Assembly: GCA_023247085.1 (NCBI GenBank)
Contig: JAHFHC010000003.1
Span: 3,407 to 67,406 of the forward strand
Length of the DNA stretch: 64,000 nt
Direction: 5' to 3'
Source of the DNA: Candidatus Micrarchaeota archaeon
GTDB lineage: Archaea > Micrarchaeota > Micrarchaeia > Norongarragalinales > UBA8480
The translations under genes were made by a program, and so were the position numbers. The notes beneath the pieces were generated by a model. The model saw only the letters and a list, made by a program, of their open reading frames with translations, did no database searches and had not been told where the DNA came from. The stretch's first letter is position 1, and every line of letters starts with the position of its first letter. Shown one piece after another: positions 1 to 64,000 of this stretch.

Positions 1-1233
1 TGGAACTTCTGAAACTACATTCAAATCTTGTCCAAACAAACGTGCCTTTAAGCTACCTTCCAATTCCTTCAAAGAAGAAAGTAAAGCCATTGGCTTATCG
101 CCTGATTCACGGTCATCTTGGCCGCTTTGGTTGCTATCAGCTTCAAGCGTTGGTTCTGACTTAAAAGTTGGTTTTGAAGCCATTAAAGCCCCTGGCCGCG
201 GAGCAGCTGGGCGTTCAAGTGCAACTGGCCGTTCAAAAGCAGGTGCTCGCTCTTGTCTTTCAAATGAACGTTCACTTGTTCGTTCGTTCGTTTGGCGGTC
301 ATTAGAGCGATCATGTTGTCGTTCATTGCGTTCAAAGCGCTCTGGCCTACTGCCATTATCTGGGCGCTCTTGTGGCCTGCGTTGGAAACCACCAGAACGT
401 TCTTCGCGTTTTCCGTTTGTTTGTTCTGCAGGCACTCCCTTGCGCAGACATTGAATTATCTCCTTGCGGGTTAACTCTTCAACTTCTTTTCCAGTTGGAG
501 CACGTGCAACAAAGTCAATATCCGCAACTGCCATTAATTCCTTTAGAATAATGTCCCCGCCTCGGTCTCCATCTAGGAATACAGTTACTTCTTTTTCATT
601 GCATAGTTTTGCAATTGTCTTGCCAACATTTGCGCCGCCAACAGCAACTACGTTTTTGATGCCGTTCTTTAGCAAGTTAATAACATCTGCCCTACCTTCT
701 ACAACGACAATTGCTTCACTCTGAGCCATCATTGGGCCACAAGATAATTTGTCTTCGCCGTAAGTTGAAACTTCAGCGATTTTCATTTCGTCGCGCACGA
801 GTTCAGTCAATTGTTTGCTTTCAGGCAATTCTTCAAGCACGAGGGTTTTCAACAAGTTCTTAGCTCGGTCAAGTAATTGCTTGCGTTTTATACTGCGCGA
901 ATCTTCAATTTTAGTCACATTTATCCTTGCTTCACACGGGCCAACGCGGTCAACTATTTCCAAGCTAGCTGCAAGTATACTTGTTTCAGCCATATCTAAA
1001 CTAGATGGAACAAAGATTTGCCCAAATGTTTTTCCGTTTTTTACTTGAGTTTCAACTTCAATTCGCCCTAGCCGGCCATTTTTCTGCAATTCACGGAAAT
1101 CAAGTTCGTCTCCAAGCAAACCTTCAGTTTGACCGAATAATGCACCAACTATATCTGGCTTTTCAATTATCCCGTCAACTTCAAAATTTGCGTTTATCAT
1201 GTACTTAACCGTGTCAATGTAAGTCTTTCCCAT
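1..1233 (-). CDS. dnaG: Archaeal DnaG-like primase (Toprim domain), 3' end runs off the window
   Basis: Minus-strand translation from the ATG at 1233 gives MGKTYIDTVKYMINANFEVDGIIEKPDIVGALFGQTEGLLGD..., which matches the conserved archaeal DnaG N-terminus. A Toprim segment VVVEGRADVINLL...VAVGG follows. The C-terminal low-complexity R/S/E-rich tail continues past position 1. Because there is no stop in the window, the six-frame track lists only antisense shadow ORFs here. Confidence 0.6.
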   Translation of the reverse strand, partial: MGKTYIDTVKYMINANFEVDGIIEKPDIVGALFGQTEGLLGDELDFRELQKNGRLGRIEVETQVKNGKTFGQIFVPSSLDMAETSILAASLEIVDRVGPCEARINVTKIEDSRSIKRKQLLDRAKNLLKTLVLEELPESKQLTELVRDEMKIAEVSTYGEDKLSCGPMMAQSEAIVVVEGRADVINLLKNGIKNVVAVGGANVGKTIAKLCNEKEVTVFLDGDRGGDIILKELMAVADIDFVARAPTGKEVEELTRKEIIQCLRKGVPAEQTNGKREERSGGFQRRPQERPDNGSRPERFERNERQHDRSNDRQTNERTSERSFERQERAPAFERPVALERPAAPRPGALMASKPTFKSEPTLEADSNQSGQDDRESGDKPMALLSSLKELEGSLKARLFGQDLNVVSEVP

Positions 1234-1347
1234 ATATTTTCACCTTTAAATTATTTTCATTTCGTTTTTTATTTTTGTTTAATTTTTTTGTTTTTTTTAT
1301 ATTTTGTGTTTTATTTTTAATTTTTTATTTTTATTATATTTTTTATC

Positions 1348-1791
1348 TCATCTTTTTTCCGCGATTTCGCTCAACATCCTATCAAGCTTTGAATCCACTT
1401 CTTCAAAGCAACGCATGCCGAGAAATAACCGGAATTTCTTCCGCGTTTCCACATCAGCAACGCAATCAAACCGCAACAGCAACTCGGCAAGTTGTGCGGC
1501 TCTTTCGTTTCCAGTTCTGTCAAAATCGAACAAAATAACTGGCTTTTGTTGCGAGGCAATTATGCGTTTTGCAAGTTGCTCTTTGCCGCCATTTGCTTCT
1601 ATTATCGAGGCAGTTAAACCTACATTCCTAAGGGCAGCCTTGTCGCGTTTGCCTTCAACAAGCAACACAACCTCGCTTGCATTAAGCTTGGCAACTAGCT
1701 TATCTAAGCCTGCCAACTTTTTTTGAAGCAATTCACCGTTCATGTGTTTCGTCATATCCGAGATATTTTTTATGCAAAAACTCCCGGGCAA
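1348..1791 (-). CDS. Small stand-alone Toprim-domain protein
   Basis: VLLVEGKRDKAALRNVGL...VILFDFDRTGNERA is a Toprim signature (E...DxD). The true start is probably the internal Met of MTKHMNGELL. Confidence 0.45.
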   Translation of the reverse strand: MPGSFCIKNISDMTKHMNGELLQKKLAGLDKLVAKLNASEVVLLVEGKRDKAALRNVGLTASIIEANGGKEQLAKRIIASQQKPVILFDFDRTGNERAAQLAELLLRFDCVADVETRKKFRLFLGMRCFEEVDSKLDRMLSEIAEKR

Positions 1792-1965
1792 CTTTTTGCC
1801 TTTTCAGGCCAAGGGAAAAAGCGAACAGTTGTTGGCAACATCTTCATATATCGGGAGTTGAATCCCTACCTCGAGTTGTCATCCGCTGCGCTTTTTACCT
1901 TGACAGGCTGAAGGCCATAGATACACAATAGGCACGAAAAATTAGTCGTTGATTATTCAACTATT

Positions 1966-2406
1966 CTAATACACTTTTAGCTTTTGTGCTAATGGCATTT
2001 GTGGCGATTCGCTTATTAAATCATAAAGCGAGGGCGCTATGGAAATAAGGTCTTTTTGCGAAACTACGCCAACTATTTTACCTTGTCGAATTACGGCAAG
2101 TCGCTTGATATTTTTTATCCCCATTAGCTTTGCAGCTATGGAAATATCTTCGGTTATCTGAATCGTTATCAAGTTTTTTGTACATATATCTCGAACCAAA
2201 TAATTGGTTTTTCCAGTTGCAAGGACTTTAGACACAAGATCTCGCTCGGTGATTATGCCGCATATTCCCTTGGCGCTTGAAAACACCAAAAGGCTACCTA
2301 CCCCAGTTTCAGCCATTTTCTTAGCGGCGTCAACAACGGAAGTTGATTCAGGCACAGTTACAAGCGAAGTCTTCATGCAGTCGCCAACTTTTATCCCTGT
2401 TTCCAT
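1966..2406 (-). CDS. CBS-domain pair protein
   Basis: Two CBS-like repeats (VGDCMKTSLVTVPESTSVVDAAKKMAETGVGSLLV... and LITIQITEDISIAAKLMGIKNIKRLAVI) in 146 aa. Confidence 0.55.
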   Translation of the reverse strand: METGIKVGDCMKTSLVTVPESTSVVDAAKKMAETGVGSLLVFSSAKGICGIITERDLVSKVLATGKTNYLVRDICTKNLITIQITEDISIAAKLMGIKNIKRLAVIRQGKIVGVVSQKDLISIAPSLYDLISESPQMPLAQKLKVY

Positions 2407-2600
2407 ATTTTTACTAAATTACCATTTTAACATTTTTTGGCTAAAAGCGTGTTAAAAATCAAAACTAATTCTAAGTCACGCTATTAAACATCTAACACAC
2501 ATTTGAAAGAAGGACATATTTATAGCTAAGGTACTGGGCGCAATCTATAGTACGCGACGCCACACAGGGCTAATTAATCTCTATCACCTTTAGATTCCTT

Positions 2601-3134
2601 ATGGGCAAAGGGGCTTATTTGAAGGGCGCACGGTTTGAACGCCAACTAAAAGAAATGCTCCGCAGTCGTGGCTTTTGGGTTATACGTTCCAGCAAAAGCG
2701 GAGTAGATGGTTTAGCCCCGGATTTAATTGCACTTAGCATGAATCGAAAATTTGCGTTAGAATGCAAAGCTTGGAAGGCAAATTTACATTTTGAAAAACC
2801 CAAGATGCAAATTATGAAGGAGTTTGAAAACACAACCGGAATCCCTTTTTACATTGCATGGAAACAACCAAGAGAAGACTGGCGGTTTTATCCATTATCT
2901 GCACTTAAAGAAACTACTCGCGGCTATACGCTTGTGCTTTCTGACTTAAAAATGGGAATGAGATTAGCCGATCTTACTGGAGAAGAGTCGAAAACCCTAC
3001 AAAACACGCTAACAGATTTAACTAATAGTGAGTTACAATCAATAACGTTAGAAGAAGCCGAAAAACCAGAGAAAACGTCGCCAGACGTAAATTCAGAAAC
3101 AACCCCCGCTAATTCTACGACAAACGACAGATAA
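2601..3134 (+). CDS. hjc: Holliday junction resolvase Hjc-like nuclease with acidic/Ser-Thr-rich C-terminal extension
   Basis: GARFERQLKEMLRSRGFWVIRSSKSGVDGLAPDLIALSMNRKFALECKAW matches the Hjc/restriction-endonuclease-fold core (E...GxD...ECK). The ~45 aa C-terminal tail is atypical. Confidence 0.5.
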   Translation: MGKGAYLKGARFERQLKEMLRSRGFWVIRSSKSGVDGLAPDLIALSMNRKFALECKAWKANLHFEKPKMQIMKEFENTTGIPFYIAWKQPREDWRFYPLSALKETTRGYTLVLSDLKMGMRLADLTGEESKTLQNTLTDLTNSELQSITLEEAEKPEKTSPDVNSETTPANSTTNDR

Positions 3135-3188
3135 ATACGACTAGTTTGTTACTACCGGTAAGTTTATAAATTACTTATTGCATAAGTA

Positions 3189-3578
3189 TTGCAGATCAAA
3201 ATGACAAGTTTATCACCATCTCAAATGGCAAAAATGAAAATTGGACTAGTGGAAAAGAAAGCCGCACCTAAACCGGAAGAGGACGTAGTTGTCATGCCTG
3301 CTTTCGTGCCAACTAAGATGAACAAAGGAGAAGGAATTCTCGAAGTTACAACTCGTCAAAAATACTTAAATGAAGGATACGCAGACTGGATTAACTGGCA
3401 CCTATACCGCATAATTGGAATAGGCTCAGCAGTTGCTGCTTTGTTTTTAATTGGAATAAACTTGTGGCTAGCTGCTGGCGCAGGAGCTATAGCCGGACAT
3501 TTTTATTCAGAACACGTTAGAATCGCAAAGAAAATCGCAGTAAACTACTCAAGGAGAAGGCTCCTATACACAAGGTAA
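3189..3578 (+). CDS. Small membrane protein (soluble N-domain plus one C-terminal TM helix), member 1 of tandem array
   Basis: ORF with one hydrophobic helix (IIGIGSAVAALFLIGINLWLAAGAGAIAG). It is co-directional and tightly spaced with the next five ORFs. Confidence 0.3.
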   Translation: MQIKMTSLSPSQMAKMKIGLVEKKAAPKPEEDVVVMPAFVPTKMNKGEGILEVTTRQKYLNEGYADWINWHLYRIIGIGSAVAALFLIGINLWLAAGAGAIAGHFYSEHVRIAKKIAVNYSRRRLLYTR

Positions 3579-3588
3579 ATGAAACACT

Positions 3589-3975
3589 ATGGCATTAAGC
3601 GGAATCAAAGGAACAGTCGTTGACGTTGTAAAGGATATTCGACAGAATACTCCTCTTAAAGTGGAAAAAAAAGAGGAAACGGTCAAGACAAGTGAATTTT
3701 ACACTGGCGCTTTGAGTAGAGGTAGTGATAACGTATTAGGACAATGCACTAGAAAAGAATTCATAAACGAGTTCATTGATTTTTGGAAGGACGATTACCG
3801 TGCAAAAGCGAAATGCATTTGTTTTCTAGCAATAGCTGCATTGACATTCAATATAATGGCACCATTTTCACTTTTTTGCATTGCACTTGCAGCAAAGTAC
3901 TGGGATTGGGCAATGTGGTGCAGAAACATAGCTAGATTCAATGGAAACTTCCGTACAATCATATACGGACAATAA
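3589..3975 (+). CDS. Small membrane protein, array member 2
   Basis: C-terminal hydrophobic segment CICFLAIAALTFNIMAPFSLFCIALAA. It starts 11 nt after the previous ORF. Confidence 0.3.
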   Translation: MALSGIKGTVVDVVKDIRQNTPLKVEKKEETVKTSEFYTGALSRGSDNVLGQCTRKEFINEFIDFWKDDYRAKAKCICFLAIAALTFNIMAPFSLFCIALAAKYWDWAMWCRNIARFNGNFRTIIYGQ

Positions 3976-4077
3976 GAAAAGAAACAACAAAAGTACAAAA
4001 CACAAACAAAAAATAAAAAAAATCGAAAAATAAAGAAAATCAAAGATAAACACAAACAAAATCAAGGTAAAAAAAAT

Positions 4078-4467
4078 ATGTCAAGTGATGCACTGCATGA
4101 TGCGAAAATGTCTTTCGACGCTCCGACCCTCGGCGTGAGCGAAAGGCTAGAGGCCGTTGGAAAGAGCATAGCTCCAGCTTTTGGATTAGAAGGATTTTCA
4201 ACCATTTTACAGAGACTAGCTAGGAACTTCGCAGCGTTGCTTGAATATTACAAATTAGCCACAGTTGTACGCCACAAAGACATTAGTTTTCCAGATGGAA
4301 TGAGCAAACACATATTTTTCTTCGACGATAAAATAGTCAATGCGACGATACTTTTAGGGTGCGGAATAGCAATCATTTCACAGCCTTCTCTCCTATTGCC
4401 ATTAGCGCTAGTAGCCGTTGCTTATTTTGGCAGCGATAAATTCTTAAAAACGGTTGAAAAGTTATGA
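4078..4467 (+). CDS. Small membrane protein, array member 3
   Basis: C-terminal TM segment ILLGCGIAIISQPSLLLPLALVAVAYFG. Its stop overlaps the next start (ATGA). Confidence 0.3.
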   Translation: MSSDALHDAKMSFDAPTLGVSERLEAVGKSIAPAFGLEGFSTILQRLARNFAALLEYYKLATVVRHKDISFPDGMSKHIFFFDDKIVNATILLGCGIAIISQPSLLLPLALVAVAYFGSDKFLKTVEKL

Positions 4468-4967
4468 CAATGAAAAATAACAAAGTACAAACAATCAAAG
4501 AAATAAAAGCGGCAATGACAAAAGCTGCGTTAGCAAAGACAAAGGCAGCGCCAGCTTCAGGTCCGGCAGATGTAAAGAAGACTTACATGACCATACCATA
4601 TTACACGCCATCTGACAATGTAGATATCAACAACTTAACCGAAGCACAGAAAAAGAAGTTAATTCAACAAGGAAAACTCATGGGTAGCGGAGACCCAATA
4701 ACCATTGCTAAAATAGATAACCGTAAAAATACCTTGAACGCTTGGTGGGATGCAAGTGACTTCACTTACGACGCCGGAACGTCATACAAAGCATGGACAT
4801 ACACTTGGGCGTATCTCGCATTAACAATAATTTCTTACGTATTCATACACCCACTCGCAGCAATCCCATTTGCCTGGAAAGTTGGGCACAATTGGAGCCA
4901 ATACGTCGGCGGATTAGTATTCGGAAAAGAAGACATGAAAGGAAAGACACTATACCACACAGTATAA
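4464..4967 (+). CDS. Small membrane protein, array member 4
   Basis: Lys/Ala-rich N-terminus and a Trp/Tyr-rich segment followed by the TM helix WAYLALTIISYVFIHPLAAIPFAW. Confidence 0.3.
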   Translation: MTMKNNKVQTIKEIKAAMTKAALAKTKAAPASGPADVKKTYMTIPYYTPSDNVDINNLTEAQKKKLIQQGKLMGSGDPITIAKIDNRKNTLNAWWDASDFTYDAGTSYKAWTYTWAYLALTIISYVFIHPLAAIPFAWKVGHNWSQYVGGLVFGKEDMKGKTLYHTV

Positions 4968-4985
4968 GAAAGAGGTTGATGAAAA

Positions 4986-5291
4986 ATGACTGAAAACATT
5001 CCAAAAGCATATGACAAGCTCATCAGAGCCACCACAGTAGGATCAGAACAGCCTATTGCGCTCCAAGCAACAAACCGTTGGGCCTACATGGAAAAGTACA
5101 TGAACGATTTTGAAGACATGTTAGCATTCGATGTAAACCAATGGATACTAGCAGGAATAGGCGCAGTGCTCTTACTAATGGGAAACGTACTCGGGGTAAT
5201 AGCACTAGCGGGCGCTACATATTACAGAATTCAATATAAGCACCGTTATGGCCAAGTAAACTCATCTCGTAGACTAATACTTGGAAACTAA
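4986..5291 (+). CDS. Small membrane protein, array member 5
   Basis: TM helix ILAGIGAVLLLMGNVLGVIALAGATYY near the C-terminus. Confidence 0.3.
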   Translation: MTENIPKAYDKLIRATTVGSEQPIALQATNRWAYMEKYMNDFEDMLAFDVNQWILAGIGAVLLLMGNVLGVIALAGATYYRIQYKHRYGQVNSSRRLILGN

Positions 5292-5310
5292 AACCAAAAT
5301 GAGGCGCACT

Positions 5311-5457
5311 TATGTCAACTGAATTTGAATTAATCACATATGCAATCCTGGCAATTGCGCTGTTTTTACTTTTTAATCACTTTTTACCACTTCGCCGAGC
5401 CCAGAATGCAAAAGAAAAACCAATGGCAAAAATGGATCTTAATAGTAGGATAATTTA
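5311..5457 (+). CDS. Very small membrane protein (48 aa), array member 6
   Basis: The ATG at 5311 gives MSTEFELITYAILAIALFLLFNHFLPLRRAQNAKEKPMAKMDLNSRII. It is below the 60-aa cutoff of the ORF track. It has the same orientation and architecture as members 1-5. Confidence 0.25.
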
Positions 5458-5532
5458 AAATACCAGGCGCCATAACCGCAAAGTTGGTTTAACCTGGCGG
5501 TGTTTTTAATCTCCTACACCTAAATTTTTAGC

Positions 5533-7125
5533 GTGAAGCGCAACTTTATTTTCGTTACTGGCGGCGTACTATCCTCCCTAGGTAAAGGCATACTTGCATC
5601 ATCTATTGGAAAAATCCTAAAGGACAAAGATGAACACAACGTTTCACTAATGAAAATAGACCCTTACCTCAATTGCGATGCAGGCACATTGAACCCATTT
5701 GAACATGGGGAAGTCTTTGTAACACGCGATGGACAAGAATGCGATTTAGACCTAGGCAATTACGAACGCTTTTTGAACACTTTTGCAATTAACGAACAAA
5801 ACTTAATGATGGGAGACGTTTACCGCGAACTTGTTGAAAAAGAACGACGCGGAGACTATCTTGGCAAAACCGTACAATTGATTCCACACGCTACAAATGA
5901 AATCAAAAAACGAATACGCGCATGCGGTGAAAAAACCAAGTGCGATACGCTGATAATAGAAATAGGCGGCACAGTAGGGGATATCGAAAGTGAAGTGGTA
6001 TTAGAAGCGAGTAGACAAATGAAATACGAAGAAGGCAACAACGTGCTATTCATTCACTTAGCGCTACTGCCCACTATTCTAACTGGCGAAGAAAAAACTA
6101 AGCCAATGCAACACTCAGTAAAGGCATTACAAGCAAGAGGCATTACCCCCGACCTATTAATAGGAAGAACAAGCGACAGCATGGCTGCAGAGTCAAGGTC
6201 AAAACTAGCATTGCAATGCAACGTAAACGCAAGCGATATTTACTATTCACCAAACGCACCAACCATTTACAAATTGCCACTCTTATTGGAAAAACAAGGA
6301 ATCGATAAAGCAATTGGCAATAAACTGGGATTTGAAATTCTAAATGGCGAAACATTTGAACAATGGAAAAAACTAGTTGACCAACTAGAATCAGCCTCTG
6401 ACGAAGTAAATATAGCTGTAATCGGCAAATATGCAACTAGTAAAGATGCTTACATGAGTTTATTCGAAGCGCTTACACACGCGGGAGTTGCAAATAAAGT
6501 TAAAATTAAAGCGGATTTAATTGACGCAACAAAAATAGAAAAGGAAAGCGTTAAACTCAATGATTATCACGGCGTAGTGATTCCAGGCGGATACGGCAGC
6601 CGCGCAGTTGAAGGCAAAATAAAAGCAATTCAACACAGCCGCGAAAATAACGTTCCTTTGCTCGGAATTTGTTACGGCTTTCAACTATCTATAGTTGAAA
6701 TTGCACGAAACATACTTGGCTGGACGGATGCCAATACAACTGAAATCATCCCAGATACAAAACACCCCGTTATTGACTTGTTACCTGAACAAAAACAAGT
6801 CAAGGATAAAGGCGCAACCAACAGGCTCGGCGCAAAGAAAACACTAATCGAAAAAGAAACAATGGCATTTGCAATGTACAAACAAGAAAACATACTAAAG
6901 CGATTCCGTCACAGGTGGGAAATGAACCCAGAATATGTTCAAGTGATGCAAGATGCAGGAGTGGTTTTTTCTGGAGTTGATGAAAGTAAAACTATTAAAA
7001 AAGTGCTTGAATTGAAAAATCACCCGTTCTTCTTTGGAGTACAATATCACCCAGAATTCGACTCTCGATTAGAAAAACCAGAAGAATCTTTTACAAAGCT
7101 AATTGAGGCGAGCAAAAAATGCTAA
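5533..7125 (+). CDS. pyrG: CTP synthase
   Basis: The N-terminus KRNFIFVTGGVLSSLGKGILASSIGKIL and the glutamine amidotransferase domain with LLGICYGFQL...H are present. Length is 530 aa. GTG start. Confidence 0.9.
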   Translation: MKRNFIFVTGGVLSSLGKGILASSIGKILKDKDEHNVSLMKIDPYLNCDAGTLNPFEHGEVFVTRDGQECDLDLGNYERFLNTFAINEQNLMMGDVYRELVEKERRGDYLGKTVQLIPHATNEIKKRIRACGEKTKCDTLIIEIGGTVGDIESEVVLEASRQMKYEEGNNVLFIHLALLPTILTGEEKTKPMQHSVKALQARGITPDLLIGRTSDSMAAESRSKLALQCNVNASDIYYSPNAPTIYKLPLLLEKQGIDKAIGNKLGFEILNGETFEQWKKLVDQLESASDEVNIAVIGKYATSKDAYMSLFEALTHAGVANKVKIKADLIDATKIEKESVKLNDYHGVVIPGGYGSRAVEGKIKAIQHSRENNVPLLGICYGFQLSIVEIARNILGWTDANTTEIIPDTKHPVIDLLPEQKQVKDKGATNRLGAKKTLIEKETMAFAMYKQENILKRFRHRWEMNPEYVQVMQDAGVVFSGVDESKTIKKVLELKNHPFFFGVQYHPEFDSRLEKPEESFTKLIEASKKC

Positions 7126-7559
7126 CTATTTACACGGACAAACACTGCGAAAAAGTTGCGCAAGCAATTGCAAGTGGCGCAAGTAACGTGGAACACAAAA
7201 TTACAAAAATTCCGGAATTCACTGAACAAAATGTATTGTGCATTGCAAAGAAGCCATTTGGAAATGAACTAAAACAAATAGCAGACAAACTGATTGGCGC
7301 AGTGTACGTGGTGGGGGTCGGATTCTCTTTCGACAAAATGAGAAAGATGATTGAAGAATTACAAAAAGACCAGCCAAGCATAAAGGTTGAAGTGACTCTC
7401 TGCCTTAAGCGTAAAGGCACACTACCATTAGGGGGAGAAGTTACAGAAATCGAACTTGCGCGCGTATCTGCCCTTGGCGAACGAATTGCTACAACAATAA
7501 CTGGAACACGCCAACGCCCACAAAACGAAAAAAACAGAATACAAAACTACAACAAATAG
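7119..7559 (+). CDS. Hypothetical protein overlapping pyrG stop
   Basis: 146-aa ORF that overlaps the pyrG 3' end by 7 nt (ATGCTAA). I recognise no motif. Confidence 0.3.
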   Translation: MLTIYTDKHCEKVAQAIASGASNVEHKITKIPEFTEQNVLCIAKKPFGNELKQIADKLIGAVYVVGVGFSFDKMRKMIEELQKDQPSIKVEVTLCLKRKGTLPLGGEVTEIELARVSALGERIATTITGTRQRPQNEKNRIQNYNK

Positions 7560-7918
7560 CAAAAAGTTGAGAAGATAGAGCGAGGTAAGGGAGTTGCACC
7601 CTTCTATTCCGCTTGCTGCACGCGGAGCGCCTATTCCGCTAAATTTTTCTTTTTAGAAAAAAACTACTGCAGGCGGATGCATAGCTGATCTGCCAACCTC
7701 GCAAATTTCAAAGGCAAAAAAGCATTAGGACTAGTCGGTAATTAATACCTTTTTTTGTTTTCTAAAAGAACACAGAGGCCAAGTCTCTCCAAGCAATTTT
7801 AATTAGAAACTTGGAAGCCAACATTGGCGCACCTGCGTTCAACCCACCTTTTTACAGAATCCGATGCTAAAAGTAAAGAAAAAAGTGCCAATATAAGCGT
7901 TCCGGATAAGAATAAAAG

Positions 7919-8143
7919 CGGGCTCGGTGGGATTTTCAAGCAAAAACCGTTCTTTTTACAAAAAACAAAAGAAAAAAAGACGCTGCGTGTTCTTTTTTAG
8001 AAATAAAATGTTTGTTGTCAAAGAAAGGTGTTGTCTTTGAACCCACGACCCTTCGGTTAAGAGCCGAATGCTCTAGCCATTCCAGGAATTTTGCCGCTAC
8101 TATTATTATAGTTATGGCATAATTCAACCTGAGCTACGAGCCC
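7919..8143 (-). tRNA. tRNA-Lys(CUU) with two introns, a 48-nt intron in the D-loop and a ~103-nt intron in the T-loop
   Basis: On the minus strand, exon1 (8143..8128) is GGGCTCG TA GCTC AGG. Exon2 (8079..8036) is TGGCTA GAGC A TTCGG CTCTTAA CCGAA GGGTC GTGGG TTCAAA. Exon3 (7932..7919) is T CCCAC CGAGCCC G. Joined, they give a 74-nt cloverleaf: 7-bp acceptor GGGCTCG/CGAGCCC, U8 A9, D-stem GCTC/GAGC, anticodon stem TTCGG/CCGAA, loop CUCUUAA (U33, anticodon CUU, A37), 5-nt variable loop, T-stem GTGGG/CCCAC. Exon-intron junctions are uncertain by a few nt. Confidence 0.6.
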
Positions 8144-8303
8144 ACAAAAAACAAAAAAAATGTATTTGCTAGTTTAGAGGAGCGAATAGTTATTTAAAAT
8201 ATCTCTGCGTATATAAAGTTAGTAAAACAGCACAATGCTTTAGGCATCGTAGCTAAATTACAACATTTCGAACGTTGTATTCAACCTTTTGAATGGTTTG
8301 AAA

Positions 8304-8900
8304 ATGGTAAAAAAAATTCCTGCAAAGGCTGAAGTGAACAACACCAGTAAAATGGTGAGTCCTACAAAGCAATTAGCTGGGGAATTAACTCTTTTTATAA
8401 AGGAACTTGCTGGCGAAGAAGGCGTTCAAATAATCTCGTGTATTGGCGACAGTGGAACAACTGACGATAAGATTGAAGAAGTTACAAAAATGAAAATCGC
8501 AGAGATACGCTCTGTGTTAAACCACTTGCATAGCTATGGACTAGTAGAATACACTAGGGAGAAAAATTTGCAGACGGGGTGGTTCACTTACACTTGGCGG
8601 CTAAATGCAAACCGTGCATTGCAAAACTTCTTAGTTTTAAAGAGACGCGAATACGAAAAATTACGCACAAAGCTGAGCAGTGGGGATGGCGTTCAGTTAT
8701 ACCGTTGTCAAAAAAGCTGTAATTGTTTAGAGTTTGAAAAAGCAATTGAACTCGGTTTCCGCTGTCCGGGTTGCCGCGGTAAATTAAATGTAGTGGATCA
8801 AGAAGAAGAATTATTAAAACTTGAACGAAAGATAACTTCATTAACAAGTGTAACTCAACTGTCAACCTCGGATTTTTCAAGCCGCGTATTACAAAGTTAA
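8304..8900 (+). CDS. tfe: Transcription factor E (TFE-alpha / TFIIE-alpha homologue)
   Basis: N-terminal winged helix (IAEIRSVLNHLHSYGLVEYTREKNLQTGWFTYTWRLN), then a zinc ribbon CQKSCNCLEFEKAIELGFRCPGCRGKL. The track ORF begins at the TTG at 8289; the ATG at 8304 (MVKKIP) is the likelier start. Confidence 0.55.
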   Translation: MVKKIPAKAEVNNTSKMVSPTKQLAGELTLFIKELAGEEGVQIISCIGDSGTTDDKIEEVTKMKIAEIRSVLNHLHSYGLVEYTREKNLQTGWFTYTWRLNANRALQNFLVLKRREYEKLRTKLSSGDGVQLYRCQKSCNCLEFEKAIELGFRCPGCRGKLNVVDQEEELLKLERKITSLTSVTQLSTSDFSSRVLQS

Positions 8901-8988
8901 AACAATTTAAGACGGGTTTTGTAAAGTTAAATAAACGCATAGCCTTTTTAAGTTTAAAAAAGACAAATTCTTTTACGCTCCTGACTCT

Positions 8989-9214
8989 AGCGGGGTAACA
9001 AACTCGTTTCTCTTTAATTAGATATTAGTTTGACCCAAGGGTAGCCAGGAGTGCCCGCTGGTCCGACCAACGGCTAATTCATACAAATAGCAGCTGGTTA
9101 GGGCGAAGCTCATAACCCGGAGACCGGTGGTTCAAAAACCGCTTTTCTTTTAGGAAAAGAAAAGTGTGTGGGAAAAGAAAAACTTCTTCTTTTTCGAAAA
9201 TCCACCCCCCGCTA
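8989..9214 (+). tRNA. Candidate interrupted tRNA (anticodon loop CUCAUAA = CAU, Met/iMet-like) with probable introns; fold not fully resolved
   Basis: AGCGGGG UA at 8989-8997 is perfectly complementary to CCCCGCU at 9207-9213. The latter directly follows a T-stem 3' strand TCCACC (9201-9206), which pairs with GGTGG (9126-9130) 5' of TTCAAAA. A canonical D-loop AGCTGGTTAG (9092-9101) and an anticodon loop CTCATAA (9109-9115) are in the right order. The anticodon-stem 5' strand does not pair as written. A T-loop intron of ~63 nt is implied, as in the tRNA-Lys at 7919-8143. Confidence 0.25.
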
Positions 9215-9261
9215 TTTTTCATAACCACTAATTTTTATTCTCCGAAAAATTAAGAAGTTCG

Positions 9262-10455
9262 ATGAAAACACTATTAGTTACATTGGACGGCGTTGCTGAC
9301 CGGCCTTGCGTGCAGTTAGGAAACAAAACTCCGCTTGAAGCTGCAAAAAAACCAAATTTAAATAGATTGGCACAAAATTCTGTTTTGTTTAATACCTGCA
9401 TTGCGGGCGAAATTGCTCCAGAGTCTGACGTGGGGGTACTTTCTCTGCTGGGGATTAACCCTTTTCAAAAGCATGTTGGACGTGCAATTTTTGAATGGCT
9501 TTCAACTGGAAGGCGTTTTGAAAACGGCTGGCTTGCACTTCGAGCTAATTTCGCAACAGTTGATAAACGTGGAAAAATCCTGGACCGCCGCGCTGGCAGG
9601 AGTTTATCGCGTTTTGAAGCAAAACAATTGGAACAAGAGATCAATGCAATAAAATTAGGCACTCCTTTTGAATTCGTTGCAACTTCTGGCCACCGGGGGG
9701 TGGTTGTGTTCAAAGGAGATTTTTCCAAGCACATTCAAAATACTGACCCGGCATACCAAAAAAACAAAAAGGGAATAAGCAACGCTAAGCACAAGTTCGC
9801 CTCAAGAGTTGCCCGGTGCACCCCCTTGTCCTCTGATTCGAAAAGTAAAAAAACCGCTGCACTTGTAAATGCCTTCACTCAGGTAGTCAATGCTGTGCTT
9901 GAAAAAAGTGAAGTGAACCAGCACAGGAAGAAGCGCGGCCAATTAGCGGCAACGGCGTTATTGCTAAGAGATGGCGAAACAAAATCGCCTAGAGAAAATT
10001 ATTCAGAGTGGACAATAGTTGCAGGCATGCCATTAGAGATTGGAATTGGAAAAGCATTTCAAATGAACATGGTGAAAATAGCAGAGGGAGATTACAAAAA
10101 AATTGCGGCAATTGTTGGCAGCGAAATTAAAAAACGGAATGTCTACGTTCACTTAAAGGGCCCGGATGAGTATGGGCACGACGGGGATGTTTTTGGAAAA
10201 AAAAGAAGCATTGAAGCAATCGACCACCTTTTTTTTGGCAATTTAAACGTGGATTTAAGCAAAACTAGAATTGTTGTAACTGGCGATCATGCTACGCCGT
10301 GTGAATTAAAAGCACATTCAAATGACGCCGTGCCTGCACTTATTGCAGGAGGAAAACTAAAAGGGCAAAAAAACGGTTTTGATGAACCAAGCGCAAATAA
10401 GCAAAAAACCATTGTAGCATGGAAATTGCTTAGAACCGCGGCTTTGCTAACTTAA
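9262..10455 (+). CDS. apgM: 2,3-bisphosphoglycerate-independent phosphoglycerate mutase, archaeal type
   Basis: LLVTLDGVADRP...GNKTPLEAAKKPNLNRLA...ESDVGVLSLLGINP and KGPDEYGHDGD motifs. Length is 397 aa. Confidence 0.8.
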   Translation: MKTLLVTLDGVADRPCVQLGNKTPLEAAKKPNLNRLAQNSVLFNTCIAGEIAPESDVGVLSLLGINPFQKHVGRAIFEWLSTGRRFENGWLALRANFATVDKRGKILDRRAGRSLSRFEAKQLEQEINAIKLGTPFEFVATSGHRGVVVFKGDFSKHIQNTDPAYQKNKKGISNAKHKFASRVARCTPLSSDSKSKKTAALVNAFTQVVNAVLEKSEVNQHRKKRGQLAATALLLRDGETKSPRENYSEWTIVAGMPLEIGIGKAFQMNMVKIAEGDYKKIAAIVGSEIKKRNVYVHLKGPDEYGHDGDVFGKKRSIEAIDHLFFGNLNVDLSKTRIVVTGDHATPCELKAHSNDAVPALIAGGKLKGQKNGFDEPSANKQKTIVAWKLLRTAALLT

Positions 10456-11734
10456 GCCCGTATAATTCCTCAATCATTAGCAAACGGTTATATTTTGCGG
10501 TTCGTTCGCCTCTTGCTGGTGCGCCGATTTTCGCAAATTGACAGTCGAGTCCAACTGCAAAATCTGCTAAAAAAGAATCTTCGCTGTCGCCGGATCGATG
10601 AGAGGCAACTAGATTCCAATTTGCAGCTTGCGCTATTTGGGCGGCTTCAATTGTCTCAGTAACTGTACCAATTTGATTTGGCTTTAGTATTACTGCATTG
10701 CATGCTTCGGAGATTACGCCCCGCATTATTCGACCGGAATTAGTAACCAGTAAATCATCACCCACTACTTGCGTGTGTTGTTTTTTGGCTACTGAAGTGA
10801 ATTCTGTAAAACTGTGCCAGTCGTTTTGATCAAACGGATCTTCAATTGAAAATATGTCGAAATCGTGCATTAGCGAAAGATAAACGTCGGTTAATTTACT
10901 TGAAGAAAGCGGTTTACCTTCAAAGTTGTACTTGCTGGTTTTTGAATTATAAAATTCGCTTGCGGCACAGTCAAGTGCCAACTTAACTTTTTTTGAATGT
11001 CCTGCTCGGTCAATTACGGATTGAATTAATTCGAGCGCTTGAATAGAAGATTTTACGTGCGGCGTAAAACCCCCTTCGTAACCAACGCTTGTTCCCCCTG
11101 CTCCGAATTTTTTTATAATTAATTCACGGAGTGCAAAATCAATTTCAGTTACTAGCTCAACGCATTCAAAAAACGATTTGGCACCAATTGGAACAACCAT
11201 AAACTCCTGTATTGCGGTGTTTGCTGCGCCGTGTTTGCCACCGTTTATTAAATTAGACATTGGAATCGGCAAGCGCATTGCGTTTGGCGCTGAATGCGCT
11301 AGTTGTGAAATATATTGAAATAATTCTAGGTTTTTTTGTGCTGCTGCCGCCTTTGCTGCAACTAAACTAATGGCAAGCAGCGTATTTGCGCCGAGTTTGG
11401 ATTTGTTTGGGGTTGAATCAATAGCAAGTAAAAAGGAATCTAGCTTTTCTTGGTTTAAGTAAAAAGTTGATAAATTTAGTTTTTCAGCGATTCTGCTGAT
11501 GTTGTGGCATGCTTTTGAAACCCCTTTGCCATTAAATGCTTTTCCCCCGTCTCTCAGTTCAACTGCTTCAAAAACTCCGCTGCTTGTGCCGGCAGGGACG
11601 GTTGCGGTAAACGTGTTGGTTTTTGTCTTCAAAACCGCCGTGATTGTGGGTATTCCGCGCGAGTCTAGTGTTTGAAATGCGAATAACTTCTGTTTTAAAG
11701 AGGGACTCCCCTTAGTTCCAGTAATCATAATCAA
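10430..11734 (-). CDS. eno: Enolase
   Basis: SHRSGDSEDSFLADFAVGL, ILKPNQIGTVTE and other enolase signatures. Length is 434 aa. The 3' end overlaps the apgM 3' end (convergent genes). Confidence 0.9.
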   Translation of the reverse strand: MIMITGTKGSPSLKQKLFAFQTLDSRGIPTITAVLKTKTNTFTATVPAGTSSGVFEAVELRDGGKAFNGKGVSKACHNISRIAEKLNLSTFYLNQEKLDSFLLAIDSTPNKSKLGANTLLAISLVAAKAAAAQKNLELFQYISQLAHSAPNAMRLPIPMSNLINGGKHGAANTAIQEFMVVPIGAKSFFECVELVTEIDFALRELIIKKFGAGGTSVGYEGGFTPHVKSSIQALELIQSVIDRAGHSKKVKLALDCAASEFYNSKTSKYNFEGKPLSSSKLTDVYLSLMHDFDIFSIEDPFDQNDWHSFTEFTSVAKKQHTQVVGDDLLVTNSGRIMRGVISEACNAVILKPNQIGTVTETIEAAQIAQAANWNLVASHRSGDSEDSFLADFAVGLDCQFAKIGAPARGERTAKYNRLLMIEELYGLKLAKPRF

Positions 11735-11813
11735 GCTAGGTTGCCTGTGTTTAAAAAACCGAGTTGGACATAAGTAAATTAAAGTGGCTTGAAGTTAAGG
11801 TTAGTGATTCGCA

Positions 11814-12344
11814 ATGATGCTTAGCCACAATGAAATATTAAAAGAAATAGAAAAAGGAAATATCAAAATAACTCCTTTTGAATTAGAAAACGTTGGTCCT
11901 TGTTCTGTTGACTTGAGATTAGGGTATGAATTTAGAAAATTTAATAAAAAAGCAATAAATGAAAAAATAACAACAGTAAAAGTAACAAACGAAACTGATT
12001 CAAGTGATTTTTCAACTTTAATTAAATTAAGAAAAAATGAAGTTTATATTTTAAAACCAAACGAATTAGTTTTAGGAGTTACTTTAGAAAAATTAAAATT
12101 ATCAAATAAAATTTGTGCTAAATTAGATGGAAGAAGCCGGTTTGCTAGGCTTGGTTTAACTGTTCATGTTAGTTCTAGTTTAATTCAACCCGGAGTAAAC
12201 AACGTTCAAGTGCTGGAAATTAGTAACTTATCTCCTTTCAATTTAGCTATTTCTCCTGGTTTAAAAATTTGTCAAATAACTTTTCATGAGCTTACAAGCA
12301 GTGCTCAATATACTGGGCAATTCAAAAATCAAACGTTGCCTTAA
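11814..12344 (+). CDS. dcd: dCTP deaminase / dUTPase family
   Basis: ILKEIEKGNIKITPFELENVGPCSVDLRLG is the typical Dcd N-terminus and the length matches. The local sequence is more AT-rich. Confidence 0.75.
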   Translation: MMLSHNEILKEIEKGNIKITPFELENVGPCSVDLRLGYEFRKFNKKAINEKITTVKVTNETDSSDFSTLIKLRKNEVYILKPNELVLGVTLEKLKLSNKICAKLDGRSRFARLGLTVHVSSSLIQPGVNNVQVLEISNLSPFNLAISPGLKICQITFHELTSSAQYTGQFKNQTLP

Positions 12345-12406
12345 ATTTTTAAAACGCGGCGCAGTAAGCTCAAAAATAACCAGAATAGTGGAACTGGGGG
12401 GTCCCC

Positions 12407-12892
12407 GTGTCAAATATTGAAAACGAAAAAGAATTAACTCAAAACAACGCCGTTTCAACCGATGTCGCGCCAGTAGAACCATCAATTTCTACAAAACCCA
12501 CAAAACGCACCGGCAAAACCCGAGAACACTATCAACAGCAAAAAAATCAGCAATTTGCGCATTTTCGCATTAACAAAGAAGATTTGCCGAAGCTAGAGTC
12601 AATGCAGTTCAATATTTATGATTTTATATCCGCTAGCTTTGCTTTTTCCCAACCAAAAAAAGAACTAGCAATTGGGGTGCTAAATGCCTTGAAACAAGAG
12701 TCAAAGCCATTTAGTCAGCTGGAAAAAGAGTTGAATGCAAAGAAAAGTTCGCTGTTTCTTGTTTGCCTTTCATTAGAGCGCGCGGGTTTAATTGAGCGCA
12801 AAGCAAAAGGAGAGCCGTATTCGCTTAGCACTTCCTTTTCAAACACAATAATTGCTTACGCTAATTGGTGGAAATCCTGGGCTAGTCACTAA
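12407..12892 (+). CDS. Putative winged-helix DNA-binding protein
   Basis: The C-terminal segment FSQLEKELNAKKSSLFLVCLSLERAGLIERKAKGEPYSLS looks like wHTH. GTG start as given in the track. Confidence 0.3.
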   Translation: MSNIENEKELTQNNAVSTDVAPVEPSISTKPTKRTGKTREHYQQQKNQQFAHFRINKEDLPKLESMQFNIYDFISASFAFSQPKKELAIGVLNALKQESKPFSQLEKELNAKKSSLFLVCLSLERAGLIERKAKGEPYSLSTSFSNTIIAYANWWKSWASH

Positions 12893-13056
12893 ACCGCGCG
12901 TCCAACAGCCTTTAACTCTTCAAACGGGTTAATTTCATGAATTGCCTTTACTAACTTATGCATCGGCTTCTTCTTCAAACCGAACTAAAGCGCTAGTTGT
13001 TTAAATCTTTATGTCCTTAATTATTTTGTCCTTTTTCAATTTTTTAAAAGGTAATT

Positions 13057-13467
13057 ATGCTTATGGCTTTATTTGAACTCTTTGGCAAAAAACCAGCGCC
13101 CAATTTAACTGTTCCTTTTGACTTAACTTTTACTTTTCACCCGCTTAGAATCGCAGCTTTTAAACCAGATTATGTTGAGTTGGTTTTAACCCTACGTAAT
13201 ACGTCCGGTGAAGAACAACTAACTTCATTTATTATAACCGTACCGCATGGGCTTGGGTTTGAACAAACGGGGTTAAGTCAAGAAAAGGAGCTCCGCATGG
13301 GTTTTCTAAAAGCCGGCGAAGAAAAGAAGTTCAAAATAAACGTTTATGGAAACACACGCACGCGACCAGGAGATTATACTGTAAAAATGTATGCTGCGGC
13401 ACATTACCGGAACTATGGTTACGTTCAAAATGAGTTAAGGAAGACTTTTTCACTACGCGTTGTGTAA
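13057..13467 (+). CDS. Hypothetical protein
   Basis: 136-aa ORF with predicted beta-rich composition. I recognise no motif. Confidence 0.3.
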   Translation: MLMALFELFGKKPAPNLTVPFDLTFTFHPLRIAAFKPDYVELVLTLRNTSGEEQLTSFIITVPHGLGFEQTGLSQEKELRMGFLKAGEEKKFKINVYGNTRTRPGDYTVKMYAAAHYRNYGYVQNELRKTFSLRVV

Positions 13468-13521
13468 AAGGGTTTAAAAATTAACGCGTATAATTAATTA
13501 CTAAAGTTTTTTTGAGGGATT

Positions 13522-13848
13522 TTGCATATGACTATCAGGTTATCTCAGTTAATTGGATTAGATGTTTACAGCGACGGCGCTACCTTTATTGGTAAAGTAT
13601 ACGACATTATTTTAGATTTAGAAAAAGGTGAAGTCGTACGTTTAACCCTTGAGCCAATTCGTGCTTCAAGCAGGGACGACGCCAAGCGCATATTTAAGGA
13701 CAAAACTGTGCTTTACAAGTCAGTAAAAGCAGTTGAAAAAATTATTATTGTTTCACCAAATACGGTTGTTGAACCAGAGCAAGAGCCAGAAAAGCCAGCT
13801 TTTGAATCAAAACACATGCCTTACTCTTACAGGTACAGGCGCCAGTAA
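13522..13848 (+). CDS. PRC-barrel domain protein
   Basis: LIGLDVYSDGATFIGKVYDIILDLEKGEVVRLTL matches the PRC-barrel (GxxV...G.V.D...D...G.V) pattern. Confidence 0.45.
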   Translation: MHMTIRLSQLIGLDVYSDGATFIGKVYDIILDLEKGEVVRLTLEPIRASSRDDAKRIFKDKTVLYKSVKAVEKIIIVSPNTVVEPEQEPEKPAFESKHMPYSYRYRRQ

Positions 13849-13870
13849 CTTTTTTTATTAATTCTTTTTT

Positions 13871-14203
13871 ATGGATTCCTATCAGTGTAAGAACTGCAAG
13901 CTAGAATTTGAAGCAAACGAAGCCGCCCAGTGCCCGCGTTGTTCAAGTGCACAAATTCACCGAAAACCAAAAGACGCGCCTCTTTCTAGTGCGGCGAGTT
14001 CAACTGTTGCCCCCGCCGCTCAACCGCGCAAATTTGTTTACGGGCCAGTTATAACTGACACTAAAGAAAGTTGGAAGAATTATCACAATGCTGACGTACA
14101 GGTTTGTTCTGCTTGTGGTGGAAAAGACTTTGAATTCATTTGGAAGAGAAAAGAAAAAGTATGCAAAAAGTGTGGCGAAATAATGCCACTACGCAGACGC
14201 TAA
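13871..14203 (+). CDS. Double zinc-ribbon protein
   Basis: Two CxxC...CxxC units are present: CKNCK...CPRCSS and CSACGG...CKKCGE. Confidence 0.45.
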   Translation: MDSYQCKNCKLEFEANEAAQCPRCSSAQIHRKPKDAPLSSAASSTVAPAAQPRKFVYGPVITDTKESWKNYHNADVQVCSACGGKDFEFIWKRKEKVCKKCGEIMPLRRR

Positions 14204-14262
14204 TTATTTAGTTCTTTTTTTCTCCTTATTTTTTTATTATTTTTCTATTTTTTTCGGCATAT
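14204..14262 (+). terminator. Oligo-T tract downstream of zinc-ribbon gene (archaeal intrinsic termination signal)
   Basis: TTCTTTTTTTCTCCTTATTTTTTTATTATTTTTCTATTTTTTTCGG lies immediately 3' of the stop at 14203. Confidence 0.3.
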
Positions 14263-14340
14263 AGCTGTAAATAATAGCGTTTTCTGCTGGCGGTCTTCTT
14301 TTTTTCTTGTTTTTTTCAACTATGCTGATTATTTTTGGTT

Positions 14341-14823
14341 TCAAGGTACCACTCTCGGTTTTCCTTGAATTTTCTTTTGTGGGATGAAGTTGGCAAAGTA
14401 TTTTGCTGCTTCGCTGTTTAGCGGCGAATACGGATTTGGGTTTTCTAGCATTTGCAGTAGCGCTTCGGCAATGCTTGACAGCGTTTGTGATTCAGTCCAG
14501 GAATTTAGCACTTGAATGCAAACTCGACCGTCTTTTGGCCGGATATTTGGGTGAAATATGTCACTGTCCCAAATTACTTCAATTCCGCCGGCGTACGGGT
14601 ATTCGCGGGTTAAGTAAATTGAAATGTTGTGGCTGTTGATTGGCACAACTGCGTCGCCGTTTTTAGTGTAGCCGCGCCCATTTAGCTTAAAGTGGTACTC
14701 GGTTTTATCCAGGTTAACTTCTAAGTCGGAAATGTGGTTGTTCTTTGAAAGCGAGGCAAATTCGTTGTCTAGCCTGCGCTTCCAAACCCCTTCAGGTAGC
14801 TTTGGCATAAGTGTTGGCTTCAA
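14341..14823 (-). CDS. Ubiquitin-conjugating enzyme E2 (UBC fold)
   Basis: The UBC core motif FHPNIRPKDGRVCIQVLNSWTESQTL (HPN...C...W) contains the catalytic Cys. Length is 160 aa. The start overlaps the stop of the upstream Ub-like gene by 4 nt. Confidence 0.7.
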   Translation of the reverse strand: MKPTLMPKLPEGVWKRRLDNEFASLSKNNHISDLEVNLDKTEYHFKLNGRGYTKNGDAVVPINSHNISIYLTREYPYAGGIEVIWDSDIFHPNIRPKDGRVCIQVLNSWTESQTLSSIAEALLQMLENPNPYSPLNSEAAKYFANFIPQKKIQGKPRVVP

Positions 14824-15065
14824 CCTCCTGTTGGGTCTGGCATTAGTAAGAGGGTTTCGCCTTCAGTTACGCCCGCATCTTTAAGCTGTACTTCTGGAGA
14901 CAAAATTTTATTGTCTGATGCCTTTGCTAGCACGAACCGGTCTTTTAATTGAAGCGAATCAACCAGCACATCTAGTACAGCTTGAACTGTGAATTCGGGT
15001 TCAACTGCTAGTGTGATTTCTTTTCCGCTTGTTGTGTGTGAAACCTTTATGTTAAATTCAGCCAT
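14820..15065 (-). CDS. Ubiquitin-like beta-grasp modifier ending in Gly-Gly
   Basis: 81 aa: MAEFNIKVSHTTSGKEITLAVEPEFTVQAVLDVLVDSLQLKD...GETLLLMPDPTGG, then stop. A C-terminal diglycine directly precedes the stop codon. It is co-transcribed with the E2. Confidence 0.7.
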   Translation of the reverse strand: MAEFNIKVSHTTSGKEITLAVEPEFTVQAVLDVLVDSLQLKDRFVLAKASDNKILSPEVQLKDAGVTEGETLLLMPDPTGG

Positions 15066-15129
15066 TTTCTTTCAATAAACGTTTACGGCGCAAAAGTTTA
15101 TTATGCTTAGCGACCAGTCTTTTTAACTT

Positions 15130-15420
15130 ATGTGCAGTTGTTACTTAATTATGTCAAAGCCACGCATTTTAGATGTAAAGAAACCCGAAAAAAAACCAAC
15201 TGTAGTTAATATTGAAGAAGACGACTATTCGCGCATTTTAACGCCAGTTGACCCCGTTACACAAAAGTTGCGTGAAGGACAACTAAAAGACGCTATTCCA
15301 CAACAACCCGCATTTTCTCCGCTTGGCCTTGATCCAGAAGTTAGAAAAAAAATTGAAGAAGACCGAAAAAAGAGGCGAGGGTTAGTGGGAGAAGTCAAAG
15401 ACGCGTTTGGGGTTAAGTGA
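15130..15420 (+). CDS. Hypothetical charged, probably disordered protein
   Basis: Lys/Glu/Pro-rich 96-aa ORF. The likely start is the MSKPRILDVKK Met at 15157. It is divergent from the Ub-E2 operon. Confidence 0.25.
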   Translation: MCSCYLIMSKPRILDVKKPEKKPTVVNIEEDDYSRILTPVDPVTQKLREGQLKDAIPQQPAFSPLGLDPEVRKKIEEDRKKRRGLVGEVKDAFGVK

Positions 15421-15423
15421 GAG

Positions 15424-16185
15424 ATGCCGCTTGAATGGAAAACAACCAAATTGCTTACGCTGAACGGGCGCGTAACTGTCACTCACTGGAAAAAGCACTC
15501 ACCACGTGCCTTGCTTGCTGCACTTGAAAGTGAACCATTAAAAAAATTTCCCAGATCCACTCCGCCTGTTTGGTTTCATAAGTTTGCTGGTCAAACCGTT
15601 GTCGTCCGAGCTACTGCGCCGCACGGATTATCTCACCCAATTCTCGGTGGTACAGAAATTGAATGTATGCCGCCAAAGCAAATTTTTGAAATTCTTAAGG
15701 AGTTAGCAGAAAAAAAAGCAGCGTTTGTTGAAGTGCCTGTTGCTTTGATTGAGGGAAAAACCTTTCACGCGGTAGTTACTCTTGCTAAGCCGCACCGCGC
15801 TTCGCTTCAAGAGGTATTATCCGCTGACGATGTTTCTGAATTTAAAAAACAGGCGTTGGCAGTAAAAGCGATTAAGTTGTTTGCCCGTTTAAACGCGCTT
15901 GGGTATAAACATAATCATCCCGACCCGGTAAATGTAGTTGTTATGAAGAATGACGGAGTTAGGTTAATTGATCCAACTTTACTTGAGCGCTTTCCAAAGG
16001 AGGGGCCGTGGCGTATAGAAAGTATAGATTCTCGCGCAAGATTGTTGCAACCATTTATGAACATTTGGCTTAGAAACCACCCTGGGCAGGATTATCCAAT
16101 AGAACATTTGCATGGCTTAATACGTGAGCTGGATTCAGCGTACCATACCGAATTTAAGCGGGTTAAGGCGAAACAACGTGTTTGA
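15424..16185 (+). CDS. Hypothetical protein with atypical kinase-like C-lobe (RIO/Bud32/Kdo-kinase-like catalytic loop)
   Basis: ALGYKHNHPDPVNVVVMKNDGVRLIDPT resembles the H-x-D-x4-N ... D-loop of atypical kinases. I see no glycine-rich loop. Confidence 0.3.
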   Translation: MPLEWKTTKLLTLNGRVTVTHWKKHSPRALLAALESEPLKKFPRSTPPVWFHKFAGQTVVVRATAPHGLSHPILGGTEIECMPPKQIFEILKELAEKKAAFVEVPVALIEGKTFHAVVTLAKPHRASLQEVLSADDVSEFKKQALAVKAIKLFARLNALGYKHNHPDPVNVVVMKNDGVRLIDPTLLERFPKEGPWRIESIDSRARLLQPFMNIWLRNHPGQDYPIEHLHGLIRELDSAYHTEFKRVKAKQRV

Positions 16186-16651
16186 CATTTACATTCATGC
16201 TAGTGCAGTGCAAAAAGCTGAAGAGTACTTTTCTGTGTTAGCGGCTTCAAAATTAGAGGGGTTAGGGCTCTTGGTCGGCAGCAATTTCGAATACGAGGAT
16301 GCTAATTATTTGCAAATAGTCGATTTTATAACTGGCGAGACAAACTCTTCGGCTGTTTCAGTGAGTTTTTCCAAACACGCATTTGAGAAACTAGCCGGCG
16401 ACTTAAAAGAACGTGATGAAATTGTGGTTGGCTGGTGTCATTCTCACCCAACTTATGGTTGCTTTTTATCCGCCACTGATGTAAATGCGCAGCGTAGTTT
16501 TTTTAATGAAGATTTTCATGTTGCCGGCGTGTTTGACCCAATGCGCAAAGAAGATTTCGGCAGCGTAAATGCAATGGCGAAGCGTTTTTACAGGTTGACT
16601 GATAAGGGGTATAGGGAAGTTTCGTTTGCGGTGGTAAAAGATGTCAAGTGA
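16124..16651 (+). CDS. JAMM/MPN+ metalloprotease (Rpn11-like deubiquitinase/isopeptidase)
   Basis: VGWCHSHPTYGCFLSATD is an exact JAMM motif HxHx7Sx2D, with an upstream Glu. The track start overlaps the previous ORF. The true start is probably the GTG near 16176 (V/MFDIYIHASAV). Confidence 0.7.
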   Translation: MSWIQRTIPNLSGLRRNNVFDIYIHASAVQKAEEYFSVLAASKLEGLGLLVGSNFEYEDANYLQIVDFITGETNSSAVSVSFSKHAFEKLAGDLKERDEIVVGWCHSHPTYGCFLSATDVNAQRSFFNEDFHVAGVFDPMRKEDFGSVNAMAKRFYRLTDKGYREVSFAVVKDVK

Positions 16652-17612
16652 GTTACAAACTATAAATTCCAATAAGCCCAATGCCGTAAAGTCGGTTGGA
16701 GAAAAGGAAAAACAAAGTACAGCCAAGCCAATTTCAACGACCCCGTCGGCGCAATCCACCGCTGAAGAAAAACCTATTTCAACAGAGAAAAAGAAGCGCG
16801 GCCGCAAACCAGTTTTTAAGCCAACTCAGTTTGACTTGGATTTAATTCATTTAATTCGCGAAGGGGCAACTTCAACTGATGAGTTATTGTATGGTTTAGG
16901 AGTAGCGCGTTCTGAATTAATTCAACGTTTAGATTTATTAAAAACGGAAAATTTAGTGGCAGAAGAAAAAGACGGTGCAAATTTGCAGTTTGGGTTAACT
17001 GTAAACGGGTATAATTTTTATGCTTCTAAAGGGGCGAAAAAAGTCGGCCTCAAAAAATCTTTTTCTGGCGAAGTAAAGTTATACAAGCATAAACAAATTG
17101 AAAAGCACGACGCGATGCCAGTGCAGGGGCAGAAGCACGTTAATGATTTTCTTTCGTCAACTGAGGTGGTTGACCTTGGGGGAAAATTAGGTAGGATGGA
17201 TTTAGAGGAAATAATAAAACGCTATGGCCCGTCAAGCGAACAAAAAGATAAGTTCTTGCGTCAAAAAGCAACCGAGATCAACCAGGAAAAAAAGCAGGTT
17301 CAACCACAAATCCAGCGCCCAGTTCAGCAACCGACGCTTGCAAGTCCAATTGCTGCCGCGCAACCAGTTGCAGGCAATGTAAATTCTTCCGACATTTGTG
17401 ATTTGTGCAAATCGGATTTCAAGATGTCGATGAATAATCCCGAGCTAGCAAAATACGGGCATTGTTTTTGCGGTGCAGCTTACCACAAGGAATGTTACGA
17501 TTCGCTTCTTTCAGATAACGCCAAGTGTATTCGTTGTGGCAAAAAATTATTTTTGATTGTAGATAAACAAAGTCGAGAGGCAATAAGTGGGTTAAGGGAC
17601 GCGTTTGAATAG
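16641..17612 (+). CDS. Zinc-finger protein with C-terminal C4HC3 (RING-variant/PHD-like) finger and N-terminal basic AT-hook-like plus winged-helix-like region; candidate E3
   Basis: The C-terminus CDLCKSDFKMSMNNPELAKYGHCFCGAAYHKECYDSLLSDNAKCIRCGKK fits C-x2-C-x18-C-x-C-x4-H-x2-C-x10-C-x2-C. The N-terminus has KKKRGRKPVFKP. Confidence 0.5.
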   Translation: MSSELQTINSNKPNAVKSVGEKEKQSTAKPISTTPSAQSTAEEKPISTEKKKRGRKPVFKPTQFDLDLIHLIREGATSTDELLYGLGVARSELIQRLDLLKTENLVAEEKDGANLQFGLTVNGYNFYASKGAKKVGLKKSFSGEVKLYKHKQIEKHDAMPVQGQKHVNDFLSSTEVVDLGGKLGRMDLEEIIKRYGPSSEQKDKFLRQKATEINQEKKQVQPQIQRPVQQPTLASPIAAAQPVAGNVNSSDICDLCKSDFKMSMNNPELAKYGHCFCGAAYHKECYDSLLSDNAKCIRCGKKLFLIVDKQSREAISGLRDAFE

Positions 17613-17681
17613 AAGTGCTTAATTCAGGTTTTCATTCTTATGCCCGAAAGCCTTTTTATTTAAAAAAGGTGTTGCACTTAC

Positions 17682-18155
17682 ATGGTTTCAAAAATTTCAA
17701 GGTTATCTGCAATTAGAAAAGCAATCCGCTGGACTAGAAATGGAGTTGACTGGCATTTTCACTTATTATCCCCTGGCTGTTTGTATAACTCAACTCGCGA
17801 GCATGAATTGTTCCTAGAGTCGAAGTTTGGGGCATTTGTTGCGCGCTCTTGGCGCTCGTTGGTAACAATTGCAAAACATTTGCTTCATTTATTAGAAAAA
17901 CGAAATGTGAAACGAGTTTCTGCTTCTTCTGCACTTGGAATAGGGAAAGTTTTACTTCAAGCAAAGCATTTGAATGACAAGAAAATCCGCTGGCACCACC
18001 ATTTGCTTTACCCACATTGTGTGCTGAACAAAAAGCGCGGCAAATGGGCTATTATTTTTGAAGACCCGCTGAACAACAAAGTTACTGAATTATTTTACTC
18101 CAGTTATCCCGGCAAAGATTTGAATAAATTAGAGTTACTTTTTTACAAGCAATAA
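17682..18155 (+). CDS. Hypothetical protein with internal duplication of a W-H-x-H-L-L-x-P-x-C motif
   Basis: IRWTRNGVDWHFHLLSPGCLYN and IRWHHHLLYPHCVLN are two copies of one module with conserved His/Cys positions. Confidence 0.3.
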   Translation: MVSKISRLSAIRKAIRWTRNGVDWHFHLLSPGCLYNSTREHELFLESKFGAFVARSWRSLVTIAKHLLHLLEKRNVKRVSASSALGIGKVLLQAKHLNDKKIRWHHHLLYPHCVLNKKRGKWAIIFEDPLNNKVTELFYSSYPGKDLNKLELLFYKQ

Positions 18156-18167
18156 TTTTAGTATTAG

Positions 18168-18923
18168 CTAATGCACGGGGCAACTGTTTCTCTTTTCAAT
18201 TGTGAATATGTTTGTTTGTCCAGTTAGCCCGTTGTAAAATGTGTATTTTCCAGCCAAAGTCGTTCCAGTTTTTAGTATTAGTTTAACGAATTCATTTACT
18301 TGCATGCCTGCAATGACGCTTGTTGTTGTTGGCAACGCTGGCATTTTTGGGTCTATAATATCGAGCATTTCTCCTACGCACGAGTATTTTTTCCATAGCA
18401 AACCATAGTCTTGTTTTGACAATCCACATTCGAGACAAGCGGCTGGTGCTTGCACTACTTGCAATTTACCGAGAAACCCGCTTGTGCCGCCGTCAATTAA
18501 GATGACTTTGCCATAACAATTTGCATTAACGTGCAGCCGCGCCCCTAAATTATCTAGACAGCCGAATACAGCATCAAAACCAGAGAAAAATTTATCGTCA
18601 AGTGCCTCAACGTTTTTTATAATTGGGGTTACAACCGCCGCTGGATTGAGTTTTTTAGCTGCGAGACTGAGCGCTTCGGCTTTTAGTGCCTTGTTTTCTG
18701 CATCGTTTTGTGTAAATAACAGGCAGCGGTTTAAATTTGCTTTGACAACTGTGTCGAAGTCAATAACAGTAAGCTGGCAAACGCCTAGTTGCAGCAAATT
18801 CTTAGTCACTTCATTGCCTAATGCGCCAGCGCCGACAATACAAACCTTGGCACTCGCGATTTTTTCTTGATTCCAACCCGCAACGCGCTTTTGCCGATCA
18901 AACTGGTCATCATCTACATTCAT
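18168..18923 (-). CDS. E1-like ubiquitin-activating enzyme (ThiF/MoeB/UBA family)
   Basis: KVCIVGAGALGNEVTKNLLQLGVCQLTVIDFDTVVKANLNRCLLF is the Rossmann ATP-binding E1 signature. A CxxC pair (CLECG) follows. Length is 251 aa. Confidence 0.7.
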   Translation of the reverse strand: MNVDDDQFDRQKRVAGWNQEKIASAKVCIVGAGALGNEVTKNLLQLGVCQLTVIDFDTVVKANLNRCLLFTQNDAENKALKAEALSLAAKKLNPAAVVTPIIKNVEALDDKFFSGFDAVFGCLDNLGARLHVNANCYGKVILIDGGTSGFLGKLQVVQAPAACLECGLSKQDYGLLWKKYSCVGEMLDIIDPKMPALPTTTSVIAGMQVNEFVKLILKTGTTLAGKYTFYNGLTGQTNIFTIEKRNSCPVH

Positions 18924-18947
18924 GTTAAACGATTTAATGCAGTAAAG

Positions 18948-20099
18948 TTAAAAATCCGTCAACTTGCGCTGTGAAAGTACTCTGCTTGTTGTGGTGTATT
19001 GTTCAATTGGTCGCTTTAATCGCTTTTTTAGTTCCTCTATTAATTCATCGCGCGTTTCAAACGTCCTTGGCTTATTCTTTAGCGCAGCGCGGCAATTTTC
19101 ACGAACCTGGAAAACGCCCAAGGGTACTTGGTATTCGTCGCTTATTTCACGTAGAACGATTGTTCGCGCTTGGCGTTGTATTTTGTACAGGTGTTCAACG
19201 CAGGCTATTCTTCCAGCGTAGTACCCGCCGCCTTCTCGCGTTGCATAGGTTGTTCTTCCTTCAAAGGGTTCGTACTCGTACTCCATTTGTTTTGCTTTAG
19301 CTGCCCAGAAGCTGTTTGGTTCCCATGATTCAAATTGTTCAAATTCCCAAGTGCCGGGAATAAATACGATTTCAAAGTGGTTGCCCATCCATGTGTTACT
19401 GTGAAGTTCGATGTCACTAATTGTCCGAAATTCGCGTACATCAGTTAATAGTTGTTTTGCAATTAAGTCGTCTGCGGCAGTTATTGACCAGCGCGTTGGT
19501 ACTAGTTTTTTTTCAATGCCGAGTGCGCCACTTGACAATGCTCTTTGTAAGTAATATGTGTCTCCAAAAAATTGAAACCCTTCGTGTACTGCGGTTGCCA
19601 CGGTTATTTTTTCTTGTACAAGTGAAATTACTTTTCGCGGGATTGACGGGTTATCTGCCAGGGTGAATTTTTCCATTTTGCCGCTCGCGCCCATTGGCGG
19701 CAAGTACGTGGAAAAATTAACTTGCTGGAATGGCTCCCTTTCAAAGAAAACCTCCATGTCAATTGGCTTTAGTGAAAGCGCAGTGTCTTGCAAATCAAGT
19801 GACATTCGGTTATTTGAATTTTTAACATTCAAAACAGACTCGCCACGCGCTAATGACAGTCGATGTTCAACTATTTTTTCCAAGCTAAGCCCATACCATT
19901 TTCCAGGCGAGTCGCTGTCGGTTATCTGCTCGCTTATGCCGACCATTGGGCCAGCGAATACGTTTGGGTAATTGTATTTGCCTATGAAAACGCTTGAAGG
20001 AGATTTGCCAAACACGTTCTTCGGAATACGCTTTGAAAACAACGGCTTCAAATTAGCTTCAATTTGTTTGTACAGTGGTGTTGAATTCAAGGTATTCAT
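18948..20099 (-). CDS. Conserved hypothetical protein (383 aa) downstream of E1
   Basis: Long ORF co-oriented with the E1, 24 nt downstream of it. I cannot assign a motif with confidence. Confidence 0.3.
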   Translation of the reverse strand: MNTLNSTPLYKQIEANLKPLFSKRIPKNVFGKSPSSVFIGKYNYPNVFAGPMVGISEQITDSDSPGKWYGLSLEKIVEHRLSLARGESVLNVKNSNNRMSLDLQDTALSLKPIDMEVFFEREPFQQVNFSTYLPPMGASGKMEKFTLADNPSIPRKVISLVQEKITVATAVHEGFQFFGDTYYLQRALSSGALGIEKKLVPTRWSITAADDLIAKQLLTDVREFRTISDIELHSNTWMGNHFEIVFIPGTWEFEQFESWEPNSFWAAKAKQMEYEYEPFEGRTTYATREGGGYYAGRIACVEHLYKIQRQARTIVLREISDEYQVPLGVFQVRENCRAALKNKPRTFETRDELIEELKKRLKRPIEQYTTTSRVLSQRKLTDF

Positions 20100-20329
20100 G
20101 CTATTGTGATTATTTTGTGCGCCTAGTTCTTTTTAATTTAAGTGAAACAACGCGGTTCACTCTGAAGCCCAAACCTTTTAGCCGCATTATGCGCGTCTTT
20201 TACGTGCCTCTTATATGGCTTTTACGAATCTTTTACATGTCACTTATAGTTAGTAGTGCCCAAAGTCGCAGTTGGCGCAAGCCTTTTAAAGGTCTTTTAT
20301 GTAATGTTTGACCCTTGAGTGTTTAAGAA

Positions 20330-21484
20330 ATGGAAGACGTTTTTATTGCAAAGGAAAAAATGCTTTCTACTTTAGGTTGGAACGAAAACCCCTTTGTAAA
20401 AGACTTGCGTTTAAGCGAAAAAGGCGAATTCCTTAAATATTACTGCCCGCTAGATGCGGCTAAGGTATTGGAGAAACTAGCGTTTGATGCTAAAGCTTGT
20501 CTTTTACTTGGGCCAAAGGGAGTTGGTAAAACTTCGGCACTTTACTACATTTGTTATTCGCTTCCAGAAACATTTGAAAAAGTAATGTTCAAGGAGCCGC
20601 CAGCTGACTTAAACGAATTAGCTGACCAGCTTGGGTTTAACCGCACAACCGGAATAGCATTTATCCCTTTTCTTTCACATAAGCGTGACGTGTCGCGCCA
20701 AGAGCTTTCTCGTTTTCTACGTGGAAAAACCAGCGAGAAGAAAATGGTTATGTTCATTGATGAAGCTCAACTTGGCCCAGAAATGTACATGGAATTCAAA
20801 TACTTGCTTGATGATGTTCCAAACTTGCGCATTGTATTCTCTGCACTTGACAAAAGCAAGTTTCCGGATTCGTTGCTTCATTTAATTGGTACAAGCAATG
20901 TGTTCAGTCGTGCTAAATTCACTTGTGATGAAATGACTGAGATAATTAGACACCGCATAGTGTCAGTTGGCGGAAAAAATTTACAGCCATTTGCAGATAA
21001 AGTTTTGAAAACCGTTTTATCTGAACAAAACTTGTTGTCTCCGCGGTACGTATTTGATGAGCTAAACACGCATCTCGCTAAACTGGCACTTGGCGAAGAA
21101 AAAACCGCACCATATGCAGATGACCTGCTTATTCAAAGTGCTATTCAACGTAGTCGCGAACAGCCGCAATTAACTGATTATAGTTTTACAACTAGTCATG
21201 CTCCGTGGTGGATGATGTTATCTCCCTCTCAAAAAGCAATTTTATCGCAATTGATAAGTGGAGAGGGTATGTCTTTATCTGATTTAATGACTCGAACCGG
21301 CTTAACGCAGAACACTGTGTTCAATGCATTGTACCAGTTGCGCGGCGACGATGATGCTGAAAAAGAACGTAAGCCAGAAGTCCCTTTTCCACTTGTAATG
21401 GCAAAACAGCAGTTTGTTGGAAAAAGAAAAAAAAACTTGTATTTTTTGAATAACAAAATTAAGAATTTATTAACGACGCATTGA
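20330..21484 (+). CDS. P-loop ATPase with C-terminal winged helix (Orc1/Cdc6-like or AAA_16-like)
   Basis: Walker A is LLGPKGVGKTSALYY and Walker B is VMFIDEAQL. C-terminal HTH is LSQLISGEGMSLSDLMTRTGLTQNTVFNALYQL. Confidence 0.4.
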   Translation: MEDVFIAKEKMLSTLGWNENPFVKDLRLSEKGEFLKYYCPLDAAKVLEKLAFDAKACLLLGPKGVGKTSALYYICYSLPETFEKVMFKEPPADLNELADQLGFNRTTGIAFIPFLSHKRDVSRQELSRFLRGKTSEKKMVMFIDEAQLGPEMYMEFKYLLDDVPNLRIVFSALDKSKFPDSLLHLIGTSNVFSRAKFTCDEMTEIIRHRIVSVGGKNLQPFADKVLKTVLSEQNLLSPRYVFDELNTHLAKLALGEEKTAPYADDLLIQSAIQRSREQPQLTDYSFTTSHAPWWMMLSPSQKAILSQLISGEGMSLSDLMTRTGLTQNTVFNALYQLRGDDDAEKERKPEVPFPLVMAKQQFVGKRKKNLYFLNNKIKNLLTTH

Positions 21485-21703
21485 GTGTGGAATTGTAGGG
21501 GGGATAATGAATGAAAAGTGGAAATTTAACATTTTTTGAATTGTTTGAAGTGTTTCGCAAAACACGTACAGCTATAAAGTTTGAAACAAGACAAGGTGAA
21601 ACTTTTGTCGGGGTGGACAAAAGCGGAACTTTGATGGTTTCAAGAAAATAATTTTTTAAGCAACGTATGCCGGAAATCAGGGGTGGTTTCTGCATTTGTG
21701 TGC

Positions 21704-21713
21704 ATATATATTT
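21704..21713 (+). promoter_or_regulatory. TATA-box-like element upstream of histone gene
   Basis: ATATATATTT lies ~20 nt before the ATG at 21727, consistent with a near-leaderless archaeal transcript. Confidence 0.3.
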
Positions 21714-21726
21714 AGGGGGGAAAAAT

Positions 21727-21954
21727 ATGGTGGGTATCGATAATGATAGGTTTTCGTTGTTCGACATGGATAATATCCTTCGAACAGCCGGTGCAGAGCG
21801 AATAGATGAGCGCGCTAGCAAGAAATTACGCGAATTACTAGAGGATTCAGCTTCAGATATAACTCTAAAAGCAAAGATACTTTCAAGGCATGCTGGACGC
21901 AACAACGTTACGCCTGAAGACATTCGGTTAGCCGCACAACAAATCAGGACATAG
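21727..21954 (+). CDS. Archaeal histone (HMf-type histone fold)
   Basis: LRTAGAERIDERASKKLRELLEDSASDITLKAKILSRHAGRNNVTPEDIRLAAQ is the archaeal histone fold. The 21667 start in the track is an upstream shadow; the real start is the ATG at 21727. Confidence 0.7.
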   Translation: MVGIDNDRFSLFDMDNILRTAGAERIDERASKKLRELLEDSASDITLKAKILSRHAGRNNVTPEDIRLAAQQIRT

Positions 21955-21959
21955 GCATT

Positions 21960-22223
21960 ATGAAAATAGAGAAAAAAGTTTGGCCTCAGTATTTCAATTT
22001 GATATTGAGCGGTGCAAAGAAGCTTGATATTAGGGTGGCTGATTTTGAAGCGAATATTGGCGATGTGCTGATATTACGCGAGTGGGATCCGGAGACAAAG
22101 CAGTATACTGGCCGAAGTTTAGAAAAGAAAATCACCTACGTAATACGCACAAAAAACCTAGATAAAATGTACAGGCAAGCGGATATTGAAAAGTATGGAT
22201 TTGTTGTAATGCAGTTTGAGTGA
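21960..22223 (+). CDS. ASCH/PUA-like small protein
   Basis: 87 aa: KKVWPQYFNLILSGAKKLDIRVADFEANIGDVLILREWD, which has the ASCH-like beta-barrel pattern. Confidence 0.3.
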   Translation: MKIEKKVWPQYFNLILSGAKKLDIRVADFEANIGDVLILREWDPETKQYTGRSLEKKITYVIRTKNLDKMYRQADIEKYGFVVMQFE

Positions 22224-22230
22224 TTAAGTA

Positions 22231-23670
22231 TTAGTCTAGCTTTACTTCTTCGCCTGAGAGTTGCTTGTGGATAATACCTGCGCATTTTAGTAGAAATTCA
22301 TTTAGCGATCTTTTTTCAACACTTGCGCCTGCTGCAACTTTGTGCCCGCCACCAGTGCTTTTGCCAAGGTCTTTGCATGCTATTCTAAGCATTTGGTTTA
22401 AATCTAATCCCTTTTCAATGAGTTCATTTGTTCCTCTAGCTGATATTTTTAACATTTCGTGATCATCTTCGTCAAGCGAAAGCGCGATTATGGGCTTAGT
22501 TGACTGAACTAAGTTCGCTAGTGTTGCGCCTGCAACTGTGCCAATTATACTGTCCTTCACTTGGCCGCGTAAATCTAGCAAGTAAAATTCGCCTGCGTCG
22601 CTTAGCTTATGTTTGGCAAGCGTCATTCCGCTGCGTAAGTTTTGTCTATGTGCTTGCATTATTTCCATTGCTTTTTTGCGGCTATCCGGATTTTTGAGGC
22701 AAGCCCCAACCCCGGTTTGTGCTTCGTTGTTTCTACCGCATGCATTCATAACCACTGAAAATTCATGGCTGTCAAAAAAGGGGGTGCCTGGTTGTTCGTT
22801 ATTGAATAAGTAAACGTCACCGATCATTTTGTCAACTGCTTTTTCCGCCATTCCGTTTGCCAAACAATGTTCGATTAATGCGCTTGAGAGCCGCTTGCGG
22901 TCGTCTTCTTGTAATTCATAATAAGAAACGTACTTGTCGTTTTGCTTGTATGGGATTTCATTTTCAGCTAAGAACTGCGCGCAGTTTTTGTCGTTGCCAG
23001 TTAAGCCCGGTAAAAATGGGTCACTTGCATAGCTTAGAAACCCAATTAAGCTTCGGCTACTTCTACCGAAAATGCGCAAGTCTTTTTTTACAGTTGTTAT
23101 TCCTGCGTCAACTGAGTCTTTCAAAATAAGTTTGTTTACTCCAATTAACCCCGCGCGGTCTTGCATGTCCCCCACTGTTGAAACAAGCGCAAGTTGTGAT
23201 AGCTCTGGAAATTCTCTGAAACAAAGATAGGATGTTCCACCGCCGCATGCTTCGTTGCCACCATCTATGCCAAAATCGTGCGGATTGACAATAGTTATGT
23301 TGCTGTCAGCTGGTCGTTGGTTAACTGGTGTTTCGGGCTCGTGGTGGTCGAGAATAATGATTTCTCTATCTGGCAACGCTTCTGCTAATTTGGAAGTGTA
23401 CCCTGCCCCAAGGTCACAAAAAACTATTTGCTTGAACGTAGTTTCTTTTAGTTTTTGCAAGTATTCTGGAGTAGTTTTCTTCCAGCATTGCATAGCTGGA
23501 GCAATTCCGTTACGGTACATTGCGCTGAAAACAATTGAACCAGCTGGTATCCCATCTGCGTCAAAATGGTGCACGATCACAGCATCGTCGAACTCACGTA
23601 TCCGCTTCCCTGCAACTATGCATGCTTTGAAAAAGCCAGTTTCGTCTCGTTGCTTTTCAATCTCAGTCAT
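22231..23670 (-). CDS. DHH-family phosphoesterase, RecJ/Cdc45/GAN-like
   Basis: DHH motifs VIVHHFDADGIPAGSIV and IILDHHEPE, plus a DHHA1-like C-terminal GGGH segment (GGGHKVAAGAS). Length is 479 aa. Confidence 0.6.
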   Translation of the reverse strand: MTEIEKQRDETGFFKACIVAGKRIREFDDAVIVHHFDADGIPAGSIVFSAMYRNGIAPAMQCWKKTTPEYLQKLKETTFKQIVFCDLGAGYTSKLAEALPDREIIILDHHEPETPVNQRPADSNITIVNPHDFGIDGGNEACGGGTSYLCFREFPELSQLALVSTVGDMQDRAGLIGVNKLILKDSVDAGITTVKKDLRIFGRSSRSLIGFLSYASDPFLPGLTGNDKNCAQFLAENEIPYKQNDKYVSYYELQEDDRKRLSSALIEHCLANGMAEKAVDKMIGDVYLFNNEQPGTPFFDSHEFSVVMNACGRNNEAQTGVGACLKNPDSRKKAMEIMQAHRQNLRSGMTLAKHKLSDAGEFYLLDLRGQVKDSIIGTVAGATLANLVQSTKPIIALSLDEDDHEMLKISARGTNELIEKGLDLNQMLRIACKDLGKSTGGGHKVAAGASVEKRSLNEFLLKCAGIIHKQLSGEEVKLD

Positions 23671-23728
23671 ATGAGTTGTTTTGAATCTATGTTAGTTTTA
23701 TATCTATTTCTATGCTTATCCCTTTATT

Positions 23729-24937
23729 ATGAAACAAAGCCCCCCAGAGAAACCGACGCGTAAGAAAGTAGTTGTGCTTCACACTGGCGGAACCATTTTC
23801 ATGTACCGAACTGAACGCGGTCTTGATACTCGTGAGCTAATTATTCCTGTAGATAAAAAAAATGACGTGTCTGACCATATAGATTTCACTGTTGAGGATC
23901 TATTTGGCAAAGGCGGAATTGACTCGTCAAAAATGACTTTAGCGCAGTCGCGCAAATTAGCAGAGCGTATTGTTGAGCTTCAAAACGATCCAACTGTGCA
24001 CGGGGTAGTTGTTACGCATGGCACAGATACAATGGCTGAAACAGCGCTTGAGCTTTCTTATGCATTGAAAAATTTACATAAGCCAGTTGTATTTACTGGC
24101 GCGCAAATTCCATCTTCTGAAAAAACTTCTGATGGCCCGCGTAATTTCTTTCGCTCTGTTTACTTAGCCGCACATGCTAACAAGGGATTCGCGCGAGTGG
24201 TTATTTGTTTTGGCTACAGGCGTGGAAGTAGCTCTCCCTCTGCTTCACCTAATTTAGTTTTAGACGCTAGAAACGCCGAAAAGTCACATATGACTGATCA
24301 AGCGGCCTTTCTGCATCCTGATTCAAAATCGCTTGGTAGCGTTTCTATTAACGGTGGTGTGAAAGTATTTGGAAACACGCCTGTGCCAACTGGCCCAACC
24401 ACGCTTCATTTTGGTTTTAGCAGTTTAGTAAAACGTGCAGTGATTCAACGACATTCAGCTAGCCTTCCTTGGATAGCTTCCGGGCTTGTTGTAGACACTT
24501 ATGGAAGCGGCAATGCACCGGACAGCGTGATAGCTGCAATGCGCAGGCGAGTTAAATTCTTTCCAATTGTTGCAGCGTCACAAGCTCGTGGAAACATCGA
24601 CATGACGGCATATGCTGCTGGCAGACCCGCGCTTGAAGCGGGGGTACTTCCATCTGGAGGATTAACTCCGGTTTCTGCATCTAAACGATTAGCCTATTTA
24701 GTTAGTCATAAGCGTGAAATAAGTAAATACGCTCGCAAGCGCAAAGTTCCTTATCGTGCGTTGTTAAACACTCTTTATTTATCTGGCGGCAAATTCAACT
24801 CAAAGAAGATAAAAGAAGAACACGCGCGTATTCTTAATGTGCCAATAATAGGCCAGGACTTGCTAGTCCAAATTCCTTTTCGCCAAGCGCTCAGGCACGC
24901 AGTTAGGGAACTTAAAGGATTTACTGAACCACATTAA
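23729..24937 (+). CDS. L-asparaginase (type I-like)
   Basis: VVVLHTGGTIFMY and VVTHGTDTMAETA are the asparaginase Thr active-site motifs. Confidence 0.65.
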   Translation: MKQSPPEKPTRKKVVVLHTGGTIFMYRTERGLDTRELIIPVDKKNDVSDHIDFTVEDLFGKGGIDSSKMTLAQSRKLAERIVELQNDPTVHGVVVTHGTDTMAETALELSYALKNLHKPVVFTGAQIPSSEKTSDGPRNFFRSVYLAAHANKGFARVVICFGYRRGSSSPSASPNLVLDARNAEKSHMTDQAAFLHPDSKSLGSVSINGGVKVFGNTPVPTGPTTLHFGFSSLVKRAVIQRHSASLPWIASGLVVDTYGSGNAPDSVIAAMRRRVKFFPIVAASQARGNIDMTAYAAGRPALEAGVLPSGGLTPVSASKRLAYLVSHKREISKYARKRKVPYRALLNTLYLSGGKFNSKKIKEEHARILNVPIIGQDLLVQIPFRQALRHAVRELKGFTEPH

Positions 24938-24961
24938 TTTGCGCGAACATTAGCATAGGTG

Positions 24962-26260
24962 CTACAATTGAACTTTTTCGCTTAAGTGCGGGACAATTGT
25001 CTTTACTCCCGTTGCGCGGTGAATTTGCTTTGCTAATCTAATCCCTTTTTCTCGCTCGCAGTGAACAACGAACACTTGCTTTAGCCCTTTAACGCTTTTA
25101 GCGAGTCGCACTAATTCAGGCGAGTCACTGTGTCCAGAAAACGGTGCAACTTCCACGCGGCAGCACACGTCTGCCATTTTTCCGCCAACTTCGAGCATAC
25201 GAACACCCTCTTTAAGTAAACGTCCCGGCGTGTCATTAGCTTGATAACCAACTAGAATAACCGTATTTTTTTCAACTGGTGCAAGTTTTTGGAAGTAGCC
25301 AACTGATGCGCCGCCTATAAGCATGCCGCTTGGTGCAACAATTATTGACTTACTAGTTTCATAAACTTCTTTTTTCGACCTAGTGGTTGGTTCCCTATAG
25401 AATTCGCTTTTGAACGGGTCGCTATCACTTGTAAGTATTTGTAGTTGCAATTCGCGTTTTAAGAAATTTGCATTGTGCCTGTGTATTTTTGTAATTTTTT
25501 TAACCATGCCATCAAGAAAAATAGGGCAAACTGGCAACGCTTTTGACTTCATGTAGCTTTCAAGCGTAAGCAATACTTCTTGCCCGCGGCCAATTGCAAA
25601 TGTGGGCACGAGTACTTTGCCATTTTTTTTCAGCGTTTGACTAACGTGATTGATAAACGTATTAATTGTCTTTTTAGTTGCTTGCCTTACCTCTCCGCCA
25701 TAAGTGCCTTCAATTATCAAAGTATCAGCTTCAAGGTCAGTTGTATCAGCACCATCTAGCAATCGAGTTGGCCGTAAGTTAACGTCTCCAGTGTACAACA
25801 CGCGGTGGTCGTTTGTGTCGAGAATAGGCATAGCGCTTCCAAGAATGTGGCCGGCGTCTCTTAATTCTATTCCTCCACTTGGCTTGCGATAATCAAGAAA
25901 CTTCATGTGGCCCAACGTTTTTTCAATACTGTGCTTGTTGAAAAAACGGTCTCCTTGTATCTTCAATGCATCTGCAAATAACACTTCTGCAATATCGCGC
26001 GAAGGTTTTGTAAGCAGCGTTTTTCCACTAAAACCGTTCTGATAAAGCGCTGGTAAGTAGCCAACGTGGTCTAAATGTGCGTGGCTGATGACAACTTGAT
26101 CAATTGAATTACTCTGGTGCTTTACGTCAAATAGCGGCGGGACAGGCGTTCGGCCTTCTAGCTTGATCCCGCAGTCTAGCATAGTAGTTTCATTTGATTC
26201 AATCACAAAGCAACTTCTGCCTACTTCACTTGCTGCACCGTAAAAAGTTATGCTGTCCAT
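24962..26260 (-). CDS. Metallo-beta-lactamase / beta-CASP family ribonuclease (aCPSF/RNase J-like)
   Basis: VVISHAHLDHVGYLP is the HxHxDH motif and there is a beta-CASP region. Length is 432 aa. Confidence 0.6.
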   Translation of the reverse strand: MDSITFYGAASEVGRSCFVIESNETTMLDCGIKLEGRTPVPPLFDVKHQSNSIDQVVISHAHLDHVGYLPALYQNGFSGKTLLTKPSRDIAEVLFADALKIQGDRFFNKHSIEKTLGHMKFLDYRKPSGGIELRDAGHILGSAMPILDTNDHRVLYTGDVNLRPTRLLDGADTTDLEADTLIIEGTYGGEVRQATKKTINTFINHVSQTLKKNGKVLVPTFAIGRGQEVLLTLESYMKSKALPVCPIFLDGMVKKITKIHRHNANFLKRELQLQILTSDSDPFKSEFYREPTTRSKKEVYETSKSIIVAPSGMLIGGASVGYFQKLAPVEKNTVILVGYQANDTPGRLLKEGVRMLEVGGKMADVCCRVEVAPFSGHSDSPELVRLAKSVKGLKQVFVVHCEREKGIRLAKQIHRATGVKTIVPHLSEKVQL

Positions 26261-26296
26261 TAACTTGATATACGCTTACTTGCCCTATTAATCTAT

Positions 26297-26914
26297 ATGG
26301 CAGAGGGCGAAGGACCTAAAATCGACCGCGACAAACACTTGATTCAACTTAAAGCCCTTCGCAAAATAATCGACAAGTACGCCGATGAAATAAATTCTTT
26401 TGAAGTTAAGACGATTCCCGAGCTAAAGGCATTTATCAATCCAAGCGATGCCGCTGTCAAAAAAGTAGTTGCTAAATTAAAAGAAGAGTTCGAACGCAAA
26501 AGTGGAAAACTTTATTCCATCGACTATAATACCACGCTTTGGCTTGCGGCTTTTCACTTTGTTTCCAGTTTAGACACAATTGAAATGGACTTGCCAGTTT
26601 CGTTTTGGTTTACCCCCTCTGATGTTATGGAACTCGGTGCAGCTGACGCTTTTGACCGCGCCATTTTTTTAGCTTCTCTAATGGCTGAACTCGGAGCACC
26701 TGCAAAAGTACACGTGCTTGAAACTGACGGAGGCATAAGGCACCCCGTAGTAATCGTAAATAGCGACAAGTGTTATTTGTTTGACGCTTACCCTTCCGCA
26801 AGCTTCTTAACAGGGCATACGCAAAACGAGGTACTAGCCAACTTTTCACTGGCAGGCAAGAGGTACACGCGCTCTTTGTTTGAATTTAGCCAAAACCACT
26901 ACGAAGAATTTTAA
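26297..26914 (+). CDS. Hypothetical protein (possible degenerate transglutaminase-like core)
   Basis: 205-aa ORF. GAADAFDRAIFLASLMAELG...HPVVIV...D resembles a transglutaminase-like core with Ala replacing the catalytic Cys. Confidence 0.25.
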   Translation: MAEGEGPKIDRDKHLIQLKALRKIIDKYADEINSFEVKTIPELKAFINPSDAAVKKVVAKLKEEFERKSGKLYSIDYNTTLWLAAFHFVSSLDTIEMDLPVSFWFTPSDVMELGAADAFDRAIFLASLMAELGAPAKVHVLETDGGIRHPVVIVNSDKCYLFDAYPSASFLTGHTQNEVLANFSLAGKRYTRSLFEFSQNHYEEF

Positions 26915-27012
26915 GTGCCCCCCAACCATAAGGGTTAAAAGCTGCTTTTGGCGCTATTAATACGCTAGTTTTCTAGTTTTATCAGAAAAAGGAGTTTGAT
27001 CGATAATTTAAA

Positions 27013-27228
27013 ATGCCTAAACCAGAAGTTTTCATCACTAAATACGAACAAGCACGCCTAGTTGGCTCACGAGCATTGCAACTCGCAATGGGTGCGCCAC
27101 CACTAGTTGACATTGACAAGTTGAAAAAACAATTCCCAGCAAAGTACTTCTCGCCAGTTGACCTTGCAAAGCTAGAATTTGAAGACGGCGTAATCCCAAT
27201 GCAAGTCATGCGCAAAACAGTTTTCTAG
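27013..27228 (+). CDS. rpoK: DNA-directed RNA polymerase subunit K (Rpo6/RPB6/omega)
   Basis: TKYEQARLVGSRALQLAMGAPPLVD is the RPB6/RpoK signature. Length is 71 aa. Confidence 0.7.
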   Translation: MPKPEVFITKYEQARLVGSRALQLAMGAPPLVDIDKLKKQFPAKYFSPVDLAKLEFEDGVIPMQVMRKTVF

Positions 27229-27382
27229 TTAAATTATTTGTTTTTTTATTTTTTAAATTATTTTTCCTTCTTTTTTTACTTTAATTTTTTTCGCTTTTCT
27301 GAACTTAATTTCCTTTATCTTTTTGTTCCTTTTTTTCGCCTTATTTCTTTAACAATGCGCCATCACACTTTCTTTTCTAATT

Positions 27383-29446
27383 ATGCTGCTTTTAGCAATT
27401 GCTTTTGTGCAATTATCTTCAATGCTATTTCAGTCAACAAACATGGCTTGCTGGGCAACTTCTAATTTCCAGGAGTCACAGCCGCTTTCTATTACTGTCA
27501 ACATTCCGCAAAATGCCTCTCAAGTGTTTTTATTAACCGATCGCGGCAGAGGAGATGCTAATTCAGTAAGTGTGCGGCAATGCACATACGCTCAATGTAG
27601 TACCTATCAAAATTACAATGCTATTTGCCCAAGGATTGCCACAACTAGCTATGGCTTGGCAGATGTTACTAGTGTCTTGCCAAAAGGGCAATACCAATTA
27701 ACTCTAGATTCGTTTTCCAGTTCTGCTTCAACTGAAATTTTAAGCGCGCAAGTGAACGTCTCTTTTCCAATTTTTATTTACAATGCAACCGACAAACATT
27801 GCAATTACACAAATGACAAAACCACTTGCATTTCAAATATATATGTCAGCGGCACTGGGTTATGTTTTTACAATTCAACCGGCAACGTTTCAATAAGGCT
27901 AAGTTCAAGCAACACTGATCCAATGAGTGTAAATTATTCGCGCCAAAATAATACAGTAACTTGGAATTGTTCCAATAACAATTATACTCTTAGCTCTGAA
28001 TTTCTTCCACTAGTGTATAGTGAGTCAAAATATTTTGTTGACTCTGATCTGTACGTTCAAACAATAGCACATTCGTTAACTGTATTTAATCCAAACAATG
28101 AAGCGGTGCCGGATGTTGATTTTGGTTTAAACTATACTTCAATCATTGCGGCAAACGAGTCAAAAACACGCGACCACATTTATTCAAGTCAAGCAATTCA
28201 ATTCAACACTACCTTTTCTCCTCTTTTTTATAATTTTTCATCGGCTTTTCTCACTGCCCACCTTTTTGTAACTAATAACGCGTCAATTCCATTTACTTTC
28301 AACACATCGCGCCTAAACTTCTCCTACTTAAGCTGCGAAGAAAAATTAATTGAAATAAATGAATCGGCTGAATTTGACGTTAATTGTCTTGCTAATATTT
28401 CGCACGACTTTTTCAATTGGACTGTTTTCAATGCCACGCTTGTAAGTGTCGACTTAGTGACGAGTCCAACTTCTTATGGGCTAGTTGTACAAAATACATC
28501 TGCGGTGTTTAGCAAATTATTCTCTAAAAAGATAAGCACAAATGACTCATTTGCGTATGTCAATGTGACGCGGCTTTTTCTCGTTGGACAATTTGTAGAA
28601 ATAAACGAGTCCATGATTGACGGAGATTCGGTTAAAATAAATGTTGAACTCACGGCAAATTATTCTATTAATGAATCTCTAATTTTTCCAATCAAACTCG
28701 ACTATTCGCGTTTTGAATCAATTCAACTCGCAAGCAACCACTCATGCCCGGGTGTTTGTATTGTCAATAAGACAGTTTCAGCTAATGTGTCAAATTATTT
28801 GTATTTCACTTTAACTGCTAAACCTTTTTTACAGCCAGTGCAACCGATGGTAGAATCAGTTTCAACTTCTCAATCGGGCTCGTCAGCACCAATTATTTTT
28901 TCGGCTTCTAAACTAAATACTTCGCTAGGTGATGAATCAAATCAAACAATGTTGAACGAATCTGATTTAAGGGAAACAAATGACGACATACTTGCTTCTA
29001 CGGTAGTTAATGCTTCGACCGATATTAATAACAATGAAACGGGGGAAATTGAGCCAGTTGTAAGCCACATATCTGGTAGATTTACTGATAGTGTATCTTC
29101 GTTTGTTTACGCTATTCCTATCTTACTTACTATATTTGGACTTTACTTTTTGAAGAAACAGCCAAAACGAATTACTTGCGTGCGAAAAAATAAAACGACG
29201 ACTATCACTGTGCACAATTTTGGAAAAACGCCATTTGTAAAATTAATATTGGTTGAGCTTTTGCCCAGTGGCGCCAAGTCGTCTAGAAAAGCAACGAAAA
29301 CCGTTCTTGGCCGGGCGTTACAATGGAAGAAAAACCAATTAAAGCCAGCTGAAAAGTGGATTATAACTTATAACTCGTCATCCGCTGCAAAAAAAGGCAA
29401 GTTAGCTTATGTTTGTAATAACAAAAAACAAGAAGAATTATTTTAA
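27383..29446 (+). CDS. Large secreted/surface protein with very many N-glycosylation sequons and a C-terminal TM anchor
   Basis: N-terminal hydrophobic leader, ~50 N-x-S/T sequons and the C-terminal TM FVYAIPILLTIFGLYFL followed by a basic tail. It is S-layer/surface-glycoprotein-like. Confidence 0.4.
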   Translation: MLLLAIAFVQLSSMLFQSTNMACWATSNFQESQPLSITVNIPQNASQVFLLTDRGRGDANSVSVRQCTYAQCSTYQNYNAICPRIATTSYGLADVTSVLPKGQYQLTLDSFSSSASTEILSAQVNVSFPIFIYNATDKHCNYTNDKTTCISNIYVSGTGLCFYNSTGNVSIRLSSSNTDPMSVNYSRQNNTVTWNCSNNNYTLSSEFLPLVYSESKYFVDSDLYVQTIAHSLTVFNPNNEAVPDVDFGLNYTSIIAANESKTRDHIYSSQAIQFNTTFSPLFYNFSSAFLTAHLFVTNNASIPFTFNTSRLNFSYLSCEEKLIEINESAEFDVNCLANISHDFFNWTVFNATLVSVDLVTSPTSYGLVVQNTSAVFSKLFSKKISTNDSFAYVNVTRLFLVGQFVEINESMIDGDSVKINVELTANYSINESLIFPIKLDYSRFESIQLASNHSCPGVCIVNKTVSANVSNYLYFTLTAKPFLQPVQPMVESVSTSQSGSSAPIIFSASKLNTSLGDESNQTMLNESDLRETNDDILASTVVNASTDINNNETGEIEPVVSHISGRFTDSVSSFVYAIPILLTIFGLYFLKKQPKRITCVRKNKTTTITVHNFGKTPFVKLILVELLPSGAKSSRKATKTVLGRALQWKKNQLKPAEKWIITYNSSSAAKKGKLAYVCNNKKQEELF

Positions 29447-29492
29447 GTGCTATTGAAGCAACTTGGTGCATTAGTCAAACGAAGTAAAGTTA

Positions 29493-30071
29493 TTAGTATT
29501 CGTTTTCATCGCGCTTTGGGGCTTTTGTAAACAAGTAGTATTTGCTGTCTCCCCGCATTTCTTCAATTACTCGTTGAGTGAAAACTTCGTCAATGCTAGT
29601 TACGTGTGCTACGCGTGAATGGAAATCTGCAAAACTTGCAAATGGTTTTTCAGTTCTACTGGCGATAATAGCATCCAAGTGCTTTTTGCCAATTCCAGGT
29701 AATAATTCCAGCATGTGGCTGCGTATGCTAATTGGGCCAGCGCGGTTGAGAAATGCGACGAATTCCGGTTCCCTTGCTAATACTATTGTGTGAACTGAGT
29801 CGTGTAAATAGTTTTGGCTTCCGGTTGTTAAATCCGCGTAAGTGATTCTTCCTTTAATGTGGTCAACTTCTTTGCGCTCTTCTTTACCAATATAAGTGCG
29901 TTGTCCGCGGCTAAGTGAAGTTCCTGGCCGAGTGACGATTTCGAGTAGAGTAAAGTTAAGCTCTCCAAGTACTTGTGCAACTGGTTCCTTCGTTGCTTCG
30001 CTTGATTTGCCGTGGGGCAAAAAGTCCAACACGATTACAAATTCTTCTTTCCTTGGAAACATATTCGACAC
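29493..30071 (-). CDS. DUF655-family putative nucleic-acid-binding protein (OB fold + HhH)
   Basis: The N-terminus EEFVIVLDFLPHGKS and HhH-like LLPGIGKKHLDAIIASR are present. The conserved neighbourhood is rpl21e-rpoF-DUF655. Confidence 0.5.
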   Translation of the reverse strand: MSNMFPRKEEFVIVLDFLPHGKSSEATKEPVAQVLGELNFTLLEIVTRPGTSLSRGQRTYIGKEERKEVDHIKGRITYADLTTGSQNYLHDSVHTIVLAREPEFVAFLNRAGPISIRSHMLELLPGIGKKHLDAIIASRTEKPFASFADFHSRVAHVTSIDEVFTQRVIEEMRGDSKYYLFTKAPKRDENEY

Positions 30072-30126
30072 TCTTCTTGTTGGTTTTATCTATTTTTTTA
30101 CGATCCGAATGCATATAACGGTTTTC

Positions 30127-30588
30127 TCACTCTGTTTTTTCGTCTGTTGTATCTTCAGCGGCATCTGCGGTTTTTTGTTTTTCGCTTTCGCCATCTGCAT
30201 CTTGTGGTTTTTCAACTTCTTTTGGAGCAGGTTCAACTTTCTTAGTTTTAGCTGGTTCCTTTGCGTCTTTCTTGTAACTCTTTACAATTTCAAATGCTTT
30301 TTTCAATACGCTGTCTTCAATAGCCCCGCTTCCTGCAAGTACGATTTTCAATTCTTCTTCCTTTTTCGGCAATAAATCAGTTGCTTTAACCGCCTGCCAT
30401 TCAGTAAACCCAATTCCTTTTAGTTCCTTCACCATTTTGTCGCTGTCTTTGTCATCTAGTTTAACTAAATCTTCCAAGTAATTCAATGTATTTTGTTGTT
30501 CGTATGAAAGATTGCCTTGTTTTTGACGGTCTTTCAAAAGTCCGTGTGCTTCATTTACTGTGATTATGCGTTCAGTAGTTACTTGCAT
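30127..30588 (-). CDS. rpoF: RNA polymerase subunit F (Rpo4/RPB4 homologue) with K/E-rich C-terminal tail
   Basis: ITVNEAHGLLKDRQ...LNYLEDLVKLDDKDSDKMVKELKGIGFTEWQAVKATDLLP is the Rpo4 HRDC-like pattern. Its position between rpl21e and DUF655 matches the conserved archaeal synteny. Confidence 0.5.
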   Translation of the reverse strand: MQVTTERIITVNEAHGLLKDRQKQGNLSYEQQNTLNYLEDLVKLDDKDSDKMVKELKGIGFTEWQAVKATDLLPKKEEELKIVLAGSGAIEDSVLKKAFEIVKSYKKDAKEPAKTKKVEPAPKEVEKPQDADGESEKQKTADAAEDTTDEKTE

Positions 30589-30612
30589 TTTTTGTCAACC
30601 CTCGCTAATATT

Positions 30613-30927
30613 TCAAATTGTTTCCAAATGAATTGGCGCAACAACCAGTCGTTTAACTGCATTTAAGTCGCGAAATTCAATTATGTAGCCTTTACCTTGT
30701 CTTGCAATTACTTTAGCGGTTCTGCCATTAAACCTAAGTGGCAAAGCTCCCTTGCTGCCGTCTACGCGAAGCCTAACTCCTGATCCGATCTCGAAAGTGC
30801 GGAGCATTGTAGTTATGCCTCTACGCTTCTTTGTAATTTTGCGGCTGCGCTTAGAATAAAATCCATGACTACGTTTCATTTTGTTCAATAACACCTTTTT
30901 TTCAAGAAGTAGTGAGGAAATAGACAC
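30613..30927 (-). CDS. rpl21e: 50S ribosomal protein L21e
   Basis: MKRSHGFYSKRSRKITKKRRG...VRLRVDGSK...GRTAKVIARQGKGYIIE. Confidence 0.75.
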   Translation of the reverse strand: MSISSLLLEKKVLLNKMKRSHGFYSKRSRKITKKRRGITTMLRTFEIGSGVRLRVDGSKGALPLRFNGRTAKVIARQGKGYIIEFRDLNAVKRLVVAPIHLETI

Positions 30928-31047
30928 GCGATCGTATAAAAACCATTCTAAACGCGCGATAAATGATCAAATCAACCATATTGCGACTTAAAACGCACAC
31001 CAAAACCAATAAAAACGAGTTTATCACTACTATTCAGTGGTATTATT

Positions 31048-31377
31048 ATGAGTGGAGCTTCTGCGGGTACTGATCCTGTAAATATTATGCTTGGCTTTTT
31101 AGTATTCATCGCAGTTTTAACCGAATTGCATGGCTATTCAGTTGGCTCTGCTATATTCGCATTACCCATTATAATTTTTAGTAGCTTGCTATTATTTTTA
31201 TCCCACTTGCTTGGGCTATTAACTGGATTTTTCATAAACGGGCTATCTGGTGGCATATTTGGCTTGCTATTGCTTGGAATTGCATTAGTGTGGACGCGAA
31301 AATCACTAGTTGGTTTCTCAGCAGCTAATTTTATGCTAATAGCCATATTCTTGGTAATGGTACTGTTAGTAGTTTAA
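31048..31377 (+). CDS. Small polytopic membrane protein
   Basis: 109 aa, almost entirely hydrophobic helices. Confidence 0.3.
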   Translation: MSGASAGTDPVNIMLGFLVFIAVLTELHGYSVGSAIFALPIIIFSSLLLFLSHLLGLLTGFFINGLSGGIFGLLLLGIALVWTRKSLVGFSAANFMLIAIFLVMVLLVV

Positions 31378-31456
31378 AGCCGGTCTCGGCGAAATGCTTT
31401 TATACCCCCTTTAAATACTCTTACTTACTTATTTTAGAAAAAGGTGTTAAAATTAT

Positions 31457-31765
31457 ATGGCAGCTAAAAAACCACTACCTAGGATAAATATGTCTTTTAA
31501 AGTGGAAAACATAGTCGCTTCGGCGAACCTCAATGTGGAACTTGATCTCTTCAATATTGCTATGGAAGTTGACAACGTTGAATATGAACCAGAACAATTC
31601 CCCGGCGCAATCATGAGATTAAAGGAACTTGGTACAACTTTGCTGTTGTTCAAGAATGGCAAAGTCATATGTTCTGGTGCAAAAAGCGAAAAACAAATCG
31701 CACAAAGCATTAAACGCGCAGTTGAACTACTAAGAAAATACATGATGGCCAGACCATCTGCATAA
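31457..31765 (+). CDS. tbp: TATA-binding protein consisting of a single TBP repeat (half-TBP, 102 aa)
   Basis: ENIVASANLNVELDLFNIAMEVDNVEYEPEQFPGAIMRLKELGTTLLLFKNGKVICSGAKSEKQIAQ is an unmistakable TBP repeat. The ORF stops after one repeat and no second repeat is encoded downstream in any frame. Confidence 0.7.
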   Translation: MAAKKPLPRINMSFKVENIVASANLNVELDLFNIAMEVDNVEYEPEQFPGAIMRLKELGTTLLLFKNGKVICSGAKSEKQIAQSIKRAVELLRKYMMARPSA

Positions 31766-31840
31766 AGTTCAAAAATCGGTTTTCGTACTTTTTTATTTTA
31801 CTTCTTTTTTAATTATATTTTTTTAACGAAGGTAGCGTAG

Positions 31841-31850
31841 CCTATAAAAG
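31841..31850 (+). promoter_or_regulatory. TATA-box-like element
   Basis: CCTATAAAAG lies 23-30 nt upstream of the ATG at 31873 of a small reading frame. Confidence 0.3.
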
Positions 31851-32303
31851 AGTTGTTGGATTAATTGTGGTTATGGCCGCGAATCAACGAAACGTAATTC
31901 AAGTTACATTTAAGCCACTTGAACCAAAGCGTTTAGTAATTAAGCACTAGGATTTGCATCCCGAAGTAAAACAAAAAGTCAAAGAACTACTAGCTGCAAG
32001 GAAAAAACGAATAAATAGCCTGACAAAAGCACAACAAACGTTTCTAAAACACGTTGTCCCCGGAAGATACCGCGCACATTTATAACTTCCGAAAAAAAGA
32101 GTTATTTTCTAGTTAATTTACTTCTTTCTTTTTCTTCCCATCTTTCTATTCTTTTTCTGCCTAATTCTTTCCACTGTTTATATTTGCAGTCATAGCTTTT
32201 TTGTTATTCTTACTATTTTAGGTAAGTACTTTCTAAGCAAATCGAAGTTCCTGAAACTTGTTAAAACTCCCTTGATTCCCATTTCAATTGAAGCGCGGTA
32301 ACG

Positions 32304-32313
32304 TTTTTATACT
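32304..32313 (+). promoter_or_regulatory. TATA-box-like element upstream of 5S rRNA
   Basis: TTTTTATACT lies ~25 nt upstream of the 5S 5' end. Confidence 0.35.
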
Positions 32314-32334
32314 CTTTTCCTTCTCGTTAATAGC

Positions 32335-32450
32335 GATAGCGGCCATAGGAGAGTGGAAATACCCAGTCCCATTTCGAACCTGGAAGTCAAGCACTCTAAC
32401 GGCACTCCCAGTACTGTTGTGATCAACGGGAACAGAAGCTGCTGCTATCA
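32335..32450 (+). rRNA. rrf: 5S ribosomal RNA
   Basis: GATAGCGGCCATAGGAGAGTGGAAATACCCAGTCCCATTTCGAACCTGGAAGTCAAGCACTCTAACGGCACTCCCAGTACTG...GCTGCTATC. Helix I closes by 5'/3' complementarity (GATAGCGGC with GCUGCUAUC), and conserved loop C/E motifs are present (CCCAUUUCGAAC, AGUACUG). Confidence 0.7.
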
Positions 32451-32475
32451 CTCTTTACTATAAAACTTCTAGTGG

Positions 32476-33312
32476 CTACTTTACCGCGAAATCAATAACA
32501 ACTTGTACGCTGAACGGAGAATAGGGGCGTACAACGCGTTTGAAAATTATCTTACATTTTCTCTTCTTTTTTCTACACTCGGTTTTAATTTTTTTCTCCA
32601 ATACCCTAAATGGGTTGGTTTTCTTTTTAGTTTTTTCATTGCGGTGTGACCCAAATCCATAAAGGTGAACTATTCCACCAACCGCCGTCGCGTCGATTAT
32701 TTGTGGTAAAAATTTGTATGCAGTATGAGGCAGCGGCGTAATAACTCTATCCGCCCACTTCTTTTTTTGTTTTAGCAATTTCTTTGCGTCGCCTTTATTT
32801 ACAACAACAATTTCGCTTACTTTATTTAATGCAATATTCTGTTGCATATATTTTACCGCAACTGGGTTCAACTCATTTGCAATAATGTCTGCAGTTTTTT
32901 GCTGAGTTTTTAGTTTTTTGGCAATTATAATTGGAAACGGCCCAACTCCCGCAAACAACGCAAGCACTTTTTCTCCAGTTTCCACTTGTGCAGCTATTCG
33001 GCTGCGTTCAAATGCAAGGCGTGGAGAAAAGTACACTCTTGCTACATCAAGTTCAAAAAAACAATCGCTTTCTCTGTAAGTTGTTTTAGTACTTTTCTTT
33101 CCAGCTAAATGACGCAACTTCCACACACGATATTCTCCATGCATTGCGCCCCTTTTTTCGTAAACGGACTGCAAGTGTTTATTAGCTGCTAAGATTTCTT
33201 GAGCGAGTTGCTTGGCGTTTTTTTTCTGTTCAACGGGAATTTCAGTAATTGCAATTGTGCCAATAGTGTCTAGCGGCAATGTAGTTGCGGGGTTTGCTTT
33301 CAGATCTTTCAT
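32476..33312 (-). CDS. Class I SAM-dependent tRNA methyltransferase of the Trm5/Taw2 (Met-10+) family
   Basis: VLALFAGVGPFPIIIAKK is the SAM-binding motif I. The N-terminal domain is typical of Trm5/Taw2. Confidence 0.55.
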   Translation of the reverse strand: MKDLKANPATTLPLDTIGTIAITEIPVEQKKNAKQLAQEILAANKHLQSVYEKRGAMHGEYRVWKLRHLAGKKSTKTTYRESDCFFELDVARVYFSPRLAFERSRIAAQVETGEKVLALFAGVGPFPIIIAKKLKTQQKTADIIANELNPVAVKYMQQNIALNKVSEIVVVNKGDAKKLLKQKKKWADRVITPLPHTAYKFLPQIIDATAVGGIVHLYGFGSHRNEKTKKKTNPFRVLEKKIKTECRKKKRKCKIIFKRVVRPYSPFSVQVVIDFAVK

Positions 33313-33380
33313 ATCGATTTCCTGTTGTGAATTACTTTGAAATCCAAGCGTTATTATGTTTCGCTTTAAATAAAATTTGT

Positions 33381-34205
33381 ATGAGTGATTTCATTTCCGG
33401 ATTCATTGACGAGTATTTTATGAATCCAATTAAGTATCAGGACAAATATGCCCCTTACAACTTAGTAAATACGATTACGTTTGCGGTCATAGCAATTATT
33501 GCAGTTTATTTGATTTACAAACTGTTAAACAAGTATGGGATAACGACGGATGAAAAGTTCTACTGGGCTATTATCCCGTACATATTTCTTGGCAGCATTG
33601 TGCGAGTTCTAAGTGACGCCAATATTTTGTCTAGGGGCGTTGACCTAATGGGCATAACGTTGTACCCCTTTATAACGCCTCAAGTGTACGTTCTAGTTTT
33701 TGCAGTAACCATGTGCTTGCTTTTCTTTTGTAAAAAATTCTTCACTGATTGGCAAAGCGTTTTTTACAAAGCAGGTTGGCTTCTTGCTATAATCTCACTT
33801 TTGCCACTTGTGCCTTTGTTCAAAAACTTCGCTTTGTTCAGTGCCATTTTTGCAATTGCTGCGGCGTTTTGGTTGATACTGCATTTTTCGCCGTGGAAAA
33901 TGACAAACATTGAAAAAGCAGTAATCCTAGCACAGGGGTTTGATGGAGCGGCCACTTTCGTTGGCGTACAATTCGGTGGATATAGTGAACAACACGTTAT
34001 TGGTAACGCTATTTTTTCAACATTTGGTGGGCCGTGGGCGTTTCTAGTTATCAAATTTGTATTCGCTTTGCTAGTTGTTTACATGTTGAGAAAAGAAGCA
34101 GGAAAAGCGAAACCAGAAGAAATTGCATTTGTCTCGCTTATCCTAACAATCTTTGGCTTAGCGCCTGGACTGCGCGATGCACTGCGGTTACTTGCGGGTG
34201 TGTAG
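33381..34205 (+). CDS. DUF63-like archaeal polytopic membrane protein
   Basis: The ATG at 33381 (MSDFISGFIDEYFMNPIKYQDKY) gives 6-7 predicted TM helices. The upstream extension in the track overlaps the Trm5 start. Confidence 0.4.
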   Translation: MSDFISGFIDEYFMNPIKYQDKYAPYNLVNTITFAVIAIIAVYLIYKLLNKYGITTDEKFYWAIIPYIFLGSIVRVLSDANILSRGVDLMGITLYPFITPQVYVLVFAVTMCLLFFCKKFFTDWQSVFYKAGWLLAIISLLPLVPLFKNFALFSAIFAIAAAFWLILHFSPWKMTNIEKAVILAQGFDGAATFVGVQFGGYSEQHVIGNAIFSTFGGPWAFLVIKFVFALLVVYMLRKEAGKAKPEEIAFVSLILTIFGLAPGLRDALRLLAGV

Positions 34206-34231
34206 CTGTTTAAGCGGTTTAATTAGGGAAA

Positions 34232-34495
34232 TTATTGTGGCTCTTCTGCTTGTCCTTGCGGTTGACCAACTGGAATTTCAACGAATCGCACTTGTTCATC
34301 TCCACTTGAATAAATTACCCGAACTACGCCTGAAACGAGGTTATTGTCGTTTAATTTATCCATGAACGCCAATGTAGTGTCCTCTTTTACTCCAACTGCC
34401 CCTTCGAAAACAGCGTCTACTGGAGTAAAACCGGCGCTTTTTAATGCGTCAATTACTTTTAATACTTCTTCTTTTACTTTCATTTTAATCACCAA
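34232..34495 (-). CDS. Hypothetical small protein (possibly aEF-1beta-like)
   Basis: 87 aa, acidic. It bears a weak resemblance to elongation factor 1-beta topology. Confidence 0.2.
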   Translation of the reverse strand: MVIKMKVKEEVLKVIDALKSAGFTPVDAVFEGAVGVKEDTTLAFMDKLNDNNLVSGVVRVIYSSGDEQVRFVEIPVGQPQGQAEEPQ

Positions 34496-34599
34496 TTCGG
34501 TTTCAATTACTCTCTTTGCTCGGCTTAAATTGTTCGCATAGCTCGTTACCGAAACGATATTTAAATAGCTATCCTAAATAACAACTCGGAAGAATTTTT

Positions 34600-35103
34600 A
34601 TGTCAAAGAAATCGAGTAAATTGGAGAAAGCTGGAAATAAAGGCACAAAGGCACAAGTGCATAAAGTCCAAGACTTAGGCGCTAAACTCACTAAAGTTGA
34701 TTCAATGGTTAAAGCAGAGGGAGAGGTAGATGTAGGCGCTCCCAAACTTGCTTTGTGCCCCCGTTGTGGTTCTAGTGATTTAGCAATTAGAAAAATTGAT
34801 ATCCCGGGTTTTGCACCGGAAGTGCAAGTTTGTAACCGCTGTGGGTTTAGAAGCGAAAGCGCAGTTCAAGTTGACCCGCTTGAATACGTTGAAGATGTTG
34901 AAGAAGAGGCACCGCGGGTAAAAATTGAAGATATTGAAAAACGGCTTCAAAGCACGATTTTAGCTGAGAAAAAAGGCGGAAAGCAAAATGCTTCAAAAGG
35001 TTCAAAACCAGTTAAATCCGCTAAACCTGCGAAGCCAATTAAGCCAGTTGCGAAACCTGCTAAAAAGCCGGTGCAAAAGCCAAGCAAGAAGAAAAAACGC
35101 TAG
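34600..35103 (+). CDS. Zinc-ribbon protein with Lys/Pro/Ala-rich histone-H1-like C-terminal tail
   Basis: CPRCGSS...CNRCGF ribbon, then SKPVKSAKPAKPIKPVAKPAKKPVQKPSKKKKR. Confidence 0.35.
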   Translation: MSKKSSKLEKAGNKGTKAQVHKVQDLGAKLTKVDSMVKAEGEVDVGAPKLALCPRCGSSDLAIRKIDIPGFAPEVQVCNRCGFRSESAVQVDPLEYVEDVEEEAPRVKIEDIEKRLQSTILAEKKGGKQNASKGSKPVKSAKPAKPIKPVAKPAKKPVQKPSKKKKR

Positions 35104-35174
35104 TAAGATATTGTTTTTAAACTTTGCAGTGCTTTGTTATAACATAATTAAGGTTATCGAGGTAGATTTTCAAT

Positions 35175-35438
35175 ATGGCTAAATACGCAATTGCAAAACA
35201 ACTAGCAGGAAAAAGAATAATCACGACTGACGGCGAAGAGCTTGGCCGAATCGTTGATTTATACGTAAATGAACTAAACGGCAAACTCGACAGTGTAATC
35301 GTTGAACCAAATCCAGACTCTTCAATGGCAATGAAAGCAGGGCCAGAGGGAGTTGTTACGATTCCTTACAGTGCTGTGCTTGATGTTAAAGACGTTATGG
35401 TAGTTGACCGAAGAGGGTTAGCTGCTCAAACCGCTTAA
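35175..35438 (+). CDS. PRC-barrel domain protein
   Basis: LAGKRIITTDGEELGRIVDLYVNELNGKLDSVIV. Confidence 0.45.
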   Translation: MAKYAIAKQLAGKRIITTDGEELGRIVDLYVNELNGKLDSVIVEPNPDSSMAMKAGPEGVVTIPYSAVLDVKDVMVVDRRGLAAQTA

Positions 35439-35440
35439 AT

Positions 35441-36574
35441 TTAAGCGGTAATTTCTATTTTTCCGTTTTTTACCTTTATTTCAACTTTTGTTTCAATTTC
35501 CGCTTTTTGCTTTTTTACTAAATCAATTAAGTGTTTTTCGATTTCAGTTTCACTTGCTTTTCGGCTAATGAGTTGTGACGTTATGTTTAGCACTTCGTTA
35601 AAAAATTCGTAATTAGTAGTTAAGTAGTTTGCAATTTTGCTAGTTTCACTGTCGCGCTGCGTGTATTCAGCCGCTGCTTTATGTTGTGCTTCTAGCCTAG
35701 TGGTGTTTTTGTCAACTTTTGTTGGCTTTGAATTTGTTTTTACAGTTACATCCTCTACTATGTTGTTGTAATAATATTCAAGACAAGTTGAAAATGAATT
35801 GAATTTTTGTGCTTCAATTTCACTGTATTTCTTTAATTCAGTAAATGCAAATGCAATTGGCTTGCTATCTTTCAAATAAACAACTGGAGAATACTCTTGC
35901 CTGATGCGTTTTAGTTCATTTATTATTTTGGTTTTGTCGCTTTCACTTAACTCCGAAACATTTGGCGAACAATTGGTTCTACTAACCGCTTCTTCAACGT
36001 ATAACGGCGGCACATTTACAACGCTAGCAATGGCAGAAACTGTGTTGCCAGCTAGTTTGAAGTCGACAGTGGCTAAGTTTTCAATATCTTTTTTTGACGG
36101 CGGGGCAATGTAAGGTTCTCTTTGTTTTAATTTTCTGTCGGCGTATTCTTCTCGCTTTAATACGTCGACGATTTTCTTTTCTTTGTTAAGTAGTATCGTG
36201 TTTCCTTTTGCGAATAATTCAAACACCAGATAGAACTTGCCTTCTTTTGCGTCGAATTCAAAACTAATAAGTCGGTCGCTGTTTATTTGTTCAACTTTAG
36301 TAAGTATTGCATTATTCAGCCACTTGCGCACCACCATTGCGAACTGAGGTGGCGTCTCCAAAGTTTCGGGCATTTGCTGCACAATATGCAAACGGCCAGC
36401 TTCTGCAATTATATTCACTGCGCCACTTTTCCTTAATTTTAACAAATTCGATTTATGGCTACTATTATTCTCATTGCTATTTGTACCGATGTAAAATTTG
36501 TCGAACCTAGCGCCGACCATGCTTTGTAATTCAGTTACAATTACTCCATAATCCCAGTTGCCCATTGATTGCAT
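35441..36574 (-). CDS. NFACT-domain protein (Rqc2/NEMF/FbpA homologue), short form
   Basis: RLISFEFDAKEGKFYLVFELFAKGNTILLNKEKKIVDVL matches the NFACT-N core (LvvEL.G..sNiiL.d..g.Ii). Length is 377 aa. Confidence 0.4.
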   Translation of the reverse strand: MQSMGNWDYGVIVTELQSMVGARFDKFYIGTNSNENNSSHKSNLLKLRKSGAVNIIAEAGRLHIVQQMPETLETPPQFAMVVRKWLNNAILTKVEQINSDRLISFEFDAKEGKFYLVFELFAKGNTILLNKEKKIVDVLKREEYADRKLKQREPYIAPPSKKDIENLATVDFKLAGNTVSAIASVVNVPPLYVEEAVSRTNCSPNVSELSESDKTKIINELKRIRQEYSPVVYLKDSKPIAFAFTELKKYSEIEAQKFNSFSTCLEYYYNNIVEDVTVKTNSKPTKVDKNTTRLEAQHKAAAEYTQRDSETSKIANYLTTNYEFFNEVLNITSQLISRKASETEIEKHLIDLVKKQKAEIETKVEIKVKNGKIEITA

Positions 36575-36617
36575 TTTTTGTTCGCCGTTTTTTTACTTGA
36601 CCGCATATGGGTCAATA

Positions 36618-37316
36618 TTAGGAACGCTTACTTGCGTGTTCGTCTTTTAGTTCTCTCAGTACTTCAAGCATTTTCGGATGTTTCACTTTAGTAAGCAGTC
36701 TTGTTATTGCTTCGCTTTCGCTTATTCCGGTTATTATGTGTAGTTGACTTAGGACGTAATGCGTGCTTCTTTTTGCCATTACTAATTTTAGTTCGTTAGT
36801 TAGCATCCATTCCATTTGTGCAAAGTGGTCAAAGTCATGTGTGATGAACTTCCCGCCACTAGCATTTGGAACAAAACCAATTGAATCATCACTAGGTGCA
36901 TAACCCGCGTTATATATTTTTGCAATGTGATTGAAGAACGCTTCAGCACGTTCCGTATTTATTTCATGTTCCCAAGGTATGATTTTTGATCCCCGGGTGG
37001 CGTTTCCAAATAACTCAGAAACCTGCACCCATTTTCCGTCGTGCCGTATGACTCTAGTTTTAGGTATATTTACGCCTGCATTGTGTAACTTTTCTATAGC
37101 AGTATTGTAGTGCGAAGCATCGGCTTCATTTTCTGGTTGCCGATGCTCATGAAATTCTTTCACAAGGACTCTTTTTGGTTTTTCTCCTTTGAATTTAATG
37201 CGCGCATAATAAACAATTCCGAACGACCCTGTGCCTATTGTCCTGCTACTTCTCTTTAGCCATTCTAAGTCTGCTTCTGTTTTCCACGGTTGCTTTTGGC
37301 GTTCAGTTTCGGTCAT
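36618..37316 (-). CDS. Atypical eukaryote-like protein kinase (Bud32/RIO-like)
   Basis: The glycine-rich loop IGTGSFGIVYYA and the VLVKEF Lys are present. The GVNIPK segment resembles the Bud32 GV.VP motif. The C-lobe is degenerate. Length is 232 aa. Confidence 0.45.
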   Translation of the reverse strand: MTETERQKQPWKTEADLEWLKRSSRTIGTGSFGIVYYARIKFKGEKPKRVLVKEFHEHRQPENEADASHYNTAIEKLHNAGVNIPKTRVIRHDGKWVQVSELFGNATRGSKIIPWEHEINTERAEAFFNHIAKIYNAGYAPSDDSIGFVPNASGGKFITHDFDHFAQMEWMLTNELKLVMAKRSTHYVLSQLHIITGISESEAITRLLTKVKHPKMLEVLRELKDEHASKRS

Positions 37317-37370
37317 CTTCTGCTCACGTGTTGAAGTTTCGTTTTTTCATTTTCTTTTTTCAAGCATTTT

Positions 37371-37583
37371 TTACTGCCTCGCTGCGAGTTTAATGTCTTG
37401 TGCGGTTACTGTTTTTCTTCCTGCGTGTCGTGCAAGTTGAGCTGCTTTTTGTGCTAAGTCAAGTGCGTAGTTTTCAAGAACGTCTCCAAGTGCTTCAGCT
37501 GCATCTGGTGAGACTCGCTCCGCTCCTGCTTTTCTAATCAACCGTTCAACTGGTGCAACGGGTAGATTTGCTTTTGTTTCCAT
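37371..37583 (-). CDS. Archaeal histone (HMf-type)
   Basis: [62 protein letters not shown]. Confidence 0.7.
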
Positions 37584-37716
37584 AGAAAACCACCTTTAAT
37601 GGTTTAAATGAATGAATTAAGGCTTATAATAGCTGCGTTTTGCGTTTCGTGACTTAATGTCGGTTTGTTAAGCGAAGTCGAACAAATGCGGGCTTTAACA
37701 ACTTATTTATATTTGA

Positions 37717-38169
37717 ATGGCCGACAATTGGTATATGGATGACAAAGATAGTCGAATTTTAGATGAATTAAGTCGTAATAGTAGACAATCCACCGCGCTT
37801 ATTTCAAGAAGCACGGGTATTCCAAGAGTAACTGTACACGATCGATTGGATAAACTGAAAAAGAACGGTGTGATTAAGCGCTTTACGGTGGAGCTTGACT
37901 ATGCTAAGTTGGGTTTACCCGTAACTGCATTAGCGCTTGTTACTTATGATCGTTCAGCTAACTTGGATCAACATGAAGTTGCAAGAAAAATAGTTGGATT
38001 ATCTGGGGTTTATGAAGTACAGATTATTTCTGGTCAATGGGATTTCTTAGTCAAAATTCGTGCTGCTTCTATAAACGATGTAGGCATGTTGATAATTGAT
38101 AATATTCGTAAACTTGAAGGGGTTAACCAAACCCTCACAATGGCCGTTTTTGAAACAATAAAAGAATAA
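37717..38169 (+). CDS. Lrp/AsnC-family transcriptional regulator
   Basis: DSRILDELSRNSRQSTALISRSTGIPRVTVHDRLDKLKKNGVIKRFTV is the HTH. A RAM domain follows. Confidence 0.7.
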   Translation: MADNWYMDDKDSRILDELSRNSRQSTALISRSTGIPRVTVHDRLDKLKKNGVIKRFTVELDYAKLGLPVTALALVTYDRSANLDQHEVARKIVGLSGVYEVQIISGQWDFLVKIRAASINDVGMLIIDNIRKLEGVNQTLTMAVFETIKE

Positions 38170-38233
38170 CTCGGCCACTGCTCAAAGCCTTTTGCTTGTT
38201 TATTTATTTGTACTATGCCTATGTATTACTGAA

Positions 38234-39769
38234 ATGCTCGATTTGCTTGATCTTAAATTAAATGGCTTTGAACCCAGAAAGTACCAACTTGATGCTGCGT
38301 GTTCTGTAATAGAAAAAGGCAACACGCTGGTTGTAATGCCAACTGCGCTTGGAAAAACTTATGTTGCGATGTTAGTATTGGCTGAAGTGTTGCGTCGCAA
38401 TCAAAATAACCGCGCTTTATTTTTAGCGCCGACAAAGCCATTGGCAGACCAACAGTTTAAAAAAATTCAAGAAACGCTTCAACTTGGGGACAATGCTTGT
38501 CTGTTAACTGGGGAATTATCTCCAGAAAAACGTTTGCCGTTACTATCTTCAGTGAAAGTTATTTGCGCTACTCCCCAAGCAATTGAAAACGATGTGCTTT
38601 CATCGCGAGTAGATCTAAAAGATTTTGCGCTAATTGTATTTGACGAAGTGCACCGCGCAGTTGGTGAATATTCTTATTCATTCATAGCACAACAGGCGAT
38701 GCGAGTAAAGCCTTCGCCTTTGTTACTTGGTTTAACCGCCTCTCCTTCTTCTGAAAAAGAAAAGATAAAAGAGATCTGTAAAAACCTAGGTGTAACTAAT
38801 TTATTTGTCAGAAGCGAGTCTGATTCCGATGTGAGCAAATATATTCAGCCAGTTGGGGTTGAATGGGAGTTTATCCCGCTTCCGCAAGAGATGAAACAAG
38901 CACGCGATTTGCTAACTGACATTTTGCGTGATTCACTTCAAGAGTTAAAGCGCAGTGGATTTTTAGGATCTGCAGATGCAAATCAAGTCAACAAACGCGA
39001 CTTGTTGGCTCTGCGTGCAACTATTTTGCGTGGTTTATCAAAAAACTCTGCAGGTTATCGCGCATTAACTGTACAAGCAAAAACGCTGTCGATTTTGCAC
39101 GCATTAGATGTACTTGATTCTCAGGGGGTTTCTTCACTTCTATCTTTCCTTAAATCACTTTACGGCCGCGACAAGCCAAGTAAAGCGGCTAAAGAATTAA
39201 CGAGTGATTTTCGATTACAAAAAGTAATTACCGTGGCTGAAAATTTAATTAAAGCCGGCGTTGACCACCCGAAATTTGGCGTGTTACAAGATCTAGCAAA
39301 GCATGCTGTTGAAAACAATCAAAGTGTTATCGTCTTTGCACATTTTCGCGATTCAGTTGAAAAAATTGTTTCTCTATTGAATGAAAAAAGCCTGGGTGCA
39401 AAATCGCTAGTTGGCAGGAGTATAAAAAACGGTTCTGGAATGACGCAGAAAAAACAATTGGCGGTTGTTGAACAATTCAAGAGTAGAGAATTTCCAATAC
39501 TCGTTTGTACCAGCGTGGGTGAAGAAGGTTTAGATTTGACAACTGTTGATCTCGTTGTATTTTTTGAGGCGGTTCCATCTGAAATTCGTTTAATTCAACG
39601 CCGTGGCCGTGCAGGAAGAACAAAAAGTGGCAAAGTGATTGTACTTGTTGCAAAAGGGACAAAGGACGAGGCCTTTCACTGGATTTCTCGACGCAAAGAA
39701 AAGAAAATGAATGATACTTTAAAAAACTTGCCGCAATTAACAATGCAAGATTTCAGTAACGGTGAATAA
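38234..39769 (+). CDS. hef: Hef/FANCM-type superfamily-2 helicase (helicase part only)
   Basis: Motif I VVMPTALGKT, motif II VFDEVHRA and motif VI QRRGRAGR. The likely start is MLDLLDLKLNGFEPRKYQ at 38234. It ends 5 nt before the XPF nuclease ORF. Confidence 0.55.
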   Translation: MLDLLDLKLNGFEPRKYQLDAACSVIEKGNTLVVMPTALGKTYVAMLVLAEVLRRNQNNRALFLAPTKPLADQQFKKIQETLQLGDNACLLTGELSPEKRLPLLSSVKVICATPQAIENDVLSSRVDLKDFALIVFDEVHRAVGEYSYSFIAQQAMRVKPSPLLLGLTASPSSEKEKIKEICKNLGVTNLFVRSESDSDVSKYIQPVGVEWEFIPLPQEMKQARDLLTDILRDSLQELKRSGFLGSADANQVNKRDLLALRATILRGLSKNSAGYRALTVQAKTLSILHALDVLDSQGVSSLLSFLKSLYGRDKPSKAAKELTSDFRLQKVITVAENLIKAGVDHPKFGVLQDLAKHAVENNQSVIVFAHFRDSVEKIVSLLNEKSLGAKSLVGRSIKNGSGMTQKKQLAVVEQFKSREFPILVCTSVGEEGLDLTTVDLVVFFEAVPSEIRLIQRRGRAGRTKSGKVIVLVAKGTKDEAFHWISRRKEKKMNDTLKNLPQLTMQDFSNGE

Positions 39770-39774
39770 ATATT

Positions 39775-40476
39775 TTGAACAACGTAGTTGAATTCGATTT
39801 AGAAGCGATTAGAAAGACCGGCAAGCCACTTATTTTCGTAGATGACCGTGAATTAAAAAGTGAAGCAGCAAAAACCTTGTTTCTCATGGGTGCTTCGCTT
39901 AAGCCACAGCGGCTTGAAGTTTCTGATTTTATTTTATCACCCAGAGTTGCAATTGAACGAAAAACTGCTAATGATTTTGAAGCCAGTGTTTTAGATGGAA
40001 GACTATTCGAACAAGTGAAAAATCTTCTTGAAAACGTAGAACGACCATTGCTGTGCGTCATTGGCCGAGAATTTTTTCGACTTGGTGAAAAGGCGATGCG
40101 AGGGGTATTGATTTCGCTTGTTGTGGACTTTGGCTTACCGGTTTTATTTTTTGACAACGAAAAACAACTCGGGGAATTTTTGTTTCATTTGGCTGAACGT
40201 GAACAAATTAAAGAACACAAGGAACAAAAACTCCGTTTCGGCAAAAAAGGATTTACTTTATCACAACGGCAACAATTCATTGTAGAAAGTTTACCTATGA
40301 TTGGTCCAAATGCGGCAAAGAAGTTGCTCGAACATTTTGGCAGCGTTGAAGCGATTTTCAAGGCAGATGAAAAAGCCCTTCAAGAAGTGAACTTGATTGG
40401 CAAAGAAAAAGCAAAGGAACTGAGAAACATAATCTGCACCAAGTATAAAAACGAATTAAGTGAATCAGAACAATAG
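39775..40476 (+). CDS. xpf: XPF/ERCC4 nuclease with C-terminal tandem HhH
   Basis: ERCC4 motif VDDRE...ERKTANDFEASVLDGRLFEQ and (HhH)2 LPMIGPNAAKKLLEHFGSVEAI. TTG start. It is in a different frame from the helicase ORF. Confidence 0.55.
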   Translation: MNNVVEFDLEAIRKTGKPLIFVDDRELKSEAAKTLFLMGASLKPQRLEVSDFILSPRVAIERKTANDFEASVLDGRLFEQVKNLLENVERPLLCVIGREFFRLGEKAMRGVLISLVVDFGLPVLFFDNEKQLGEFLFHLAEREQIKEHKEQKLRFGKKGFTLSQRQQFIVESLPMIGPNAAKKLLEHFGSVEAIFKADEKALQEVNLIGKEKAKELRNIICTKYKNELSESEQ

Positions 40477-40527
40477 CTACTGTTGATTCGCTCACCTGAA
40501 CCAATAAATACGATTTTGTCTTACTAA

Positions 40528-41820
40528 TTGTATATGAAAAAAAGACCGGATGATATAGAGTTAGGATATTTCGACGTATCAAATGAACAAGCAGTGCGTT
40601 TGCATAACCTTCAAGATGCTGTACATAACTACCTTGAGCAGTCAAAAGCGCGTTATCCAAATTTAATTAATCGTATTTTAAAAGGAAATAAAGCAATAGA
40701 AGAAGTGTTGCATAGGGACTTCGCGGAGTTGAAGCGAGAGTTACACCGGAGACAAATTCGCACAACTCGAGAAGAACTTACTCGCGCTTTTCGTAACCAA
40801 ATAGAAACTGAAACTACTTCATTTCGCAACAGACCAGATTTACGGTCTAAACTTTTCTATAATATGTTTGGAGTATTTCACAAAATAATCCACGGAGACC
40901 CTGGGCTCAAATATCTTTACCCGCGACGCGAAGTAACTGACAATCGCCATTTAGTGCGCCACGGTCCAGTTGAACCTGGGATACTCGCTCAAATAGCAAC
41001 AGAGGCAGCTACGCGAGAATTGAAGCGTCAAGAAGAAGAATTGAAGTTCGACACCGGGCCAGAAGATCCTGCAGCTGAATTGAGATTTGCTCTTCGCACT
41101 GGCGCTAGTGCTGTATTTGACGCTCTTGAAACCCACGAAGTGCTTCCATCGCGCGCAGAATTAATGCGACTTGTTGATGGGGTTAGAATGCTTGTTGACC
41201 GTGACTTGAAGCAAATCTCCCCCCATCATGCGCGTTTACTTCCTGCGCCGCGTACTACTCCAATGCACGCTCGCCAAATGCTAGCGGAGTTAGATGACCG
41301 TGTAGCAGATCATCGTGATGCGCTTACTGCCAAGGCGGTTAGGTTTTTACCTGCATCAACTGCTACTGATCGTGTTTTGGAAACGCTCAAATCACTAGGT
41401 GTGCCTGAAAAAGCCGCGCCTGAATTCGCAAAGCATTTGCACGCACTCGGTTCACCCGGCGATGCCGTTCATGCTCTTAAAAATAGTCAAAGAGTTGCTT
41501 TGTTTTTACATAAGACTGCAAATCATTGGATGGGTACTCTTGAACCACATGAATTTGGCAAAAGAGTACGTGCATTAACTAGTTTCGTAGTTAAGCAGCC
41601 TTATCATGCGGTTACTGAAAGTGTATTAACGGATTTACGTAAAGAGGCGGATGTAGCTGCAGAAAGAGAAGTAAGACGATTACATAAGCCTGGCATGAGC
41701 TACGAGGAGTTATATGCTTCACACCCTAAAGTCGGGGCACTAAAAGACTATGCTGCAGTGCTTCACCTTGCAACTGCTGAACTAGCAGAAGAACGAGCAA
41801 GACAACGGCCACACGGCTGA
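40528..41820 (+). CDS. Hypothetical protein, Arg/His/Ala-rich, GC-richer than flanks
   Basis: 430-aa ORF. Composition is visibly different: many R, H and A, and codons ending in G/C. No motif recognised. Confidence 0.3.
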   Translation: MYMKKRPDDIELGYFDVSNEQAVRLHNLQDAVHNYLEQSKARYPNLINRILKGNKAIEEVLHRDFAELKRELHRRQIRTTREELTRAFRNQIETETTSFRNRPDLRSKLFYNMFGVFHKIIHGDPGLKYLYPRREVTDNRHLVRHGPVEPGILAQIATEAATRELKRQEEELKFDTGPEDPAAELRFALRTGASAVFDALETHEVLPSRAELMRLVDGVRMLVDRDLKQISPHHARLLPAPRTTPMHARQMLAELDDRVADHRDALTAKAVRFLPASTATDRVLETLKSLGVPEKAAPEFAKHLHALGSPGDAVHALKNSQRVALFLHKTANHWMGTLEPHEFGKRVRALTSFVVKQPYHAVTESVLTDLRKEADVAAEREVRRLHKPGMSYEELYASHPKVGALKDYAAVLHLATAELAEERARQRPHG

Positions 41821-41824
41821 TCTT

Positions 41825-42412
41825 TCAACTATTTTTTTCTTCGCCACTTTCAGCAGTAGCGGCGGGTTCGTTTTCACTTTTCTCTTCAACTAGTTCCGGA
41901 ATATGTGTTTCTTCTGCAATTGTTATTTGAAACTCTTCGTGGAACTTCTTTGTTGGTTTTAATTTCCAAGAGTGGCCAACCTTGTGCCGTTCAATATACC
42001 CTTTTTCGCGTAGCTCGCCAACATACTCGTAAATATCGCCCTTGAAATATTTGCGCAAGTCACTTTGCAATAATTCTTTTTTCTTAGCAATTAAAGCAAG
42101 CATCTTCATTGACTTTTTATGTAATTCAATTTTACCCGCAAGTTGTGCAACACTCGCCAACCACTTTGCTTTAACTTGAATTGCAGCAGTTCGCATTTCT
42201 GTGTTAATTACAATTTCAATTGCGTGATCATTTTGCTCATATGCTGATTGCAATGCCTCTAATCCGGCCACGACTACTGCTTCGTCAGCGATGTTTGCTA
42301 ATCTAGCAAGTTCTTCAAACGAAACGCTTCTGTTTGCCATAAATAACGAAGCTTCTAATACGCGTTGTGCTTTGTAATTACTTTCCTGTTCTTCAAATCG
42401 TTGCTGTACCAT
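41825..42412 (-). CDS. scpB: Segregation and condensation protein B-like (two winged helices)
   Basis: LEASLFMANRSVSFEELARLANI... and a second wH KKKELLQSDLRKYFKGDIYEYVGELREKGYIER. Acidic C-terminus. Confidence 0.45.
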   Translation of the reverse strand: MVQQRFEEQESNYKAQRVLEASLFMANRSVSFEELARLANIADEAVVVAGLEALQSAYEQNDHAIEIVINTEMRTAAIQVKAKWLASVAQLAGKIELHKKSMKMLALIAKKKELLQSDLRKYFKGDIYEYVGELREKGYIERHKVGHSWKLKPTKKFHEEFQITIAEETHIPELVEEKSENEPAATAESGEEKNS

Positions 42413-42513
42413 ATAGTTCTCAACTGCGATACTATTATACGCCGCCAGTTTTTAACTCTTTTAGAATAAGCAATTTTAAACGAAAGGCTGAAAGTTCAGC
42501 GGCTACGTTGCCC

Positions 42514-43425
42514 TTAGGTGTTGTTAAATGGCACGTCAAAGGTTTCACTTTCGATAGTCACTTTAACTACTTTTTTTCGTGGATTTATATTGACCGCCGC
42601 AGTTAATTCATTTGAGAAGTAATCCTTCATTAGCGGTGGCCTTGGCATTGAAATTAAGTTTATGAAGTTAGTTTGAATCGCCGTAGGTACGTCTTGAATG
42701 TTAACTATACGTTGTAATAACACCGGCGCATGCGTTATTCCGAGTGAACGAAGCACATAGAGCCTATGAAATCCATTGTTAAGCACTAGCCGGTTACCCA
42801 TTGCTAATACGTTTGCAATCGGAAGCCCATAACCGACCAGGGTAATTAGGCACCTCACAGGAATGCCGGTCATGACTTCGTTTGGCAAAGTAACTGTTTC
42901 TATTGGTTGCGAGAAGCTTCCAATAACGCGTAGATCCGAACTGTCAGACGAGTAAATGACTTGGTTATCTGCATTTTTTAGCCTAGATATTGGCGCGTAG
43001 TCCTTTTTTAGAGAAATCGTAAAATCAACCAAAGCGTCTTCAGTTAATTTCTGCGGTAATTTATTCTTAAGTTTTTCAATAAAATCTAAATAAACGCCAT
43101 TTTGTAACGTTATCAATTTATCGATTTCCACGATTTTGAATTCCCAGTTTGTTTTACTATACGTATTTTGAAAAATTGAACTTTCTTGCACTGGTTTTAG
43201 TTTACGCGCGATACTCTCGCTTACTGGTAAAACTTGAATTGAATCCGCAACTCGACTTTCAGTTGACTGCATTGTTTCAAAAATTCGCGCTACTTTTTCC
43301 CAGTCTTGAACGAGTTTATCGGTGTGCTTTATGTCCTCTTCAGTGCACTTAGTTTGAATATACTCGATAAAGTACGCTTTTGTAAACCCGTGCAAAATAA
43401 GTTTTTGCTTTTGGAAGATTGTCAT
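42514..43425 (-). CDS. Hypothetical protein with ParB/sulfiredoxin-like segment
   Basis: NGFHRLYVLRSLGITHAPV resembles the ParB-N GxxR/HR motif. Length is 303 aa. Confidence 0.25.
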   Translation of the reverse strand: MTIFQKQKLILHGFTKAYFIEYIQTKCTEEDIKHTDKLVQDWEKVARIFETMQSTESRVADSIQVLPVSESIARKLKPVQESSIFQNTYSKTNWEFKIVEIDKLITLQNGVYLDFIEKLKNKLPQKLTEDALVDFTISLKKDYAPISRLKNADNQVIYSSDSSDLRVIGSFSQPIETVTLPNEVMTGIPVRCLITLVGYGLPIANVLAMGNRLVLNNGFHRLYVLRSLGITHAPVLLQRIVNIQDVPTAIQTNFINLISMPRPPLMKDYFSNELTAAVNINPRKKVVKVTIESETFDVPFNNT

Positions 43426-43633
43426 AATATAGTTTATTTATGGATCTATAAGTTTTAACACCTTTTGCGAGCAAGCCAAACCGTTTTATACCCCGCCTGC
43501 TCTTTTTATCTCCTGGCAGCTTCGCGCTATTTAAGTTGAAGTTGTACTGAACTGCTCAACGGCAGATTGAATTGAAATTTAAATCAATTCAAATCTCACA
43601 GCGGGCAAATAAATTAAGGTGTAATATTAGTCA

Positions 43634-44221
43634 ATGGATTTTTTAGTACCACAAGAAAAATACTTAGAAGCAGGTGCACACATCGGCACACGCACAAAGA
43701 ATGGTGCAATGCGTCGCTTTATTTACAAAGCACGTGAAGACGGCTTACATGTACTTGACTTGAAAAAAACTAATGAGCGAATTTACAACGCAGCTTGTTT
43801 TATTGCCAAGTACCCGATGGAAAAGTTTTACATTGTAGGCAACAAGGAAAATGCCAAAAAAGCAATTGAAAAATTCGGCGAATTAACTGGCAGCAAAGCA
43901 CTCTCGACTCGCTTTACGCCTGGGCGGTTTACAAACCCAGCGCGCACTGACTTCGTTGAACCAGAACTATTAATGGTAGTTGACCCTGCCGTTGACAAAC
44001 AATCAGTTAAAGAAGCATTTGAAATAAATGTCCCAATCGTCGCGATTTGTGACACCAACAACTCGCTTAAATGCGTTGACTTAGTAATTCCGGCTAATAA
44101 CAAAGGAAGAAAATCAATTGCACTATTATTCTGGATACTAGCGCGCGAAGTACTTAAACAACAAGGCAAAATAACCGGCGACGAACAGTACACTACTACA
44201 ATAGAAGAATTTGAAGCTTAA
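43634..44221 (+). CDS. rps2: 30S ribosomal protein S2 (uS2)
   Basis: YLEAGAHIGTRTKNGAMRRFIYKAREDGLHVLDLKKT...VVDP is the archaeal uS2 signature. Confidence 0.8.
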   Translation: MDFLVPQEKYLEAGAHIGTRTKNGAMRRFIYKAREDGLHVLDLKKTNERIYNAACFIAKYPMEKFYIVGNKENAKKAIEKFGELTGSKALSTRFTPGRFTNPARTDFVEPELLMVVDPAVDKQSVKEAFEINVPIVAICDTNNSLKCVDLVIPANNKGRKSIALLFWILAREVLKQQGKITGDEQYTTTIEEFEA

Positions 44222-44798
44222 GCTTCAAAGAATTTCTACGTTTTCAAGCCCGCGGAAATCGTTATCTGCGGTAATTAGCTTAACTTTGTTTAGCTTTGCG
44301 GTTGCGATTAAAAAGAATTAGCTTATTGGAGTCGTAGGGGGTGACGTGCTGGCTTTTTTGAGTGCTTGTTTTTTTGAAATCGCTTTTCTTTCATCGAAAG
44401 GACGCGAATCCGAATGATTTTATACCAAAGGCCGAAACACAATTGTTGAAGGCATAACCGCCTGTTAATGGGTTGGCTTGGATCACTCACAAACACATTA
44501 CTGTTTCCAGCACGCAACGCACTGTTTCTTTTCCTACGTTTCTTTTTCTATTAATGTGCTTTTCTAGCACCTCCTGTCAACTATTATTCAATTATAGTAT
44601 AAATAGTTGTCGTTTTCTAAACAAAGTAGTGACAAAAGTGAATGTTTTTGTTTAAAATAGGACAAATTTGTTTGCCTCTGCGTTTTTTGTTTATTTTCGA
44701 AAGGTTTTTTAAGGCAAGTTGCGTTTAATTGTACGCTCGTTTTTAGCTAACTGCGATAATTCGTAGCAAATTTCAATTATTTATATTAAAATCGTCGG

Positions 44799-45509
44799 GT
44801 GTTTTTGCTGGTTTATTCTATTTCAGATGCTGTTAAAGAAGTGCTCGGTGAATTAACGTTTCTTAAATCGGGCATTGATAATGATTTACTGAATTATTCT
44901 GCAGTTGCGCGATTTATTTCTCCAGTTGTTTCAACTAAGCTTGGTTACGAAGCTGGCTTAGAAGCAGTTGCTGTTGCTGTGCGCCGGTATGTTGAGTCTA
45001 ATACTTCAAAAAACAATCAATCGGCTAAATTGCTTGAATCAGTGAAGAATGCTAAGATAATTCTGCGTAGTGATTTGTGTCTATTGGTTGTCAAGCAATG
45101 GCTAGATGTGAATTTTTTGCAAGAGGTAAATTCAGTTTTAGCGAATGTTGATTTTAGAGCTGGTGAAAAACTCTATGTGATCGTGCGCTCAAATGACTTG
45201 GTGATTGTATGCAATTCTCGGTTTTTGCCTGTTTTTGAATCTAAGTTGCGTCTTCCAGCAAAGTTGTCAACGAGGTTGACTGACTTGTCCTTAATAACTG
45301 TTAATCTTCAAGCAACTGCTTTTGAAATTCCCGGTCTCTTGCAATTTTTCAGCCAACAATTTGATGCAGCTGGAATAAATGTTGAAGAAGTGTTTTCAAC
45401 TCGTGGCAAAATTACGTTTGTATTTGCCCAGCGAGATGCGGCTAGAGCTTACGAAAAGATAAGCGAATCAATCGAAGCAATTAAACTAATGCCTTTAAAG
45501 CAAAAGTGA
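44799..45509 (+). CDS. Hypothetical protein
   Basis: 236-aa ORF, possibly ACT-like. Preceded by a ~580-nt ORF-free gap. Confidence 0.25.
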   Translation: MFLLVYSISDAVKEVLGELTFLKSGIDNDLLNYSAVARFISPVVSTKLGYEAGLEAVAVAVRRYVESNTSKNNQSAKLLESVKNAKIILRSDLCLLVVKQWLDVNFLQEVNSVLANVDFRAGEKLYVIVRSNDLVIVCNSRFLPVFESKLRLPAKLSTRLTDLSLITVNLQATAFEIPGLLQFFSQQFDAAGINVEEVFSTRGKITFVFAQRDAARAYEKISESIEAIKLMPLKQK

Positions 45510-45600
45510 TAAACTCTGCTTGTTTTAAAACCGCTTTCGCCTTATCAATATTGGCATATCCTGTAGCTATGGTATGCTACAAAACGATTTGAAAAGGTGA

Positions 45601-45990
45601 GTGTTTATGAACCCGAAACTAGCTGAAGTTGTTGCGTATTTGAAAAGAGGCAAGTCAAAGCCTGCAATTGCGCTAATTGAAAAACACGGATTGCACGAAA
45701 ATGAAATTGCTGCGTATTTGAAAAGAGGCAAGTCAAAGCCTGCAATTGCGCTAATTGAAAAACACGGATTGCACGAAAAAGGGGCCGAACTTCTTGAGCG
45801 TGGAGGCTGGCCTGGCCCTGCTGGTGATCATTATCTACGCGCAGCAAACTTAGAGGCCAGTAAAGCAAAGATTGATCATGACAAATACCGGAGATTGTTA
45901 GCTAAAGCCGGAACTGCATATACTAATGCTGGACTGGGCGGTCAGGCTGAAGATGTCGTAAAAAGGCTTAGAATTTTGGCTTCAAGGTGA
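45601..45990 (+). CDS. Hypothetical protein containing a perfect 26-aa tandem repeat
   Basis: VAYLKRGKSKPAIALIEKHGLHE occurs twice, encoded by identical DNA. Confidence 0.3.
   Translation: MFMNPKLAEVVAYLKRGKSKPAIALIEKHGLHENEIAAYLKRGKSKPAIALIEKHGLHEKGAELLERGGWPGPAGDHYLRAANLEASKAKIDHDKYRRLLAKAGTAYTNAGLGGQAEDVVKRLRILASR
45634..45780 (+). repeat. Perfect 68-nt direct repeat, two copies spaced 78 nt apart (in-frame tandem duplication)
   Basis: GCGTATTTGAAAAGAGGCAAGTCAAAGCCTGCAATTGCGCTAATTGAAAAACACGGATTGCACGAAAA at 45634-45701 and again at 45712-45779. Confidence 0.8.
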
Positions 45991-47063
45991 ACTCAGTGGT
46001 TGTTGATATTAAGGGGTTTTTAGAAGGGCAAAGAGATGAAATCGACGCGAAAATAGAGAGTTTAATCCCAAAAAAGTTAACAAAAGCGAATATTGAAAAA
46101 ATATGCGGCAAGCCGCGTTATGCTTATGATGTTGAAACTGCTTCTAAAGCAGTGAATGAGCCGATTTGGGATTTACTTTCTCGCGGTGGAAAACGTTGGC
46201 GGCCAGCGCTTTTCTTATTATCCCACGAGGCGTTTGGTGGCGATAGCAAAAAAGTTTTTGATTTTGTTGTAATTCCAGAAGTAGTTCATAATGGCACATT
46301 GATGGTTGACGATATTGAAGACAATTCAGATCTTAGGCGTGGTAAACCCTGCGTTCACAAAATTTACGGCGTTGATGTGGCAATTAATGCTGGTAATGCC
46401 ATGTATTATCTTCCTCTGTTATCGCTGATGAGAGCCAAGGGAAAATTTCCTGACGCAATGTTGCTGCGTGCTTATGAAATCTATTCTCAGGAAATGATAC
46501 AGTTGTCTTATGGCCAAGGCATGGATATCTGGTGGCATAAAGGAGAAAAGTACAGCGTAAGTGAAGATGAATATTTGCAAATGTGCGCCTACAAGACTGG
46601 AACGCTTGCGCGAATGAGTGCAAAACTTGGTGCTTTGTTTGCAAATGCTTCTGAAAAAGAAATTGAGGCAATTGGGAAATTTGCCGAGAGCATCGGCGTT
46701 GCTTTTCAAATTCAAGATGATATTTTGAACCTTGTAGGTGAACAGTTTTCAAAAGGCAAGGGTGTTGGTGAAGATATTCGTGAAGGCAAGCGTTCATTAA
46801 TTATTATTCATTCGCTTAAACGTGCTGACAAAAAAGACGGTGATCGGCTACGTGCAATTTTACTATCGCGCCCAACTGACCAAAAAGTAGTTGATGAGGC
46901 AATTGCAATTGTCAAGAAATATGATTCAATTCAATATTCCGCCACTCGTGCGAAAGAAATAGTTTACGATGCTTGGAAAGAATTAGCGCCTTTGCTTAAG
47001 CCATCAAAAGCAAAAGATACTTTGAAAGCTTTTGCTGATTATTTGGTTGAACGGAGCATTTGA
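45987..47063 (+). CDS. idsA: Geranylgeranyl diphosphate synthase / trans-polyprenyl synthase
   Basis: First DDxxD (MVDDIEDNSDLRRGKP) and second DDILN motifs. Confidence 0.75.
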   Translation: MNSVVVDIKGFLEGQRDEIDAKIESLIPKKLTKANIEKICGKPRYAYDVETASKAVNEPIWDLLSRGGKRWRPALFLLSHEAFGGDSKKVFDFVVIPEVVHNGTLMVDDIEDNSDLRRGKPCVHKIYGVDVAINAGNAMYYLPLLSLMRAKGKFPDAMLLRAYEIYSQEMIQLSYGQGMDIWWHKGEKYSVSEDEYLQMCAYKTGTLARMSAKLGALFANASEKEIEAIGKFAESIGVAFQIQDDILNLVGEQFSKGKGVGEDIREGKRSLIIIHSLKRADKKDGDRLRAILLSRPTDQKVVDEAIAIVKKYDSIQYSATRAKEIVYDAWKELAPLLKPSKAKDTLKAFADYLVERSI

Positions 47064-47107
47064 ATAAATTTGGATAATTGCGCTGTTTTTGTTGAGTTGA
47101 TTTAATT

Positions 47108-48742
47108 ATGTCCGTTATTTTAGAAAAAGTTATTCGCAAACACGTTTTGAAAAACGCATTTGACTACGGGAAAGCACAAGCTGGCGGAGTTGTTGGAAAA
47201 GTAATTGCAGAAAACCCAGATGCAAAAAACGACATGAAAGTCACAATGCAACTTATTGGTAAAGTTGTAGCTGAAGTAAACAAGCTTTCAAAGTTAGAAA
47301 TTGAAAAGCAAATGGATTCATTTACGTATGTTGAGAAAAAAGAAGAAGAGAAGCGAATTGTTTTTCCAAATGCAGAAGTTGGTAAGGTGATTGTGCGTTT
47401 ACCTCCAGAGCCAAATGGCTATTCGCATATTGGGCATGCAAAGGCATTTTTCCTCTCGTGGACTGGCGCGCGCGAATATAGTGGAAAAGTTATTTTGCGT
47501 TGGGATGACACTAACCCTGAGGCAGAGAAGCAAGAGTTTGTTGACGCGATTAAAGAGGGTATAACTTGGCTTGGAATAGATTGGGATGAAGAAGTTTATT
47601 GTTCGGATTGGATGCCGCGCTTGTATGAATTAAACGAAATGCTAATTGCGCAAGGCGATGCATATGTTTGTCAGTGTAGTCAAGATGCAATCGGCCAAGG
47701 CAGGGAAAAGAAAATCCGCTGCAAGTGTGTTGACTATTCACAAAAAGAACAGCTCGACAAATGGAAGGGGATGTTGGAGAAAAAAATAAAAAAAGGCGAG
47801 GCAGTTGTGCGATTAAAAGGGGACATGTCGAGCCTCAATACGGTTATGCGTGATCCAACTTTGTGGAGGATAATTGATTCGCCCCATTATAGGCAAGGAA
47901 AAAAGTATTGTGTTTGGCCCACTTATGACTTTCAAGGTTCAGTAATGGATTCGCTTCTTGGAGTGACTCATGCGCTTCGCAGCAAGGAATACGAGCTGCG
48001 TGACGAGCTTTACTTTTACTTACTTGACAAGCTAAACCTGCGTAAACCAACACTAATCACTATTTCTAGGTTGTCCCTTGCTAATACGCCGATTTCAAAA
48101 CGTTTACTTCGTCCACTTGTTGAAAGCGGTAAATTATGGGGGTGGGATGACCCTCGTTTGCCAACGCTTGCAGGCTTACGTCGGCGGGGCGTTACGCCAA
48201 AGGCAATTAAAGATTTTGTACTGTCGTTTGGCATCAGCAAAGTTGAAAGTAACCCTTCGTGGGATAGACTGCTCTCGTCTAATAAAAAAGAATTGCTTGA
48301 TTCGCCACACTATTTTTTTGTTCCTGAACCAGTACAATTGAAAATTGGAAAAGAAACGATTTACATTCCAGCTTTTGATGCAGGTGAATTAAAAGTCGGG
48401 GAAGTTTTTCGGTTAAAGAATAGTTTCAATGTAAAAGTGAAAAAGAAAGATGCGAAAACTAGGGTGATTGACGGCGAAAACGTCGGCAATGCCTTACTAG
48501 GAGATACGAAAAAAGTACAGTGGGTAGGTGCAGATGGGATTAAGTGCACGCTTTATGTTCCTGGTTTGTTGTTCGATGACAAAGAATCGTTTAATGAAAA
48601 TAGTTTACAGGAAATAACTGGTTTATGTCAAAAAGAATGTGCGAGTTTGAAAGTAGGCGAAGTAGTGCAGTTCGAACGCGTTGGGTTTGCAAGGCTTGAC
48701 AAGAAAACGAAAACAAAACTAGAATTTATTCAATCGACATAG
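47108..48742 (+). CDS. gltX: Glutamyl-tRNA synthetase (archaeal/eukaryotic type)
   Basis: RLPPEPNGYSHIGHAKA (HIGH) ... ILRWDDTNPE...WLGIDWD. Confidence 0.75.
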   Translation: MSVILEKVIRKHVLKNAFDYGKAQAGGVVGKVIAENPDAKNDMKVTMQLIGKVVAEVNKLSKLEIEKQMDSFTYVEKKEEEKRIVFPNAEVGKVIVRLPPEPNGYSHIGHAKAFFLSWTGAREYSGKVILRWDDTNPEAEKQEFVDAIKEGITWLGIDWDEEVYCSDWMPRLYELNEMLIAQGDAYVCQCSQDAIGQGREKKIRCKCVDYSQKEQLDKWKGMLEKKIKKGEAVVRLKGDMSSLNTVMRDPTLWRIIDSPHYRQGKKYCVWPTYDFQGSVMDSLLGVTHALRSKEYELRDELYFYLLDKLNLRKPTLITISRLSLANTPISKRLLRPLVESGKLWGWDDPRLPTLAGLRRRGVTPKAIKDFVLSFGISKVESNPSWDRLLSSNKKELLDSPHYFFVPEPVQLKIGKETIYIPAFDAGELKVGEVFRLKNSFNVKVKKKDAKTRVIDGENVGNALLGDTKKVQWVGADGIKCTLYVPGLLFDDKESFNENSLQEITGLCQKECASLKVGEVVQFERVGFARLDKKTKTKLEFIQST

Positions 48743-48752
48743 GGAAATCTAA

Positions 48753-48968
48753 ATGACTGTAATAAAATCTAAAACCCCGGGGTATTGGCTTTTGATAGCT
48801 AGTCCTGCTATACTTTTGGTAGCTGTAGTAGTAGCTTATGCTTATGTGATTTGGTTTAATAGTTTGAGTGCAGTTTTTAGAGTGTTAGCGCCGATATTTG
48901 TGGTAATTCTTGGGTATGTTGGATACGTTGGAATAACCGTATTGTTGAAAAATGGTTTTCCAACTTAA
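48753..48968 (+). CDS. Small two-helix membrane protein
   Basis: 71 aa, hydrophobic. Confidence 0.25.
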   Translation: MTVIKSKTPGYWLLIASPAILLVAVVVAYAYVIWFNSLSAVFRVLAPIFVVILGYVGYVGITVLLKNGFPT

Positions 48969-49025
48969 AGCTAAGTTTTAGTCAAGCAATCGGCTAAAAA
49001 ACTTTTTCTTCTTATATGTTATAAA

Positions 49026-51308
49026 ATGGTTTTCGATTTTGATTTAATTAAGTCATTTTACGCTTCTTTGCCCTCTAGAATCCAAGCCTGCAGAAAAGCA
49101 GTTGGCCGCCCGCTTACGTTAACTGAAAAAATACTTTATACTCATTTAGTTCAAGGCAACTGTACAACTGAATACGCGCGTCAAGTTGACTATGTTGACT
49201 TTGCTCCTGACCGCGTTGCAATGCAAGATGCAACAGCACAAATGGCGCTCCTTCAATTCATGCAAGCCGGAAGAAAAAAAGTTGCGATTCCAACAACCGT
49301 TCACTGTGATCATTTAATAGTTGCAAGTGAAGGTGGACAAAAGGACCTCTCTGCTGCGCTTGTAAAAAACAAAGAAGTGTTCGACTTTTTGTCGTCTGTT
49401 TCGAACAAGTATGGGATTGGCTTTTGGAAGCCGGGTGCTGGAATCATTCACCAAGTTATTTTAGAGAACTACGCGTTTCCTGGCGGTTTAATGATTGGAA
49501 CTGATTCGCACACTGTAAACGCAGGCGGTTTAGGAATGGTAGCCATAGGGGTAGGCGGTGCAGATGCGTGTGACGTAATGGCGGGTTTGCCGTGGGAGTT
49601 AAAATTTCCGAAACTAATTGGCATAAAATTAACTGGTAAATTAAGCGGTTGGGCTTCTGCAAAAGACGTTATTCTAAAAATTGCGAGCATACTTACAGTT
49701 AAAGGGGGAACTGATGCAATTCTTGAATATTTCGGCGACGGAGCAAACAGCGTTTCATGTACTGGCAAAGGGACAATCTGCAACATGGGTGCAGAGATTG
49801 GTGCAACAACGTCTCTTTTTGGTTATGATGAAAAAATGGCCGAGTATTTGCGCGGTACTGGAAGAAAAGAAATCGCAGACGCTGCGGATAGCGTTGCAGA
49901 GCACTTGGTCGCCGATGAAGATGTTTACAATAATCCAGAAAAGTATTTTGACCAAGTGATTGAAATCAATTTAAGTGAACTTGAACCACACATTAATGGT
50001 CCATTTACTCCAGATCTAGCGTGGCCGGTTTCCAAATTTGCAGAAGCGGCAAAACAAAACAATTGGCCAGAGAAACTTGAAGTTGGGCTAATTGGCTCCT
50101 GTACTAATTCTTCTTACGAAGACATCACTAGATCAGCTTCAATTGCTAAAAGTGCAGCTGTAAATGGATTGCGATTCAAAAGCGAGTTTACAGTTACTCC
50201 GGGGTCAGAACAAATTCGTGCAACTGTACAGCGTGACGGGTACTTGCAGTGTTTTGAAGAAATTGGCGGGGTTGTACTTGCTAATGCTTGTGGCCCTTGC
50301 ATTGGTCAATGGGCGCGGCATTCAAATGACCCGCAACGCAAGAATTCAATTATGACTAGCTTCAACCGGAATTTTGCAAAACGAAACGATGGCAACCCCA
50401 ATACGCATGCATTTGTAGCTTCACCTGAAATCACAACTGCATTTGCAATAGCCGGAAAACTAACTTTCAATCCGCTTACTGACTATTTAGAAAACGAGCG
50501 CGGTGAAAAAGTTAAACTTGCTGAGCCACAAGGGATTGAGTTCCCACCAAATGGATTTGCCACTGGAGAAGCTGGTTATCAACCCCCTGCAAGTGATGGT
50601 TCAATGATACAACTAGTTGTTTCTCCAACTTCGGATCGCTTGCAATTACTTGCTCCGTTTCCAGCTTGGCAAGGCAGTGACTTAGTTGGCTTAAAACTAT
50701 TGATAAAAGTTAAAGGTAAATGCACGACTGACCACATTTCAATGGCAGGCTCATGGTTAAAGTACCGCGGGCATTTAGATAACATTTCCAACAACTTGTT
50801 AATTGGCGCGGTTAATTCATTTAATGACAAAACCGACAACGTCAAAAATCAACTAGAGTCAACTGAGAATAATCCTGTTTACGAAAGTGTGCCGAAGGTT
50901 CAACGTGCTTACAAAGCAGCTGGAATTGGTTCACTTGTTGTAGGTGAAGAGAATTACGGTGAAGGTTCGTCGCGCGAACACGCTGCAATGGAGCCCAGGT
51001 TTTTAGGAGTAAAGGCAATTCTAGTAAAAAGCTTCGCGAGGATTCACGAAACTAATTTAAAGAAACAAGGGATGTTAGCCTTGACATTTGTCGATAAGTC
51101 GGATTACAATAAAATACAAGAAGACGATGAAATTGACTTGATCGGTTTAACTGAATTCGCGCCCGGCAAGCCATTGCAAGCCGTTCTTCACCACTCCGAC
51201 GGCACAATTGAAACGTTTCCAGTTAATCACACTTATAACCCGCAGCAAATAGCGTGGTTCAAAGCAGGTGGGGCGTTGAACATAATCAGGCAAAATGCAT
51301 GCGATTAA
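49026..51308 (+). CDS. acn: Aconitate hydratase (aconitase family, ~760 aa mitochondrial-type)
   Basis: [29 protein letters not shown] and SFNRNF motifs. Confidence 0.8.
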
Positions 51309-51467
51309 TTGCCGAATATTTTATTCAGTTACCTTCCGCATGTTATTTATACCTTCTTCTCACTATTTTGTAAGCAAAGCACAGGATTCTGTTTTCAGTT
51401 TTTCATGACTGTGTGTTTGTATGTTAATAAAAAACCAATGAGAGTAATTTGAGGTGTAGATTGTATT

Positions 51468-51845
51468 ATGGCTAAATCTTTTGTTAAATTCCAAACCCCT
51501 GCAGATGCACAAGCCAAGGCATTACAGGTAATTGAAGCTGCCAAAGCAGTGAATGCTTGTCGAAAAGGCACTAATGAAGCAACCAAGGCAATTGAACGCG
51601 GAGAAGCGAAGCTAGTTATAATCGCTGAAGATGTTGACCCAGAAGAAATCGTAATGCACTTACCTTCTATTTGTACTGAGCGAGCAATTGCTTTCCTCTA
51701 TGTAGCTTCTAAAAAAGATTTAGGCAATGCCGCTGGATTAAAAGTAGGCACAGCTGCAGTTGCAGTTACTGCTGCTGGCAATGCTGAAAGCACTTTGAAA
51801 GAGTTAACAACTAAATTTGCTCCTGGAAAAGTTGAAAAGAGTTGA
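51468..51845 (+). CDS. rpl7ae: 50S ribosomal protein L7Ae (k-turn binding)
   Basis: CRKGTNEATKAIERGEAKLVIIAEDVDPEEIVMHLPSICTE. Confidence 0.8.
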   Translation: MAKSFVKFQTPADAQAKALQVIEAAKAVNACRKGTNEATKAIERGEAKLVIIAEDVDPEEIVMHLPSICTERAIAFLYVASKKDLGNAAGLKVGTAAVAVTAAGNAESTLKELTTKFAPGKVEKS

Positions 51846-51855
51846 AAATCATTAA

Positions 51856-52323
51856 ATGATAACTGAAAATTCAGTAGTTACAAACCAAGAACCTCAAGAT
51901 AGCCCTGCAGAGGCAAATTCAGTTGAAAAACCCCTTGAAAAGCCAACTGCACATAAAGTTGAAAAACCACAATCGCATAAAACGGATAAATCTGACAAGC
52001 CAGTTGCCAAAACCACTAGTGGCGACAAATCTGCTAATAAGTCTTCTGATTCACAAGCTCCACAGCCTCAAGCGCAGGCACCTGTTATTGAAATTGAAGG
52101 GGTTGTATCGCAAGTTATTGAAATCGTTGGCAAAACTGGGGTTTTTGGTGAAGTTAATCAAGTGCTATGCAAAGTGCTTTCTGGCAGGGATAAAGGTCGA
52201 ATTTTGCGCCGTAATGTCAAAGGGCCAGTTCGAGTAGATGATTATTTAGTGTTATCAGAAAGCGAACGTGAAGCGCGTCCGCTTAGACAAAAGAAAAAAC
52301 CGCTTACTGCGACTAGCAGATAA
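51856..52323 (+). CDS. rps28e: 30S ribosomal protein S28e with ~85-aa low-complexity N-terminal extension
   Basis: The C-terminal 70 aa, [59 protein letters not shown], is S28e. The N-terminus is K/P/Q/S-rich and there is no alternative in-frame start before the S28e domain. Confidence 0.65.
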
Positions 52324-52328
52324 GTGAT

Positions 52329-52514
52329 TTGAAGGCGAGATTGTTTAATATGGTAAAATGTTCATTTTGTTCAAACGAAACTGCAGTTGGGCGAGGTATT
52401 CGAATATTCAAGCGAGATGGCTCTTCTAACTTTTTTTGTTCAAAGAAATGTGAACGCAATTTCGATTTGAATCGCAAACCATCTAAACTAAAGTGGACAA
52501 ATAAGTCTAAGTAA
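52329..52514 (+). CDS. rpl24e: 50S ribosomal protein L24e
   Basis: CSFCSNETAVGRGIRIFKRDGSSNFFCSKKCERNF...RKPSKLKWT. This completes the conserved L7Ae-S28e-L24e cluster. Confidence 0.65.
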   Translation: MKARLFNMVKCSFCSNETAVGRGIRIFKRDGSSNFFCSKKCERNFDLNRKPSKLKWTNKSK

Positions 52515-52517
52515 TTT

Positions 52518-55007
52518 TTGGGGCGTCTATTAATTCAAATGGCTCTTTCTCAACGTCCTGATTCAATTGCCCTTCAAAAAAAGTGGACAAAGAAATGGGA
52601 CGAGGCTGAAATTTACAAGTACGATAGCCGCAGCAAAGCGCCTGTTTTTTCAATTGACTCTCCTCCGCCTTTTACTTCGGGCGCATTGCATATGGGGCAC
52701 GTGTTGTCTTACTCGTTTTTTGATTTTGCAGCGCGTTTTAAGCGAATGACTGGCTTCAATGTTTTTTACCCGCAGGGTTGGGATTGCCAAGGTTTTCCAA
52801 CTGAAGTGAAAGTTGAAAAATTGCAAAGCAAAGACAATAAAGACGGCAAGGAAAGCAAAGGTGCAAAAGACGGTAAGAGTGGAAAAGATGATAAAAGCGG
52901 AAAGCCGAAGTTAACGCGCCAAGAGTTCAAAAAGAAATGCATTGAATTTACGCTTGAAAATATTGATAAGATGAAGATGCAAATGATTCGCATGGGCTTT
53001 TCGCCTGACTGGAGTCAAGAATATCGCACGATTGACCCTTCTTATCACAAGAAAGTACAGCTTTCAGTTTTGCAAATGTACGAAAAAGGTTTAGTTTACC
53101 GCCAGAAGCACCCGGTGCTTTTCTGTATTCATTGTCAAAGTGCAATTGCAAAAGCAGAAACAGAGGATTTACAGCGTGAAACTAAATTAAATTACATAAA
53201 CTTTTCAGTTGAAGGGGCGCCGTTGTCAGTTGCAACGACTCGGCCAGAATTACTTCATGCTTGTGTTGCTGTTCTAGTAAATCCAAGTGATGAGCGATTC
53301 AAAAAATTAGTTGGCAAAAAGGCAATTACGCCATTGTACAACAAAGAAGTGCCTATAATTTCCGACAATGAGGTTGACCAGACTTTTGGAACTGGTGTTG
53401 TTATGGTGTGTACGTTTGGAGATAAGACTGACGTAGCGTGGATGTACCGGCACTCGCTGCCGTTTATTGAAGCTTTTGATAACCGCGGCAAATTGCTGAA
53501 TGCCGAAGAATTTACTGGCGTAAAAATTGTTGAAGCGCGAGAGAAGATAATTGAAAAACTTAAGGCACTTGAGCTAGTTACGCGCCAGGAGTCAACGCAA
53601 CAAGTGGTAAAGCTCCATGATCGTTGCAATAAGCCTGCTGAATTTATTTCAAGTGTGCAGTGGTTCATGAAATTACGCGATTGGCAGGATAAGATTAAGC
53701 GTGCAGCTACTGAAGATATGCAGTGGTTCCCGCAATTTTCTGTTCAGTATTTAATTGACTGGGCTAATTTTGTTGAATATGATTGGGTGATTTCACGACA
53801 GCGTATTTACGGTACTCCGCTTCCATTTTGGTACTGTGAAGGGTGCGGTGCAATTTATACTCCAAAAGAATCAGAGCTCCCAGTTGACCCTGCATTGCAT
53901 GAATATAATAAAAAGAAATGTGATTGCGGTGGGCAAATAATTGGCGAGTCATCGGTTTGCGATTGTTGGATTGACTCCAGCATAACTCCACTCGTTATTG
54001 CCGGTTGGCCTGACGGAGATTATGAAAAACTTTACCCCGCTACTCTGCGGCCACAAGGGCTAGAAATTATCCGAACTTGGGCATTTTATTCCATTTACCG
54101 TTGTCTAGCACTTACTGGCAAATCGCCATTTAAAGAAGTATTGATCAACGGAAGTGTACTTGGTACAGATGGCAAGAAGATGAGTAAAAGCCTCGGTAAT
54201 TTTGAAGACCCAGAAGCGCTTCTTGCTAAGTTTCCAGCTGATTCATTGCGTCAATGGGCGGCATTGTCAGGCGCATTAGCAAAAGACCGGCCATTTTCTT
54301 ATAAGGATATTGAATATGCCAATTCGTTTGTTACAAAATTATGGAATGCAGCTAATTTTGTTGACAAGGCACTTGAAGGCTACAAGCCTGAAAAAAGCAA
54401 CAAAGCACACAATTTTTCAATAACCGACAAGTGGATACTCGCGGAGCTTGACAAGACAATTGAAGTCGTTACTCGGTCAATGCACGAGTATGATTACTAT
54501 GCGGCTATTAGTGCAATTCATTCTTTCTTCCGCTTGTCTTTCTGCGACTACTATTTAGAGGATGTAAAATACCGCATTTATGAAGAAGCGGAAAATAAAG
54601 CCGAAGCGCAATACTGCCTGAAAACAGTTCTAGGAGCAACATTAAAACTCATCGCTCCATTCGCTCCATTTATATCAGAAGAGTTGTTCCACGAGTTAGG
54701 TTTTGCTAAAGAAGAAAAAGTTGAGTCAATACACGTTTCAAAGTGGCCAACGCCAACTGGTTTTGAAATCGACGAAGAAACCGGCAAACTCGCTTCGCTA
54801 TTACATGACTTAATCAGCCAGTCAAGAAAATTTCGAAGTTCCAAACAAATTGGGCTAAATGAACCCATCGAAAGCCTTGAAATTGGGCTTCCCGAAGAGC
54901 TTATAAGCAACTTTAGTGACATAAAATTAGACTTGTCTAAAATAGCTAGGATTAAAACCCTTGATGTTTCAAGTAAAAAAGAACTAACTACGCAGTTCAA
55001 AGTTTAA
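52518..55007 (+). CDS. valS: Valyl-tRNA synthetase (class I) with a Lys/Asp/Gly-rich low-complexity insertion
   Basis: PPPFTSGALHMGHVLSY (HIGH), RFKRMTGFNVFYPQGWDCQGFPTEVKVEK and KMSKSLGN. The insertion SKDNKDGKESKGAKDGKSGKDDKSGKPK follows the first catalytic segment. LeuRS or IleRS is less likely given the length and motifs. Confidence 0.55.
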   Translation: MGRLLIQMALSQRPDSIALQKKWTKKWDEAEIYKYDSRSKAPVFSIDSPPPFTSGALHMGHVLSYSFFDFAARFKRMTGFNVFYPQGWDCQGFPTEVKVEKLQSKDNKDGKESKGAKDGKSGKDDKSGKPKLTRQEFKKKCIEFTLENIDKMKMQMIRMGFSPDWSQEYRTIDPSYHKKVQLSVLQMYEKGLVYRQKHPVLFCIHCQSAIAKAETEDLQRETKLNYINFSVEGAPLSVATTRPELLHACVAVLVNPSDERFKKLVGKKAITPLYNKEVPIISDNEVDQTFGTGVVMVCTFGDKTDVAWMYRHSLPFIEAFDNRGKLLNAEEFTGVKIVEAREKIIEKLKALELVTRQESTQQVVKLHDRCNKPAEFISSVQWFMKLRDWQDKIKRAATEDMQWFPQFSVQYLIDWANFVEYDWVISRQRIYGTPLPFWYCEGCGAIYTPKESELPVDPALHEYNKKKCDCGGQIIGESSVCDCWIDSSITPLVIAGWPDGDYEKLYPATLRPQGLEIIRTWAFYSIYRCLALTGKSPFKEVLINGSVLGTDGKKMSKSLGNFEDPEALLAKFPADSLRQWAALSGALAKDRPFSYKDIEYANSFVTKLWNAANFVDKALEGYKPEKSNKAHNFSITDKWILAELDKTIEVVTRSMHEYDYYAAISAIHSFFRLSFCDYYLEDVKYRIYEEAENKAEAQYCLKTVLGATLKLIAPFAPFISEELFHELGFAKEEKVESIHVSKWPTPTGFEIDEETGKLASLLHDLISQSRKFRSSKQIGLNEPIESLEIGLPEELISNFSDIKLDLSKIARIKTLDVSSKKELTTQFKV

Positions 55008-55024
55008 AGAGAATTGATATTTAA

Positions 55025-55477
55025 ATGGCTAGACTACATACGCACAAACGGGGCAAATCCCGTTCACACAAACCAACAAACAGCAACGCAGCTAAATGGG
55101 TTGACTACTCTGAAGATGAGATAATTGGCTTTGTCGAACAATTTGCAAAACAAGGTAAAACAGAAGCAGAAATCGGTCTTCTTTTACGTGATCAATACGG
55201 ATTAGCTAGTGTAAAGCTATTAACCGGCAAGACGATTTCACAAATCCTAAAAGCAAAGAACTTAACCCCAAAGTACCCCTCTGACTTAATTGCGCTTCTC
55301 AAAAAAGCAGTTAATTTAATGGAACACTTAAAAACAAACCACGGTGACAAATCAAACCGCATTAAGCTAAGCCACGTTGAGTCAAAAATCAAACGCTTAG
55401 TCAAGTATTACCGCGGAAAACAACTACCGGCAAAGTGGAAGTACGATCCAGAAACCGCTGCGCTAATCGTTAAGTAG
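55025..55477 (+). CDS. rps15: 30S ribosomal protein S15 (uS15 / S13e)
   Basis: MARLHTHKRGKSRSHKP...KW...EE...GLLLRDQYGLASVK...KYYRG...LPAKWKY. Confidence 0.75.
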   Translation: MARLHTHKRGKSRSHKPTNSNAAKWVDYSEDEIIGFVEQFAKQGKTEAEIGLLLRDQYGLASVKLLTGKTISQILKAKNLTPKYPSDLIALLKKAVNLMEHLKTNHGDKSNRIKLSHVESKIKRLVKYYRGKQLPAKWKYDPETAALIVK

Positions 55478-55520
55478 CATAATGTATGTTTCATATTTAG
55501 TTATTTTTTTTTATTTTTAC
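55478..55520 (+). terminator. Oligo-T tract after rps15
   Basis: TTAGTTATTTTTTTTTATTTTTACG directly downstream of the stop. Confidence 0.3.
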
Positions 55521-55546
55521 GTTTATCATGAGTGTGATTATAGAAA

Positions 55547-56263
55547 ATGGCAGTTAAGAAAAAAGCAATTGACACGTGGAAAACAAAGCAATGGTTTTCA
55601 CTAGTAGCGCCAAAGCTATTCAACGAAGCAGAAGTAGCGCAAGTTCCAGCACAAGATCCACAACACTTACTAAACCGTATAATTGAACTTCCACTAAAAG
55701 AAATCACAAAAGAACTCGCACACATGTATATCAACGTTAAATTGCGTGTAGAAGACGTGCGTGGAAAAAACGCTTACACTAAATTCATTGGCCACGCGTT
55801 GGCAAGAGAACACGTGCAAGCATTAGGGCGGAGAAACCGTTCCATGCTGTATCTAGTTCTTTCCACTAAATCTGCAGATGGAGTTGAATTTTCAGTAAAA
55901 GCATTAGTTGTTACAAACGGCAAAGCAAGTGCAGCTCAACGCCAATCCCTGCGCCAAACCCTTCGCGAATACTTATCTCAAAAGATCGCCAAGCAAGACT
56001 TCGGCAAATTCATTCAAGAAGTACTGTACGGCAAAGTGAGCTCTGAACTAAACGGCGTCTTAAAGAAAATCTATCCAATTAAACGCGTTGAACTATACAA
56101 AACACAGTTAGTTGAGGTATTCGACGTTGAAAACGTTGAAGAATCAGAACAACACGCTGCACCAGCACAAACTGAAGCAACGCAAGCAGAAGAAACTCAA
56201 ACGCAAAACGAATCTACAACTATGCCAGAAGAAAGCGAAATACCAGCAGAAAATACAGCTTAA
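55547..56263 (+). CDS. rps3ae: 30S ribosomal protein S3Ae (eS1) with acidic C-terminal tail
   Basis: KKAIDTWKTKQWFSLVAPKLFNEAEVAQ...YINVKLRVEDV. Confidence 0.75.
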   Translation: MAVKKKAIDTWKTKQWFSLVAPKLFNEAEVAQVPAQDPQHLLNRIIELPLKEITKELAHMYINVKLRVEDVRGKNAYTKFIGHALAREHVQALGRRNRSMLYLVLSTKSADGVEFSVKALVVTNGKASAAQRQSLRQTLREYLSQKIAKQDFGKFIQEVLYGKVSSELNGVLKKIYPIKRVELYKTQLVEVFDVENVEESEQHAAPAQTEATQAEETQTQNESTTMPEESEIPAENTA

Positions 56264-56331
56264 TTTCTCTATTTTTTAATTTTTTGCTTCTAACTCTCTT
56301 ACTTTTTAAAATGAGTCTAAATTCTTTGAAA

Positions 56332-57141
56332 TTACTTATTCATTAACTGTTTCAAAGTTTGCGTGACGTGTGGATTCTTTAGCCATAACCCGACTTCGTC
56401 GTCTGGGTGGGTTTGTTCGTTTGTTAAAAAGAGTAACGCTTGGTCATCAGCTAATACGAATCGGGTTGGTAATGCTGTTGAGCTAGTTGTGTGTGCTAGG
56501 GTTGTTACTTCTGGAGCCATTTTAGGCGATACTATGTGTATTTTTGCGCCGCGTTGCTTTGCCTCTTGTAGTAATGCGCCGTGGGCTTTCATTTTTTGTT
56601 GTAGCCCAGTTTGACTTGAGCTGATTACGATATGTTGTTTTGCGTCGGCTAACATTGAAGCTAATTTAGAATTAATTGCATCTTTGCCTTTTAGTGTCCA
56701 GACATTATCTTCAATTGCATAGCCTTCAACAAGCGAACCTGCTTTGATTTTTGTTTGCATTGCTTTGCTTAAATCATCAAAGTGAAGGAATTGTTTGTCA
56801 AGTTCTGCACGCTTTTGTTTTTTAAGCGTGTCAATGGCTTCTCTAATTGGCAGCGCAGAGTACTTAACCGGTCTACCTGGCCGAAGCACTACGAATCCTT
56901 GATCCTGCAAGCTTGTTAAGACGTCATATACTCTTGGTCTAGGTAATGCTGCGCGGTTAGCTAGTTCTCCTGCGGTGCAAGTTGTAGATGCAGCTAGTGC
57001 ATAGTATGCCTTTGCTTCATATTCGTTTAAGCCCAGGCTACGTAAATGAGAAATTACGTCGGTGTTCTTAGAGATGATTGGCATTGCACTCCCACTAGTA
57101 TTAGTTTTGGAGGCTTTTAAACTATCTGCATCGGCGGTCAT
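56332..57141 (-). CDS. TrmB-family transcriptional regulator
   Basis: N-terminal wHTH LGLNEYEAKAYYALAASTTCTAGELANRAALPRPRVYDVLTSLQDQGFV. A C-terminal sensor-like domain follows. Confidence 0.55.
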   Translation of the reverse strand: MTADADSLKASKTNTSGSAMPIISKNTDVISHLRSLGLNEYEAKAYYALAASTTCTAGELANRAALPRPRVYDVLTSLQDQGFVVLRPGRPVKYSALPIREAIDTLKKQKRAELDKQFLHFDDLSKAMQTKIKAGSLVEGYAIEDNVWTLKGKDAINSKLASMLADAKQHIVISSSQTGLQQKMKAHGALLQEAKQRGAKIHIVSPKMAPEVTTLAHTTSSTALPTRFVLADDQALLFLTNEQTHPDDEVGLWLKNPHVTQTLKQLMNK

Positions 57142-57378
57142 CAGCTGATCACTTTTTGTTTTACATCGATTTTATATTTTTTTTGCATTTATTTTTGCAT
57201 CTTTCTTTTTTTGTTTTTCTTCTTTTATTTATTTTTTTAATTTTTTCAATTTTTGTTTTTCATTTGTGTTTGAGTATATTATCTTCTACCGACACAACTA
57301 TATAAATGTATTCACTATGGGGGAGTAACAAAACATAAGGTTTAAATACAAGTTATCACCAACTTGTAGTGACACATT

Positions 57379-58851
57379 ATGAAATTGTTTGGATTTTTGG
57401 CAGCGCTTGTCGTATTGACTAGCTTCGTGGCTGGCCAGACGTTGTTCTCAGCGTCTAACCATGTTGACGTAACTAGCAATAGGGATGGGCAACTCACACT
57501 CTGGTTCACACCAAGTGAATCGGGCAACTATGCTGTAAACACTGAAGGAAACATTGCAACACGCGTTACTCCTTCGTTTGGAACCATGGACGCAGGCGCT
57601 GTCAAATCTTTTACAGTTATCTTTTTACCACAATTATGTTCAAAAGGGCTATTTTACACAACTATTAATCTTGATACTGTCACCGCTGCAGGTATAAGCC
57701 AACGAACTTCAAAAACAATTGAAGTAAACGTGCTGCAGTCCACTGATTGCTCGCCAGTTGTTCAAAACAGTTTGCCACAAGATGTTTTAAGCCAAGCCAA
57801 TGCTTTTGGTAGCACTTTATCGCTTTCAAGTCAATTTGATGCAAGTGATGTCAATGTCTTAATTTATGCTCCGGAAGGTCAAACCGACATTGCAAATGGT
57901 GAAACCCGCCAAATAAACTTGGATATTGTAAACCGTGGCGCTACTGGAGAATTTCTTTTATCTGCAATTGGGGACGTCAAGCTAAACCCAATTCTTAATG
58001 ATTATGCATTTGTATTGCAAAGAGGGGAATCTAAGGGGGTTACGCTAACTGTTTCTCCGCGCGACTTGCAAGGAACTCAATGGGTTTCAATTCAAGTAAC
58101 TAGGAGTGGACAAGTAGCTGCTGTTAAAGATATTTTCTTTGAAGTTAGCAAGACACATTTTGTTGAACTTGTAATGCCTCAAGTTGTAAACACAAAGAAC
58201 TGCGGCATTGTCACAATTGCTGGAAGGATTAAAAATCCTGGAAGCGCAGTTGAAACCCTAACTGTTTCAATCCCATCTTTGTTTGTATCTTCAAACGCAT
58301 TGACACTTGCTCCTCGTTCAGAGCAAAACTTCGTGCTTAATTTGGACTTGTCAAGCTTATCAGCACAAAATAGGATAATCGATATTGTTGCGGCAAACCA
58401 ATATGTTTCTTCAAAGCAACCGGTGCAGTTCAATATTGGACAATGTGATTCAACTGGAGCAGTTTCGTATGTGGTTCAAGTTGATAACCCTTCAAACCAA
58501 ACCCTTGTTGGGGTTTATGCAACTGTTATAGATGTTCCAAACAACTGGAAGGTTTCAACGCCTATGCCAATTGACATTCCTACAAATTCTTCAAAGAATT
58601 TGACTGCTTCAATTCAACCAGTGGGGAGTGTAACGAGTGAAATTACGCCGACTCTTTTAGTTCGCGATGCAAATGGTAATGTGCTAAAAACACAAACGTT
58701 ATCGCCAGTTAAACCAAGTTCAACAACTGGGTTATTCTTAGCCGGCTTGCTGAACTTAAGTGGATTAGAATGGATTGGTGCAATTGTTTTCGTTGCATTG
58801 ATAATTGCGATATTCTCAGCAAAAGCAACGCTGCGAAGAAGCACTGCTTAA
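57379..58851 (+). CDS. Secreted cell-surface protein with signal peptide and C-terminal TM anchor
   Basis: Signal peptide MKLFGFLAALVVLTSFVAG. Ser/Thr/Val/Asn-rich beta-type repeats. C-terminal WIGAIVFVALIIAIFSAKATLRRSTA. Confidence 0.4.
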   Translation: MKLFGFLAALVVLTSFVAGQTLFSASNHVDVTSNRDGQLTLWFTPSESGNYAVNTEGNIATRVTPSFGTMDAGAVKSFTVIFLPQLCSKGLFYTTINLDTVTAAGISQRTSKTIEVNVLQSTDCSPVVQNSLPQDVLSQANAFGSTLSLSSQFDASDVNVLIYAPEGQTDIANGETRQINLDIVNRGATGEFLLSAIGDVKLNPILNDYAFVLQRGESKGVTLTVSPRDLQGTQWVSIQVTRSGQVAAVKDIFFEVSKTHFVELVMPQVVNTKNCGIVTIAGRIKNPGSAVETLTVSIPSLFVSSNALTLAPRSEQNFVLNLDLSSLSAQNRIIDIVAANQYVSSKQPVQFNIGQCDSTGAVSYVVQVDNPSNQTLVGVYATVIDVPNNWKVSTPMPIDIPTNSSKNLTASIQPVGSVTSEITPTLLVRDANGNVLKTQTLSPVKPSSTTGLFLAGLLNLSGLEWIGAIVFVALIIAIFSAKATLRRSTA

Positions 58852-58859
58852 TCCTATTT

Positions 58860-59438
58860 CTAGACTTTTTGATATTTTAACTTTAATTTTTTGCTTAATT
58901 CTGACGTTGTTTTCCAGTGTTCTAAATCATAGATTCCCAAGTACGCGCGGGTTATTGGCCTGCTTTGAAAGTCCACTGGCTCTATTCCATTTGCTCTCAA
59001 AATGCGGTAAATATAATCTACTTCTCCCGGCTTGCGGTTAAAGTATAGTTTGGCTCTTCGTTTTCCATAGGGGAATCTAATTTGCCGGTAAAAAACAACG
59101 TGGTCTCCGTCTTTGTGCAGGTGAGCGGCAACTGGCTCTTCAACAACAACGTTCGGCATTTTCAATCCTATTACAAAGCGAGCTAGCCGCGCTTCAGATA
59201 AAGGGGTTAATCTTGTTAATTGGCGGTTATCTCTAGCGCGTGTTTTTGCCATTAGTAACAATGGATAGCTCGCGATAGTGCGCGGTTGTTTTTTAACTTC
59301 AACTATTGTGACGCGTTCGCGAATGTTTTTTACAATTTTTAAATTGTCGGGGTGGAAGTGTTCTGGAGTAAACTCATTGCCGGGAAAGACAACTATTCTC
59401 GACCCGTTTGGTAAACGTTTAGCTGCTAGTTTTTTCAT
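58860..59438 (-). CDS. Hypothetical basic protein
   Basis: 192-aa ORF, Arg/Lys-rich, no motif recognised. Stop/start spacing to the next gene is tight. Confidence 0.25.
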   Translation of the reverse strand: MKKLAAKRLPNGSRIVVFPGNEFTPEHFHPDNLKIVKNIRERVTIVEVKKQPRTIASYPLLLMAKTRARDNRQLTRLTPLSEARLARFVIGLKMPNVVVEEPVAAHLHKDGDHVVFYRQIRFPYGKRRAKLYFNRKPGEVDYIYRILRANGIEPVDFQSRPITRAYLGIYDLEHWKTTSELSKKLKLKYQKV

Positions 59439-59446
59439 TTAAATTT

Positions 59447-59926
59447 TTACCAGTTAAAACTTTTTTCAATTGCTTTTTCTAACAATATTTTCAACACCAT
59501 TGCTTCATCTTCGCTTATTGGAATAGCTATTGACACAACTTGCCCTTTTTGATCTTGCGTTGACAGCTTAAAATAATACCCTGTTGCCATTTTTGAAAAG
59601 CTTACGGTTGAGTTCCGCGTATCTGCAGAAATAGCGTATCCCCCTTTTGACGGGTCGTGAAACAGTTCTGCGTTGGCAGCTTTGCCGCTTAATACAATTA
59701 GCAGTTTAGCCATGTCAACTATTGCCATTTTGAAAGTTAGTTTATCCGACCACCCGAATGCTTGTGGTCCAGTTTGCTTTGCTGCTTCAACAAAAACACT
59801 TTTCTTTTCTGCATTAAAGTCAAATTGAACTGCTGAACCTGTGCCGGTTTTGTTCGGCTTGTAAACTTTAAATTTGTTTTCGAATTTATTTTCAAATTTA
59901 CTTTCGCTTTTAGCTACATTGTCCAT
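59447..59926 (-). CDS. Hypothetical protein with possible Whirly/PC4-like ssDNA-binding fold
   Basis: KVYKPNKTGTGSAVQFDFNAEKKSVFVEAAKQTGPQAFGWSDKLTFKMAIVDMAKLL is reminiscent of the Whirly KGKAAL...F...W..K..F.L motif pattern. Confidence 0.25.
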   Translation of the reverse strand: MDNVAKSESKFENKFENKFKVYKPNKTGTGSAVQFDFNAEKKSVFVEAAKQTGPQAFGWSDKLTFKMAIVDMAKLLIVLSGKAANAELFHDPSKGGYAISADTRNSTVSFSKMATGYYFKLSTQDQKGQVVSIAIPISEDEAMVLKILLEKAIEKSFNW

Positions 59927-61268
59927 TTTGCATCACCAGGTTAATTGCGGTTGTAATTATTTGTTTTGCGTATTCTTTTGGAAAACGACTTGAAGACGCC
60001 ACGTCGTGGCCACCGCCTGTAAAACCGCTTTTGCCGTACGTTTCTTTCAAAGCTTTAATTACGAAATGAGCAGAGAAGCCAAGGTCAGCGGCACTGCGAT
60101 TTGCACGAAATGACAAGCTATCTCCAGTATAAACTAGGCTGGCTGTTGGGCCCTTTTCAGCGAAGTGGAATTGAAGTGCGTTGTGCAACTTGCTTATAGA
60201 CGGGTAGCTATTCTTTTTTGCAATGCCAGTTACATCGCAAGTTACTAGTGTATATTTGCCAGTGTATGTTTTTGCTTTGTGAATTGCCTTTTCTAATGCG
60301 CGTTGAGTTTTTAGCTTCTCTTCACGGTATAATTCACCAACTAAATGTTTGTCGCTAAGCGTCTTGTCGTAGAATTCCAGCGAATACGGGTCAATTGAAC
60401 TTACTGCTAAGTAATCTATGACAACTCCTTCTGGGAAAAATGTACTTTCACGAAATGAACTGGTGTCGGTTTGCATTGAATACCTGCAAAAGCGCAGAAA
60501 TTCTGGCTCTAATTCTGGGCAAATACGCCTAGCGATTTCAAATGCAAGTAAGCCAGTGTTGTAACTAGATGGTTCAATTGGGTTTTTCAATTGAAATGGG
60601 GAGACGAAATGGTCAATGCATGGCTCAATTGCTGGAGGGTGATGGTCAACTACCATTATCTCAAAGTTTTTTGCTGACCGACACAAGTTTTCCTTGCTTT
60701 CTTGGTTTGCTCCATGATCCAACAATACTAGGAGGCTGCCTTCTGCTAATCCCTTGTCTTCTTCACAATCTTTTTCACTGTAAACTGCACTATACGATTC
60801 TTGTGTGCGAAGCAAAAGCGGGACTTTCTTGTCTTTAGCAAATTTTTCAAGGCATTTTTTCAAAATAATGCCAGAGGAGATGCCATCGCCGTCTCCATCG
60901 TAGCGGATCTTAATTGTGCGCAGCTCCAACACTGCTTTTGTAAGCGTAACTGCCGCGTCGTTAAATAGTTCTTTCATCTCAATTAACAACGGTGCCTTGA
61001 CGACTTCCTTAACTGTAGCTGGTTGAAAAAATAGGAATTGTTTTACTGATGCTTCGAGTTTCTTGTCAGTTTTTTGTTCTGCGGCTTCAACTCTAAAAGT
61101 GTAGTTAGTATATTTGCCAATTAATTCGTATATTTTTTCTGGCTTTAACTCGCATTCGCTTTTTATAACTATAAATTCTTGGCCATTGCAGCCATAGTAC
61201 TTTTCAGGGTCAAAAACGTCTTTTTTAACTATATATAGGGTGGTTTTCATGGGGGCGTATAGCACCAA
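59910..61268 (-). CDS. DHH-family phosphoesterase (second RecJ-like paralogue) with N-terminal OB-like domain
   Basis: KIRYDGDGDGISSGIIL, LLVLLDHGAN and EIMVVDHHPP are the DHH motifs. DHHA1-like GGGH lies near the C-terminus. Confidence 0.5.
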   Translation of the reverse strand: MVLYAPMKTTLYIVKKDVFDPEKYYGCNGQEFIVIKSECELKPEKIYELIGKYTNYTFRVEAAEQKTDKKLEASVKQFLFFQPATVKEVVKAPLLIEMKELFNDAAVTLTKAVLELRTIKIRYDGDGDGISSGIILKKCLEKFAKDKKVPLLLRTQESYSAVYSEKDCEEDKGLAEGSLLVLLDHGANQESKENLCRSAKNFEIMVVDHHPPAIEPCIDHFVSPFQLKNPIEPSSYNTGLLAFEIARRICPELEPEFLRFCRYSMQTDTSSFRESTFFPEGVVIDYLAVSSIDPYSLEFYDKTLSDKHLVGELYREEKLKTQRALEKAIHKAKTYTGKYTLVTCDVTGIAKKNSYPSISKLHNALQFHFAEKGPTASLVYTGDSLSFRANRSAADLGFSAHFVIKALKETYGKSGFTGGGHDVASSSRFPKEYAKQIITTAINLVMQNGQCS

Positions 61269-61332
61269 CGCGGTTTATAAATTTTGAAGTAACTGTTAAT
61301 TATCAATTATTTTAGCGAGGTTTTACTATTAA

Positions 61333-61590
61333 ATGGATGCAATTATTGAAAACTACAGGCGAGGACGACACACTGAATACGGCGACCAGTTTATAGTTGT
61401 CGTTGACGCATGCGAATCAAGCGAAAAGGCAAAAGCTTTTGTAGGTAAATCAGTTTCTTGGAAAACTCCTTCTGGCAAGGAAATCAAAGGCAAAGTAGCT
61501 TCTACTCATGGCAACAGCGGTAAACTCCGTGTTGTAATGGAAAAAGGGTTACCTGGCCAAGCAGTTGGTACCAAAATTGAAATCGCTTAA
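61333..61590 (+). CDS. rpl35ae: 50S ribosomal protein L35Ae
   Basis: YRRGRHTEYGDQFIVVVD...FVGKSVSWKTPSGKEIKGKVASTHGNSGKLRVVMEKGLPGQAVG. Confidence 0.7.
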   Translation: MDAIIENYRRGRHTEYGDQFIVVVDACESSEKAKAFVGKSVSWKTPSGKEIKGKVASTHGNSGKLRVVMEKGLPGQAVGTKIEIA

Positions 61591-61602
61591 AAATATTCGA
61601 GC

Positions 61603-62757
61603 TTGCTTTTGAATATGGCTAAGCTACAGACAACGAAAATAACTGAAGGCGACTCCTGTTTTTCGGTTCCAAAACAAAGCTTTTCAGACCCACACCACTG
61701 TCCAGTTTTTTACAACCCAGAAATGCAGTTCAACCGCGATTTATCTACCATATTTCTAAAAACTTGTATTGAACACTGCAAAATAACAAAACCGCGATTA
61801 TTCGATGGCTATACTGGCACCGGAATACGCGGGATCCGCTACTTAAAAGAAAGCGACATTGACACTGCCGTATTATGCGATGCTGGCGATGCTTCTATAC
61901 CTTTTATTAAAAAAAATATTCTCCTTAACAAAGTTTCAAAACGCGCCGCTGTCATGCACATGGACGTAAACCAAGCGCTTTCTACTTCGCCATTATTTGA
62001 TGTAATTGAAATGGATCCATTTGGTTCACCAATTCAAAACATAGACTCAGCTTTTCGCCGTGGCAAAAAGAAATTCATCTTATCACTTACTTTTACTGAC
62101 CTAGCAAATTTATGCGGTGGCCACAAGGACGCGTGCAAGCGTTTTTATAATGCACAATCAATTAACTGTGCTTTTTGTCATGAGTTAGCAATGCGCATAA
62201 TCATTGGCCACGTTGCCAATATCGCAAGTTTACACGAATTTGGCGTCACTCCCTTAGTTTCATGGTATCAAGGGCACTATGTTAAAACGTTTTTATTATG
62301 CGAAAGCGGTGCACTAAAAGCAGATGCAAATTTTGACAAACTCGGCTACGCTTGGCTATGCAAAAAATGTGGCAACAGAGGAACAAGTGTCGAGATGCTA
62401 AGCAAATGCGATTGTGGAGAAAAATTGAATGTTGCAGGCCCACTTTGGCTGGACAAATTTTCAAGCAAAGAAGTGCTAAAAAAAGCTGCTGTTAATCTGG
62501 CCGAACAAAAGTTTTATGCAGAGGCACAGCAAGCTAAACTAGTCAAATTTATGGGTTTACTATTTGAAGAAAGTGAAGCCCCTTTGTTCTATTCCCTTTC
62601 TGAACTTTGCTCGCAAGCTAAACTTCACGTCCCTAAACTAGTTGACTTCATGAATAAACTACAGTCAAACGGTTTTGAAGTAACTGCAACTCACTTTGCG
62701 CCTGGTTGCTTCAAAACCAATGCGACAATTAAAAACATTCTCGCACTATTGAAATAG
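61603..62757 (+). CDS. trm1: tRNA (guanine26-N2)-dimethyltransferase Trm1
   Basis: FYNPEMQFNRDLSTIFL is the Trm1 signature. SAM-MTase core and a C-terminal Cys cluster CKKCGN...CDCG. Confidence 0.7.
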   Translation: MLLNMAKLQTTKITEGDSCFSVPKQSFSDPHHCPVFYNPEMQFNRDLSTIFLKTCIEHCKITKPRLFDGYTGTGIRGIRYLKESDIDTAVLCDAGDASIPFIKKNILLNKVSKRAAVMHMDVNQALSTSPLFDVIEMDPFGSPIQNIDSAFRRGKKKFILSLTFTDLANLCGGHKDACKRFYNAQSINCAFCHELAMRIIIGHVANIASLHEFGVTPLVSWYQGHYVKTFLLCESGALKADANFDKLGYAWLCKKCGNRGTSVEMLSKCDCGEKLNVAGPLWLDKFSSKEVLKKAAVNLAEQKFYAEAQQAKLVKFMGLLFEESEAPLFYSLSELCSQAKLHVPKLVDFMNKLQSNGFEVTATHFAPGCFKTNATIKNILALLK

Positions 62758-62764
62758 ATAGCCT

Positions 62765-63517
62765 ATGCTTCACGAACTAAGGAGAAAATTGCGACCAGTT
62801 TATGGACATTACGCTGATGCAGTCATTTCTCTTATTGGAAATGAGCCCGTACCTTCGGTGCTTAACTCAGCTAAACGTGGGGATTTAAGTGAGGCGCATG
62901 CTAACCAAATCGCAGCTCATCGTGTTGATGATCCTGAACGCGAGCCATTTACTGGCTGGTATGAACACCCTGCTGCAGTTCCTGTTCCTTCGTGGTTTTC
63001 AAAACCGCTAAAACCAATTCCACCTAAGTTACCTAAACTAGAAGTGCGCGTTGATTTGCGTCATTTGCCTGGAAGTGAACCGACTGAGAGCCTAGTTAGA
63101 TTTTTTGGTTTGTTAAAAGATAGTAAACTTCTCGCCGGAAGTGCTAGTTTTAGGCTTCATACAATTGGCGGACAACAAGTTATGCTTGTAGATTTTCTTG
63201 AACAACATACGAAGCAAGTGCGCACGAAATTATCTCGTCAGCTTGAAGGTTGGAAAAACGCAGCTATGTTGCATCTAGAAGAAATAGCTAGGAAGCAAGG
63301 ATGTTCGTCTGTGTTATTTAGTACTGGTAAGACGCATTCAGAGTCTAATAATACAGCGCACCCAATTCACGTTGAGTTACTTGAAACGTACGGCAGGCTG
63401 CCAATGCAACATGGTTATAAATTGCGAATAATGCAAGGAAGCCGCGCTTCAGCGGATTTACCTTTTGTGCCTAAGACAAGGGAATTATGGTGGGTAAAAG
63501 CAATAAAAAAAACTTAG
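62765..63517 (+). CDS. Hypothetical protein, possible GNAT-like C-terminal half
   Basis: LHLEEIARKQGCSSVLFST resembles GNAT motif A. GC-richer than flanks. Confidence 0.25.
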   Translation: MLHELRRKLRPVYGHYADAVISLIGNEPVPSVLNSAKRGDLSEAHANQIAAHRVDDPEREPFTGWYEHPAAVPVPSWFSKPLKPIPPKLPKLEVRVDLRHLPGSEPTESLVRFFGLLKDSKLLAGSASFRLHTIGGQQVMLVDFLEQHTKQVRTKLSRQLEGWKNAAMLHLEEIARKQGCSSVLFSTGKTHSESNNTAHPIHVELLETYGRLPMQHGYKLRIMQGSRASADLPFVPKTRELWWVKAIKKT

Positions 63518-63666
63518 TTCTTTGTTGCTTCTTTTTCTAAGATTTTGTTGCAATTTCTTTTACGTAGTAGAAAGCTTAACGCTAGGTGGAAATAAAAAAC
63601 GAAACAAAAAAGAAAAATAAAAAGAAAGTAAAAAAAGTTGAAAAGAAGCGAACTACGTTTTTGTAT

Positions 63667-64000
63667 CTAGATGCTTACTTTTAACCCAAGTGCTTTCTTT
63701 AGCTCGCGGTATCGATTGCGTATTGTAACTTCAGTTACGCCAGCTACATCTGCAACTTCTTTTTGTGTCCTGCGTTCACCAGTCATTACACTTGCAATGT
63801 AAACTGTTGCAGCTGCGACTCCCATTGGGCCACGTCCGCTGATTAAACCGCGTTTTAATGCCTCGTCTAGGATTTCAATTGCTTTTGTCTGCGTGTCTCC
63901 ACTTAATTTAAGTGCAGTGACGAAACGGTTGATGTAAAAACGCGGGTTCGTTAATGGTACCTTGAGTTCCAATTCTTGTGTAATCAAACGGTATGTGCGG
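63667..64000 (-). CDS. tfb: Transcription initiation factor TFB (TFIIB homologue), C-terminal cyclin repeat only; 5' end beyond window
   Basis: [81 protein letters not shown] is the last TFIIB cyclin-fold repeat. The ORF stays open to the window edge. Confidence 0.65.

What the first reader, a model, noticed from the sequence alone, without database searches (positions are those of the whole stretch)
38192..40476. Hef split into separate helicase and XPF-nuclease ORFs five nucleotides apart
A 525-aa SF2 helicase with Hef/FANCM motifs ends at 39769. An ERCC4 nuclease with (HhH)2 starts at a TTG at 39775 in another frame, and an in-frame stop lies just upstream in the nuclease frame. In Euryarchaeota Hef is one polypeptide, and in Crenarchaeota only the short nuclease (XPF) exists. 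Side-by-side separate genes represent either a natural gene fission, a precursor state of the fusion, or a recent frameshift pseudogenisation.
Basis: seen in the sequence. Interest (0 to 1): 0.5.

Follow-up and report, generated by a model that had tools for sequence, protein, structure and literature searches.

The report
Conserved two-gene Hef in Micrarchaeota
The archaeal fork-repair enzyme Hef is encoded here as two adjacent genes, a helicase and a nuclease, and this split is a stable trait of the whole Micrarchaeota group rather than an error or a dying gene, but similar splits are already known in other archaea.

Summary
A Hef-type SF2 helicase ORF (38192-39769, probable true start ATG 38234) stops 5 nt before a Hef-type ERCC4-(HhH)2 nuclease ORF (TTG 39775-40476) in another frame.

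- **Not an error or pseudogene.** An independent assembly gives the identical junction. A 90%-identical relative keeps TAA + 5 nt + TTG. dN/dS is 0.03 for the helicase and 0.05 for the nuclease. None of 79 DPANN genome loci, almost all Micrarchaeota, has the two parts in one ORF.
- **Linkage varies.** The genes are adjacent in 22 loci, 0.2-1.8 kb apart in 9, divergent in 2 and unlinked in 39. In one genome they lie about 60 kb apart.
- **The break falls in Hef's interdomain linker.** The stand-alone helicase ends in a PIP-box-like motif (QLTMQDF here; 102 of 120 relatives). Fused Hefs carry the same motif just before the nuclease domain.
- **Already-known kind.** This matches the helicase-only, PCNA-binding Hef of Thermoplasma acidophilum. 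Separate helicase and nuclease genes are also reported for Thaumarchaeota, Caldiarchaeum and some euryarchaeotes.

Fission versus an ancestral unfused state stays unresolved. The finding is a new lineage for a known arrangement and is of low to moderate interest.

The parts
38199..38210 (+). TATA-like A/T box (tttatttattt), possible archaeal promoter of the helicase-nuclease pair. It would give a leaderless or short-leader mRNA starting near ATG 38234.
   Evidence: Read from the sequence. Inference only, no promoter model was run.
38192..39769 (+). Hef-type SF2 helicase ORF as listed (525 aa from TTG 38192). The probable true start is ATG 38234 (511 aa). It holds the DEAD lobe (38279-38761), the inserted helical bundle (38918-39229) and Helicase_C (39281-39622). 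Helicase motifs: I PTALGKT 38339-38359, II DEVH 38642-38653, III TASP 38735-38746, VI QRRGRAGR 39596-39619.
   Evidence: PDB 1WP9 (P. furiosus Hef helicase domain) matches at E 3.6e-119 over residues 11-493. NCBIfam NF010337 'Hef nuclease' matches profile positions 10-508 with 572 bits. dN/dS is 0.027.
39734..39754 (+). PIP-box-like motif QLTMQDF (Q501-F507 of the 511-aa helicase), 4 residues from the C-terminus. It is the predicted PCNA tether.
   Evidence: Qxx[LIMV]xx[FYW] occurs in the last 45 aa of 102 of 120 related stand-alone helicases, and in 88 of them it ends on or one residue before the last residue. The background expectation is 0.022 per tail. In T. acidophilum Hef the equivalent motif (residues 502-508) binds PCNA (PMC4838364). 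Binding here is inferred.
39761..39765 (+). GGTGA, a Shine-Dalgarno-like sequence inside the last helicase codons, 9 nt before the nuclease TTG.
   Evidence: Present in the closest relatives L001 and L002, but in only 8 of 22 adjacent loci overall against a 19% background. Its function is inferred.
39767..39774 (+). Helicase stop TAA (39767-39769) plus the 5-nt spacer atatt (39770-39774).
   Evidence: Identical in L081. TAA + 5 nt + TTG is kept in L002 with substitutions.
39775..40476 (+). Hef-type ERCC4-(HhH)2 nuclease ORF, 233 aa, TTG start. ERCC4 domain 39838-40188. Catalytic signature: DDRE 39841-39852, SD 39922-39927, ERK 39955-39963, D67 within 39967-39978. (HhH)2 region 40285-40428.
   Evidence: PDB 1J22 (Hef nuclease) 5.7e-29, 2BGW (A. 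pernix XPF) 6.7e-29, 1X2I (Hef HhH2) 1.1e-13. NF010337 profile positions 566-780 score 227.8 bits, against 124.8 bits for the archaeal Xpf model NF040956. dN/dS is 0.05.

Best explanation
These are two functional, separately translated genes that together carry the parts of the archaeal fork-repair enzyme Hef. The organism is a Micrarchaeota (DPANN) archaeon, a group in which the two-gene state is the rule.

**Gene 1** is a helicase-only Hef: two RecA lobes plus the inserted helical 'thumb' domain. It ends in a PIP-box-like peptide, QLTMQDF.

**Gene 2** is a Hef-type ERCC4 nuclease with an intact catalytic signature and an (HhH)2 dimerisation and DNA-binding module.

The gene boundary lies in what is the disordered interdomain linker of fused Hef, directly after the PIP-like motif.

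**Shown here**
- Domain content and intact motifs in both ORFs.
- Strong purifying selection on both ORFs.
- Conservation of the split across the phylum.
- Variable linkage between the two genes.
- The position of the PIP-like motif.

**Inferred mechanism**
- In this lineage the pair is co-transcribed from a promoter upstream of ATG 38234.
- The nuclease is translated by re-initiation or coupling, using the GGTGA 9 nt before its TTG.
- The helicase is tethered to PCNA at stalled forks through its C-terminal PIP box, as in Thermoplasma acidophilum Hef, and remodels the fork.
- The nuclease homodimer cuts the fork or flap structure.
- The two activities cooperate without a covalent link.
For: **Identity**
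- Pfam domains are as described.
- 1WP9 matches at E 3.6e-119, and 1J22, 2BGW and 1X2I also match.
- The NCBIfam Hef model is covered at positions 10-508 by the helicase and 566-780 by the nuclease. The nuclease scores 227.8 bits on the Hef model against 124.8 bits on the crenarchaeal Xpf model.
- Alignment to the fused Methanothermococcus okinawensis Hef places the break in the linker.

**A real and old split**
- All 96 nuclease homologues are stand-alone proteins of 189-273 aa, apart from one truncated 133-aa copy, one 355-aa fused fragment and one 353-aa protein whose N-terminal extension has no helicase match. All top 120 helicase homologues are 485-612 aa without ERCC4.
- None of 79 DPANN loci is fused. 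22 are adjacent, 9 are 0.2-1.8 kb apart, 2 are divergent, 39 are unlinked and 7 are uninformative.
- In one Micrarchaeia genome the helicase and nuclease lie about 60 kb apart on opposite strands of a 1.3-Mb contig.
- An identical junction appears in an independent assembly, and TAA + 5 nt + TTG is kept in L002.
- dN/dS is 0.027 and 0.053 at dS 0.5-0.6.
- Catalytic residues are invariant in the alignment: D23, R25, E26, D51, E61, R62, K63, D67.

**PIP box**
- 102 of 120 helicases carry the motif in their C-terminal tail (last 45 aa), 88 of them at or within one residue of the C-terminus, against a background of 0.022.
- 38 of 51 fused Hefs carry the same motif just before the nuclease domain.
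- The T. acidophilum precedent is documented experimentally (PMC4838364).

**Coupling**
- In 24 adjacent pairs the gap runs from -10 to +88 nt, and 15 of the 24 lie within 11 nt of zero, including ATGA and TAATG overlaps.
Against: - No expression, proteomic or biochemical data exist for this organism.
- PCNA binding is inferred from a motif, and no PCNA gene lies in this window.
- A Shine-Dalgarno-like sequence at the junction is not general: 8 of 22 adjacent loci against a 19% background.
- About half of the related genomes have the two genes unlinked. Obligate cooperation of the two proteins is therefore not demonstrated.
- The nuclease has no recognisable canonical PIP box. None of the 51 closest nuclease homologues (43-100% identical, mostly from Micrarchaeota) has one at the C-terminus. 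How it is recruited is unknown.
Confidence: 0.85

Rival explanations
1. A sequencing or assembly indel, or a recent frameshift, has broken a normal single-polypeptide Hef, so this is an artefact or a young pseudogene.
For: The two ORFs are only 5 nt apart and together cover the Hef profile. A single inserted base in a window of about 2 nt (39766-39767) would fuse them.
Against: - The junction is identical in an independent Logan assembly.
- The same stop, 5-nt gap and TTG occur in a relative with dS about 0.5.
- dN/dS is 0.03-0.05 in both ORFs.
- None of 79 related loci is fused, and many have the genes kilobases apart or unlinked.
- The helicase ends in a conserved C-terminal PIP motif, which is typical of a true protein end.
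Confidence: 0.01
2. Programmed recoding, by ribosomal frameshifting or stop read-through, makes a fused full-length Hef from the two ORFs.
For: The gap is very short. In some relatives (L083, L011, L016, L024, L026, L036) the two ORFs share a frame and are separated by a single stop codon.
Against: - In the window a -1 shift would have to occur exactly at GAA-TAA, and there is no slippery heptamer.
- Across 24 adjacent pairs the gap varies from -10 to +88 nt. The frames coincide in 7 of 24, close to the one-third expected by chance.
- In about half of the genomes the genes are unlinked, so a fused product cannot be required.
Confidence: 0.03
3. The two proteins are functionally independent. 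The nuclease acts as a crenarchaeal-XPF-like 3'-flap endonuclease and the helicase as a FANCM/taHef-like fork translocase. Their adjacency here is only a remnant of history.
For: - 39 of 72 informative loci have no helicase within 2.5-4 kb of the nuclease, and one genome has them about 60 kb apart.
- Separately expressed Hef domains are each active in vitro (my knowledge of Komori et al. 2002-2004, not checked here).
- T. acidophilum Hef works as a helicase-only protein (PMC4838364).
Against: - The helicase-then-nuclease order, same strand and gaps mostly under about 45 nt (one of 88 nt) are kept in 22 loci spanning nuclease identities from 92% down to about 43%. That argues for selection on co-expression in this clade.
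- The nuclease is Hef-type rather than Xpf-type by profile score.
- The nuclease lacks the C-terminal PIP box that crenarchaeal XPF uses.
Confidence: 0.25

Closest known systems
Hef of Pyrococcus furiosus and other Euryarchaeota (NCBIfam NF010337; PDB 1WP9, 1J22-1J25, 1X2I)
   Same: It has the same domain set in the same order: an SF2 helicase with an inserted helical domain, a linker with a PIP-like motif, an ERCC4 nuclease and an (HhH)2 module. The helicase matches 1WP9 at E 3.6e-119. The nuclease scores best on the Hef profile.
   Different: Here there are two polypeptides, not one. About 57 profile positions of the linker (509-565) are not covered. Each ORF alone falls below the 610-bit equivalog cut-off.
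Helicase-only Hef of Thermoplasma acidophilum (taHef; Rohleder et al. 2016, PMC4838364)
   Same: It is a helicase core without a nuclease domain, ending in a PIP box with a single aromatic residue. In taHef the box (residues 502-508) is the extreme C-terminus and binds PCNA with a KD of 1 uM. The window helicase has QLTMQDF at 501-507 of 511 residues, and 102 of 120 relatives carry the motif.
   Different: Here a Hef-type nuclease gene follows immediately downstream. PCNA binding has not been tested for this protein. Four extra residues (SNGE) follow the motif.
Separately encoded ERCC4-like helicase (COG1111) and ERCC4-type nuclease in Thaumarchaeota, Ca. Caldiarchaeum subterraneum and a minority of euryarchaeotes (Nunoura et al. 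2011, PMC3082918)
   Same: It shows the same phenomenon: the Hef helicase and the XPF-type nuclease are separate genes.
   Different: The lineage differs (Micrarchaeota, DPANN). In this window and 22 related loci the genes are still adjacent, in the helicase-then-nuclease order of fused Hef. I found no paper reporting this for Micrarchaeota.
Short XPF of Crenarchaeota (Aeropyrum pernix 2BGW/2BHN, Sulfolobus XPF; NCBIfam NF040956)
   Same: It is a stand-alone ERCC4-(HhH)2 protein of about 220-230 aa. 2BGW aligns over residues 16-225 at E 6.7e-29.
   Different: The window protein scores only 124.8 bits on the Xpf model (cut-off 300) against 227.8 bits on the Hef model. It lacks the C-terminal PIP motif on which crenarchaeal XPF depends; none of the 51 closest nuclease homologues has one. 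A Hef helicase gene is present in the genome.
Eukaryotic XPF/MUS81/FANCM family (XPF-ERCC1, FANCM-FAAP24)
   Same: The helicase-like and ERCC4 modules are homologous. FANCM (9EL5) matches at E 1.3e-58, and XPF and FANCM nuclease domains also match. FANCM likewise uses a PIP box to bind PCNA.
   Different: The eukaryotic proteins are fused and work as heterodimers, with one module degenerate. Here both modules look catalytically intact and sit on separate chains.

Membership tests
Hef (archaeal helicase-associated fork endonuclease, NF010337) | SF2 helicase core with motifs I, II (DExH), III and VI | tested here: met
   PTALGKT, DEVH, TASP and QRRGRAGR are all present. DEAD and Helicase_C are found by Pfam.
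Hef (archaeal helicase-associated fork endonuclease, NF010337) | Helical 'thumb' insertion between the two RecA lobes | tested here: met
   PF21210 matches at 3.8e-15 over residues 243-346. A continuous alignment to 1WP9 covers residues 7-493 of the chain.
Hef (archaeal helicase-associated fork endonuclease, NF010337) | ERCC4 nuclease with the GDXnERKX3D signature, plus a C-terminal (HhH)2 | tested here: met
   ERCC4 matches at 3.8e-23 and HHH_5/HHH_2 at about 1e-9. D23, R25, E26, D51, E61, R62, K63 and D67 are invariant among 17 relatives. In the window the G of GD is replaced by S (VSD).
Hef (archaeal helicase-associated fork endonuclease, NF010337) | Helicase and nuclease in one polypeptide, and the whole protein reaching the 610-bit equivalog cut-off | tested here: not met
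   There are two ORFs in different frames with a stop codon between them. They score 572.4 and 227.8 bits separately. None of 79 related DPANN loci is fused.
Helicase-only, PCNA-binding Hef (T. acidophilum type) | Hef helicase core without a nuclease domain on the same chain | tested here: met
Helicase-only, PCNA-binding Hef (T. acidophilum type) | PIP box (Qxxhxxa, single aromatic) at the C-terminus | tested here: met
   QLTMQDF lies 4 residues from the end. The motif is in the C-terminal tail (last 45 aa) of 102 of 120 relatives, at or within one residue of the end in 88, against an expectation of 0.022 per tail.
Helicase-only, PCNA-binding Hef (T. acidophilum type) | Direct binding to PCNA through that motif | not testable with these tools
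   This needs ITC or pull-down with the cognate PCNA. The precedent is in PMC4838364.
Crenarchaeal short XPF (NF040956) | Stand-alone ERCC4-(HhH)2 protein of about 220-250 aa | tested here: met
   The protein is 233 aa. 2BGW matches at E 6.7e-29 over residues 16-225.
Crenarchaeal short XPF (NF040956) | C-terminal PCNA-interaction motif, and reaching the family's curated score | tested here: not met
   No Qxx[LIMV]xx[FYW] occurs in the last 25 aa of the window protein or of any of the 51 closest nuclease homologues. NF040956 scores 124.8 bits against a cut-off of 300.
Frameshift pseudogene or assembly artefact | Relaxed selection, with the break absent from relatives and from independent assemblies | tested here: not met
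   dN/dS is 0.027 and 0.053. The junction is identical in L081 and is kept in L002. The split is phylum-wide.

The most novel reading that the evidence does not exclude
The Micrarchaeota pair may preserve the molecular trace of how Hef was split or assembled. The helicase ends in a full PIP box. The nuclease begins with a second PIP box or its remnant at the same distance from the DxRE anchor as the PIP aromatic in fused Hefs: 10-16 aa in most fused proteins, and MxELVF or QETLTRY in stand-alone nucleases. One relative has ...QKKLTDYLSEGEP*MSEKQETLTRY... in one frame. That doubling would fit a fission by duplication and complementary truncation of a fused Hef. Alternatively it would fit an ancestral pre-fusion gene pair of the XPF/MUS81/FANCM family in a deep-branching archaeal lineage.
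Probability: 0.2. Interest if true: 0.45.

Novelty: new member of a known kind. Interest (0 to 1): 0.2.

Why it matters
- **Annotation.** In Micrarchaeota the Hef function should be expected as two genes, often unlinked. These genes should not be flagged as frameshifted or repaired by merging.
- **Biology.** The covalent link between the Hef helicase and nuclease is dispensable in a whole phylum. The PIP-box peptide stays with the helicase. This extends the Thermoplasma/FANCM picture of PCNA-tethered fork translocases to DPANN archaea.
- **Evolution.** The finding adds one more lineage to a family (XPF/MUS81/FANCM) whose domain fusions and losses are used to discuss the archaeal roots of eukaryotic repair. 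It does not by itself polarise fusion against fission.

Tried and rejected
- **Sequencing error or recent pseudogene.** Rejected.
- **Programmed frameshift or read-through.** Rejected. Gaps and frames vary among 24 adjacent pairs, and the same frame occurs in 7 of 24, about chance.
- **General Shine-Dalgarno-mediated coupling.** Not supported beyond the window's closest relatives: 8 of 22 against a 19% background.
- **Polarising fission against fusion with a tree.** A neighbour-joining tree of 317 nuclease domains over 207 columns puts the window inside nested all-stand-alone clusters of up to 139 sequences. Deep nodes have only 0-36% bootstrap support, so nothing can be concluded.
- **First genome scan.** The scan with the 17-sequence alignment failed because no stretch was conserved enough. 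It was repeated with 8 sequences.
- **Apparent 471-aa extended nuclease in L006.** This, and a -41-nt 'overlap', were artefacts of extending from HSP ends. They were corrected.
- **Paper listed with nine 'hef' hits (PMC12892359).** It has no occurrence of 'hef', 'XPF', 'ERCC4' or 'split gene' in its main text.
- **A second, full-length Hef or a PCNA gene in the window.** Pfam scans of ten further ORFs, the largest ones and those of PCNA-like size, showed housekeeping genes or nothing: aconitase, class-I aminoacyl-tRNA synthetases, CTP synthase, ThiF and S3Ae.
- **Rfam and tRNA scans.** These gave only a 5S rRNA.
Full report
**1. The observation**

The ORF list and the raw sequence confirm the finding exactly.
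- A 525-aa ORF runs 38192-39769 on the + strand and ends in TAA at 39767-39769.
- Five bases (atatt) follow.
- A 233-aa ORF starts at TTG 39775 in another frame and runs to 40476.
- A TGA at 39763-39765 closes the nuclease frame upstream.

Pfam finds DEAD, the PF21210 helical bundle and Helicase_C in the first ORF. It finds ERCC4 plus HHH_5/HHH_2 in the second. The helicase motifs are intact: PTALGKT, DEVH, TASP and QRRGRAGR. So is the nuclease signature: DDRE, SD-x9-ERK-x3-D.

The helicase probably starts at ATG 38234, giving 511 aa. Relatives are 503-513 aa long and cover that form end to end. The alignment to the solved Hef helicase starts at residue 11 of the 511-aa form. A TATA-like box lies 25-35 nt upstream (inference).

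**2. What the two proteins are**

The helicase matches the crystallised helicase domain of Pyrococcus furiosus Hef (1WP9). The E-value is 3.6e-119, over residues 11-493 of the query against 7-493 of 494 in the chain. FANCM, RIG-I-like helicases and Dicer follow far behind.

The nuclease matches three solved structures:
- the Hef nuclease domain, 1J22, at 5.7e-29;
- Aeropyrum pernix XPF, 2BGW, at 6.7e-29;
- the Hef (HhH)2 domain, 1X2I, at 1.1e-13.

On NCBIfam's 781-position Hef model the helicase covers positions 10-508 (572 bits). The nuclease covers positions 566-780 (228 bits). The nuclease reaches only 125 bits on the archaeal Xpf model.

Aligned to the fused 732-aa Hef of Methanothermococcus okinawensis (locus L045), the break falls in the interdomain linker. 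The pair is therefore a Hef divided in its linker. It is not an unrelated helicase sitting next to a crenarchaeal-type XPF.

**3. Whether the split is real**

The organism is a Micrarchaeota (DPANN) archaeon, judging by the names attached to the closest homologues.
- The 96 nuclease homologues found are stand-alone proteins of 189-273 aa. The exceptions are one truncated 133-aa copy, one 355-aa fragment of a fused protein, and one 353-aa protein whose N-terminal extension has no helicase match (fragment status).
- The best 120 helicase homologues are 485-612 aa and none has an ERCC4 domain.

A scan of one genome per species returned 80 loci. Seventy-nine are from DPANN archaea, almost all labelled Micrarchaeota, and one is Methanothermococcus. 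tblastn and ORF tracing on these loci gave the following.

| Arrangement | Loci |
|---|---|
| Helicase and nuclease fused in one ORF | 0 |
| Helicase directly upstream, same strand | 22 |
| Same strand, 0.2-1.8 kb apart | 9 |
| Helicase divergent, more than 3 kb upstream | 2 |
| No helicase within 2.5-4 kb | 39 |
| Uninformative (too little upstream sequence) | 7 |

Further evidence points the same way.
- In one Micrarchaeia genome the helicase lies near 176 kb and the nuclease near 239 kb of the same 1.30-Mb contig, on opposite strands.
- An independently assembled contig (Logan, SRR14366766) is 100% identical to window 39196-43476, junction included.
- The nearest other genome (L002, 90% nucleotide identity in the helicase) keeps TAA + 5 nt + TTG.
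- The next nearest (L001) has an ATGA stop/start overlap.
- Against L002, dN/dS is 0.027 for the helicase (dS 0.52) and 0.053 for the nuclease (dS 0.62). Against L001 the nuclease gives 0.048.

An assembly error or a recent pseudogene is excluded.

**4. Recoding**

Across 24 adjacent pairs the distance from the helicase stop to the likely nuclease start runs from -10 to +88 nt. The two genes share a frame in 7 of 24 pairs, close to the one-third expected by chance. Start codons are ATG in 13, TTG in 7 and GTG in 4 (the choice of start is heuristic).

The window has no slippery site. A shift would have to happen within two bases. Programmed frameshifting or read-through as the normal route is therefore unlikely.

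**5. A conserved peptide at the break**

The stand-alone helicases end in Qxx[LIMV]xx[FYW].
- 102 of 120 carry it in the last 45 residues, and in 88 it ends on or one residue before the last residue.
- The background in the helicase bodies predicts 0.022 per tail.
- The window has QLTMQDF (residues 501-507 of 511; nt 39734-39754) followed by SNGE.

In fused Hefs the same motif sits mostly 0-13 residues before the nuclease domain (38 of 51).

Rohleder et al. 2016 (PMC4838364) reported four relevant points.
- Thermoplasma acidophilum Hef is helicase-only.
- Its last seven residues (502-508) form a PIP box with a single aromatic residue and bind PCNA with a KD of 1 uM.
- Deleting or mutating that box abolishes binding.
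- A similar box is present in the linker of P. furiosus and haloarchaeal Hef.

The window helicase is thus a taHef-like protein. PCNA binding here is inferred, not shown.

The Micrarchaeota nucleases have no such motif at the C-terminus (0 of the 51 closest homologues). This distinguishes them from crenarchaeal XPF.

Their N-termini carry MxELVF or MNxVEF. The phenylalanine lies 10-16 residues before the DxRE anchor, the same distance as the PIP aromatic in most fused Hefs. Some more distant stand-alone nucleases have a full QxTLxxY there.

In loci L083 and L084 the two genes share a frame and are separated by one TAA. Full PIP boxes flank the stop...QKKLTDYLSEGEP*MSEKQETLTRY....

**6. How it most likely works**

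Shown:
- two intact genes under purifying selection;
- the break in the linker;
- a PIP-like helicase tail;
- tight spacing in this clade.

Inferred:
- The pair is one transcription unit.
- The nuclease TTG is served by the GGTGA 9 nt upstream (39761-39765), or by termination-reinitiation.
- The helicase is loaded on PCNA at stalled forks and remodels them.
- The nuclease dimer cleaves fork or flap DNA.

The Shine-Dalgarno-like element is found in the window, L001 and L002, but in only 8 of 22 adjacent loci against a 19% background. It is therefore a local feature. About half of the related genomes have the genes unlinked, so a stable obligate complex is not implied. Independent action of the two enzymes remains a serious rival.

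**7. Fission or precursor**

A search of 1.84 billion representative proteins with the nuclease gave 3794 hits. Among the best 150, stand-alone forms (about 205-270 aa) and fused forms (720-905 aa) interleave at 35-48% identity. Most intermediate lengths are contig-truncated fused proteins.

Named fused near-neighbours include a Ca. Iainarchaeum protein (DPANN, 801 aa), Methanococcus voltae, Thermococcus and Hadesarchaea. Another Iainarchaeum-labelled locus (L078) has a stand-alone nuclease with no helicase in the 1.5 kb upstream.

A neighbour-joining tree of 317 nuclease domains puts the window within nested clusters of up to 139 exclusively stand-alone sequences. The deep nodes have 0-36% bootstrap support. 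This is compatible with a single origin of the state in the group, but it does not polarise the change.

**8. Comparison with what is known, and novelty**

Separately encoded ERCC4-like helicase and XPF-type nuclease were noted in 2011 for Ca. [quoted passage not shown] They are listed as separate markers in later thaumarchaeal genome papers (PMC7819960). Helicase-only Hef with a C-terminal PIP box has been characterised biochemically.

I found no paper describing the arrangement in Micrarchaeota or other DPANN archaea. Public annotations already call the two genes separately.

The finding is therefore a new lineage showing a known arrangement. The modest additions are that the split is phylum-wide, that gene order and tight spacing persist in one clade, and that the boundary sits directly after the PIP box.

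**Verdict**
- Observation: confirmed.
- Interpretation: partly supported. A natural split is supported, error or pseudogene is refuted, and the direction of change is unresolved.
- Interest: low to moderate.

Noticed in passing
L083:2420-4708 (same in L084): In a relative whose nuclease is 44% identical, the helicase and nuclease share a frame and are separated by a single TAA with ATG directly after it. Complete PIP-like boxes flank the stop (...QKKLTDYLSEGEP*MSEKQETLTRY...). A NurA gene lies upstream. Stop read-through would give a fused Hef with two PIP boxes.
   Followed up: partly
window 39775-39852 and the stand-alone nucleases P0001-P0051: The nuclease N-termini carry a conserved MxELVF or MNxVEF segment. 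Its phenylalanine lies 10-16 aa before the DxRE anchor, the same distance as the PIP aromatic in most fused Hefs. More distant stand-alone nucleases have a full QxTLxxY at that position. This may be a degenerate second PIP box.
   Followed up: partly
window 40528-41820 (+): A 430-aa ORF lies 52 nt downstream of the nuclease on the same strand. It has no Pfam or NCBIfam match, and the surrounding 2-kb bin has slightly higher G+C (0.426 against about 0.39-0.40). Beyond this window it was seen only in the 100%-identical contig L081.
   Followed up: no
window 37371-37583 (-) and L082:2616-2816 (-): An archaeal histone gene lies divergently upstream of the Hef helicase, both in the window (with an Lrp/AsnC regulator between them) and in a distant Micrarchaeia genome where the nuclease is about 60 kb away. 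The histone-helicase neighbourhood may be conserved.
   Followed up: no
window 32335-32450 (+): A lone 5S rRNA gene is the only Rfam match in the 64 kb. ARAGORN finds no tRNA gene in the whole window.
   Followed up: no
P0224 versus L078:1532-2116: Records labelled Ca. Iainarchaeum (DPANN) include both a fused 801-aa Hef and a stand-alone nuclease with no helicase in the 1.5 kb upstream. The fused and split states may have changed more than once within DPANN, or the taxon labels may be loose.
   Followed up: no
window 39761-39765; L006 and L013 junctions: The last codons of the helicase often themselves encode a Shine-Dalgarno-like string. Examples are the PIP-box codons ...L-G-E... (CTA GGA GAA, giving AGGAG) in L006, and ...N-G-E-stop (AAC GGT GAA TAA, giving GGTGA) in the window.
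   Followed up: no
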